NCBI GenBank assembly: GCA_964511865.1
Contig: CAZEHW010000003.1
Location: 1 to 43,027, forward strand
Source: an uncultured Hyphomicrobiales bacterium
GTDB lineage: Bacteria; Bacteroidota; Ignavibacteria; Kapaibacteriales; UBA2268
Direction: 5' to 3'
Length of the DNA stretch: 43,027 bases
Positions 1-43,027 of the stretch are shown here, piece by piece; positions within the stretch are counted from its first letter, which is position 1; each line of letters opens with the position of its first letter. A model generated the notes under the pieces. It saw only the letters and a list, made by a program, of their open reading frames with translations. It did no database searches and was not told where the DNA came from. A program made the translations under genes and the position numbers.

Positions 1-129
1 TTAAACGTAAGATAAGAATCCCACCGGCGAAATCAGTATATTCATGACATATATGTTGAAGCAGTTAATAACAAATGGATTGCAACAAATAAGGGGATCT
101 GGGTTTTAAATGAAGATGCTTCCGAGCTG

Positions 130-549
130 TTGAATACAACAATTTTAAATTCTACTAACAGCCCATTGATAGCCGACGAAGTTTTGTCAATTACTTCTGA
201 TACAAAAACAGGTGTTATGTACTTCGGGACCAAGTTCGGACTTTCTTCTGCACAAAGTGTTTTTGTGGAACCTGCACCGGAATATGATATTTCCTGCTAT
301 CCACAGCCATTCATTCCTAAAAAGGACAATGAACTTTTTATTGACGGTTTAATGCAAAACTCTGATGTCAGAATCCTTACAGTTGACGGCAATCTCGTAA
401 GAGCACTAACTGCAAAAGGCAGAGTTGCTGTTTGGGATGGTAAAGATGAACTCGGTTCATTTCCTTCCAGCGGTGTCTATATTATTGTCGGCTCATCCGA
501 AGCCACAGAGGGCAAAGGTGTCGGCAAGCTTGTGCTGATTAATAGGTAA
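130..549 (+). CDS. C-terminal part of a propeller-repeat / FlgD-Ig-like (T9SS-type C-terminal domain) secreted protein; possibly frameshifted or decayed
   Basis: Frame 1 is open from nt 16 (TAA at 13-15). It already encodes a propeller-type repeat (NNKWIATNKGIWVLNED) upstream of the first usable start (TTG 130). The C-terminus (VRILTVDGNLVRALTAKGRVAVWDGKDELGSFPSSGVYIIV...KLVLINR) resembles FlgD-Ig/T9SS sorting domains. Confidence 0.5.
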   Translation: MNTTILNSTNSPLIADEVLSITSDTKTGVMYFGTKFGLSSAQSVFVEPAPEYDISCYPQPFIPKKDNELFIDGLMQNSDVRILTVDGNLVRALTAKGRVAVWDGKDELGSFPSSGVYIIVGSSEATEGKGVGKLVLINR

Positions 550-811
550 GGAGAAAGGAGATGGGAAAGACAATGTCTGAACCACTGATTAAATGGGATT
601 TTTTTAGGGCTAATACAAGAGGTGAATTGTATAACCAGAACACAAATTTTTTGACCAATCGTAGTAGGCAATTCAGTAATGAATTGATAATATAATTTAT
701 TCCCTACTATAATAGGTGTTTGTTGTTAGTATCTTGTTACAATAGATTAATGCCTACGGCATAATTTATTATTTAAACTTGGAATTATATTATTTTAAAT
801 ATGAAAATAAA

Positions 812-850
812 ACAAAAAAGCCCGGCAGATTTACTCTACCGGGCTTTTGT
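812..850. terminator. Bidirectional intrinsic terminator between convergent genes
   Basis: AAAAAA-GCCCGG(820-825)-13 nt loop-CCGGGC(839-844)-TTTTGT. A-run on one side and T-run on the other. It lies between the + gene ending at 549 and the - gene ending at 861. Confidence 0.7.
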
Positions 851-860
851 GCGTTGTGGA

Positions 861-3776
861 TTAACGCCGGATTGTTACCGGATATGCCGTTGAGTATGCA
901 CCGTTGTCAATTACGACAAAGTATGCACCGTTTGCAAATCCGTTTACATCTAACGTTATGTTGTTGGATCCGCGCACAGTTTTTACAGGTGATGTCCATA
1001 CCATCTTACCAACTGAGTTGATTAATGATATCTGAACATTATTAGTACGGGATTCAAAACTTACATTCAATTTCTCCTTTGCAGGATTCTGGAATGCTTC
1101 AACCGATGCGATTTTTGTATTTCCGTCATTTAAGCTGACGGGTTCCGGTGTCAGCAAGATTTCTCCTGCGTCAAAGTTCAATGTTTCGTCCAAAGAAATA
1201 TTCTTAGAATAAGGTTGATATCCAAGCTTATCAACTTTCAAAGTAATACTGCCATTTGGGAGATTCTTCAAATTGAAAGAACCATCGTTGCTCGAAGTTG
1301 CATATGTCTTCATATTGCCTTCACTGTCCTGAATATAGACTACAGCACCTGCAACAGAATGTCTTTCCTGAGGATTAGCATTAGAAATTGCCTTTACAGT
1401 TCCGGATAATTGGTAAAGCCCTTTATCTTCATTTGCAGCGCCTTCCATTGTACCAAGTATTACTTCAATAGCAGTTACGTTTTCATCTTCTTCAACATCA
1501 ATAATCGTTGCCTCGTCCCAATTCATTACGACAGTGGAACCTTCCTTGTAAAAGCCAGGAATATTATCCAATGTCTTAGGAACTGCGAGCAATATATATG
1601 AACCGGGATACAATGACATTAATTTGAACTCTCCCGTATTGTCAGAAATTGCAGCCCAGCCGTCATACATACTCCCGTCAGGATTAATGTTATCTGTGCT
1701 TACATTGTATGCCATCAGATAAATCCCTTCAAGCGGATTTCCGGATTCATCAACAACTTTCCCTGAAATCGAGGATTTGTATTCCTCCGGTCCGTCTCCA
1801 AAGACAAAATCAATGTCAGTTAAATCACCTTTGAGTTCAAGCACTGAAGCTTGTTCGGGATTGTAAGTCTGATTGTAGTAAAGCGGCATCATGCTTTTAT
1901 ATCTGTCATAAAGTGAATAATCAAAAGCATAGACAATATACTTGAAAATTTCGGGAAGTTCGATTTCGTAATAACCTTCACTGTCAGTAGAAATTGCTTC
2001 GCTAAAACGGTTGTAATAATAATCAGGACTGTCATTAAAGCCCTCGACCATAACCATTGCACCTTCAATTGGAGTACCGTCTTCTCTTGTTACTTTACCA
2101 CTGAGTTTGTACATATTAAAGTCTGGTTCCTCGAGTACAAAGTCAATATCTTCACGGTCGGCTGTTAATGATATCACTTCAGCTTCTTCATAATTATATG
2201 TCTGATTGTAATAAAGCGGCTTGTAAAGATAACTGTTCTTTGTTACAACGTATGCCTTATATTCAAACAGTTCGGGCAATTGAATTGAATAGTTGCCTTC
2301 GTAGTCAGTATATGCCTGATTTCCAAAATACGGATATCTTTCACCATATGAATCGTAAAGTCCTTCGAAAACAACAGTAGCATGTTGAACCGGTGTTCCG
2401 TCCTTGGTTGATACATTTCCTGATACAGTATAATATTTAAACTCTGATTCATTACTAATAATAAAATCTATACCTTCAAGATTTCCTGTAAGCTCGAGAA
2501 TTTCTGCTTCACTTCTCTTGTAAGTCTGATTATAATACAATGTTTTGGATATTCCGGTAGCGGGGTCCCAATAAGCATCCACATATGCAATGTATTTGTA
2601 TGCATCAGGTAATTGTATTTCATAGTTTCCTTCTTCATCAGTAAACCCGTTAAACATAGCATATCTGCCATGTTCATCATCAAAGACTGCTTCAAACATA
2701 ACATTCATATAAGCCGCTGGGTCACCATTTTCAGCTTTAACAGAACCGGTAACAGTATACATTACTGAATTTTTGTACTCTGTTAATTTCATATCATAAG
2801 TAAGATTATCCCCACATGCAACTTCAATAAGTTCAGCACTTTCAATATCAAATGTTCCGGGATAGTACTCATAGTATCCATACATATCCTGAAATACAAA
2901 ATAATACTTTCCTTCATCTACTTCGACAGTATAACTGCCATTCTCAACAATAGCATAATATGGGTCGTGATTATCAGGATTATCCTTGAAATTTTCAGGA
3001 AACAATTGAATATAACCCATTGAAACAGGATTATCTTTAGAATCAGTAATTGTACCACTCAATACAGCCGGTTCCTGACAGGAAAATACATTCAAATAAA
3101 AGTAGTGTTCTCCAAAAACATCCGGATTATTTTTCGAATATGCCTGAATCCATACTTCAAAAACTCCTTTTTTCTCCGGAGTCCATGTAATCTCCCCGGT
3201 ATTTTCATTAATATCCATACCATCAGGTTTGCTTATTAATTGATATGCGATTTCTGCAGTTTGGTCCTCAGGGTCAAAAGCAACTACGTTTGAATTATAA
3301 GCTTGCCCAACATAAGCTTTTTCTTCTGGAACAACAGTAAATTCCAGAAAGCCCATTGGATCAGAATTGAAGAAACTAACAGGTGAAGCATTTGATATTT
3401 TTATGGTACCGGCATTCGCAAAAGAAAGATAGAATGTATAGTACCCTGTTTCAAATGAATGTTCAATAACAGCTTCAAACATTCCCTTTTCACCTCTCCA
3501 TTGGTCTGGTTGTAGTGTTGTAAACAGTTCAGGGTCATCCATATCTGAAACATTATAAAAAACTCCTTTTTGCACCCAAACCTCTATTTGGTCCGGTTGC
3601 AATGAAGCATCATCAAAAAACCAATACAAATACAAGCTGTTTGTACCAATATCGGTTTGAGCCATAAAGTCAAAATCCCCTTCTCCCTTTTGTGCTTGCA
3701 GGGAACTTCCGCATAGCATCAAGAGAAAGATTGTACTTATCAGGATTTTAACCCTATTTTTTAGAAATAATTTCAT
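861..3776 (-). CDS. Large secreted multidomain protein: signal peptide, Ig-like (He_PIG/cadherin-like) region, about six carboxypeptidase-regulatory-like modules, T9SS C-terminal sorting domain
   Basis: N-terminal signal peptide (ILISTIFLLMLCGSSLQAQ). 'YQLISKPDGMDINENTGEITWTPEKKG' Ig-like motif. Repeated 'Y.(L/V)SG.V...DG.P...A.V' modules. C-terminus 'NPAKEKLNVSF...NGAYFVVIDNGAYSTAYPVTIRR' is typical of Por/T9SS tails. Confidence 0.85.
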   Translation of the reverse strand: MKLFLKNRVKILISTIFLLMLCGSSLQAQKGEGDFDFMAQTDIGTNSLYLYWFFDDASLQPDQIEVWVQKGVFYNVSDMDDPELFTTLQPDQWRGEKGMFEAVIEHSFETGYYTFYLSFANAGTIKISNASPVSFFNSDPMGFLEFTVVPEEKAYVGQAYNSNVVAFDPEDQTAEIAYQLISKPDGMDINENTGEITWTPEKKGVFEVWIQAYSKNNPDVFGEHYFYLNVFSCQEPAVLSGTITDSKDNPVSMGYIQLFPENFKDNPDNHDPYYAIVENGSYTVEVDEGKYYFVFQDMYGYYEYYPGTFDIESAELIEVACGDNLTYDMKLTEYKNSVMYTVTGSVKAENGDPAAYMNVMFEAVFDDEHGRYAMFNGFTDEEGNYEIQLPDAYKYIAYVDAYWDPATGISKTLYYNQTYKRSEAEILELTGNLEGIDFIISNESEFKYYTVSGNVSTKDGTPVQHATVVFEGLYDSYGERYPYFGNQAYTDYEGNYSIQLPELFEYKAYVVTKNSYLYKPLYYNQTYNYEEAEVISLTADREDIDFVLEEPDFNMYKLSGKVTREDGTPIEGAMVMVEGFNDSPDYYYNRFSEAISTDSEGYYEIELPEIFKYIVYAFDYSLYDRYKSMMPLYYNQTYNPEQASVLELKGDLTDIDFVFGDGPEEYKSSISGKVVDESGNPLEGIYLMAYNVSTDNINPDGSMYDGWAAISDNTGEFKLMSLYPGSYILLAVPKTLDNIPGFYKEGSTVVMNWDEATIIDVEEDENVTAIEVILGTMEGAANEDKGLYQLSGTVKAISNANPQERHSVAGAVVYIQDSEGNMKTYATSSNDGSFNLKNLPNGSITLKVDKLGYQPYSKNISLDETLNFDAGEILLTPEPVSLNDGNTKIASVEAFQNPAKEKLNVSFESRTNNVQISLINSVGKMVWTSPVKTVRGSNNITLDVNGFANGAYFVVIDNGAYSTAYPVTIRR

Positions 3777-4130
3777 AAAACCTCCATTAAAAATGTTAAT
3801 AATTTATATCAATGGATCCAACAAATTTTCATGTATTAAGTATCTCATAGAACCAATTGAAAACTGATAATTTATTAAATATAAACGTTCTTTAAATGTT
3901 TAAAGTATAATACTTTTTAAATTGTATTTTTTAAAACAAAAAAACGAGCTTCTTATTAAACAATTACACACAAATGAAATTTTTGGGACAAAATATTTAT
4001 TTTTTTTGATTAATTAAGAACTTTTGTATAGTTTGGTATTTATTATTGATAACATTAGGTATTGAAATAATTTACTCCAATCAAATAAAAATCTTGATTA
4101 AATATTTTTTTGGAGAACTGCAAGGAAATT

Positions 4131-5186
4131 ATGTTTTTTACTAAAAAGAGCAACAAATACAAAGAACTCAAACCGGCTACAAAAAAACCGGTACTGCCTG
4201 CTATTGTAGTTTTGGTTGTTATTATTGTTGGGACGTTCGGTTATTGGTGGTTGTGGAAGGATATCGGCGGGACTATTATTGATGCACTTTATATGACATG
4301 GATAACAATTGCTACTATCGGGTATACGGAAGTACATCCATTGGATGACACAGGTCATATCTTTACAATAATTATAAGTATAGCAGGTATAGGGAGTTTG
4401 TTCTATATACTTAGTGTTTTTATGGAAAACCTTTTTATAATGCAGTTGCATAATTACAGGGGGAAAAAGAAAAAAATGAAAGAGATTGAAAAATACGAAG
4501 ACCATATAATTATTATCGGTTATGGAAGAGTCGGACAGCTGGCGGCAAGCGTTTTGCTCAGCAGGGGTGAAAAATTCGTCGTTATAGATGACGACTTCAT
4601 TGAAGAAGATGTTGTTAATTTGAAAGATAATCTCTTAAGAGTTACCGGCAATGCGACTGAAGATTCGGTTTTAATTAAGGCAGGAATTAAAAAGGCGAAA
4701 GGTTTAATTGTTGCAACAGGAAGTTCTGCAACTACAGTGTTTGTAGTTTTAAGTGCAAAGGTTTTAAATCCAAACATTTTTATAGTTGCAAGAGCAGATG
4801 AGGATTCGGACAAAGAAAAACTTAAGCGAGCAGGAGCAGACAGGGTGGTTAATCCGTATTCCATTGGCGGTCAAAGGATGGCGAATTTGATGATTAATCA
4901 GAATATAGTTGATTTTCTTGAAACGAGTTTTGGTATTGGCTCAGGGAATTTGAAAATTGAAAATCTTCAGTTGCCTGAAAAATGCAAGTGGTATGACAAA
5001 ACATTAAAGGAGCTTGAATTGCGTCAGCATTTTGGAGTTTCAGTTCTTGCTGTTGTCCGTGATAATAAACCAATAACTAATCCCGGAGGTAACTTCAAAG
5101 TTAAAGAGGGTGACCAATTTATCATGATGGGCAACGATAAGGAACTGAAAGAGGTTGAGAGAATAATTTTGGTTGATAATGGTTAG
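4131..5186 (+). CDS. Two-TM potassium-channel-family protein with RCK (TrkA-N + TrkA-C) domains; non-canonical pore signature
   Basis: Two TM helices flank a pore loop 'TIATIGYTEV', followed by 'IIIIGYGRVGQ' (Rossmann/TrkA-N) and a TrkA-C-like tail. ATG at 4131, preceded by AGGAA, is preferred over the TTG at 4110 on the ORF track. Confidence 0.85.
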   Translation: MFFTKKSNKYKELKPATKKPVLPAIVVLVVIIVGTFGYWWLWKDIGGTIIDALYMTWITIATIGYTEVHPLDDTGHIFTIIISIAGIGSLFYILSVFMENLFIMQLHNYRGKKKKMKEIEKYEDHIIIIGYGRVGQLAASVLLSRGEKFVVIDDDFIEEDVVNLKDNLLRVTGNATEDSVLIKAGIKKAKGLIVATGSSATTVFVVLSAKVLNPNIFIVARADEDSDKEKLKRAGADRVVNPYSIGGQRMANLMINQNIVDFLETSFGIGSGNLKIENLQLPEKCKWYDKTLKELELRQHFGVSVLAVVRDNKPITNPGGNFKVKEGDQFIMMGNDKELKEVERIILVDNG

Positions 5187-5298
5187 TTAGGCTGTTAGGC
5201 TATTAGGCTATTAGGCTATTAGGCTGTTAGGCTATTAGGCTGTTAGGCTATTAGGCTGTTAGGATAATAGGTTGTTAGACTGTTAGGATATTAGGTTA
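5187..5298. repeat. 8-bp tandem repeat (TTAGGCTR), 14 units, the last 5 degenerate
   Basis: Direct reading gives ttaggctg ttaggcta ttaggcta ttaggcta ttaggctg ttaggcta ttaggctg ttaggcta ttaggctg ttaggata ataggttg ttagactg ttaggata ttaggtta. The array starts immediately after the channel stop codon (TAG 5184-5186). Confidence 0.95.
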
Positions 5299-5356
5299 AT
5301 GGGAAGAAGAGAGAGTAAGGAAAAATGTTTGGAGAAAATTAGAAATATATAAGAGT

Positions 5357-6406
5357 ATGAATGAGAAAAGTGTGATATTTCCAAATACAGGGTTTAATCG
5401 CGAGCTATCGGAACGCGAGAGGGAAGTATTGCGTAGAATTATTCAGCTTTATATTTTGAAGGCATCTCCTGTCGGTTCAAGAACACTTACTAAGTATATT
5501 CAGGAGGAATTGAGTGCGGCAACAATAAGAAATGTGATGTCTGACCTCGAAGATATGAACTTCATAAGCCATCCACATACATCCGCCGGAAGAATTCCAA
5601 CGGATAAAGGATATAGGTTTTACGTTGATACTCTCGGCGAGCTTGAGATGCTTTCTAAAAATGAACTGCTTGCACTTGAAAAAACGCTGACTAATTCTGA
5701 TATGGTTTTCAAGGATGCATCGAAAATACTTGGTATATTATCGAGTTACTTAAGCATTGTTGCTATTCCTCAACTGATTGACTTAAAAGTTTTACGTCTG
5801 GAATTAATCCAGTTGTCATCTAACAGACTGCTAATTGTCATTGCACTTGATTCTAACTTTGTTAAAACTGTTACTCTGGAAACTTCATTCAGCATTGAAC
5901 ATAAACAATTAGACCAGATTTGCTCATATATTAATGAAAAAATCGGGGGTAAACCGCTGAAATTTATTCGTGATAATTTTAGAGAAATTCTTAAAGATTA
6001 CCGCTTGAAAGATACTCCCTTGATGCGGCTGTTTGTTGATTCGATTGATAATATATTGGATGTTAAAACACAAAAAGAAAATATTCATATAGCCGGCACT
6101 CCAAATTTACTTGATTATCCTGAATTTGGTAATCCGGATAGAATAAAAGGGGTAATTGAACTACTTGAAAATGAAGATATTATTGTTCATCTGCTCGAAA
6201 AACAGGAAGAAACCGGAAAAGACATAAATGTTTTAATAGGAAGTGAAATACAAAACGAATTGCTTGATGATTATGCCCTTGTCATCTCCAATTACAGAAT
6301 TGGTACTGCCCGCGGTTCAATAGGGATAATAGGTCCTAAGAGAATGCCATATGCTAAGATGATGTCTTTGGTCAAGCATGTATCGGACTTTTTGAATAAG
6401 GAGTGA
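5357..6406 (+). CDS. hrcA: Heat-inducible transcription repressor HrcA
   Basis: N-terminal winged-helix 'LSEREREVLRRIIQLYILKASPVGSRTL' and the characteristic C-terminus 'GSIGIIGPKRMPYAKMMSLV'. It sits upstream of grpE-dnaJ. Confidence 0.95.
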   Translation: MNEKSVIFPNTGFNRELSEREREVLRRIIQLYILKASPVGSRTLTKYIQEELSAATIRNVMSDLEDMNFISHPHTSAGRIPTDKGYRFYVDTLGELEMLSKNELLALEKTLTNSDMVFKDASKILGILSSYLSIVAIPQLIDLKVLRLELIQLSSNRLLIVIALDSNFVKTVTLETSFSIEHKQLDQICSYINEKIGGKPLKFIRDNFREILKDYRLKDTPLMRLFVDSIDNILDVKTQKENIHIAGTPNLLDYPEFGNPDRIKGVIELLENEDIIVHLLEKQEETGKDINVLIGSEIQNELLDDYALVISNYRIGTARGSIGIIGPKRMPYAKMMSLVKHVSDFLNKE

Positions 6407-6407
6407 T

Positions 6408-6446
6408 AAAGGGAGAAGGGAAAAAGGAAAAGGGAGAGAGGAAAAA
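6408..6446 (+). repeat. 39-nt uninterrupted polypurine tract (GGGAGAAGGG... type), starting 2 nt after the hrcA stop codon
   Basis: aaagggagaagggaaaaaggaaaagggagagaggaaaaa. No pyrimidine from 6408 to 6446. Confidence 0.9.
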
Positions 6447-6574
6447 CTAAAAATAGAAGACTTTTAACTCAGCATGTCAAAATATTTATCTGAATATTCG
6501 TCTAAAACTTTCTAAGTAATTTATTATTTAAATAACTTATTTTAATTTTAGTTAGTTAAAGGAATTTGGTGTAA

Positions 6575-7192
6575 ATGAAAAAAGATAATTTGTCAGCTCA
6601 GAAGAACGGTAAAGACCATAAGAAAAACGGAGAACGGGAAATTCCCGTAACATCTCCCGATGATGTCGTAGAAGAACAAGAGGTTCAGGAAAAAGCAGAA
6701 ACCGTTGAAAAAACAGAAGAAAGCATAATCGCAACTTTGGAAAAAGAACGCAACCTGCTGAAAGATAATCTTTTACGAACAACAGCCGAGCTTGAAAACA
6801 TGAGACGCAGGGTTCTTAAAGAAAAAAATGAACTTATTCAATATGCAAATCACAGTCTTCTTCAAAAACTACTGCCATTGATGGATGACTTCGAAAATGC
6901 TATCAAATCAGGAAAAAGCAGTGATGATTACCAATCCTTAATGCAGGGAATTGAACTTATATACAATAAAGCTGTGAAAATATTTGAAGAATCAGGTGTA
7001 AAGAAGTTAGAGATTAAAGAAGGAGACCCTTTTAATGTTGATTATCATGAAGCCATTTTGAAAATGCCTTCTGAAAGCATTGAAGAAGACGGTATTATTA
7101 ATGTTGCCGAAAATGGTTATATGTATCATGACAAAGTTCTTCGGCATGCAAAAGTAATTACTTCGGCAGGAAAACAGGATAATAACGGTTAA
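6575..7192 (+). CDS. grpE: Nucleotide exchange factor GrpE
   Basis: 'LRTTAELENMRRRVLKEKNELIQYANHSLLQKLLPLMDDFENA' and the C-terminal 'GDPFNVDYHEAI...GYMYHDKVLRHAKV' are GrpE hallmarks. Confidence 0.95.
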   Translation: MKKDNLSAQKNGKDHKKNGEREIPVTSPDDVVEEQEVQEKAETVEKTEESIIATLEKERNLLKDNLLRTTAELENMRRRVLKEKNELIQYANHSLLQKLLPLMDDFENAIKSGKSSDDYQSLMQGIELIYNKAVKIFEESGVKKLEIKEGDPFNVDYHEAILKMPSESIEEDGIINVAENGYMYHDKVLRHAKVITSAGKQDNNG

Positions 7193-7248
7193 TTGTTAAT
7201 GGGCAATAGTTAATGAAAATGGAAAACAGATAACGGATAACGAAATAT

Positions 7249-8415
7249 ATGGCAAAAAGAGATTATTACGAGATTTTAGGTGTTGAAAAAAATTCGGATG
7301 TGAATACAATTAAAGGTGCGTACCGCAAGCTTGCTTTGCAGTATCATCCGGACAGGAATCCTGACAATAAGGAAGCAGAAGAAAAATTCAAGGAAGCAAC
7401 CGAAGCTTACGAAGTTCTTAGCGACCAAAATAAAAGGGAGAGATACAACAGGTTTGGACATGAGGGAGTAAGACAAGGACAAGACTTCAGAACTTATTCA
7501 AATATAGATGATATTTTCTCGAACTTCGGTGATATTTTCGGTGGGAGTATCTTCGATGAATTTTTCGGAGGAGGAAATTCGAGAAGACGTGGTTCAAGCA
7601 GACGTTCTATGGGTGAAAGAGGTTCAGATATTAAATTAAGATTGCCATTAACTCTGGAAGAAATTGCAAAGGGCGTAGAAAAAACAATCAAAATTAAAAA
7701 ACAAATCAGTTGTGAGTCTTGTGGGGGGAGCGGTGCAAAAGAAGGTTCCGGTCATCATACATGCTCAAGTTGCGGCGGCTCCGGAGAAATTCGACAGGTC
7801 TCTCGTTCTATGTTTGGTCAGTTTGTCAATATCAGCTCTTGTCCTCATTGTAACGGCTCGGGAACAGTTATATCCGAACATTGTCCGGAGTGTCGTGGTG
7901 AAGGCAGAGTGCATGGAGAAGATAAAGTTAAGGTTAACATTCCTGCCGGAGTTGAAGCCGGAAATTACCTTCCATTGAGAGGACAGGGAAATGCCGGACG
8001 ACGTAGTGGTGATGCCGGAGACTTAATTGTAATAATTGATGAAAAAGAACATCCATACTTCGTCAGAAGAGAAGATAACATTATTTATCATCTGACAATA
8101 AGCTTTACTGATGCCGCCATGGGTACCGAAATCGAGGTTCCTACATTATATTTTCCTGAAAAAGTAAAAATTTCTGCAGGTACACAGCCGGGAACAATGC
8201 TTACTTTACATGACAAAGGCATTCCACATCTTAATTCGCATGGAAAAGGCGACCAGTTTGTTTATGTGAATATTTTTGTTCCAACAAATTTGACATCCGA
8301 AGAAAAACAAATACTGAAAAAATTGTCAGCCGGCAAGAATTTCTCGCCTGATAAAAAATCAAAAACAAAGGAAAAAGACTTTTTCGACAAAGTAAAAGAA
8401 TCAATCTTTAATTGA
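7249..8415 (+). CDS. dnaJ: Molecular chaperone DnaJ
   Basis: J domain 'DYYEILGV...[15 protein letters not shown]'. G/F-rich linker. Four CxxCxGxG zinc motifs ([32 protein letters not shown]). Confidence 0.97.
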
Positions 8416-8620
8416 AATAATTTCCTTGTAAATTAACATAATGTGCTTTAAGTGTTTTTCCCAGTGTTAAATGACCAATAAACAAAAATTGTTTGTAGCG
8501 ATTTTTCTTAAAATTTACAGTCGCAAATTCTATCTCTTCATCGGCTGAATCAATCCAATATTTTATATGTTCTTCTTTAATCGTAATTCAACAAATACGA
8601 GTTAATTCTATTATTTTCAT
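8408..8620 (-). pseudogene. Decayed HEPN-domain gene remnant with an in-frame TGA after codon 10; its last codon and stop codon overlap the 3' end of dnaJ
   Basis: The minus strand reads [69 protein letters not shown]. The 'IKYWIDSA..E...A......R....F.....(EK/GK)(I/T)LKA' pattern parallels the intact HEPN protein at 23211-23597 (NIKYWLDLSEYDLETADAMLRTKRFLYVGFMCHQSIEKILKALY). It is truncated to about half the HEPN length. Confidence 0.5.
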
Positions 8621-8786
8621 AAAAGATATTTTATAAAAAAAATATCAAGGTTTGCTGTTTAAGAGGCAAAGCGGATAAGTAAGACGAAATTTTTAAAGTA
8701 GAAAGTTTTAAAGTTGTATTATCATCAAATTCTTTAGTTATTCCATCCCAAATTGTGATAAGTTTATATCTTATACAATTATTATA

Positions 8787-8835
8787 TCCTTAAATTAAGG
8801 AAAATATTAAATAATGTTTCCTTATTTCAAGGAAA
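8787..8835. promoter_or_regulatory. Two copies of the TTCCTTAA(A/T)TTAAGGAA-type palindrome upstream of the ATPase gene
   Basis: TCCTTAAATTAAGGA at 8787-8801 (perfect palindrome). TTTCCTTATTTCAAGGAAA at 8817-8835 (imperfect). The same motif recurs twice downstream of the gene. Confidence 0.6.
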
Positions 8836-8853
8836 GTATGTATATTTGTAATT

Positions 8854-10143
8854 ATGAATATGAAAGATATAATAAAGGAAGCGATATCGGATTTCCAATT
8901 GAGGAAATTAGAGGATATATTGCCAAGAGAGCTTGCTCTTCCGGTTAATACTAAGAAAATAATAAGTGTTCTTGGTGTAAGGCGAAGCGGTAAGACTTAT
9001 TTATTGCTCGATACCGTTAAAAAGCTTTTAGTCAAAGGAATAAAAATAGAGCAGATATTATATCTGAATTTCGAGGATGAACGCTTGTCTTTAAAAACAA
9101 GTGAGCTTGATTTGATATTGCAGTCGTACCGTGAACTCTTTCCTGATGCAGATTTATCAAAAGCATATTTCTTTTTTGATGAGATACAAAATGTTGATGG
9201 TTGGGAAAAATTTATACGCAGGGTTTACGACACTATAACAAAAAACATATATCTGACCGGCTCAAACTCAAAATTCCTCGGCAATGAAATAGCTTCTTCA
9301 TTGCGTGGCAGGACTGTAACTTACGAGGTGTTCCCTTTGAGTTATCGTGAGTATTTGTCGTTCGAGGGATTGAAAGCAGATAATATGAGTTCGAGGAATA
9401 AAGCCAAACTCATAAATGCATTTGATGTTTATTTGAAGAATGGAGGTTTTCCCGAAACTATAAAAATGAATGATGTTTTCAGGGATAAAACTTTGCAGGA
9501 ATATTTCAATATAATGCTGTATAAAGATATGGTCGAGAGGTATAATATATCCAACACAAATATATTGAAATATTTTCTTGAAAGAGTTTTGTTGAATTTA
9601 GGTAAGCCGACATCAGTTAATAAAATATATAATGAATTGAAATCAAATAATTACAAGACTACAAAAAACATATTGTACGATATGCTGGATTGGGCTGAGT
9701 CAATATATTATTTGTTCCGTGTTTATAAATTCAATTATTCGAGAATAGACCGCGAAAAAAGTGATAAAAAAGTATATATAGTTGATAACGGATTGGTAAA
9801 CTCATTGACTTTTCGCTTTTCCGAAGATTACGGTCAATTGCTGGAAAATCTCGTAGCAGTTCATTTGAAAAGCATATATGCAGACAAACTCTTTTACTTC
9901 AAAAATGGCAGTGAATGTGATTTTGTTGCTTTTGATAAAAATAAGCCGGATAATGTTGTGCAGGTTTCTTATGATGTTTCAGACAAGGATACATTGGCAA
10001 GAGAGCTGAGAGGGCTTTACGATGCTTGCGAATATTTGAAAATAAAAAGAGCAATAATAGTAACTCAAAGCATGGAAAAACAAATGAAGCATAATGGCAT
10101 AAGTGTGAACATAATACCAGCATATAAATATTTGCTTTTATAA
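8854..10143 (+). CDS. AAA-family ATPase (AAA_14 + DUF4143-type architecture)
   Basis: Walker A 'GVRRSGKTYLL', Walker B-like 'YFFFDEIQNVDGW', and a C-terminal region with the look of DUF4143 proteins (429 aa is typical for the family). Confidence 0.8.
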   Translation: MNMKDIIKEAISDFQLRKLEDILPRELALPVNTKKIISVLGVRRSGKTYLLLDTVKKLLVKGIKIEQILYLNFEDERLSLKTSELDLILQSYRELFPDADLSKAYFFFDEIQNVDGWEKFIRRVYDTITKNIYLTGSNSKFLGNEIASSLRGRTVTYEVFPLSYREYLSFEGLKADNMSSRNKAKLINAFDVYLKNGGFPETIKMNDVFRDKTLQEYFNIMLYKDMVERYNISNTNILKYFLERVLLNLGKPTSVNKIYNELKSNNYKTTKNILYDMLDWAESIYYLFRVYKFNYSRIDREKSDKKVYIVDNGLVNSLTFRFSEDYGQLLENLVAVHLKSIYADKLFYFKNGSECDFVAFDKNKPDNVVQVSYDVSDKDTLARELRGLYDACEYLKIKRAIIVTQSMEKQMKHNGISVNIIPAYKYLLL

Positions 10144-10145
10144 TC

Positions 10146-10196
10146 TTTCCTTAATTTAAGGAAAATATATTAATTATTTTCCTTAAATTAAGGAAA
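10146..10196. promoter_or_regulatory. Two further copies of the same palindrome downstream of the ATPase gene, between convergent genes
   Basis: TTTCCTTAATTTAAGGAAA at 10146-10164 and TTTCCTTAAATTAAGGAAA at 10178-10196. Confidence 0.6.
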
Positions 10197-10203
10197 GATG
10201 TTT

Positions 10204-11355
10204 TTAGCTCAATTCAATTATTAATGCATTTAATAATGCTGAATAATCTTCTTCACTATTATATATCTGTGATGATATTCTTAGGACTAATCTATCTTTG
10301 AAGGGATTCATGAAGACTTCAATGTTGTATTTATTTATTAGTTTTTTTCTTAAAGCGATGACATCTTCAATAGTATTCCCTACGGACAATGGTAACCAGA
10401 AACTCTGCATAAGTCCTGTCAGATTTTCATGTGACATGGGTTCTAACCCGAGTTCTTCAATAATTAAATTCCGTGCGAATAAACTAAGTCTCCTGCAATA
10501 ATTATAACTAAAATTTTCCTTATAAAATTTCAAGCACTCCGGTGCAGTAAGCCATGAACAAAAATTTCTTGTACCAACCCAGTCGAACTCTTTTGTAAAA
10601 CCATTACCAAAATCATTTGATATTACAGTTGGATGAATTGGGATTTTCTGCGTTTCTGATGAAAACAAAATCGCTGTCCCTTTTGGTGCAAAAAGCCATT
10701 TATGCAGGTTTCCTGTGTACCAATCAGCATTAAGTTCAGATAAATCCAATGAAACTGAACCCGGAGCATGAGCGCCATCAATTAAAGTTAGTATTCCTTT
10801 TGTTTTGCAATGTTGAATTATTTCTTTAATTGGAATGATTATTCCGGAGATAGATTTGATATGGTCAATAACTAACAATTTTGTTTTAGCTGTAATCTCG
10901 GATAGAATAATCATTTTTATTTGTTCATCTGACTCTACATAATCAGGCAAATCGGCTACTATGATTTTACATCCTGTTAAAGTGCTAATATAATTTAGAG
11001 TATTCTTAACTGCAGGATAGTAATGTGATGCAGTCAGGATTTCCGATTCACTATTTAGTTCTTTCAATAATGAAAACAAAACAGAATTTACCCCTGTGGT
11101 AGCATTATCAACAAAAGCAAGATTGTCTGGATTAACATTGAGGAATGATGAAATTGCTTTTCGGGATTCATTAATCATAGCAGGATAATCCTCAAGATAA
11201 AATATCATGGGATTTCTATCTATTTGTTCTGTCAGTTCTATAAATCGCTGTAAAACAGCTTTTGGAGTAGCTCCAAAAGAACCATGATTCAGATAAATTA
11301 AATTCTTATCTAAATAAAAGAGTTCTTTATCTACCGGGTATTTTCTATCAACCAT
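10204..11355 (-). CDS. Class V aminotransferase-fold PLP enzyme (cysteine desulfurase / isopenicillin-N epimerase-like)
   Basis: 'LNHGSFGATPK', 'DGAHAPG' and the PLP-lysine context 'GNLHKWLFAPKG'. The start is moved to ATG 11355 (MVDRKYP...). The 43-aa extension on the ORF track reads through the (AGGGAGA)4 repeat and overlaps the upstream gene. Confidence 0.85.
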   Translation of the reverse strand: MVDRKYPVDKELFYLDKNLIYLNHGSFGATPKAVLQRFIELTEQIDRNPMIFYLEDYPAMINESRKAISSFLNVNPDNLAFVDNATTGVNSVLFSLLKELNSESEILTASHYYPAVKNTLNYISTLTGCKIIVADLPDYVESDEQIKMIILSEITAKTKLLVIDHIKSISGIIIPIKEIIQHCKTKGILTLIDGAHAPGSVSLDLSELNADWYTGNLHKWLFAPKGTAILFSSETQKIPIHPTVISNDFGNGFTKEFDWVGTRNFCSWLTAPECLKFYKENFSYNYCRRLSLFARNLIIEELGLEPMSHENLTGLMQSFWLPLSVGNTIEDVIALRKKLINKYNIEVFMNPFKDRLVLRISSQIYNSEEDYSALLNALIIELS

Positions 11356-11378
11356 TTTGTCAGTTATTAAGTTCTTTA

Positions 11379-11416
11379 TTTCTTCTCCCTTCTCCCTTCT
11401 CCCTTCTCCCTTCCTC
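11379..11416 (-). repeat. Polypurine tract (sense to the flanking minus-strand genes) containing a 7-bp tandem repeat, (AGGGAGA)x4
   Basis: The plus strand is a 38-nt pyrimidine-only run, ...tct TCTCCCT TCTCCCT TCTCCCT TCTCCCT tcctc. It lies in the 85-nt spacer between the guanylyltransferase stop (11441) and the aminotransferase start (11355). Confidence 0.9.
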
Positions 11417-11440
11417 AACAATTCGTAATTCTTAATTAAA

Positions 11441-12565
11441 TCAGAGCCAATTATCAGAACCTGATTTCCTGATTTCTTCAACACATTTTTTTACTTCCTG
11501 AACTCTGTCCTTTGGGCAGACAAGAACTGCATCATCAGTAACAACTACAACCATATTATCAAGTCCTAATCCTGCTACTATTTTTCCTTCCATACTTGAA
11601 TTAATAATTACTGAATCCTTCGAGTCAATTATGACAGCTTTTCCATCAAGTATATTATTATTTTTGTCAGCAGGTTTTACTCTGTGCAAAGAATCCCAGG
11701 AACCAACGTCATCCCAATTAAAGAGTGCTTTGGCGACAACTACATTTTCTGCTTTTTCCATTAATCCATAGTCAATTGATATATCAGGAAAATTTTTGAA
11801 AGTATCATCAATTGTTCTTAATGGTTCAGATAGAGCGAGATTTGTTTTTCCTTTGTACAGGTTTGAGATTGAATCTATTTCATTTCCAACAGAGGGAAGA
11901 CATTTTATCATGTTTTCAATGAATGTGTCAAGACGCCAGAAGAACATGCCGCTGTTCCATAAATATTTCCCGCTGATTATATATTTTTCGGCTGTATTGA
12001 TATCAGGTTTTTCATGAAATGCTTTAACGGATTTTATCTCGGATGAATCATTATCGTAGTTGAATTTGTCTGCTGTTTCTATGTAGCCGTAGCCGGTCTC
12101 AGGTCTTGTAGGACGAATGCCGATTGTGCATAATACTTTGTTGTTTTCAACATAATCCATAGCTGAGTTAATTGTATTAATGAACCCTTCATTAGGGTCT
12201 ATGCTCTGGTCGGCGGTTAAAACAGCGATTGAAATTTCATCCGGTTTAAAATAATCAGCGTATTTGGTTTTAATGAAAGCCGCCGCTAAAGCGAGACAGG
12301 GTGCTGTGTTGCGTTTATGTGGTTCGGCTATAATATTTTCAGCCGGTAATATAGTTAAAGAGTTTCTTATCGGCTCGAGCAAAGTTTCACTTGTTATAAT
12401 AAAAATATCCTCGGGAGGAATCAATGGAGCTATTCTTTGAATTGATTCTTCGAGCATAGTCCTTTCAGATATTAATGGTAATAGCTGTTTTGGTTTTTTC
12501 TTCCTGCTGAGGGGCCAGAATCTTTCTCCTGAGCCGCCTGCCATGATAACTGCTGTTCGTTTCAT
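11441..12565 (-). CDS. Mannose-1-phosphate guanylyltransferase-like sugar nucleotidyltransferase
   Basis: N-terminal 'AVIMAGGSGERFWPLSRKKKPKQLL' signature, 'ETGYGYIE', 'FHEKPD', 'WNSGMFFW'. Confidence 0.85.
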   Translation of the reverse strand: MKRTAVIMAGGSGERFWPLSRKKKPKQLLPLISERTMLEESIQRIAPLIPPEDIFIITSETLLEPIRNSLTILPAENIIAEPHKRNTAPCLALAAAFIKTKYADYFKPDEISIAVLTADQSIDPNEGFINTINSAMDYVENNKVLCTIGIRPTRPETGYGYIETADKFNYDNDSSEIKSVKAFHEKPDINTAEKYIISGKYLWNSGMFFWRLDTFIENMIKCLPSVGNEIDSISNLYKGKTNLALSEPLRTIDDTFKNFPDISIDYGLMEKAENVVVAKALFNWDDVGSWDSLHRVKPADKNNNILDGKAVIIDSKDSVIINSSMEGKIVAGLGLDNMVVVVTDDAVLVCPKDRVQEVKKCVEEIRKSGSDNWL

Positions 12566-12829
12566 ATTTCACTTTATTTGAATAAAAATATTAAAATACA
12601 AATATAGTAAAAACATTCTACATTAATTCTAAGTTTTAAGTTAAGAATGGTTAACTTCATTTTGAGTCTAACGAAGTATGTTATTACTAATGCAGGGAGT
12701 AATCTTTGTTTTTTTCAGACAGTCATGAAGAATTTAAACGCAAAGGGAACGAAGTTTACGCAATGTTTCGCAAAGTTTTTTGGTCAGGACTGTTAATTAT
12801 CGGATTTCGCTGAATTTATTTATATTGTG

Positions 12830-12983
12830 CTACTACATTTATGTAGTGGATAGGATTAAAAATATCGCTTTGGCTTTAGCCATAAATGTTTTGGACTAAA
12901 GTCCACAACTCACTCACTCCTATATCCACGACTTAAAAGTCGTGGCTAGTGTTGATTCAGAATCCACTATCTGAAGATAGTGG
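12830..12983. repeat. Cluster of five short perfect hairpins (REP-like or structured-RNA candidate)
   Basis: ACTACAT/ATGTAGT (12832-12847), TGGC/GCCA (12871-12882), TGGAC/GTCCA (12892-12905), CCACGAC/GTCGTGG (12926-12945), CCACTATC/GATAGTGG (12964-12983). There is also a possible long-range pairing of GTGGATAGGA (12846-12855) with TCCTATATCCAC (12918-12929). Confidence 0.5.
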
Positions 12984-13080
12984 CACAGTATTTTAAAGAC
13001 TAAATTGGTCGGAACTTTAATTTTTATGATAAAGCAAAATCATGTATTCATAATAATCATATAAATCATAGTTCAGATAA

Positions 13081-14127
13081 TTAGTTCAATATCAAATTTA
13101 TTAAATCATCGTGTATTTGTTTCCAGTTTTGGTTGAGATTGATGGTATTAAAAAGGATATCATGATCTTGAATATTAAAAACCTCATTTAATTCTCTTTG
13201 AACTGTTGGATATAGTAACATACCACGACAAGATGTGTTAATTCCACCTTTCGCTGCAATATTAGTTACATAAGCTAACATTTGGTATAAATTTTCCGAT
13301 ATGATTTTTTCAGAATCGTAATATGTTTGCAGTGCCTCTTTATAAAATTTAGTATCAATTATTAATTTATCATTTTCAAATTCTATCGAAATATCAGTTT
13401 GCATCTTTGGTAATAATTTCAATGCAGATTCATTAATTGATTTTGTGTCCCAAAAAATATCTTCTCGGTAAACTTTTGTTTTGCGGATATGCTTTGGCAA
13501 TTCATTTTTATAAAAATTTCTGACAAAATCCTCAAATAATGTTGCCATCTTCTTTTCGTCTCTGGTAAAATCTTTGAATTTATACTTACCTGACTGTTCG
13601 TCAATAAAGATATTATTATGAATTAACTCGCAAACATTTAATAAGAAATCATAAAAGTTATTGTTGCTGTTCAGTTGTATCATTCTAAAATGCTTATTTT
13701 CAATTTTAATTAAATCAATTCCACTTAATTTTAAATAAACATCTCTTAAATCACTTCGTATTTCTTTGTCAATTTTCTTCATATTCATAAGATTATGAAT
13801 AGTTGATTTAATAATCTGATTGTGCAAAACATTATGATTCAAATCATCGAAATGACAATGCATCTGTGCTTTTTTCATCAAGTTTTTCTTTAATGAAACT
13901 CCGAAATCAATCTTACCTCTTAATCTTTTTGTGTCTTCGGAAAACTCGATATAATTTCTGTCAAAGCCCCTTTTAATTAATTGATTAATTCCATTTTTTA
14001 ATACCACAGCAAACAAATCAATCAACTCAGTAAAGTCCTGAGCATTTACCGAAACCTGTTCTTTCTCTTCAAGTTTATTCCATGAATAACAGAGGAGATA
14101 ATAAATATTTTCTATCGGTATTTTCAT
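13081..14127 (-). CDS. mcrC: McrC-family nuclease subunit of an McrBC type IV restriction system
   Basis: N-terminus 'IENIYYLLCYSWNKLEE' is typical of McrC. C-terminal PD-(D/E)xK-like 'DISIEF...LIIDTKFYKE'. Its ATG overlaps the mcrB stop (ATGA at 14124-14127). Confidence 0.85.
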   Translation of the reverse strand: MKIPIENIYYLLCYSWNKLEEKEQVSVNAQDFTELIDLFAVVLKNGINQLIKRGFDRNYIEFSEDTKRLRGKIDFGVSLKKNLMKKAQMHCHFDDLNHNVLHNQIIKSTIHNLMNMKKIDKEIRSDLRDVYLKLSGIDLIKIENKHFRMIQLNSNNNFYDFLLNVCELIHNNIFIDEQSGKYKFKDFTRDEKKMATLFEDFVRNFYKNELPKHIRKTKVYREDIFWDTKSINESALKLLPKMQTDISIEFENDKLIIDTKFYKEALQTYYDSEKIISENLYQMLAYVTNIAAKGGINTSCRGMLLYPTVQRELNEVFNIQDHDILFNTINLNQNWKQIHDDLINLILN

Positions 14128-17006
14128 AGTTGAACGAGCTTTTTAATCTCATCATCAACCAGTTCGATACTATCAAACCAATATTCCCTAAGCAACGGTG
14201 CTATCTCACTTTTAACCACTTCTTCATACCATCGCCAGTCAGGATCAGGAACAATATCTTTGCCGGGACAAAAGAAACTATGACCAATGCGATAGCCCAT
14301 ACCGAGATTTTTATTATCACTAGCAATTTTTTCATTTAAAGAAATCATTTTATCAATAATCATTTCCACTATATTTTCCGTTACATTGCAGTCGTATAAG
14401 AATTTCTTGAACTTCGGTTTGGCAAATGCCGGCTCAAGAGTTATAAATCCGAATCTTCGTCTTAGTGCATAGTCAACCATTGCAAGTGAACGGTCGGCTG
14501 TATTCATTGTGCCGATGAAATATAGATTTTTTGGCAGATAAAATATTTCGTCTTCATTTTTAGAATATGTCAGTGGTATTGCAAAATTCTTTCCGCGCTT
14601 GTCCTTTTCAATTAACATCATCAGTTCCCCGAATATCTTACTGAGGTTGCCTCTGTTGATTTCATCAATGATAAAGAAATAATCGTTATCGCGATCCCAT
14701 TGTGCTTTTTTGCAGAACTCATAAAATACTCCGTTTTTTATTTCGAAACCGCCATTGTCAGTAGGTCTGTAACCTTGAATAAAATCCTCATACGAATAGG
14801 ATTGATGGAACTGTATCATCTGCACACGGCTTTCGTCCTTTTCTTCCATCATTAAATATGCGATTCGTTTTGCAACGAAGGTTTTTCCGACACCCGGAGC
14901 ACCTTGAAGTATAATGTTCTTTTTGTATTTTAAAGTGCTAATGATTTCCTCAAGTTCAGATTGTTCGATAAAAAGTTCGATTAGAGCATCATCAATTGTA
15001 TATTTTTCTAACACAACCGGAGGTTTTTTATGAACCATTTCCATAATTATATCATATTCTTCTTTGGTCAGTTTGAACAAACTTCCCTGATTGTTTTTCA
15101 TTGGTTCACAATTAAGCAATTCATTATTAGATTTGAGTTCATTCCACGTTACAGGTTTTTTGAATTCTTCGATTTTTTTGAATTCAAATTTCACAATTTC
15201 ATTATTTTCTTTGAAAATGTCCGTGACTTCACAAATGCCATCAACAATATTTTCAGGTGAAGTAATGTATCCAAGGATTTTGTCCTTTACCTGAACATTT
15301 TGGAAGTTTTTAAATATTCTTGCTTTAGTTCCCTTATCGGTAAATGATTTGTAATCATTTATAGCACCGACATTCATATCCCTGAAAGTCCAGATTTTTG
15401 GATTTGCGTTTAGCCACCAGAAGTTGGTTTCGGTGTTCGTAGATTCATTAGATTGTATAGGTAAATCAACAAGATTTTTTAATCTTTGTAGAAATTCAGT
15501 ATATTTTGTGATATTTGTGAGCGTTTTTAAAGCTAATTGATCCTTTGATTTCCATTCACCGGTTTTCAGCCATTTAACCTTTCGGCAATTCTTATATTCA
15601 TTTCTTTGCTCATCGTAGTAGAAGTCAGATTCTATTATGCCAAAACCAATTATTTTCTTTACTCCTTTTTTTGCAAAAATGAAATCTCCAATCTTTATTT
15701 CCTTAAGAAATTCGTAGCATGCTAAGCCATTGTTCACAAATGAGCTGTCATCTCCATATATTTCTTTCATTTTAACTTTGATGTCTTCTAAAGAATTATA
15801 TTTTGATAAATCCCCTAATTCATCCCAACCTATTGCACAAATTGCATTACCTATGAAGTCTTGCCATAACCTTGCTTTCTGACCGGGAGCTATAATCCAG
15901 TACTGTGGTTGGTCTGTAACAGGCAAATCACTTTCATCATAATGCTCTAAGGGTTCTTCATCTTCATCAATCTTCGCGGTATATTTTTTCTGAACTTTTT
16001 TAAATTCTGTTAAAACATCTATATCATCTAAGTTTACATTTTTACCTTTTTCGGTTAATTTCCACAAACCCCTGATTGAATTATCTAAATAATCACCATT
16101 TACCAAATACATCCTTGCCCAATGGATTTGATTATATATTTTCGGAACTCCTGTTTTAGTTTTCTCTTCTAATTCTAAGGAAGGTATTTTCATGTTTTTG
16201 GTAATTTCATCAAGAATGATATTAGATTTTGCTTCTCCGCCTAAATCTCTTAATAATTCAATTATAGGTTTATAGAATTTTAAAAATTTCGGTCCTTTTT
16301 TATTGGTTTCCACGCTATAGTTTTCTTCTTCATCTTTCTTTTCATTTTTCAATTCTTCGCATTTATAAACTTTCCAAAGGAAGTCTCCTAAATGGGATTT
16401 ATCCCAACTTTTAAAGGGTTCAACTGAACAAAGAAATTTACCAAGATGATAATTTAACAACAATACGTTTTTGTTATTAATTTCTTTGTCAATTTTTAAA
16501 TTAATGTTTTTAACCATTGGAATAAGTGCCCATGGTGCTGCAAAGTCCAAGAATTTATCAGGGAAATATAAAAACAAAATTTTAATTATAACCATATTCC
16601 AAACAGGTATTTCTATTTCAGAAATTTTATCGATTTCATCTTTTTGGACTAATTCGATTATTGATAAAATTTTGTTTTTTAAATCAAGATATTCATTTTC
16701 CAATTCCTCTGTTTCTAAAAGAAATTTTTTTCCTTTTATATGTTTGTAGTAATTTCCGTCTGATGCTCGATAAATTCCAAATTTTGAAGCATTTCCACCA
16801 CCAATTCCAAAGGGTATATTTTTCTTAAATTCCAGCCAATAACAAAAACTGTCATTATGACCTGTATATTCCTGTAAAGTCATATTTTTTAGATTTTCCA
16901 ATGGGAATCTTTTTACAAATAACTCTCTACCAGTTTTATCTTTCTTGATATCATCTTCATCAAATTCAAATGATTTTGCTTTTTGAATTAATTCTTCTAA
17001 ATTCAT
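14124..17006 (-). CDS. mcrB: McrB-family AAA+ GTPase with a roughly 690-aa multi-module N-terminal extension (uncharacterised module, Mrr_N-like winged helix, two PUA/EVE-like modules)
   Basis: C-terminal 'LQGAPGVGKTF', 'FFIIDEINRGNLSKIFGELMMLIE' and 'IGTMNTADRS' match McrB GTPase motifs. 'IIELLRDLGGEAKSNIILDEI...IHWARMYLVNGDYLDNSIRGLWKLTEKG' is Mrr_N-like. 'YWIIAPG...' and 'FWWLNANPKIW...' blocks look PUA/EVE-like. ATG 17006 with GAGG 7-10 nt upstream is preferred over TTG 17018. Confidence 0.88.
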   Translation of the reverse strand: MNLEELIQKAKSFEFDEDDIKKDKTGRELFVKRFPLENLKNMTLQEYTGHNDSFCYWLEFKKNIPFGIGGGNASKFGIYRASDGNYYKHIKGKKFLLETEELENEYLDLKNKILSIIELVQKDEIDKISEIEIPVWNMVIIKILFLYFPDKFLDFAAPWALIPMVKNINLKIDKEINNKNVLLLNYHLGKFLCSVEPFKSWDKSHLGDFLWKVYKCEELKNEKKDEEENYSVETNKKGPKFLKFYKPIIELLRDLGGEAKSNIILDEITKNMKIPSLELEEKTKTGVPKIYNQIHWARMYLVNGDYLDNSIRGLWKLTEKGKNVNLDDIDVLTEFKKVQKKYTAKIDEDEEPLEHYDESDLPVTDQPQYWIIAPGQKARLWQDFIGNAICAIGWDELGDLSKYNSLEDIKVKMKEIYGDDSSFVNNGLACYEFLKEIKIGDFIFAKKGVKKIIGFGIIESDFYYDEQRNEYKNCRKVKWLKTGEWKSKDQLALKTLTNITKYTEFLQRLKNLVDLPIQSNESTNTETNFWWLNANPKIWTFRDMNVGAINDYKSFTDKGTKARIFKNFQNVQVKDKILGYITSPENIVDGICEVTDIFKENNEIVKFEFKKIEEFKKPVTWNELKSNNELLNCEPMKNNQGSLFKLTKEEYDIIMEMVHKKPPVVLEKYTIDDALIELFIEQSELEEIISTLKYKKNIILQGAPGVGKTFVAKRIAYLMMEEKDESRVQMIQFHQSYSYEDFIQGYRPTDNGGFEIKNGVFYEFCKKAQWDRDNDYFFIIDEINRGNLSKIFGELMMLIEKDKRGKNFAIPLTYSKNEDEIFYLPKNLYFIGTMNTADRSLAMVDYALRRRFGFITLEPAFAKPKFKKFLYDCNVTENIVEMIIDKMISLNEKIASDNKNLGMGYRIGHSFFCPGKDIVPDPDWRWYEEVVKSEIAPLLREYWFDSIELVDDEIKKLVQL

Positions 17007-17246
17007 AACCACCCTCAATTATCTATTTAAAAACATTTTCTTCAAATATACCTATTTCAACGACAAATAATGTCATCTGAAATCTTAGAAACTATAATTA
17101 ATAAAATATTTACACAATTTACAAAAATTACATTTATCTTGAAACTTAAATAATTAACAAATGTGAAGGGTCGAATAACCCAGAATTGTAAATTATTTGT
17201 TATTTTTGGATTATATATCGTTATCAAATAATTATCAAAATGTACT

Positions 17247-18047
17247 ATGAAAAAATTAACTATTATACTGTTTCTGATTTTCTTAATAAATGCAAACGCA
17301 TTTTCGCAGGTTTCTGAAATTCATTGCAAGCATTTTTTCTTTGGATACCCAACGGGTACTCCTGCAAGTAACGATATGATAATCCGAGATATTTATGCAC
17401 TAAGCAGTAACGATAATACAAAGTTTGCCGATTGGGTTTGCTATCGTCTTGACAAGGAGACGGTTGGAGCTAAAAACAAAGCACCCGGCAGAAAATGGAA
17501 AGCTGACACATGGCTCGATGATAACGAAACATTAGAGCCGAATGATTACAAAGAAGCACCGGAAAAGTTAAATATTGACAGAGGTCATCAGGCGCCTCTC
17601 GCATCGTTCAAAGGTTGGGGAACTTGTTACGAAACTAATTATTTGTCGAATATTACGCCTCAGGATGCGGAACTCAATCGCGGACTTTGGAAACAACTCG
17701 AAGAGAAGGAGCGAAAATTAACTGATACATTTGATGTTATTTACGTTATGACAGGTCCCTTATATGAAAAAAATATGGAAAAACTTCCTAAAGCAGACGA
17801 ACCTCACAAAGTACCAAGTGGTTATTGGAAAATTATCTGCGTTCCTGTTTCTGAAAGCCAATTTGAACATGCCGCATTTATTTTCAATCAGAGTGTGGAT
17901 AAAAACGATAAGTTAATAAATCACTTAGTAACTATTGATGAAATTGAAAAACGAAGTGGTCTTGATTTTTTGTGGATACTTGATGATAAAATTGAAAACA
18001 AAGTTGAAAAAGACATTAATAAAAAATGGGTTATCAAATTATTTTAA
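17247..18047 (+). CDS. Secreted DNA/RNA non-specific endonuclease (NucA/Endonuclease_NS family)
   Basis: Signal peptide 'MKKLTIILFLIFLINANAFS' and the beta-beta-alpha-Me active-site motif 'DRGHQAP...N..PQ...N'. Confidence 0.85.
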   Translation: MKKLTIILFLIFLINANAFSQVSEIHCKHFFFGYPTGTPASNDMIIRDIYALSSNDNTKFADWVCYRLDKETVGAKNKAPGRKWKADTWLDDNETLEPNDYKEAPEKLNIDRGHQAPLASFKGWGTCYETNYLSNITPQDAELNRGLWKQLEEKERKLTDTFDVIYVMTGPLYEKNMEKLPKADEPHKVPSGYWKIICVPVSESQFEHAAFIFNQSVDKNDKLINHLVTIDEIEKRSGLDFLWILDDKIENKVEKDINKKWVIKLF

Positions 18048-18208
18048 TTATTTGACTTAATTATTATATCTATAAATATTTCGAGAACTATATGGTTTTC
18101 AGTATTTAATTTTATTAACAAGTGTAAATTTTCTTATAATAATTGTTAAATTTTAGTTAATTTTATATCTTTAGTATAATTGAATTAAATAATAATATAG
18201 AAAAAATT

Positions 18209-20989
18209 ATGCCTTGGCACTCGAAAAGCATACAGGAAACGATAGATAGTTTTGGAACATCTCTCAAAGATGGGCTAAAATCAGATGTTGTACCAAAGAT
18301 GAGAGAAAAATACGGTATCAACGATTTGGTTGTTGAAAAGCCCACACCTGCTATAATACTTTTATTACAGCAATTCCATGACCCGGTACTATATATTTTA
18401 ATGGTAGCCGCAGTATTAAACGCATTTCTTGCCGAGCTAAAAGACACTTTTGTTATAGCCGCTGTGGTTATTTTGAATTCAGTTATTGGTTTTATTCAGG
18501 AACGAAGAGCATCAGATGCATTAAATGCCTTAAAGAGAATGGCGGCACCTGCGGCAAGAGTAATCCGAGACGGTGAACATCTAAACATCCCAACCAATGA
18601 AGTTGTTGTTGGCGACATAATTCTTCTTGAAAGCGGTGTCCGGGCTCCTGCTGACGCAAGATTGGTGGAAACCCAAAACTTAACAGTTGACGAATCCATG
18701 TTGACAGGTGAATCATTTGCAATTGTTAAAGATGCAGATGACCTAATACCTGAAAAGTCTCCTTTGGGTGATAGATTGAATATGATTTATTCCGGGACAA
18801 TAGTCCAAAAAGGCAGGGGTATAGGTATTGTAACCAGTGTTGGAACCGGCACAGAATTTGGAAAAATATCGAAAAAAGTTGCCGAAGCAGATGAAACCAT
18901 ATCACCGTTACAAACACAGATTGCACAGTTTGGTAAGATATTGAGCATAGGCATTCTTTCAACGGTAGCCGCAATATTTCTTATTGGGTTTTTAAGGGAT
19001 ATTAATTGGCTGACGATGTTTCTAACAGCAGTTGGTTTGGCAGTTTCCGCCATACCGGAAGGATTACCTGTTGCAGTTACAATAACCCTTTCGATAGGTA
19101 TATCGCAAATGGCAAAAAATAACGCAATAGTTAAAAAGCTCGCCGCTGTTGAAACCTTAGGCAGTTGTAATGTGATTTGCACTGATAAGACAGGTACTTT
19201 AACGAAAAATCAGATGACTGTAACACGAATGTTCTGCGGGGATAATGTTTACAAAGTTATTGGAAGCGGATATTCCAAGGATGGTTCTGTTGTAGATAAA
19301 GCTACAGGTAAACCGATGAAATACGGAGATTTCCCGGTTATGGACAGGTTTGCCCAAATCTCTGCTCTATGTACCGAATCAACCATTGTTTTAGATGGTA
19401 GTGATTGGAAAATAAACGGAGACCCAACCGAAGCGGCTTTGATGATTACTGCTGAAAAGCTTGGGTATAAATGCACAGACTGCAAAGTGTCCATAGATAT
19501 TCCTTTTGAGTCCGAAAACCAACTAATGGCTGTAAGAGCAATCCATGATGGAGAGGACTGTGTTTTTGTTAAAGGTGCTCCTGAAAATATTTTAGCACGT
19601 TGTAAAAACATGACCGGTTTGGATGATACTTTAAAACCAATAGATATAGAATATCTAAGAAAAAAGGTTGTCGAATTTTCCAAGGATGGTCTTAGAGTTT
19701 TAGCTTTGGCAGGAACAGAAAAATCGAACATTGAAACAATTGATATAGACAATTTAAAAGACCTCAATTTCATAGGATTTGCCGGCATTGAAGATGCAAT
19801 CCGACCTGAAGCCGCAATAGCAGTTAAAAAGTGTCATCAGGCAGGCATCAGAGTTGTTATGATTACCGGTGACCATTCCAGAACGGCTCAGGCAGTCGCC
19901 AAGTCTGTCGGTATCGGCAAAGGCAAGAAGTTGCCTGCCGCTATAAACGGAATGGAAATAGATGAGTTAAATGATGAAGAACTGTTTGAGAAAGTTCCCG
20001 GCATTGATGTTTATGCAAGAGTTGCACCACATCACAAATTCAGAATCGTTAAGCAATTACAGAGGCACAATTACACTGTTGCAATGACCGGAGACGGTGT
20101 TAACGATGCTCCTGCACTAAAGCAGGCAGATATCGGAGTAGCGATGGGCAGTGGAACTGATGTTGCCCGTGAAGCTTCACATATGATATTAATGGATGAC
20201 AATTTTGCTACGATAGTCAAGGCAGTACGCCGAGGGAGAGTTGTTCTCCAAAATTTACAGCATATTGTAATGTATATTCTTGCAACGAGCTTTGGCGGTT
20301 TGCTAACAATAGCCGCATCAGTTTTGGTAGGTTTGCCTTTACCTGTTCTACCTGCTCAGCTTTTGTGGATTAATTTAGTAACTGATGGCACATCTACATT
20401 TCCATTGGCTTTTGAAAAAGAGCATGGGGATGTAATGGTATTCCTCCCGCGAAAAAAAGATGAACCTCTGATAACAAAAAAGATGTGGGGCAGAATGTTT
20501 CTTGCAGGTTTTATAATGATGCTCGGAACACTTGGCGTTTTTTATTACTCCGTTCCTGATATATTCAATGCAACAGCTGAAGAACTGGCATATGCAAGAA
20601 CACTTGCTTTTTGTGTACTGGCTTTCTTCCAAATATGGAATGTACAAAATTCCAGGTCAATAGAAAGGTCACTGTTTTTCAATCTGCCATACACAGGCGG
20701 CGAAAAAATAGATAAAGCGAGTATTGGAAAAAACCCTATTCTACTTGCAGTAATGCTTTTGGCTATTGGCTTGCAGGTATCGGCAGTTGTATTGCCATTT
20801 ATGAATACATTGCTTGATACAATACCTTTAACATTCATTGATTGGTTAATGGTATTTGGATTAACTTTCTCCATTATTATTGCAGTTGAGATTATAAAAA
20901 TATCTCAGGCTCTTTATAATAATGCAAAAGGAAAAGCAAGGGATGATGTTAATAAGGAAGCGATGCAAAGACCGGGAATGGATTTTTAA
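18209..20989 (+). CDS. P-type cation-transporting ATPase (Ca2+/Mg2+ type, P2 family)
   Basis: 'TGES', phosphorylation site 'ICTDKTGTLT', 'MITGD', 'TGDGVNDAPAL', and about 10 TM segments. Confidence 0.95.
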   Translation: MPWHSKSIQETIDSFGTSLKDGLKSDVVPKMREKYGINDLVVEKPTPAIILLLQQFHDPVLYILMVAAVLNAFLAELKDTFVIAAVVILNSVIGFIQERRASDALNALKRMAAPAARVIRDGEHLNIPTNEVVVGDIILLESGVRAPADARLVETQNLTVDESMLTGESFAIVKDADDLIPEKSPLGDRLNMIYSGTIVQKGRGIGIVTSVGTGTEFGKISKKVAEADETISPLQTQIAQFGKILSIGILSTVAAIFLIGFLRDINWLTMFLTAVGLAVSAIPEGLPVAVTITLSIGISQMAKNNAIVKKLAAVETLGSCNVICTDKTGTLTKNQMTVTRMFCGDNVYKVIGSGYSKDGSVVDKATGKPMKYGDFPVMDRFAQISALCTESTIVLDGSDWKINGDPTEAALMITAEKLGYKCTDCKVSIDIPFESENQLMAVRAIHDGEDCVFVKGAPENILARCKNMTGLDDTLKPIDIEYLRKKVVEFSKDGLRVLALAGTEKSNIETIDIDNLKDLNFIGFAGIEDAIRPEAAIAVKKCHQAGIRVVMITGDHSRTAQAVAKSVGIGKGKKLPAAINGMEIDELNDEELFEKVPGIDVYARVAPHHKFRIVKQLQRHNYTVAMTGDGVNDAPALKQADIGVAMGSGTDVAREASHMILMDDNFATIVKAVRRGRVVLQNLQHIVMYILATSFGGLLTIAASVLVGLPLPVLPAQLLWINLVTDGTSTFPLAFEKEHGDVMVFLPRKKDEPLITKKMWGRMFLAGFIMMLGTLGVFYYSVPDIFNATAEELAYARTLAFCVLAFFQIWNVQNSRSIERSLFFNLPYTGGEKIDKASIGKNPILLAVMLLAIGLQVSAVVLPFMNTLLDTIPLTFIDWLMVFGLTFSIIIAVEIIKISQALYNNAKGKARDDVNKEAMQRPGMDF

Positions 20990-21022
20990 GTGATATGTAA
21001 GAAATAGATTTTAAAATAATTT

Positions 21023-21066
21023 GTCCTGAACCGGAAGAGGAATTTTTACTCTTTTCAGTTCAGGAC
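21023..21066. terminator. Hairpin terminator between convergent ATPase and htrA genes
   Basis: GTCCTGAAC (21023-21031) pairs with GTTCAGGAC (21058-21066), with additional inner pairing (GAAGAG/CTCTTT). AT-rich flanks on both sides. Confidence 0.65.
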
Positions 21067-21088
21067 AATTTTAATTTAACTTATAATA

Positions 21089-22627
21089 TTATTTCTTGTC
21101 TTCGGGAACTGCAATAGCTACGATTCTATTTGAATCTTTATATTTAATATGCAGAAGAATACCATCACCGGGTGATTTAGATTTAATTATTTTTTTCAAA
21201 TCAGAGGGTGAATTAACTTCTTTTCCGTCTGCTTTAACAATTACCCCATTAGGAGACAAACCGCGACGGGAAGCTTCACTGTAACGTTCTACACCTGTAA
21301 TTAAAGCACCGGATTTGACATCCAATGCATCTTTTGCATCTTTAGTTAAAGAGCCAACGGTAAAACCAAGATTATCAAATTTGACTTCATTAGTTTCTTT
21401 GTCGGATTCTTTATCATTTCCATCATCACTTTTAACTGCTATCTCGGTTTCATCCTCATCGCGGGCTTTAAGCTTAACATCTTTTGTAATTTTCTTTTTG
21501 TCTCTCCAAATAGTAAGTTTTACTTTATCACCTGCACGGCGTAGTACTATCTGGCTTTGTAGTTCATTGGATGTTGTAACTTTTTTACCATCGATTTCGA
21601 GAATAACATCACCTGCCTGAATATCGGCTTTGTCAGCGGCACCGTCTTTAATAACATCCTTAACCATAACTCCGTCAACTTCATCAAGTCCTACAGCTTT
21701 TGCTTCAGTTTCATCCAAAGTGCTAATCCTTACACCAATATAGCCACGGTCAACCTTACCGTCATCCATTAAATCAGAAATAACAGATTTAACCAAATCT
21801 ACCGGTATTGCAAATCCATAACCGATGTAAGAACCGGTTCTGGTAGCTATAGCTGAGTTAATCCCTACAAGACTACCTTCTAAATTATAGAGTCCGCCAC
21901 CGCTATTGCCGGGATTAATTGCGGCATCAGTTTGAATAAAATTTTCGACAGCATAACTGCTTGTTTCCTGTCGCGGCAATCCCAGACCTCCTCTGCCAAT
22001 CGCACTTACTATTCCGCTTGTAACAGTTGAATTCAATCCAAGGGGATTACCAACAGCTATTACCATTTCACCGATTTTAACATTATTTATATCTGCGAAA
22101 TGAGCTATAGGATATCCGTCTGATTCAATCTTGATAACAGCCAAATCGGTTAAAGGGTCGGAGCCAATCAGCGTTGCTTTATGCTTTTTCTTATCAAATG
22201 TTGTAACTGTAATTTCTTTTGCATTTTCAACAACATGATTATTGGTAACAATATATCCGCTTTTTGTTATTAAAACACCTGAGCCGGCGGCTTCAGCACG
22301 CCTGGGCTGATTGTTATCAAAGGGGGTTTCTCCGAAAAACTCGAAAAACTCTTTCCATTGTTCGTGGAATTGACTCGTTCCACCCTTTTCCTCTACTACC
22401 ACATTAACACTAACAACTGTTGGCAAAACTGCATCACTAACGCTTACCATTGCCTCGTTTAGTGCTTTTATCGTTGGACTCATAACGACAGGCGGATTAT
22501 CGGCTCCAATTTTTTCATTTGCAAAAAGTCCTAAACCGGACTCACTGCTGAATGTCATCACTAACCAGACACCGAGTGTAATTCCAACACCCAACAATCC
22601 AATTGCCGCAATAATATTTCTTTTCAT
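21089..22627 (-). CDS. htrA: Periplasmic serine protease Do/HtrA/DegP with two PDZ domains
   Basis: N-terminal TM/signal. Catalytic triad contexts 'TNNHVV', 'DLAVIK', 'GNSGGGL'. Two PDZ-like regions ('GDVILEIDGKKV', 'GVIVKADGKEV'). Confidence 0.95.
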   Translation of the reverse strand: MKRNIIAAIGLLGVGITLGVWLVMTFSSESGLGLFANEKIGADNPPVVMSPTIKALNEAMVSVSDAVLPTVVSVNVVVEEKGGTSQFHEQWKEFFEFFGETPFDNNQPRRAEAAGSGVLITKSGYIVTNNHVVENAKEITVTTFDKKKHKATLIGSDPLTDLAVIKIESDGYPIAHFADINNVKIGEMVIAVGNPLGLNSTVTSGIVSAIGRGGLGLPRQETSSYAVENFIQTDAAINPGNSGGGLYNLEGSLVGINSAIATRTGSYIGYGFAIPVDLVKSVISDLMDDGKVDRGYIGVRISTLDETEAKAVGLDEVDGVMVKDVIKDGAADKADIQAGDVILEIDGKKVTTSNELQSQIVLRRAGDKVKLTIWRDKKKITKDVKLKARDEDETEIAVKSDDGNDKESDKETNEVKFDNLGFTVGSLTKDAKDALDVKSGALITGVERYSEASRRGLSPNGVIVKADGKEVNSPSDLKKIIKSKSPGDGILLHIKYKDSNRIVAIAVPEDKK

Positions 22628-22929
22628 TTTATTTATCTCCTATAAGGTTGTAAACTATTTTGTTATGTCAGGCACATAAATTCAATTTCTACCGATATTA
22701 AAACCGGTTTTAAAATACTAAACCTGACTTAATTTTAAATGCTGTATAAAAAACGAAAAAAACCATTATTTGTTGCAAAATATTCATAATTGAGATGGAA
22801 TTTATCTTAAATTTTCCGGATTTCCTGAACATGATAAGAAAAAGTGTCAAAAATAATGCACACTATTTTTTGGATGTGGTTTTATTTTTTTAATCTAAAA
22901 CAGTAATTCTGATTACAGGATTAAACTAT

Positions 22930-23232
22930 TCAATTAATGATAATACCTGTGCGAACTATCTCATTATAAAATCCTGGAATATCCTGACTTCTAATGATAA
23001 GAACCGGTTCAATTCTAACGTCAATATCATTCCTAAGTTTCCATAGCAACTGAACTGTTTCGATATAATCACCTTGAAGTGTATTGACAATTACAGCAAT
23101 ATCAATATCACTGAACTCCTTTGCATTTCCAGTTGCATTTGAGCCAAACAAATAGACATTATCGAAATCGAGATATTTACGGATATGCTCTTTATAACCT
23201 TTTGCTATATTTATAATATCTTCTTTATCCAT
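22930..23232 (-). CDS. Minimal nucleotidyltransferase (MNT), partner of the HEPN protein
   Basis: 'YLFGSNATGNAKEFSDIDIAV' is a GS-X10-DxD nucleotidyltransferase motif. 100 aa. It overlaps the upstream HEPN gene by 22 nt. Confidence 0.85.
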   Translation of the reverse strand: MDKEDIINIAKGYKEHIRKYLDFDNVYLFGSNATGNAKEFSDIDIAVIVNTLQGDYIETVQLLWKLRNDIDVRIEPVLIIRSQDIPGFYNEIVRTGIIIN

Positions 23233-23597
23233 AGCTGTAATTCTTTAGTTTTATATAAAATTTCATTGCATTTTACTTCAGTTAGATACTGTCTGATTTG
23301 TTCTTTATATTTCGGATAGCGTGATTCTACATTTAATGGTTCAAGTTCATTTATAAATTCCTTCTGCTCCTCATCAAGCTTATCATATATATCTGTTTTT
23401 GATATTAAAAAACCAAGATTGTGGGTATAAGGAACAACCTCATTATGGATTTTAGTATAAAGGGCTTTCAATATTTTTTCAATTGACTGATGACACATAA
23501 AACCGACATATAAAAATCTTTTTGTACGCAACATGGCATCTGCGGTTTCAAGATCATATTCCGATAAATCAAGCCAATATTTAATGTTTTCCATCAT
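23211..23597 (-). CDS. HEPN-domain protein (HEPN-MNT module)
   Basis: 'YWLDLSEYDLETADAML...CHQSIEKILKALY' and 'ESRYP' are typical of HEPN (PF05168-like) proteins paired with MNTs. Confidence 0.85.
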   Translation of the reverse strand: MMENIKYWLDLSEYDLETADAMLRTKRFLYVGFMCHQSIEKILKALYTKIHNEVVPYTHNLGFLISKTDIYDKLDEEQKEFINELEPLNVESRYPKYKEQIRQYLTEVKCNEILYKTKELQLWIKKIL

Positions 23598-23705
23598 ATT
23601 TACAAAAATACAAAGAATAATCTAAATTTTTATATTATCTAATCTATATTATCTAAATCAATATTAATCATTGACAATTTGTTGTCTACACAATTTTTCA
23701 AAAAT

Positions 23706-26700
23706 TTATTTTTGAATTATTAATTTTCTGATTATTATATCATCAGCAATATTTATTTTTAAAAGAAAAATTCCGTTTGTTAAAAGTGATGTGTCAATTA
23801 TTCTTTCGTTACCATCGGTTTTCATGATACAATATTGTTCCCTGCCCAAAAAGTCATATACAGTTATTCCTTTGATGAATGTGTCAGATTTAAGGAAAAG
23901 TTTATCACTCGCAGGATTCGGATAAATAGTAATTGGGTCAACGACCCTTCCGTTGTTCTCATGAAGAATATCCACATCAACATAGGTGCTGTCGTAACCG
24001 GTCCAAATTGAAATTACATCGAACTCAGCATCGCTGATGGTCGTCAAAGATGCGGTGAACAAACCTTTTCCTTTTGCTACAAAATCTGCATCTAAAGTCA
24101 ATGCCTCACCGGGTTGCATAACAACGGGAGAACTGAAACCATTGTTTAATGCCGGAGCTCCTTTGTCATATCTGAAAGGTTCAGCAAATGTTGTCCAATC
24201 AGTTGAAATATCCGGATTAATATTTACTTCCATTAAATCAGTTATTGTTACCGAATCACCATATTGCCACTCCTCTAAGCTGAGATTTCTTATTGTCATT
24301 TTTCGAGTTGAATAATTATCGTAATCACTAACAGCAGTTGCTCCAAAATCAATATCATGAGTTGCTATCTTTGGAACTGTTCCAACACCTGACAAAGTAG
24401 TAGTAACTCCCTGAATATGAGGATTTGTTTCATATCTGAATTCTAAAAGATGCATACCTGTTTGTCTCGGCTGAAACATAACAGGAACAATTACTTCCTC
24501 ATGTGGATTTAATGTACGAAGCAAAGCCGCTCTGTTGAATTTGAATGCAGATGTATCACCAATAACCTGCGTGTAAATCAACCTGTTAATTGTAACTGCC
24601 GCAGAGCCACCATTATATAACCTGATTGCAGTATCGGGATTCATAGAATTCCTGACTACAGGATATGGACCTGACGGGAATTTGCCCGGTCTGTCAATTC
24701 TTTTTCTTTCCCAGTTGTAGCTTGTTGCGATTAAGTCGGATCGTATTCCGTTACCATTGAATAAAGCTATGCTGTCTATAGGATAACCATTATTCAATTG
24801 CGGGTCTTTTATTGTATTGCTTATAAAAACAATTGAATCAGTAAAATTAATTGTATCATCCGGATTATATTTAATCTGAAATGTTTTAGTCTCATTTGGT
24901 AATAATATCAGAGGATTGATTGGAGTAATATTCAATTCTTCCAATTCATCTGATGTATAAATCTTTTCTGAACTAATCATACCTATAATAAACGGTCCTT
25001 TATAGTCATAAACTTCAAGTGTTACTGTACTTTTGTTCCTAATAGTGAAGTTTCCCCAAGCACTACTACCCAATATAGTTGGCGGAAAGCTCCAATCCGA
25101 AACATCAATTACCGGAACACCAACAGAAGCTTCAACCATAGATTTATACCAAAAATTACAAGTATCTCCAACGCCGATTGAATCCCAGAATCGTCCATAG
25201 TTATTTGATGAAAATTTTACAGTAAATCGAAAGGTATCCAGCGGCTGAATAACTATGGGAGGTTCAAACTCCTCCGGAATTTCAATTGTACCCGTAGAAT
25301 CAAATAAGGTGAAGGCGGGGTAATTAAATTTTAATTTCAAGAAACTCATCTCTGCCGGTTTCGTCTCGGACTGATTTACAACCATAAATATTTTTTCTGT
25401 TGTTTGACCTTTATCATAAAAGCCAAAATTCATTGTTTGAGGTATGACAGCTAATTTTAATGCCTGATATTGTATGGTGATAGTCGTATCATTCCCATTG
25501 CAATCTGCAAATGTCAGTACTGCCAAAGCGTCTTCAGTGTTGTCAATTATTTCAAGTTTAAAGTGTACAATGGAATCAACACAAGGTTCAAAGTTGTCCT
25601 TGATAAATTTATAGTTATAGCTCAAATCCGAATGCATATAAGCTATAGCAATACCTGAACTTTCTCCCGGATTAATGGGATTATCTTCTAATACTATCTC
25701 CGCGTTTCCTTCGCAATCAATTGTCCAATTCGGTTCAGGGGGTAGAGAGTCAGAGGTTGCATCAAGAGATTTTAAACTTACTGAAGCAGGGAAGCCATAG
25801 CTGTCGCAATACGAGAAACCATAAGCATATGCTTGAAAAGGATTATTTGCTTTCAGCTTGTAAACTCCGTCTCCGGGAAGCAAGAAAGTCTTCGAATAAA
25901 AGTTTTTACCTCCTACAATTTTATGGAATGGGTTACCGGGAGGGGGAGACATATCTTTTATAGATACCCATTCAAACTCGCCTCCAACTATTTGAGCAAA
26001 CATCAAATCATCAGGCAAATTTCCTTCTGCTGTTGCTTCGTAGCATAAGTTTATATAATTGTAGGGGTAGCCGAAACCGCCTTTGATTCCGGGAGTATGA
26101 AAAGTTATATCAGTTTGGTATTGCTCCACCGGAACCAGTACCATCTGAAAAGGATCGCTGACAATCCCGTCATCCATTTGTCCCGAATTGAACTGAGTAA
26201 CTCCTATTGGTTTATCTCCGCTGATTACAAGCGGTCTGACAGTGCCTTCGTCGGCACGGAAATGCAAATAGCCATCTTGTTCAATACCGCCTGCATTTCT
26301 TATGTAGCCCATTTGCTGATGGTCCCTGAAAATTTTTGTTGTTGGTTCTTTTGCAAAAACCTTAATAATAGAGTTTTTATTTCTGTTTACTATATTTGAT
26401 ACATGATATTCCGTACCCCATGCATAAGTTGGTATTTCCATTTCTTCAATTACATCACAGCAACCGCAATTCGTTGGTACATAAGCACAAAAATTACCTG
26501 ATACAACTGAAACGGGTTTATCGGCAGAAACTTTGCTTCCTGATAAATCAGAATGTTGTCCCAGACTTCCTATCAAAATAACATCTCCTTTATCAAGATT
26601 CCACCATGAGGTTTGCCCCGGTTCCTGCCCCCCTGCAGTTCGGGACGAAACCGTTCCACCCATTGTAAACATTACTTTTGTTTTGTCATAAGCGGCGGTA

Positions 26701-27230
26701 ATTCCTGTGTAGCTTGTAAACCATTGTCCATTATTACTTGCAATATCTGCATAAGAAGCAACAATATATTCTTTTCCTAAAATATTGACAGGTAAAATAA
26801 GAAAGCCGTCAGAAGTATATTGATATCGGGTTACACCGTAACAGATAATCGGGTCATCTGATGTTATATGAACAGCTGCATTTCTCCACACTTGGTCTTC
26901 TTCAGGTGCTTCCCAAGCTGATTTTCTGCATGCCTGGCCAATTGCAGGAACTAAAGTAAATTCAATGATGTCGTTGGGTAAAGTATATTGAGATTTGGAA
27001 TACCCTTTTCCTTCAACTTCAATAGTTACTTTGGTACGGACTTGTGAGGAGATATAAATTTTTAAATCATCATTATTTGACTCCCACGCCGGAATAAAGG
27101 TAAAATAGAATTCCGTACCGGCATTATTAGAGCCCAGAAGCTTTGGAAGCGAAGATACGTCAATATCTTTTGCAAACAGATTAACAGATATAAATACTAA
27201 TAAGCTAATCAACGAGTATAATTTTTTCAT
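23706..27230 (-). CDS. Very large secreted T9SS cargo protein (IgGFc-binding-like N-terminal region, multiple Ig/ASH-like modules, T9SS C-terminal domain)
   Basis: Signal peptide 'MKKLYSLISLLVFISVNLFA' (ATG 27230 preceded by GGGAGAAACT). C-terminus 'IYPNPASDKLFLKS...ITVYDFLGRE...LLTNGIFLLKINI...RKLIIQK' is a Por/T9SS tail. Confidence 0.8.
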   Translation of the reverse strand: MKKLYSLISLLVFISVNLFAKDIDVSSLPKLLGSNNAGTEFYFTFIPAWESNNDDLKIYISSQVRTKVTIEVEGKGYSKSQYTLPNDIIEFTLVPAIGQACRKSAWEAPEEDQVWRNAAVHITSDDPIICYGVTRYQYTSDGFLILPVNILGKEYIVASYADIASNNGQWFTSYTGITAAYDKTKVMFTMGGTVSSRTAGGQEPGQTSWWNLDKGDVILIGSLGQHSDLSGSKVSADKPVSVVSGNFCAYVPTNCGCCDVIEEMEIPTYAWGTEYHVSNIVNRNKNSIIKVFAKEPTTKIFRDHQQMGYIRNAGGIEQDGYLHFRADEGTVRPLVISGDKPIGVTQFNSGQMDDGIVSDPFQMVLVPVEQYQTDITFHTPGIKGGFGYPYNYINLCYEATAEGNLPDDLMFAQIVGGEFEWVSIKDMSPPPGNPFHKIVGGKNFYSKTFLLPGDGVYKLKANNPFQAYAYGFSYCDSYGFPASVSLKSLDATSDSLPPEPNWTIDCEGNAEIVLEDNPINPGESSGIAIAYMHSDLSYNYKFIKDNFEPCVDSIVHFKLEIIDNTEDALAVLTFADCNGNDTTITIQYQALKLAVIPQTMNFGFYDKGQTTEKIFMVVNQSETKPAEMSFLKLKFNYPAFTLFDSTGTIEIPEEFEPPIVIQPLDTFRFTVKFSSNNYGRFWDSIGVGDTCNFWYKSMVEASVGVPVIDVSDWSFPPTILGSSAWGNFTIRNKSTVTLEVYDYKGPFIIGMISSEKIYTSDELEELNITPINPLILLPNETKTFQIKYNPDDTINFTDSIVFISNTIKDPQLNNGYPIDSIALFNGNGIRSDLIATSYNWERKRIDRPGKFPSGPYPVVRNSMNPDTAIRLYNGGSAAVTINRLIYTQVIGDTSAFKFNRAALLRTLNPHEEVIVPVMFQPRQTGMHLLEFRYETNPHIQGVTTTLSGVGTVPKIATHDIDFGATAVSDYDNYSTRKMTIRNLSLEEWQYGDSVTITDLMEVNINPDISTDWTTFAEPFRYDKGAPALNNGFSSPVVMQPGEALTLDADFVAKGKGLFTASLTTISDAEFDVISIWTGYDSTYVDVDILHENNGRVVDPITIYPNPASDKLFLKSDTFIKGITVYDFLGREQYCIMKTDGNERIIDTSLLTNGIFLLKINIADDIIIRKLIIQK

Positions 27231-27392
27231 AGTTTCTCCCTTTTTGTATTGTTTCTTACTTATATAACACAAAAGAATGGAAAATGTTACACTTTTTTTT
27301 GAAAAAAGTGAAAATAATTAAGAAAATTTTTGGTTTTTATAAGAAAAGTGTAGATTTTTTTGCAAATGTGTCGAATTTTAAGGATTTCTGGA

Positions 27393-27501
27393 TTCTTCAC
27401 TTCGTTCAGAATGACAATTTAATTTATTGTCATACTTTTATTGTCATTCTGTTGTTTTACCACCAAGCACAGCGCTGGTGGTCAGATACTCGCAATGACA
27501 G
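27393..27501. repeat. Intergenic palindromic repeat element of the 'CTTCGTTCAGAATGACA' class
   Basis: tcttcacttcgttcagaatgaca (27393-27415). Perfect 12-bp inverted repeat CAGAATGACAAT (27407-27418) / ATTGTCATTCTG (27441-27452). CCACCA...TGGTGG hairpin (27460-27481). A second 'ctcgcaatgacag' arm (27489-27501). Confidence 0.55.
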
Positions 27502-27647
27502 GGTAACTGAGTTTCAGTGTTCGCTGTGAATGCTTCGACGGCTATATTTTTTTTTGAAACTTTTTTCCTGATGTTCCGTATTTCAATCAGGACTCAAGAC
27601 GGACTCACAAAAATAATATATATCAATTTATTTAAGGAATTAAAATT

Positions 27648-28376
27648 ATGAAAAAGTATGTCCGTAATTTAGCATTAGCTTTTACAGCAATAATAATGCT
27701 CGCTTGCACAGCAAGCAACAGTTGTCTCAAAGGAGACAGAATTATTGAAACTCAATCGAGAGAACTCCCGAGTTTCGAATCAGTCAGTTTCCTGACAGCA
27801 GGAAATGTCTTTATAAGTCAGGGGGATGTTCAAAGTGTAAAAATTGAAGCCAGCAAAGATTTAATCGGAAAAATTCAAACAGATGTCGCAGACGGCTGTC
27901 TTATGATAAACTGCTACGACCAAATTTGTCCTGAAAAACTCAATATATATATCACTATGAAAGATGTAAATAGTTTCAGACTTTTCGGTTCAGGCAATAT
28001 GTATAATTTTACACCATTAAACTCAAATGAAATTAATCTGAAAGTCAGCGGTTCCGGAAATATCAATTTCACTGAGATCTCCGCCCACAAAGTTGGTTTA
28101 CTGGTAATGGGTTCAGGAAATATTAACGTTAGCGGAAATACGAACTCATCTGTCATTGAGTCGAATGGTTCGGGTAATATCAATGCAGTTGAGTTGAATT
28201 CAGAATTTTGTAATGTACTTGTAAATGGTTCAGGTAACACCAAAACGCTTGTAAATAAGGACCTGAAAGTAAAAATTAACGGCAGTGGTAATGTCAAATA
28301 CCTCGGAACACCGGAAAATCTGAAAATGGATTTAAATGGTTCAGGTGATGTTAAAAAACTAAAAGCCGTTAGTTAA
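27648..28376 (+). CDS. Lipoprotein with DUF2807/GIN-type (putative adhesin head) repeats
   Basis: Lipobox-like 'IMLACTAS' and repeated 'GSGNI/GSGNM/GSGNT/GSGDV' beta-helix motifs. Confidence 0.8.
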   Translation: MKKYVRNLALAFTAIIMLACTASNSCLKGDRIIETQSRELPSFESVSFLTAGNVFISQGDVQSVKIEASKDLIGKIQTDVADGCLMINCYDQICPEKLNIYITMKDVNSFRLFGSGNMYNFTPLNSNEINLKVSGSGNINFTEISAHKVGLLVMGSGNINVSGNTNSSVIESNGSGNINAVELNSEFCNVLVNGSGNTKTLVNKDLKVKINGSGNVKYLGTPENLKMDLNGSGDVKKLKAVS

Positions 28377-28445
28377 ATAATAAAAGCTTTATCATATTAA
28401 ATTGTTGATTGTATTCAACAACAGAAGTAAAGACATCAAAGCGGC

Positions 28446-28483
28446 AAGCTGTTCACATATAAATTGCGGACAGCTTTTTTTAT
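28446..28483 (+). terminator. Intrinsic terminator after the DUF2807 gene
   Basis: AAGCTGT (28446-28452) pairs with ACAGCTT (28470-28476) and runs into TTTTTTTAT. Confidence 0.6.
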
Positions 28484-28602
28484 TGAAGCTAATCATATAA
28501 ATTTGTATTTTTTATTCGGTGTTTTATATCAAAGATACGGTAGATAGTTGATAATTGTTAATGAAGATTGAAGCAAACAGGAGATAAGATTTTACTTAAA
28601 GC

Positions 28603-29829
28603 ATGAAATTTCAGGAATTAAAACATATTGCATCAAAATTTTCTGCATCCGGGAGCAACCGCAGGTTCATGAATTTTGCCCGTTCTGTAGCTTTTATAAG
28701 TGTTATTCTTGGTAGTATGGCTTTGATTATCTCACTTTCGGTACTTGACGGATTTGAAAGTACTTTAAAAAGCAATGCCGTAAAATTTACTTCACATGTA
28801 AAATTAAAAGCATTTGACAACAAGCTAATTCAAGAACATTCCGAGCTAATCAAAAAAATAAAAAAAAACAACCCTGAGATAAAAAATATCGCTCCTGTAG
28901 TCGAAAAGGAAAGTTTAATCAGTACTAAGTCATTCGTAGAAGGTGTCGTTGTGCGGGGGACTCTCCCTGAATATGACATTACTAATATGAAAAACAATAT
29001 TATTGAAGGCAGTTTCGGGTTCAGCAACGCCGCTGCAAATGAAATATGTATTGGAAATAGATTAGCAAAAAAACTAAATGTAAAAATCGGTGATGAACTT
29101 GTTGTTTATGCTATAAATGGAGATAATCTGACGCAAATCCTAATGCCTGATATACAAAAATTTAATCTCATAGGAATTTATGAAACAGGCATGGCACAAT
29201 ATGATGATATTTATGTTTATATACCTTACAACAATGCCCTGAATCTTTTTAAAATGGCTGAAAATACGGCAACTTCACTTGATATTATGCTTTACGATAT
29301 TGAGAAGTCCAATGTTATTGCAGATAATTTAAATAGAAGCATAGGTTATCCTTTTTATGCATTTACTGTTTTTGATTTGCATTCGGCTATCTTTGCATGG
29401 ATAGAACTGCAAAAAGCTCCGATACCTTTGGTATTAGGGCTGATAAGTATGGTCGCAGTGCTGAATATCATTACAATTTTATTAATTACCGTAGTCGAAA
29501 AGACTCATTCAATCGGAATCTTAAGAGCATTGGGAATGAGCAAGACAAACATAATTAAAATCTTTATTATTCAAGGTCTGAGTATCGGAATAATCGGCAC
29601 TATAATAGGTTGTTCAATAGGACTGTTGTTCGGATTAATACAGCAACATTATGGAATAATCTCATTGGAAGGAGAAATATACTTCCTCGATAAATTGCCG
29701 GTGAAATTTGAAGTATGGCATTTTGCGGTAGTTTGCACTACCGCAATTGTCCTTTCATTTTTAGCTACTTTGATACCATCTTTTATTGCATCATCAATAA
29801 AACCAATCAGAGCGATTAGGTTCAAATAA
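28603..29829 (+). CDS. LolC/LolE-like ABC transporter permease (MacB periplasmic domain + FtsX)
   Basis: N-terminal TM, a periplasmic domain of about 230 aa and three C-terminal TMs, with 'HSIGILRALGMSK' and a C-terminal 'IKPIRAIRF' typical of FtsX-family permeases. Confidence 0.85.
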   Translation: MKFQELKHIASKFSASGSNRRFMNFARSVAFISVILGSMALIISLSVLDGFESTLKSNAVKFTSHVKLKAFDNKLIQEHSELIKKIKKNNPEIKNIAPVVEKESLISTKSFVEGVVVRGTLPEYDITNMKNNIIEGSFGFSNAAANEICIGNRLAKKLNVKIGDELVVYAINGDNLTQILMPDIQKFNLIGIYETGMAQYDDIYVYIPYNNALNLFKMAENTATSLDIMLYDIEKSNVIADNLNRSIGYPFYAFTVFDLHSAIFAWIELQKAPIPLVLGLISMVAVLNIITILLITVVEKTHSIGILRALGMSKTNIIKIFIIQGLSIGIIGTIIGCSIGLLFGLIQQHYGIISLEGEIYFLDKLPVKFEVWHFAVVCTTAIVLSFLATLIPSFIASSIKPIRAIRFK

Positions 29830-30116
29830 TTTTACACCATAACTTTTCCAAAGTTAGGTAATATGGAGTACAGCCAAATTGATGTAGCTCCGAAAAGAGA
29901 TATATTAGGAAAAGAGAGGAAAAATGTTTAAATTATTTGTCACCGGTTGATTATGAAAAATCATTATTTGTAAAAAGATAATATCTTTTTAAATTGTATT
30001 CAAAAATGGGGCAAGATAATTCTAAAAAAAGGGTAAACTAAACTCTGTCTATTTAAAAATTACTAATTTTAGAAACCGATAATTATTGTTTGTCTGATTC
30101 ATTCGTTTTACTTTGT

Positions 30117-31031
30117 TTATTCAGCAGATTTTACGTTGATTAAAAAATCTTTGTATAAGTTATTAATTTCCTGGTTTTCACTGTTAGTCCGAATTAATCT
30201 CAGGTAACAATCGTATGCGTCAAGAAACATTTTTTTGCTTTCATAAAATTTTGCAAGTAACATATCTTCCAAAGTACTGTTTTCACTTTCCATAGTGGAT
30301 TTTATCTCATTGACCTGAAGCATAACTTCATCATTTTCTATTTCGCTTAGCAAACAAAAATACGATTCATCTGATAAAGTTAAATCCTGACCGCTGACCA
30401 TAATTGTCCAATGGTAACATTCCGATGGATTCAGCTCCAGTTCTTTTGCTGTTAGGATTAATGAAGTATCAGCAGTTGTAATTGTCTTTAATACTTCAGA
30501 AAAGTTGTTTTTTAATTTAAAAATATATTCTTTAGCCCCGGGTTTTGAGAACCAAATAAATTTAATATCTCCGTTACTAATTTTACAATTTCTCGGAAGG
30601 AATGGACATACTTTGTCAATATTAAATATTTCTCTTTCCAGTCCTAATTTGAATTTATCTTTGTCACTTGTACCTTCTTTGATTGCTTCAAAAAGATATT
30701 GAGCGTATTTACTGATTAAATTATTCTTTGTGCTTTTATTTTTGACAACTAAATCGCCGACAGTGAATTTACCTTCTTTCGAGCATTCAATTATGTTACC
30801 TTTACTATTTGCAAAGCACAAATAGGATTCTTTTTGAATTATCAAAGTATCATTTAGTGAAAGATTGTTGCCGGGAAATAATTCCTTTTGTTTATCATCC
30901 TCAGATATGAATTTAATATTCCCATTTTTAATAATCACTTTATAAGTATCATCATTTGCCAAAGAATGATAGCTAACAAAAAATAATGTTACCAAAGCAA
31001 CAAAGCTGATTTTTAATGCAGTCGTTTTCAT
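30117..31031 (-). CDS. Secreted protein, FecR-like N-terminal and possibly DUF928-like central region; partner of the CHASE2 protein
   Basis: Signal peptide. 'NGNIKFISEDD...LFPGNNLSLNDTLIIQKESYLCFANSKGNIIE' resembles FecR-type domains. 'LNPSECYHWTIMV' resembles the DUF928 core. The start overlaps the upstream gene's stop (ATGA at 31028-31031). The assignment is by pattern only. Confidence 0.55.
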   Translation of the reverse strand: MKTTALKISFVALVTLFFVSYHSLANDDTYKVIIKNGNIKFISEDDKQKELFPGNNLSLNDTLIIQKESYLCFANSKGNIIECSKEGKFTVGDLVVKNKSTKNNLISKYAQYLFEAIKEGTSDKDKFKLGLEREIFNIDKVCPFLPRNCKISNGDIKFIWFSKPGAKEYIFKLKNNFSEVLKTITTADTSLILTAKELELNPSECYHWTIMVSGQDLTLSDESYFCLLSEIENDEVMLQVNEIKSTMESENSTLEDMLLAKFYESKKMFLDAYDCYLRLIRTNSENQEINNLYKDFLINVKSAE

Positions 31032-32215
31032 TTGAACAACCCTTTTATTTTTTTAACAATACTTGTAAAGGAACTGAAATATATTTCTGAAATATCCTGT
31101 GATAATAATATTACGAAAAATACGAATAAAACATTAATTTTAAAATAAAAATATTCGAATAATAAATATATGATAAATAAAACAGCTATGAACTCAATTA
31201 TTATGAATATTTTTAACTCACCACCATATAAATTCGGAAATTTTTTTCTGATATATTCAAAAAACCAAATGTTCAAATAGCAAAGAACAAAAGCCAATAT
31301 GAAAATCCCAAGGGGCGACATCACATTTATATAATTTCTGTTAATTATCATAGAAATGATATTTGCATGTATTACTATCCCGTACATATCCGGTAGTCCT
31401 CTGCTGATATTGTGAAGATTCATAGGAGTAAAATACTTATCCTCGCACGACATTGAATCCGAAAAAGAAGCTCCCATATATCCGAGCAATACAATTTTGT
31501 TTTTTAAAAAGCTTTTATCAAAGTTTGTGTCGAATAATTGCTTTGTGTCGATAAAGATATATCTTCGGTTGTTGCCCGAAAAGTTAATAATCTCGTCTTT
31601 ATTGCCTCTTCTTAATAATTCCTTTACTGCATCCTGATCAAATTTTGAAGCAATTTCTACGCTGAATGAATGATAAACCGTATCATTAAATCTGTTTGTA
31701 GGATTAAAACTTCTTATTGTTTGGAATGAGCCGTCTCCGGAAAAATTGATAAAGCCATGTGAATTATTCCATCTGAATTCCGGAAGGGATAACTGAAGCG
31801 AGTCGGGTTCTTCGATTGTATAAGCATCATTTTTTGAATTTAAAAAATATGAAGCCATAACACAATTGTTAATTTGGGCAAGAGCAAGACTTAATGGTAA
31901 GTCTTCTAAGGGGCTTTTTCTTTTTAGGAAATAGGCGTCAATACCAATAACAGCAGGATTTTGTTGTTTGATGAGATTTAACTGTCCGGCTATTTCTGCT
32001 CTTGTGGCTCCAATGTTTACTATTACAATATTAGTATCAATAGGTTCGGTTTCTTTTAAACGTGAATAATAAATATCAGTCAAATCCAGATTTTCAATAA
32101 TTCTTTCGATTGGTATAAACGGGTCAAGAACATTAGGTAATAATGTCATTAAACTTACAATCGCAATGACAAAAACCGTTGCAAACAAGTATTCAATAAA
32201 TCTGTTTTTAAACAT
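31028..32215 (-). CDS. CHASE2-domain membrane protein without a recognisable output domain
   Basis: N-terminal TM, an extracytoplasmic region of about 270 aa ('IVIVNIG...NPAVIGIDAYF', 'FSVEIASKF') and three C-terminal TM helices. No kinase or cyclase motifs. Confidence 0.6.
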   Translation of the reverse strand: MFKNRFIEYLFATVFVIAIVSLMTLLPNVLDPFIPIERIIENLDLTDIYYSRLKETEPIDTNIVIVNIGATRAEIAGQLNLIKQQNPAVIGIDAYFLKRKSPLEDLPLSLALAQINNCVMASYFLNSKNDAYTIEEPDSLQLSLPEFRWNNSHGFINFSGDGSFQTIRSFNPTNRFNDTVYHSFSVEIASKFDQDAVKELLRRGNKDEIINFSGNNRRYIFIDTKQLFDTNFDKSFLKNKIVLLGYMGASFSDSMSCEDKYFTPMNLHNISRGLPDMYGIVIHANIISMIINRNYINVMSPLGIFILAFVLCYLNIWFFEYIRKKFPNLYGGELKIFIIIEFIAVLFIIYLLFEYFYFKINVLFVFFVILLSQDISEIYFSSFTSIVKKIKGLFK

Positions 32216-32292
32216 AAATTAGTTCAATGAATTAATAAACTTAGCAAAGATAATAATTTTCAATAAGAAATTCATAAATTCTAAGAAATTTA

Positions 32293-32417
32293 GTAAATTA
32301 GAAAAAAATGAAATTAACCGGGAGAAAATTATGCTTGTGCAATTAAAACGTTTAATAGTTTCAATACTTTTTTTTATAATCCTGTCATGGTTAGTGCCGA
32401 TAATTGTATTTTCGCAG
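32293..32417 (+). repeat. About 125-bp direct repeat, copy 1 (5' UTR + signal-peptide-coding segment); copy 2 at 35477-35601
   Basis: gtaaattaga(a/g)aaaaa(t/a)gaaattaaccgggagaaaattatgcttgtgcaatt(-/t)aaaacgtttaatagtttcaatactt...ttagtgccgata(a/t)ttgt(a/t)ttttcgcag is shared with few substitutions. Confidence 0.85.
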
Positions 32418-32500
32418 ACGACCTGCCGACAGGCATGTACTTTGTGATTTTGCAGACACCGACGATTAGGAAAGCGGAGAAGTTGGAAATCATCAAATGA
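32331..32500 (+). pseudogene. Deletion remnant: signal peptide fused out of frame to the last 27 codons of a T9SS C-terminal domain
   Basis: The ATG 32331 frame gives MLVQLKRLIVSILFFIILSWLVPIIVFSQTTCRQACTL*. The -1 frame from about 32417 gives DDLPTGMYFVILQTPTIRKAEKLEIIK* (stop 32498-32500), a typical T9SS tail ending. Confidence 0.55.
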
Positions 32501-32611
32501 TGAGTGCTAAGTGTTGAGTGAAATTTTAAATTAGCTTTTTGCTTTATGATAATAGCTAACGCTAATTGCTAAAAAATGATATTTTGAAATTATTATAAAA
32601 AAGGTGATGTT

Positions 32612-32728
32612 ATGAAAAGAACAATAAAAATTCTAACGATTTCATTTTTCATTTTTAGTTGTTCACTCCCAGACATGGAAAGAACTATACGACAGTACAA
32701 ATGCCAATATGCAAAGTCAAAACTATAA
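32612..32728 (+). CDS. Candidate 38-aa lipoprotein (unannotated small ORF)
   Basis: AGGTGAT sits 4 nt upstream of ATG 32612. MKRTIKILTISFFIFSCSLPDMERTIRQYKCQYAKSKL* has a signal peptide plus lipobox (FIFS-C). Confidence 0.3.
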   Translation: MKRTIKILTISFFIFSCSLPDMERTIRQYKCQYAKSKL

Positions 32729-32786
32729 AGTCGAAATGAACTGTGTTAAAAATCAAATTTATTTCCAATCAATAATTTGCATTAAT

Positions 32787-35252
32787 TTAATACCCGCCTG
32801 AGCTGCCGACATTTGACCTTTCAATTTCATCTTCGGGTCTTATTTTCCTTTCGAAGTTATTTATCTTCAAACTTATCCCAAGCGAAATGTTTGCGCCTTC
32901 GGCATACATAGTCCCATAATTATATAACGTATCTCTTCTGTTCACTGATTCATACTTTACTTTGTTCATAACGTTTCTTCCGGTCAGATAAAGAGTAAGC
33001 AAGCGGTCAAAGAAAAATTGCCTTACCGAAAAACCTAAGGAATAAGTCGGTTCAATTTTTCCGTCAATAGAATATCTCGGACCAAAATAGTAGGAGTTCA
33101 ACTGGAACATCGTATTTTGACCAAAATTGTAAATCAGCATTATATTAGCATCCATAGAGTAACCACCGAGATTTTCCTGAATAGTCGGGTCGTCGCTTTC
33201 CAGCTTGTTGTAAAAGAAATTACCATTTAGATTAATTCGGATTTCTTTACTAAAATTGATGTTTGCAGAAAGTTCGGAACCTAAGACATATTTCCTTGAG
33301 ATATTTTCGGATGTAATCCATATCTTATTATCATCTTTTGTCCTTAAAACCCTGCTTATGGCATTATCGGTATTTCTGTAATAGGTTTGCAAGGATAAAA
33401 ACCATTTCTCATATCCTTTTTGGTAGTTCAATTCGTAAGAATCCGTGAATTCCGGCATCAACCCGGGATTCCCGACACTGACATAGTAATCATCGGCATA
33501 ATCGGGAAAAGGATTGAGTGCGTAAACATCGGGACGTTGCACTCTTCTGCTGTAACTGATTTGTATTTGCCTGTCATTTTCAAACTTCCTTGATAAATGT
33601 AATGTTGGAAAAATATTTACTTTCCGGTACTTGAACAGCGAACTGTTTGTTTCCTGTTCGAGACGGCGGTTGAAATATTCCGCCCTTAAACCTAATTTGC
33701 AATTAAAGTCGAATATACTGCCGCTTATTGTGCTATATATTGCATAGATATTATGATAGTATTTGGTATTGTTGGTAAAGCCCGTATTTTCTTCCCATAA
33801 TTTTGAAAGTATATTATAATCCTGATAAAGATAATCGCTGAAATCCTGAGTGTAGTCGAAGTTAATACCTACCTCGAATTCGGAATTATCATTGATGGGA
33901 TAGACGTAATCAGCTTTATACTTCAGAAGAAAACTTCTGCTGTCTGCAATTCCCTGATGTTTTTGTAAATTGGTGTCAATAAGATTGAATTTATTATCAG
34001 TTATTGCTTTTGAAGATACTTCGTTTCCGCCTCCGTCCCAAATAATGGCATTGATTGTTGATGAAAGCTTGTGTCCTTTTTTTGAGAAATTTTGTAGAAA
34101 AAATGTATTTATTGTGCTGTAGTAGCCGTCAATTGTATTAATATCATCATTATAGAAGTAATTGTTTGAGCTCATCGGGTTTGTCCAAACAGTTAATTTG
34201 GACGGTAGTCTTCTTTCGTAATGCATATTAAGAACATTACCGGAAAAAGATATAAATCTCGATGGCGAAATTGTGTATTCGACACCTGCCTTTGCAGAAA
34301 AGTTTTGATCAATCATTTTTCTGTTAATGATCGGATTGATTAAATAAACCGTATCTGTTAGATTGTCGTATGTTTCTCTGGTATAATCCGACCGGGGCTT
34401 GAAAGTTCTGTCCTCATAGTTGATACCTGAATAGAAGTTCAAATCACCATATTTATAATTAAACAAAGCATCGGCGGAGTATTTATCCTTGATTCCTGCT
34501 GAAGAATTTAAGATACCGTTTAAACCGTTCATGTCCATTTTTTTCATAACAACATTGATTATCCCTGCAGTGCCGTCCGGGTCATATTTGGCAGACGGGT
34601 TTGTGATAATTTCGATATTTTCGACGACATCCGCCGGAATCATCTTCAAAGCATCATTACCTGCTACAGGGCTTGGTTTACCGTCAATAAGAACCTGAAA
34701 GTTTGTACTGCCCCTTAACGAAACATTTCCTTCGGCATCAACATTTACCGACGAAACGTTTTGAAGTGCATCGGCAATTTTCCCGCCACGTGCATTGGGA
34801 TTACTGCTTATATTGATAATTTTTTTGTCAATATTGTAGGAAATATTGTCTTTATCGGCACTAACCAATATATCATTTGTTTCATAGCTTTTCGATTTGA
34901 GTTTGACCTTGTCCAATTCAAGATTATAATTTTCTTTTGTGAGGTTAACACCTGTAACAATTTCGTTATGGTAGCCGACAAAACTGAATTTAATGTCATA
35001 TTGTCCGAAGGGTAAATCCGTAATAATGAAGTCTCCCTTGTTTTTTGTAATTGCCCCTTCAATCACTTTTGAGGTTTCACTGTTGATAACGGCAACTGTG
35101 GCATAAGCCATTCCCGCATTGGATAGCGAATCAACGACTATGCCCCTTATAATTCCCCTAGCTTCGAAGTTATTGGAATTGTTATTTTCTTTTGAGTAAA
35201 TGTCAACATTAACCAGTATTATGAATAATATGAACGAGCAAAATACTTTCAT
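32787..35252 (-). CDS. TonB-dependent receptor / outer-membrane beta-barrel protein with N-terminal CarboxypepD_reg domain
   Basis: Signal peptide. 'GIIRGIVVDSLSNAGMAYATVAVI...GDFIITDLPFGQYDIKFSFVGY' (CarboxypepD_reg). Plug-like 'SVNVDAEGNVSLRGSTNFQVLIDGKP'. Long beta-barrel ending in an aromatic residue (…SGGY). Confidence 0.9.
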   Translation of the reverse strand: MKVFCSFILFIILVNVDIYSKENNNSNNFEARGIIRGIVVDSLSNAGMAYATVAVINSETSKVIEGAITKNKGDFIITDLPFGQYDIKFSFVGYHNEIVTGVNLTKENYNLELDKVKLKSKSYETNDILVSADKDNISYNIDKKIINISSNPNARGGKIADALQNVSSVNVDAEGNVSLRGSTNFQVLIDGKPSPVAGNDALKMIPADVVENIEIITNPSAKYDPDGTAGIINVVMKKMDMNGLNGILNSSAGIKDKYSADALFNYKYGDLNFYSGINYEDRTFKPRSDYTRETYDNLTDTVYLINPIINRKMIDQNFSAKAGVEYTISPSRFISFSGNVLNMHYERRLPSKLTVWTNPMSSNNYFYNDDINTIDGYYSTINTFFLQNFSKKGHKLSSTINAIIWDGGGNEVSSKAITDNKFNLIDTNLQKHQGIADSRSFLLKYKADYVYPINDNSEFEVGINFDYTQDFSDYLYQDYNILSKLWEENTGFTNNTKYYHNIYAIYSTISGSIFDFNCKLGLRAEYFNRRLEQETNSSLFKYRKVNIFPTLHLSRKFENDRQIQISYSRRVQRPDVYALNPFPDYADDYYVSVGNPGLMPEFTDSYELNYQKGYEKWFLSLQTYYRNTDNAISRVLRTKDDNKIWITSENISRKYVLGSELSANINFSKEIRINLNGNFFYNKLESDDPTIQENLGGYSMDANIMLIYNFGQNTMFQLNSYYFGPRYSIDGKIEPTYSLGFSVRQFFFDRLLTLYLTGRNVMNKVKYESVNRRDTLYNYGTMYAEGANISLGISLKINNFERKIRPEDEIERSNVGSSGGY

Positions 35253-35476
35253 GTCCTAATCCCTAATATTCCATAAATACTCTTTTTATTTTTACGGCTA
35301 ATCATTAAAAAAGTTACACATAAGCCAATAAATATTTAACGTTCATCAAGCAATAAAACTTGGTCTTGTAAAAGAAGTCGCCTTCCGTTTCGGGAAGAAG
35401 TCAGGGAAATTTGCTAATTGGCTGAAATTATCTAAAACTAATTTAAACAATTGATTTAATATAATTTAAATATTTT

Positions 35477-35601
35477 GTAAATTAGAGAAAAAAGAAATTA
35501 ACCGGGAGAAAATTATGCTTGTGCAATTTAAACGTTTAATAGTTTCAATACTTACTTTAATAATCCTGTCGTGGTTAGTGCCGATATTTGTTTTTTCGCA
35601 G
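35477..35601 (+). repeat. About 125-bp direct repeat, copy 2 (see 32293-32417)
   Basis: Same sequence block, including the RBS (GGGAGAAAATT-ATG) and the signal-peptide codons. Confidence 0.85.
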
Positions 35602-35724
35602 GAAGAGGATGCTGAATGGACAGTATATCAGGCAACTCCGGAAATATTTGATATTGCGATTGATGGAAACTATCTTTGGGTGGCAAGCAAAAACGGACTT
35701 TTCAAGATCAATGCTAAGATGTAG
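35515..35724 (+). pseudogene. 5' fragment (signal peptide + first propeller blade) of a propeller-repeat secreted protein, truncated at the island boundary
   Basis: MLVQFKRLIVSILTLIILSWLVPIFVFSQ-EEDAEWTVYQATPEIFDIAIDGNYLWVASKNGLFKINAKM*. The 'I.DIAIDGNYLWVASKNGL' repeat resembles the one at the window start. The ORF stops after 69 codons. Confidence 0.55.
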
Positions 35725-36092
35725 CGATATTGATATATCTTTAAGAAGAAGTTTGAATATGAGAAATAAAAGGGATCGGCAATCAAATTATTGGCAAAAA
35801 AGAGCAAAAATTGTTGAAAATTTGCAACTTATATGCAAGGAATTTTGGTTGGCTAATTTTGACCTTTTTTGAATTGATTCGGACACGATTCGGACATATT
35901 TGCTTTATAAAATTAAAAACCCGCATGAATACTATCATACAGGTTTTATAAAGTGGTCAGGGACGTAATTGAATTATGAATTATTAAGTAATGTTAATAA
36001 ATCATAATGAATGTAATTATATAATAAATCATAGATTTAATGATTTTTACTTTTCTTTACTTTTCATTAGTTTTTCATGAATTTTTGCAAAA

Positions 36093-36139
36093 CTGTCCGA
36101 GAACTGTCCGAAAATAGGCTTCTCGGACAGTATTTTTTC
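36093..36139 (+). terminator. 11-bp perfect hairpin + T-run just upstream of the recombinase gene (terminator/insulator or protein-binding inverted repeat)
   Basis: CTGTCCGAGAA (36093-36103), 16-nt loop, TTCTCGGACAG (36120-36130), then TATTTTTTC. Confidence 0.45.
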
Positions 36140-36176
36140 TTATATTTGTATATGAAAAATTTTGGGAAAATATAAT

Positions 36177-37469
36177 ATGATTTCATTGCATTTTTATCTT
36201 GATAAACCAAACGAGACAAAGTCGTCAATTGTTCTTTCGGCTTCATTTAGAGGACAAAGATTTAAATTATCGACAAAAATCAGCATTGATAATACTTCAA
36301 AAAATGAAATATGCTCAAAACTCTGGAACCCAAAAAACCAAAGATTAAAAAAAAGTGCAATAGGTTCTTTAGAATATAATTTTAAACTTGATAACTTGCA
36401 AGCCAGGATAAATGCGCTATATATTAAATCCCTTAAAATGAATCCCAAAGAACAGAAAAAATTTCTTATTAATCAAATCAAAATTCTTCTTAATCCGGAA
36501 AACGGTGGTCTTAATAATGAAATAAATTCTGATAATATGTCCCTTACAGAACATTTCGAAGATATGATTAATAAAAGAAAAGCCGGAATGGAAATAAGCA
36601 TACAAACCGGCTTGCCCTTCGGTACCGAAGTTAACAAAGCTTATCAAACTACTCTTAACCATATTAGAGAATTTGAAATAGAACAAGGATTGAAACTTGA
36701 TTTCGAAGATATTGATGAGGTCTTTTATCAGGATTTTATCAAATTTTTACTGAAAAAGGAATTGGCAAATAATACAATAGGAAAACATGTAAAAAATTTA
36801 AAGGTCTTCATGCGAAGAGCAGTAAAAAAAGAACTGACGGACAATATAAAATTTCTGGATTATAAAGTAATAGATGAAGACATTAATTCTTTTGCATTAG
36901 ACATGGATGAGTTAAAGAAAATAAAAGACCTCGATTTAAGCAGTAATGAGAAACTTGCTAAAGCCAGAGACCTTTTTCTTATTGAAAGTTTTACTTGCTT
37001 ACGATATAAAGATTTGTTCAATCTTAGTCTGGAACATATTGATTTAAAGAATCAAACAATTACTGTTCTTGTTCGAAAAACCAAGAAATATGCAGTTATT
37101 CCAATCCTACCTTTTATCAAAACGATATTTGAAAAATATAATTATAAGTTACCAAAAATGGTTATTCATACTTATAATAAACTAATCAAAATAATTGCTA
37201 AAATGGCAGGTTTAGATGATATGATTGAAATCGTAAGATATAGCGGTAACAGACGAAGAGAGTCAAGATATCCAAAATATCAATTAATTACTTCAACAAC
37301 CGCCCGATACTCATATATAACAAATTGCATAAGAAATAATTTACCGGCACAAATGATAATGCAAACAACAGGACATGTCAAATTAGAAAATTTTCTCCGC
37401 TATGAAAAAATGGTAAAAACCGAGGGAGCCGAAAGAGTAAGAGATGCTTTTAAGGATGTGGAGTTTTGA
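36177..37469 (+). CDS. Tyrosine recombinase / phage-type integrase (Bacteroidota-style, N-terminal arm-binding + SAM-like + catalytic domain)
   Basis: 'ISLHFYLDKPNETKSSIVLSASFRGQRFKLST' resembles the arm-binding N-terminus of Bacteroidetes integrases. 'LFLIESFTCLRYKDL' (catalytic R). 'TARYSYITN...MQTTGHVKLENFLRYEK' (R, H, Y). ATG 36177 is preferred over TTG 36162. Confidence 0.88.
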   Translation: MISLHFYLDKPNETKSSIVLSASFRGQRFKLSTKISIDNTSKNEICSKLWNPKNQRLKKSAIGSLEYNFKLDNLQARINALYIKSLKMNPKEQKKFLINQIKILLNPENGGLNNEINSDNMSLTEHFEDMINKRKAGMEISIQTGLPFGTEVNKAYQTTLNHIREFEIEQGLKLDFEDIDEVFYQDFIKFLLKKELANNTIGKHVKNLKVFMRRAVKKELTDNIKFLDYKVIDEDINSFALDMDELKKIKDLDLSSNEKLAKARDLFLIESFTCLRYKDLFNLSLEHIDLKNQTITVLVRKTKKYAVIPILPFIKTIFEKYNYKLPKMVIHTYNKLIKIIAKMAGLDDMIEIVRYSGNRRRESRYPKYQLITSTTARYSYITNCIRNNLPAQMIMQTTGHVKLENFLRYEKMVKTEGAERVRDAFKDVEF

Positions 37470-37528
37470 GAAATTTACATTAGCTTGATGAAAAATATTA
37501 AAAAAAGCATTATCATATATGACATTTT

Positions 37529-38041
37529 TTAATATATTATATCAATCTTTACCCTGCTCAAGCCAAGGATCTTTAATCCGATACCTGATGCAACATTTTC
37601 ATGCTGTAAAGGCCACCATCTTTCAATATAATGGTATATGCCATCTCTTAATCCCTCAATTACCCAAGTTGAACCGTCTAAACCGATTGGATATGGATTT
37701 TTTGTAGGAGTATTCTAAAAATCATATTTATCAATTACATTAAATAAATTATAAATATTAGGTGGAAAAAGTTTAAGATGACTGTCAATGACAATGCAAT
37801 CTTCAGTTATGGGTTTTACTTTGCTAAATTTTTGAAAATACAATTCGCCATAATCATTTTCCAAGATATTAATTGTTATTACTATCATATCATGAAAACT
37901 TCGGTCCCAAATAAAACGGTATTGATGTTTTTTGCTATCCGACTGTTCTTCAAATATTGATTTCTGATTTAATTTTGATAAAAATGTAGAATTATACTTT
38001 TCAAACATACTGTCTATTATATTTTTGGGAAAGTATTGCAT
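37529..38041 (-). pseudogene. Paralogue of the 39336-39845 gene, interrupted by a single in-frame TAG (37715-37717)
   Basis: The 108-aa ORF ends ...NVIDKYDF*. The same frame continues NTPTKNPYPIGLDGSTWVIEGLRDGIYHYIERWWPLQHENVASGIGLKILGLSRVKIDIIY* (stop 37529-37531). The paralogue has TGG (W) where this copy has TAG (plus-strand T at 37716 versus C). Confidence 0.75.
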
Positions 38042-38379
38042 CTGGGTTTCTCCATAAGAATTTTTAATTAAGGTAAAATGGTCAAAATATTATTAACTTA
38101 TAGTATAAGCGAAAATTAATATGGTTGGATCCCCAAAAAGACATGTCTCGCCAATACCACATCTGTCTTATTTTTTGTTTGGTGGAATTTTAAAAATATA
38201 AATATTAATGTAACTATTCTATATTATAAGAAGTTAAATTATTGTAGTTTTTACTTATTTTCATCAGATTTTCATGATATTGTTCAAAAAAAGTCTGTTA
38301 TATTGGTTTTACTGATAGTTTTTTTTATTTTTGTATAAGAATTATCATTTTTTTTTACTTATAATTTGAAATTTAACAT

Positions 38380-39165
38380 TTGAATAATTTAGAATTTATC
38401 ATAGGTTTAAAATTCTTCCAAAAGGGAAAATTTAATCATGCAATTAATGCTTTTAAGAAGTCTATTGAAAAAAATCCAAAAAACGCAGACTCTTACAACC
38501 ATATTGGTCTCTGTTATGATTGTATTTCCAAACATGATTTAGCAATTGAATATTTTAATAAAGCATCTGTAATTTGTTTAGAATTTAATGATTTTATAAG
38601 TTCATGTAGAATGAAAGTTCACATGGCTGATAGTATGATTAAATCATCGCTTTATAATGAGGCAGAAGTCATAATTACGAAAATTTTGAACTCTGATGTT
38701 AATTCTTTAGTTAAAGCACAAGCTTTTACAATATTGATAAACTCATTAATTCTTCAAAAGAAATATAACTATGCTTTGCAAAAATTAAAGGAGGAAGGAT
38801 TACGATATATTATTGCTCTTCAAGACAATAAAGATAATTTCGGCGTCGGAATATTTTCAATGTTAAGAGCCAGAGTTTACACTGCATTATTTAATTCAGA
38901 TAATGCTTTACTAAGTTTTGAAACAGCAAGATACTTGCTAAAAGGAAATAAATCGGCTATTGCAGAGTTAGATAATAATTATGGTGAATTTCTTTTACTA
39001 GAGAATAATCCAAAAGAAGCTTTAAGATATTTTAAAAATAGTTGGAAATATTTCAAAAAGCATAATCCAAGTTATTCAATAAATGTTATCAAAAATTTAT
39101 CTGTAGCTTATCGGAAAATTGGTAATGAAAAAAAATCAGATTATTGGATGAAATTACTCGATTAA
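38380..39165 (+). CDS. TPR-repeat protein
   Basis: 'FFQKGKFNHAINAFKKSIEKNPKNADSYNHIGLCYDCISKHDLAIEYFNKA' is a clear TPR pair, and further TPR-like helices run to the C-terminus. The start is uncertain (TTG 38380, no in-frame ATG nearby). Confidence 0.65.
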   Translation: MNNLEFIIGLKFFQKGKFNHAINAFKKSIEKNPKNADSYNHIGLCYDCISKHDLAIEYFNKASVICLEFNDFISSCRMKVHMADSMIKSSLYNEAEVIITKILNSDVNSLVKAQAFTILINSLILQKKYNYALQKLKEEGLRYIIALQDNKDNFGVGIFSMLRARVYTALFNSDNALLSFETARYLLKGNKSAIAELDNNYGEFLLLENNPKEALRYFKNSWKYFKKHNPSYSINVIKNLSVAYRKIGNEKKSDYWMKLLD

Positions 39166-39335
39166 TTTTAACTTTATGCGAAAATGCCATAATCAACTAT
39201 TCCTTTCTAATAAAACCAATAAGCTGATTTTAAAGTAATTTTAATTACATTGAATAAATGTATCAATTTTAAGTATCTTCAAATGAAATTAAAAAATAAT
39301 AATCATTGCACATTAGGTCCAGATTTTTGAATCTA

Positions 39336-39845
39336 CTAATATATTATATCAATCTTTACCCTGCTCAAGCCAAGCATCTTTAATCCGATACCTGATGCTA
39401 CATTTTCATGCTGTAATGGCCACCATCTTTCAATATAATGGTATATGCCATTTCTTAATCCCTCAATTACCCAAGTTGAACCGTCTAAACCGATTGGATA
39501 TGGATTTTTTGTAGGAGTATTCCAAAAATCATATTTATCAATTACATTTAATAAATTATAAATATTTGGAGGAAAAAGTTTAAGATGACTGTCAATGACA
39601 ATGTCATCTTCAGTTATGGGTTCTAATTTACAGAATTTTTGAAAATGCAATTCGCCATAATCATTTTCCAGGACATTAATTGTTATTACTATCATATCAT
39701 GAAAAGTACGTTCCCAAATAAAGCGGTATTGATGAATACTACTATCTGAAGATTTATCTTCGAGTGAATGATAACCCAATTTTGATAAAATTTCTGAATA
39801 GTAACGTCCCTTATAATCCCAATCACTAATTGGTAAAGTTATCAT
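39336..39845 (-). CDS. Hypothetical protein (169 aa), last gene of the island operon; intact paralogue of 37529-38041
   Basis: ORF with a conserved block 'HQYRFIWERTFHDMIVITINVLENDYGELHFQKF...FWNTPTKNPYPIGLDGSTWVIEGLRNGIYHYIERWWP'. No motif I can assign. It lies 33 nt downstream of the preceding gene. Confidence 0.75.
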   Translation of the reverse strand: MITLPISDWDYKGRYYSEILSKLGYHSLEDKSSDSSIHQYRFIWERTFHDMIVITINVLENDYGELHFQKFCKLEPITEDDIVIDSHLKLFPPNIYNLLNVIDKYDFWNTPTKNPYPIGLDGSTWVIEGLRNGIYHYIERWWPLQHENVASGIGLKMLGLSRVKIDIIY

Positions 39846-39878
39846 CGGAATCCTTCATAAAAATTTCATTTAATTCTT

Positions 39879-40217
39879 TCACTGCAGTTTCCATATATCC
39901 CAAAAGCAAGCATTCTTCTCATCATAATATCTTTCTCTGTTGTCAATAATCTCAAAGGATTTCATTTTACCAGCTTTCATGGTTATATGAATTTCTTCTT
40001 CGAATATGGCATGGAAACCGGAATTTATTTTCTTCAGTATTTTACCTTTTGGTAATTTTAATGTTCCTGAAAACCAATTTGCAAATAATGGCTCAAATAT
40101 GTTCAAACCAAAAACTCCCTTTATATTTCTTAAATACAACTTATCAACTTTTAACTCCCATATTCCTGTATATTGTCTATAGAATTGTTTGTGTTCAAAA
40201 ATACCTGTAGTGAACAT
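39879..40217 (-). CDS. Hypothetical protein (112 aa), paralogue of the C-terminal two-thirds of the 151-aa protein
   Basis: 'YTGIWELKVDKLYLRNIKG...FANWFSGTLKLPKGKILKKI...FEEEIHITMKAGKMKSFEIIDNRE' aligns with 'YIGTWEIKDDRLFLVDIIG...FADWYSGTLKILKGELLKYI...YEEEIHIVIEKGFVQSIAIIDNRD'. Confidence 0.7.
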   Translation of the reverse strand: MFTTGIFEHKQFYRQYTGIWELKVDKLYLRNIKGVFGLNIFEPLFANWFSGTLKLPKGKILKKINSGFHAIFEEEIHITMKAGKMKSFEIIDNRERYYDEKNACFWDIWKLQ

Positions 40218-40226
40218 TTTGTCGGT

Positions 40227-40358
40227 TTATTTTACTAATTTATTAACATAATCAGCATTTTTTATTTTATCCGGAATACTAATCATTAATGTGCTTTTGT
40301 TGTTCACAATCAATATTTCTTTAAACTGCATTAATATCTTATTTTCCTGTTCACTCAT
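40227..40358 (-). CDS. Candidate 43-aa ORF filling the gap between the phosphatase and the 112-aa gene (below the ORF-track cutoff)
   Basis: ATG 40358 lies 11 nt after the phosphatase stop and is preceded by AAGGA. MSEQENKILMQFKEILIVNNKSTLMISIPDKIKNADYVNKLVK*. The stop is at 40227-40229, 9 nt before the next ATG (40217). Confidence 0.35.
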   Translation of the reverse strand: MSEQENKILMQFKEILIVNNKSTLMISIPDKIKNADYVNKLVK

Positions 40359-40369
40359 TGTTGTATCCT

Positions 40370-40966
40370 TCATAAAAACTTATTACGCCATTCTCTCTTT
40401 TCAATTGAACGGATATTAGGTTCTTCTTTGATTTCTTCGAGATATTTCATCATATAAATTAACTCGTAGTCTTCCGGGTTACCTTCAAAATTTTCTATGT
40501 GTATCACATTCCCATAATTTTTTTGGTGACAAATTAATGTATTATCTATGACAATAACATTTTTTAAGTCATACCCTTTTCTTTTAACCTTTCTCAGGTT
40601 TTTTAATTGGACAGGTCCTGAGAAATAAGAACTGTATCTGTCTTTTTCTGAAATTCTGGTTGTACACTTTTTTCTTCCCCATATAAAAAGAAGTTTCCCG
40701 GTATCAGGAAAAATCTCTCTGACAACATGTTCAACATATTCCTCCGAGGCAGAAGACCAAACTGCAACCTGAAAATTAATCAGACAATATTCCAGAAACT
40801 GTTTAAGAAAAGGTCTTTTATAAACATAATATCTTTCAAACATAAAATCATGCTTATTACCATTTTTTGGGGTAATTGTTGAAGCATGAATCAATGTTTC
40901 ATCAAGGTCTAATATCAACAGTTTTTTATTGATTGCCGTTTCCATTTCATTACTTTTCAAATTCAT
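40370..40966 (-). CDS. HAD-superfamily phosphatase of the FCP1/NIF (CTD-small-phosphatase-like) type
   Basis: DxDxT motif in 'KKLLILDLDETLIHAS'. 'YVYKRPFLKQFLEYCLINFQVAVWSSASEEYVEHV' (motif II S/T). 'LKNVIVIDNT' (motif IV). 198 aa with no cap insertion, as in NIF-type phosphatases. Confidence 0.75.
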   Translation of the reverse strand: MNLKSNEMETAINKKLLILDLDETLIHASTITPKNGNKHDFMFERYYVYKRPFLKQFLEYCLINFQVAVWSSASEEYVEHVVREIFPDTGKLLFIWGRKKCTTRISEKDRYSSYFSGPVQLKNLRKVKRKGYDLKNVIVIDNTLICHQKNYGNVIHIENFEGNPEDYELIYMMKYLEEIKEEPNIRSIEKREWRNKFL

Positions 40967-40997
40967 ATTTTAATGAACTCAACAGGAAATATTTTTT

Positions 40998-41453
40998 TCA
41001 TTCCAATTTCCTCCAATCCCAAATCTTCAAATTTAATAATTCTTTCTTATCTCTGTTATCTATAATCGCTATTGATTGAACAAACCCTTTCTCAATCACA
41101 ATATGGATTTCTTCCTCGTAAATGGAATAAAATTCCATGTGAATATACTTCAATAATTCCCCTTTAAGTATTTTTAATGTTCCTGAATACCAATCTGCAA
41201 ATATTAGTTCTTTCTGAGTCTTTTTAAATATCCCGATAATATCTACAAGAAATAATCTATCATCTTTAATTTCCCAAGTACCGATATATCTTCTCCAGCA
41301 AGCCGTTGAAAAGATAATACCTCTGACGAATTGCTCCTTTTCATCATCACTAACAATTTCAATGAAATCCGAATCCTCTGGAATTTCGGGAGTACAAGCC
41401 AATGAGTATTCTTTGCCATTCATCTTTAATATTTCGTGCACTTGTGCTGTCAT
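40998..41453 (-). CDS. Hypothetical protein (151 aa), paralogue of the 112-aa protein with an extra N-terminal region of about 45 aa
   Basis: ORF in operon context, 31 nt upstream of the phosphatase gene. See the alignment with 39879-40217. Confidence 0.75.
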   Translation of the reverse strand: MTAQVHEILKMNGKEYSLACTPEIPEDSDFIEIVSDDEKEQFVRGIIFSTACWRRYIGTWEIKDDRLFLVDIIGIFKKTQKELIFADWYSGTLKILKGELLKYIHMEFYSIYEEEIHIVIEKGFVQSIAIIDNRDKKELLNLKIWDWRKLE

Positions 41454-41587
41454 AATATATTCAACATTATTCTCCTTTCATCCATCAGTAATTTTAAATC
41501 TAATTTTTAAAGATACTGTTCCTGTTGAAAATTATATTTTCTGGAATTAAATTAAATTTCCATAATATATTTTTAAGATAATTATTT

Positions 41588-43027
41588 TTATTTAAACTTG
41601 ATTCCAAAAAAACATTGGCTACCACTAGATTTATGATTTTTAATTATTTTTGATTTTATCTTAACATTGTCTTCGGAAAACCAAAGTATATCCATGAAAG
41701 GTCTATTATTTCTATTTTTCTGAACAGTTTTCAAATCAATTCCAAAAATTGCACATACTAATGACTCATTTGGAGAATCTGATATACCCATATATTCTTC
41801 TGGAAAATAAAATGATATACTATCAATACCTTTATCTCTCAAATATTCAGAGTAACATAATGCAGCATCCTCAAAAAGAAAGAGGGTTAATTCATTGGAA
41901 GCTAAATTGCTAATTGGGATAGATCCCTGATATTTATTAATTTTCATTACTCTTCTCTGCTGAGGACTTTTATTTTTATCTTCCTCCAAAGCTGTTAATA
42001 TCTCATTTAATGAAATATTATCCATTCTTAAATTGTTTACAAAACCAAAGTTTTCAAATTTTATAAAACGATTAAGATTTTCAAATTTAATTCTTGGATT
42101 AAAACCTGCTTTAACAATTACAGAATTATTATCATCTAAATATAAAATTCCTTCACCAACCCAATTGCCTTCATGAATTTCTTTAATATTTTTTGATTTC
42201 ATTCTTGCAAAAGCCATTTCTTTTATACTTGCTATTTTAAAACCACTATCTGAAAACCTTTTTAAACAATAATCTAGGTCAGATGTTCTTATCATCCATA
42301 ATTTAGGATCTGTACAAATAATATTGAAATCAGAATAATTAATTACGGAATAAATTGAAATTGTTCTATCACGAAAATTATTATTATCAATATCATCAAC
42401 AGATATAACATAATCATAATTGTTTTTACTTAATATTTCACCGATAGTTGTACCAGTAAGAGATTTTATATTATTCCCAGTTATTCCATACCATTGCCAA
42501 ATAGTTGTTTCTTGTCCATAATTAGATCCGCTCGGAAAGCAACCAAGAATGTCATCGTTAATTTTAAGTTCACGTATTCCAAAAATATCTCTTTCAGATC
42601 CAAGAATGAGTGTTTCTAAAAAAGGATATTTTGAAAGCCATTCCAATAATGCTATTTGAGATTTATTTTTATCACCTTCTGAATTATTGTTGTTATCAAA
42701 AAATGTATATTTATCACTCCATAATTTAATTTTTTCTTTCATGGTCTTTTGTCTTTCATCTTTTATTTTATTATCTGGAATTTTAATTTTTTGATCAATA
42801 TTTTGTTTACAATGCTTATTTAATTGTTCACTTGCTGATTCAAAACCAAGTTCTAGTGCTTGTTTCCAATCAGAACAAGCTTCTTCATCAGTCCCTAAAG
42901 CAAAATAGTATTTTAATACTCCACGCTCATAGTATGCTTCTCCCTGATTTGAATTAATCTTGATTGCTTGGTTATAATCTTCAAGTGCATCCTCAAATTT
43001 CATTATTTTACTTTCCGCATATCCTCT
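41588..43027 (-). CDS. TPR-containing protein with an unrecognisable C-terminal region of about 390 aa; 5' end probably outside the window
   Basis: 'FEDALEDYNQAIKINSNQGEAYYERGVLKY...ACSDWKQALELGFESASEQLNKHC' are TPR motifs. The frame stays open upstream of the ATG at 43003 (RGYAESKI-M...) and still reads like a TPR helix. The protein is therefore likely longer than 471 aa. Confidence 0.7.
   Translation of the reverse strand, partial: RGYAESKIMKFEDALEDYNQAIKINSNQGEAYYERGVLKYYFALGTDEEACSDWKQALELGFESASEQLNKHCKQNIDQKIKIPDNKIKDERQKTMKEKIKLWSDKYTFFDNNNNSEGDKNKSQIALLEWLSKYPFLETLILGSERDIFGIRELKINDDILGCFPSGSNYGQETTIWQWYGITGNNIKSLTGTTIGEILSKNNYDYVISVDDIDNNNFRDRTISIYSVINYSDFNIICTDPKLWMIRTSDLDYCLKRFSDSGFKIASIKEMAFARMKSKNIKEIHEGNWVGEGILYLDDNNSVIVKAGFNPRIKFENLNRFIKFENFGFVNNLRMDNISLNEILTALEEDKNKSPQQRRVMKINKYQGSIPISNLASNELTLFLFEDAALCYSEYLRDKGIDSISFYFPEEYMGISDSPNESLVCAIFGIDLKTVQKNRNNRPFMDILWFSEDNVKIKSKIIKNHKSSGSQCFFGIKFK

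What the first reader, a model, noticed from the sequence alone, without database searches (positions are those of the whole stretch)
39336..43027. Compact minus-strand operon of unassignable proteins around an FCP1/NIF-type HAD phosphatase: best candidate for an undescribed system
The genes are co-directional and tightly spaced. In transcription order they are: a TPR + unknown protein of about 390 aa (over 471 aa in total, open at the window edge); a 134-nt gap; a 151-aa protein; 31 nt; a 198-aa DxDxT phosphatase (LILDLDETL); 11 nt; a 43-aa ORF; 9 nt; a 112-aa protein; 33 nt; a 169-aa protein. The 151-aa and 112-aa products are paralogues of each other. The 169-aa gene has a second, nonsense-mutated copy 1.3 kb away. 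Apart from the TPR and HAD motifs I recognise no family. FCP1/NIF-like phosphatases are best known as eukaryotic protein phosphatases, and I do not recall one as the core of a bacterial operon like this, although I could not check that. The operon sits in a recombinase-associated, AT-rich island. Two hypotheses seem worth testing. (a) It is an array of orphan immunity-type genes collected next to a tyrosine recombinase, conceptually like the recombinase-associated interbacterial-defence islands of Bacteroidales. (b) It is a phosphatase-centred conflict or defence system with a TPR sensor/scaffold and small paralogous partners.
Basis: partly seen in the sequence, partly recalled or inferred. 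Interest (0 to 1): 0.75.

Follow-up and report, generated by a model that had tools for sequence, protein, structure and literature searches.

The report
Unknown beta-domain genes flanking bacterial phosphatase
The genes are real, but only a small core recurs elsewhere: an Scp/Dullard-type phosphatase gene flanked by copies of an undescribed small protein family, with function unknown, while the large TPR protein and the recombinase are just neighbours.

Summary
In detail: every ORF, gap, the 151/112 paralogy, the nonsense-mutated second 169-aa copy and the NIF phosphatase (PF03031, 120 bits) are as described.

Three corrections:
- The "43-aa ORF" and the "112-aa protein" are one gene, a third 151-family copy broken by an in-frame TAA.
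- The "unknown" 390 aa of the large protein is a small N-module plus a C-type-lectin-fold domain related to diversity-generating-retroelement variable proteins. The window has no reverse transcriptase or template repeat.
- The recombinase is convergent with the cluster, not upstream of it.

Comparative evidence shrinks the "system". The order 151fam–NIF–151fam'(–169fam) recurs in two other Bacteroidota-like assemblies, and 169fam always follows a 151fam gene (4 of 4 contexts). In 67 of 69 genomes from many phyla, 151fam has neither partner and no conserved neighbour. The large protein's relatives sit next to a P-loop kinase-like gene instead.

A Planctomycetota genome pairs 151fam with a different cap-less HAD (HAD_SAK_2), overlapping. 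One 151fam domain is fused to a DarT toxin.

No known immunity, defence or toxin family is present, and rAID criteria fail.

Most likely this is a lineage-restricted accessory operon whose functional core is 151fam plus a cap-less HAD phosphatase. That rests on gene neighbourhoods only.

The parts
41588..43027 (-). 3' part of a large gene, open at the window edge. It encodes a terminal TPR repeat (about 42836-43027), a linker, an about 110-aa N-module of an undescribed family (about 42344-42670) and a C-type-lectin-fold domain (about 41591-42310). It is a neighbour, not a conserved part of the core.
   Evidence: TPR_11 at E 3.5e-09. Only two full-length relatives exist among 5.8 billion clusters. 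A profile search splits the domain into two modules. The AF2 model has pLDDT 84. Foldseek's top hit is 5ioo_A AvpA, E 2.1e-06, prob 1.00, TMt 0.67. No RT or TR/VR repeat is present in the window.
40998..41453 (-). 151-aa protein, an intact member of an undescribed all-beta family ('151fam'). The family has an invariant N-terminus MTAQ and a CWRxYxGTW motif.
   Evidence: 81 clusters of homologues, none with a Pfam domain except one fusion. Family alignment. 69 genome loci across many phyla. AF2 pLDDT 87 with no significant PDB fold match.
40370..40966 (-). 198-aa NIF/FCP1/SCP-type cap-less HAD phosphatase. Motif I is LILDLDETL, and the motif II-IV positions align with human CTDNEP1.
   Evidence: PF03031 at 120.1 bits. 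TIGR02251 at 91 bits, below its 139-bit cut-off. Best PDB relatives are CTDNEP1 and SCP1. Orthologues are 86% identical in L008 and 71% in L089.
39879..40373 (-). Disrupted 151fam paralogue. The 48-aa and 112-aa ORFs share one frame and are split by an in-frame TAA at 40227-40229. Its start overlaps the NIF stop by 4 nt.
   Evidence: Single-frame translation. 44% identity to the 151-aa protein. The N-terminal piece hits the start of L008's 152-aa paralogue. L089 has an intact 151fam gene in the same position, also overlapping the NIF stop.
39336..39845 (-). 169-aa protein, copy A of a very rare undescribed family ('169fam').
   Evidence: Only 5 clusters in the protein search and 2 loci in 241 million metagenome records. 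It lies downstream of a 151fam gene in all four informative contexts: the window, L008, L007 and L081.
38380..39165 (+). 261-aa TPR protein, convergent with 169fam copy A and lying between the two 169fam copies.
   Evidence: TPR_1 at E 8.6e-14. 74% identical and in the same position and orientation in L008.
37529..38041 (-). 169fam copy B, a pseudogene. TGG->TAG gives a stop at 37715-37717. The 3' half is kept 96.6% identical to copy A by gene conversion.
   Evidence: The L008 orthologue is broken differently, by a frameshift near codon 23.
36162..37469 (+). Tyrosine recombinase (Phage_int_SAM_5 plus Phage_integrase), convergent with the cluster. It marks the left edge of the AT-rich stretch and is absent from the syntenic L008 block.
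   Evidence: No tRNA gene occurs in the window.

Best explanation
This is a lineage-restricted accessory operon in a Bacteroidota-type chromosome. It is not a six-part system.

The functional core is a cap-less (C0-type) HAD phosphatase of the NIF/Scp/Dullard family working with the small all-beta 151fam protein.

Shown: the two genes are adjacent and tightly spaced in three related assemblies. The NIF gene is flanked on both sides by 151fam paralogues. The NIF active-site motifs are intact.

Inferred: because cap-less HADs act on macromolecular phospho-substrates, NIF probably removes a phosphate from a protein or a nucleic-acid end. 151fam would serve as its targeting or regulatory partner, or as its substrate.

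169fam is an add-on confined to this lineage and always sits downstream of a 151fam gene.

The cluster is evolving by duplication, gene conversion and decay: two of its seven genes carry in-frame stops.

The large TPR-CLec protein and the recombinase are adjacent cargo rather than components. The TPR261 protein is conserved with the block in one other genome, and its role is open.
For: Conserved order:
- L008 has 151fam-NIF-169fam-(TPR263 on the opposite strand)-169fam'. It is collinear with window 37529-41474 but has different flanks: an OmpA-like gene upstream and SIR2 downstream.
- L089/L090 have 151fam-NIF-151fam'. NIF is 71% identical, and the next gene starts MTAQVREIL, overlapping the NIF stop exactly as in the window.
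- L081 has 151fam directly followed by 169fam.
- L007 has 151fam, a 213-aa zinc-ribbon protein, then two 169fam genes.

Independent recurrence of the pairing: in a Planctomycetota MAG (L035), a 151fam gene overlaps the start of a different cap-less HAD, HAD_SAK_2 (PF18143, E 1.5e-29). That pair is isolated by strand switches on both sides.

NIF looks catalytically competent: the DxDxT motif and the motif II-IV positions align with CTDNEP1.

No intergenic terminator-like site lies within the cluster.
Against: - 151fam is solo, with unrelated neighbours, in 67 of 69 genomes. It does not need a HAD partner.
- The three NIF-containing instances come from related, low-GC Bacteroidota-like assemblies. 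They may reflect inherited synteny rather than selection for linkage.
- The second 151fam copy and the second 169fam copy are broken here, so not all parts are needed.
- NIF homologues on megaplasmids and in huge phages have no 151fam neighbour.
- There are no expression, interaction or activity data.
- The substrate class is inferred from general knowledge of cap-less HADs (my own knowledge), not tested.
Confidence: 0.42

Rival explanations
1. The cluster is a junk-yard accessory islet. Unrelated, individually dispensable small genes have accumulated, duplicated and decayed in an AT-rich, recombination-prone stretch beside a tyrosine recombinase. Their adjacency is inherited synteny among close relatives and has no functional meaning.
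For: - Two in-frame stops in paralogous copies, and a different lesion in L008's copy B.
- Gene conversion between the direct repeats.
- Low GC.
- Gene content is shuffled between relatives: the L007 and L008 clusters c15, c16 and c17 appear in different orders.
- 151fam and NIF are each solo elsewhere.
- The large protein and the recombinase are not conserved with the block.
Against: - The 151fam-NIF-151fam' order is kept at only 53-71% protein identity, with the same stop/start overlap.
- 169fam always follows 151fam (4 of 4 contexts).
- An independent 151fam-HAD_SAK_2 overlapping pair occurs in another phylum.
Confidence: 0.3
2. The cluster is a conflict (defence or counter-defence) module. 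151fam would be a sensor or targeting domain of nucleic-acid-centred conflict systems, and the HAD phosphatase would heal or modify phosphorylated nucleic-acid ends or proteins during phage or toxin attack. The TPR-CLec protein might add a ligand-binding sensor.
For: - A 151fam domain is fused to a DarT ADP-ribosyltransferase and followed by the NADAR-DarT1 antitoxin (L032).
- A 151fam gene sits between a Csm6-like gene and Cas6 (L094).
- A 151fam gene sits next to NucS_C (L091).
- A 151fam gene overlaps the RNA-repair-type HAD_SAK_2 (L035).
- Some neighbours are type I restriction, MazE, TnsA or relaxase genes.
- CLec-fold relatives of the large protein are true DGR targets lying among toxin-antitoxin genes.
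- NIF homologues occur in two huge phages.
Against: - No PADLOC hit for any product.
- Most 151fam neighbourhoods are housekeeping or heterogeneous.
- Each of the defence-type contexts is a single instance.
- No nuclease, toxin or NTPase lies in the window cluster.
- The TPR-CLec gene is not conserved with the core.
Confidence: 0.15
3. The cluster is an orphan-immunity array of the rAID type: small cytoplasmic immunity proteins against contact-dependent toxins, captured by the neighbouring recombinase.
For: The products are small cytoplasmic proteins, paralogues are arranged in tandem, pseudogenes are present, GC is low and a tyrosine recombinase is adjacent.
Against: - The recombinase is on the + strand and the cluster on the - strand, so the rAID-1 criterion of co-directional downstream genes fails (criteria from 10.1101/471110).
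- No repeated intergenic motif.
- No Imm, SUKH or other immunity family in Pfam or NCBIfam.
- One gene is an enzyme with an intact active site.
- The same block in L008 lacks a recombinase.
- 151fam neighbourhoods elsewhere are not immunity arrays.
Confidence: 0.08

Closest known systems
Eukaryotic NIF/FCP1/SCP/Dullard phosphatases (Pfam PF03031; human SCP1, CTDNEP1)
   Same: Full-length HMM match at 120 bits. The DxDxT nucleophile motif and the motif II-IV positions align with CTDNEP1. The domain size matches, and there is no cap domain.
   Different: Bacterial and 198 aa, with no extra domains. It scores below the NCBIfam Dullard-like cut-off (91 vs 139 bits). No RNA polymerase II CTD or lipin substrate exists in bacteria. 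The gene is flanked by 151fam genes. My literature searches found no characterised prokaryotic member.
AvpA-type C-type-lectin-fold variable proteins of diversity-generating retroelements (PDB 5ioo; PMC5006420)
   Same: The C-terminal ~240 residues of the large protein are predicted to adopt this fold. They are sequence-related (E down to about 1e-17) to a family of 210-290-aa proteins. One member of that family, P0105, has an adjacent RT and a TR/VR pair in which all 7 mismatches fall on TR adenines.
   Different: The window has no RT and no TR/VR repeat. The VR-equivalent segment is conserved among the three full-length homologues. The domain is fused to a TPR repeat and a novel N-module. 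AvpA itself is not detectable by sequence profile.
rAID-1, recombinase-associated acquired interbacterial defence clusters of Bacteroidales (10.1101/471110)
   Same: Low-GC cluster of small genes beside a tyrosine recombinase in a Bacteroidota genome.
   Different: The genes are convergent with the recombinase, not co-directional downstream of it. No integron-like intergenic repeats and no homologues of immunity families were found.
HAD_SAK_2 (PF18143), the cap-less HAD of predicted 'Swiss Army Knife' RNA-repair proteins, and the PNKP 3'-phosphatase
   Same: Another cap-less HAD family found overlapping a 151fam gene in L035. This suggests that 151fam partners with this class of phosphatase.
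   Different: It is a different HAD family from the window's NIF. The window protein's PNK3P match is only the N-terminal motif (E 0.054). No ligase, kinase or nuclease repair partner is present in the window cluster.
DarT1-NADAR toxin-antitoxin
   Same: One 151fam domain is fused N-terminally to DarT and followed by the NADAR antitoxin.
   Different: No DarT or NADAR occurs in the window. This is a single fusion instance.

Membership tests
NIF/FCP1/SCP HAD phosphatases (PF03031) | Profile match above the curated cut-off over the whole domain | tested here: met
   120.1 bits against 21.8, profile positions 1-160 of 160.
NIF/FCP1/SCP HAD phosphatases (PF03031) | Catalytic DxDxT motif plus HAD motifs II-IV | tested here: met
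   LILDLDETL. The segments VAVWSSAS, KNLRKV and VIVIDNT align with the CTDNEP1 motifs.
NIF/FCP1/SCP HAD phosphatases (PF03031) | Membership of the eukaryotic Dullard-like subfamily (TIGR02251 cut-off) | tested here: not met
   91.4 bits against a cut-off of 139.15. The protein belongs to a separate prokaryotic/phage branch.
NIF/FCP1/SCP HAD phosphatases (PF03031) | Phosphoserine/phosphothreonine protein phosphatase activity | not testable with these tools
   Needs an enzyme assay.
DGR variable protein (CLec fold) | C-type-lectin fold at the C-terminus | tested here: met
   Foldseek hit to 5ioo_A, E 2.1e-06, prob 1.00, on a model with pLDDT 84.
DGR variable protein (CLec fold) | Nearby reverse transcriptase | tested here: not met
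   No RVT family in any of the window ORFs of at least 100 aa that were scanned. Sequence beyond 43027 is unavailable.
DGR variable protein (CLec fold) | Template repeat matching the variable region, with adenine-specific mismatches | tested here: not met
   No repeat of 41500-42100 anywhere in the window. Positive control: L084 VR/TR.
rAID-1 (Bacteroidales) | 5' XerD-like recombinase at least 44% identical to BF9343_RS08045 | not testable with these tools
   The reference sequence is not on hand. The window recombinase is a Phage_int_SAM_5 type.
rAID-1 (Bacteroidales) | Two or more genes co-directional and downstream of the recombinase | tested here: not met
   The recombinase is on the + strand. 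The cluster genes are on the - strand and read towards it.
rAID-1 (Bacteroidales) | GC of 41% or lower | tested here: met
   25-29%. The whole window is also below 41%.
rAID-1 (Bacteroidales) | Homology to immunity families; integron-like intergenic repeats | tested here: not met
   No Pfam or NCBIfam immunity family. No intergenic repeat family.
Known anti-phage defence systems (PADLOC-DB 2.0) | Any component matching a defence-system profile | tested here: not met
   0 families for all nine products at E up to 0.1.
Polymorphic toxin / immunity locus | Adjacent toxin domain or secretion-associated N-terminal domain | tested here: not met
   No toxin family was found. The large protein's C-terminus is a CLec fold that is conserved, not polymorphic, among its homologues.
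Conserved operon | Same gene order in other genomes with different flanks | tested here: inconclusive
   Met for the core in L008, L089/L090, L081 and L007. All of these are related low-GC assemblies. Not met for the large protein or the recombinase. 151fam is solo in 67 of 69 genomes.

The most novel reading that the evidence does not exclude
151fam would be a previously unrecognised sensor or targeting domain of prokaryotic conflict systems. It would recruit cap-less HAD phosphatases (NIF here, HAD_SAK_2 in Planctomycetota) to a phosphorylated macromolecule. The same domain would be reused as the N-terminal regulator of a DarT1 toxin and as a type III CRISPR accessory gene. On this reading the window cluster is a new phosphatase-based defence, counter-defence or damage-repair module. 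Its neighbouring TPR-N-module-CLec protein could be a ligand sensor whose relatives pair instead with a P-loop kinase, giving a kinase/phosphatase swap.
Probability: 0.15. Interest if true: 0.75.

Novelty: categorically new. Interest (0 to 1): 0.45.

Why it matters
Scp/FCP1/Dullard-type phosphatases are textbook eukaryotic protein phosphatases, and my literature searches found no characterised prokaryotic member. A conserved bacterial partner family would give a first handle on what the prokaryotic and phage versions act on.

The work also defines three protein families absent from Pfam and NCBIfam:
- 151fam, found in 69 species genomes of many phyla.
- The very rare 169fam.
- The N-module that travels with a P-loop kinase-like gene.

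It further shows a DGR-type lectin fold used without a retroelement in a Bacteroidota protein.

If the 151fam-HAD pairing is functional, it adds a new two-gene module to the repertoire found in variable genomic islands. If it is not, the region is an ordinary decaying accessory islet.

The label 'categorically new' applies only to this small core. It reflects the lack of any described analogue, not proof that the core is a working system.

Tried and rejected
- PADLOC, PHROGs and NCBIfam scans of all products gave nothing beyond TPR, HAD and recombinase matches.
- PDB sequence searches with the 151fam, 169fam and large-protein profiles found no hit.
- Foldseek of the 151fam model found nothing significant in the PDB and only a marginal match to an uncharacterised phage protein in BFVD.
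- The 151fam and 169fam profiles are unrelated to each other.
- DGR hypothesis for the large protein: rejected for this window. No RT and no TR/VR repeat are present.
- The P-loop kinase-like partner of the N-module is absent from the window.
- Phage or plasmid origin is unlikely. Neither 151fam nor a close NIF relative appears in IMG/VR. The CLec family member P0103 is absent from phage and plasmid records.
- Sigma-70 promoter, Bacteroidetes -7 motif and terminator scans were at chance level and uninformative.
- No Rfam family and no tRNA were found.
- The exact-sequence look-up of the window's own 151-aa protein found no other contig, so the window could not be extended past 43027.
- The two literature searches on NIF-type (PF03031) phosphatases found no paper on a prokaryotic member.

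Full report
**1. The observation**

The edge gene stays open to 43027. Pfam confirms a full-length NIF domain in the 198-aa product (PF03031, E 9.6e-35, 120 bits) and a TPR repeat at the start of the visible part of the edge gene. The 151-, 112- and 169-aa products match nothing in Pfam, NCBIfam or PADLOC.

The 151- and 112-aa products are 44% identical. The 169-aa gene has a second copy at 37529-38041 that differs by a TGG->TAG change and is otherwise near-identical in its 3' half. GC is 25-29% across 36-43 kb, and a tyrosine recombinase lies at 36162-37469.

One correction concerns the 43/48-aa ORF and the 112-aa ORF. They are in the same frame and are separated only by TAA plus three codons. 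The short ORF is the diverged N-terminal part of a 151-family protein. The cluster therefore has five genes, one of them interrupted.

**2. The large protein**

Among 5.8 billion clusters, only two proteins (P0001, P0002, about 362 aa, 47-49% identical) share its non-TPR part. A full HMMER profile search splits it into two pieces:
- An N-module, which matches stand-alone 111-125-aa proteins.
- A larger module, which matches about 190 stand-alone proteins of 210-290 aa.

Neither group has a Pfam match.

An AF2 model (pLDDT 84) matches AvpA, the C-type-lectin-fold variable protein of a Nanoarchaeota diversity-generating retroelement (5ioo_A, E 2.1e-06, prob 1.00, TMt 0.67; PMC5006420).

One sequence relative, P0105, is a true DGR target. 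It is followed by an RVT_1 gene, and its 3' end repeats 410 nt downstream with all 7 mismatches at template adenines. Another relative, P0104, sits in an archaeal contig.

The window has no reverse transcriptase among the ORFs scanned and no repeat of the gene's 3' part. The VR-equivalent segment is conserved among the three full-length homologues. This is therefore a static lectin-fold domain.

The N-module is followed by a P-loop, guanylate-kinase-like gene in all three other contexts: L001, L002 and L083. No such gene exists in the window. None of these relatives lies near 151fam, NIF or 169fam.

**3. The 151 family**

It has 81 clusters and 69 loci among 185,579 species genomes. These span Bacteroidota, Chloroflexota, Desulfobacterota, Fibrobacterota, Planctomycetota, Pseudomonadota, Cyanobacteriota and other phyla. 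The N-terminus MTAQ and a CWRxYxGTW motif are nearly invariant.

The AF2 model is confident (pLDDT 87) and all-beta. It has no significant PDB neighbour.

Clustering of 970 neighbouring ORFs found no conserved partner. Pfam scans of 87 and 59 neighbours gave a heterogeneous list with no immunity families among the families listed.

NIF lies next to 151fam in only one of the 69 genomes, and 169fam in two.

Informative exceptions:
- Fusion to DarT, followed by the NADAR-DarT1 antitoxin (L032).
- Fusions to an acetamidase/formamidase domain and to a TFIIB repeat.
- A copy between a Csm6-like gene and Cas6.
- A copy next to NucS_C.
- In a Planctomycetota MAG, a 151fam gene that overlaps the start of a HAD_SAK_2 phosphatase gene, with that pair isolated by strand switches.

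**4. The conserved core**

- L008 (MAG GCA_043804925.1) is collinear with window 37529-41474. The order is 151fam (59%), NIF (86%), 169fam (75%), a TPR263 protein on the opposite strand (74%), then 169fam' (81%). The flanks differ: an OmpA-like gene upstream, SIR2 downstream, and no recombinase.
- L089/L090 carry 151fam (53%), then NIF (71%), then the start of another 151fam gene overlapping the NIF stop. This is exactly the window's arrangement, with the second copy intact.
- L081 has a 151fam gene directly followed by 169fam.
- L007 has 151fam, a 213-aa zinc-ribbon protein, then two 169fam genes.

169fam is extremely rare: 5 clusters and 2 metagenome loci. It follows a 151fam gene in all four contexts.

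Within the window and within L008, the 3' halves of the two 169fam copies are 95-97% identical. Between the genomes they are 86-89% identical. The 5' halves are most similar between the copy-B orthologues (88%). The duplication is therefore old, and gene conversion homogenises the 3' halves. Copy B is broken by different lesions in the two genomes.

**5. NIF elsewhere**

tblastn finds homologues at 26-40% identity in two huge-phage genomes and on five megaplasmids. They are annotated only as 'HAD family hydrolase', sit in unrelated contexts and have no 151fam or 169fam nearby. The closest solved structures are human CTDNEP1 and SCP1, with catalytic motifs aligned. Literature searches found nothing on prokaryotic members.

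**6. Interpretation**

The six-gene 'system with a TPR sensor' is not supported. The rAID-type immunity reading fails the orientation, repeat and immunity-homology criteria of 10.1101/471110. No known defence system is present.

What remains is a small, lineage-restricted core, 151fam-NIF-151fam'(-169fam). Its one independent echo is the 151fam-HAD_SAK_2 pair.

I take the most likely reading (0.42) to be an accessory operon in which a cap-less HAD phosphatase acts on a macromolecular phospho-substrate together with 151fam. The substrate class is inferred from what is generally known of cap-less HADs (my own knowledge). The partnership is inferred from gene neighbourhood only.

The main rival (0.30) is a decaying accessory islet whose gene order is merely inherited. 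A conflict-module reading (0.15) draws on the DarT, CRISPR and RNA-repair contexts, each seen only once.

**7. Verdict**

The core has no described analogue, but the evidence that it is a working unit is comparative and thin. Interest is moderate.

Noticed in passing
window 13081-17018 (- strand): A McrBC-type pair. The McrC-like gene is at 13081-14127. It is preceded by a 964-aa protein combining Mrr_N, EVE and AAA_5 (McrB-like GTPase) domains. This looks like a modified-base-sensing type IV restriction system.
   Followed up: no
window 22930-23597 (- strand): An overlapping HEPN (128 aa) and minimal nucleotidyltransferase (100 aa) gene pair, typical of a HEPN/MNT toxin-antitoxin module.
   Followed up: no
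L084 4634-6815 (also L085, L086): A complete diversity-generating retroelement: a CLec-type target gene (P0105), VR at 5218-5266, TR at 5628-5676 with all 7 mismatches at TR adenines, then an RVT_1 gene. It is embedded among PIN/RHH and PemK/MazE pairs.
   Followed up: partly
L001 1768-3271; L002 254-1886; L083 627-1708: The about 110-aa N-module of the large protein, whether fused or stand-alone, is followed in all three contexts by an overlapping P-loop, guanylate-kinase-like gene of an undescribed family. This is a conserved pair of unknown function.
   Followed up: partly
L032 7947-9795: A 151fam domain is fused to the N-terminus of a DarT ADP-ribosyltransferase (PF14487) and followed by a NADAR-DarT1 antitoxin gene, in a Moraxellaceae MAG.
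   Followed up: partly
L094 2476-5566: A 151fam gene (P0052) lies between a Csm6-like (Cas_Cas02710) gene and a Cas6 gene, i.e. inside a type III CRISPR-Cas neighbourhood.
   Followed up: no
window 37529-38041 and 39336-39845; L008 9122-9631 and 10927-11438: The two 169fam copies show concerted evolution. The 3' halves are homogenised within each genome (95-97%), while the 5' halves stay diverged (67-70%). Copy B is inactivated independently in the two genomes.
   Followed up: yes
L007 3796-4437 and L008 1458-2099: A 213-aa protein with an N-terminal CPxC...CxxC zinc ribbon (weak Cys_rich_CPCC match) recurs near 151fam/169fam genes in both relatives. In L007 it occupies the NIF position.
   Followed up: no
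L078 6001-6693: P0104, a member of the CLec-related family, lies in an archaeal contig beside the exosome (Rrp41/42/4), SBDS and proteasome-alpha genes, on the opposite strand.
   Followed up: no
window 8854-10143: An AAA_14 plus DUF4143 ATPase gene lies immediately after the hrcA-grpE-dnaJ heat-shock genes.
   Followed up: no
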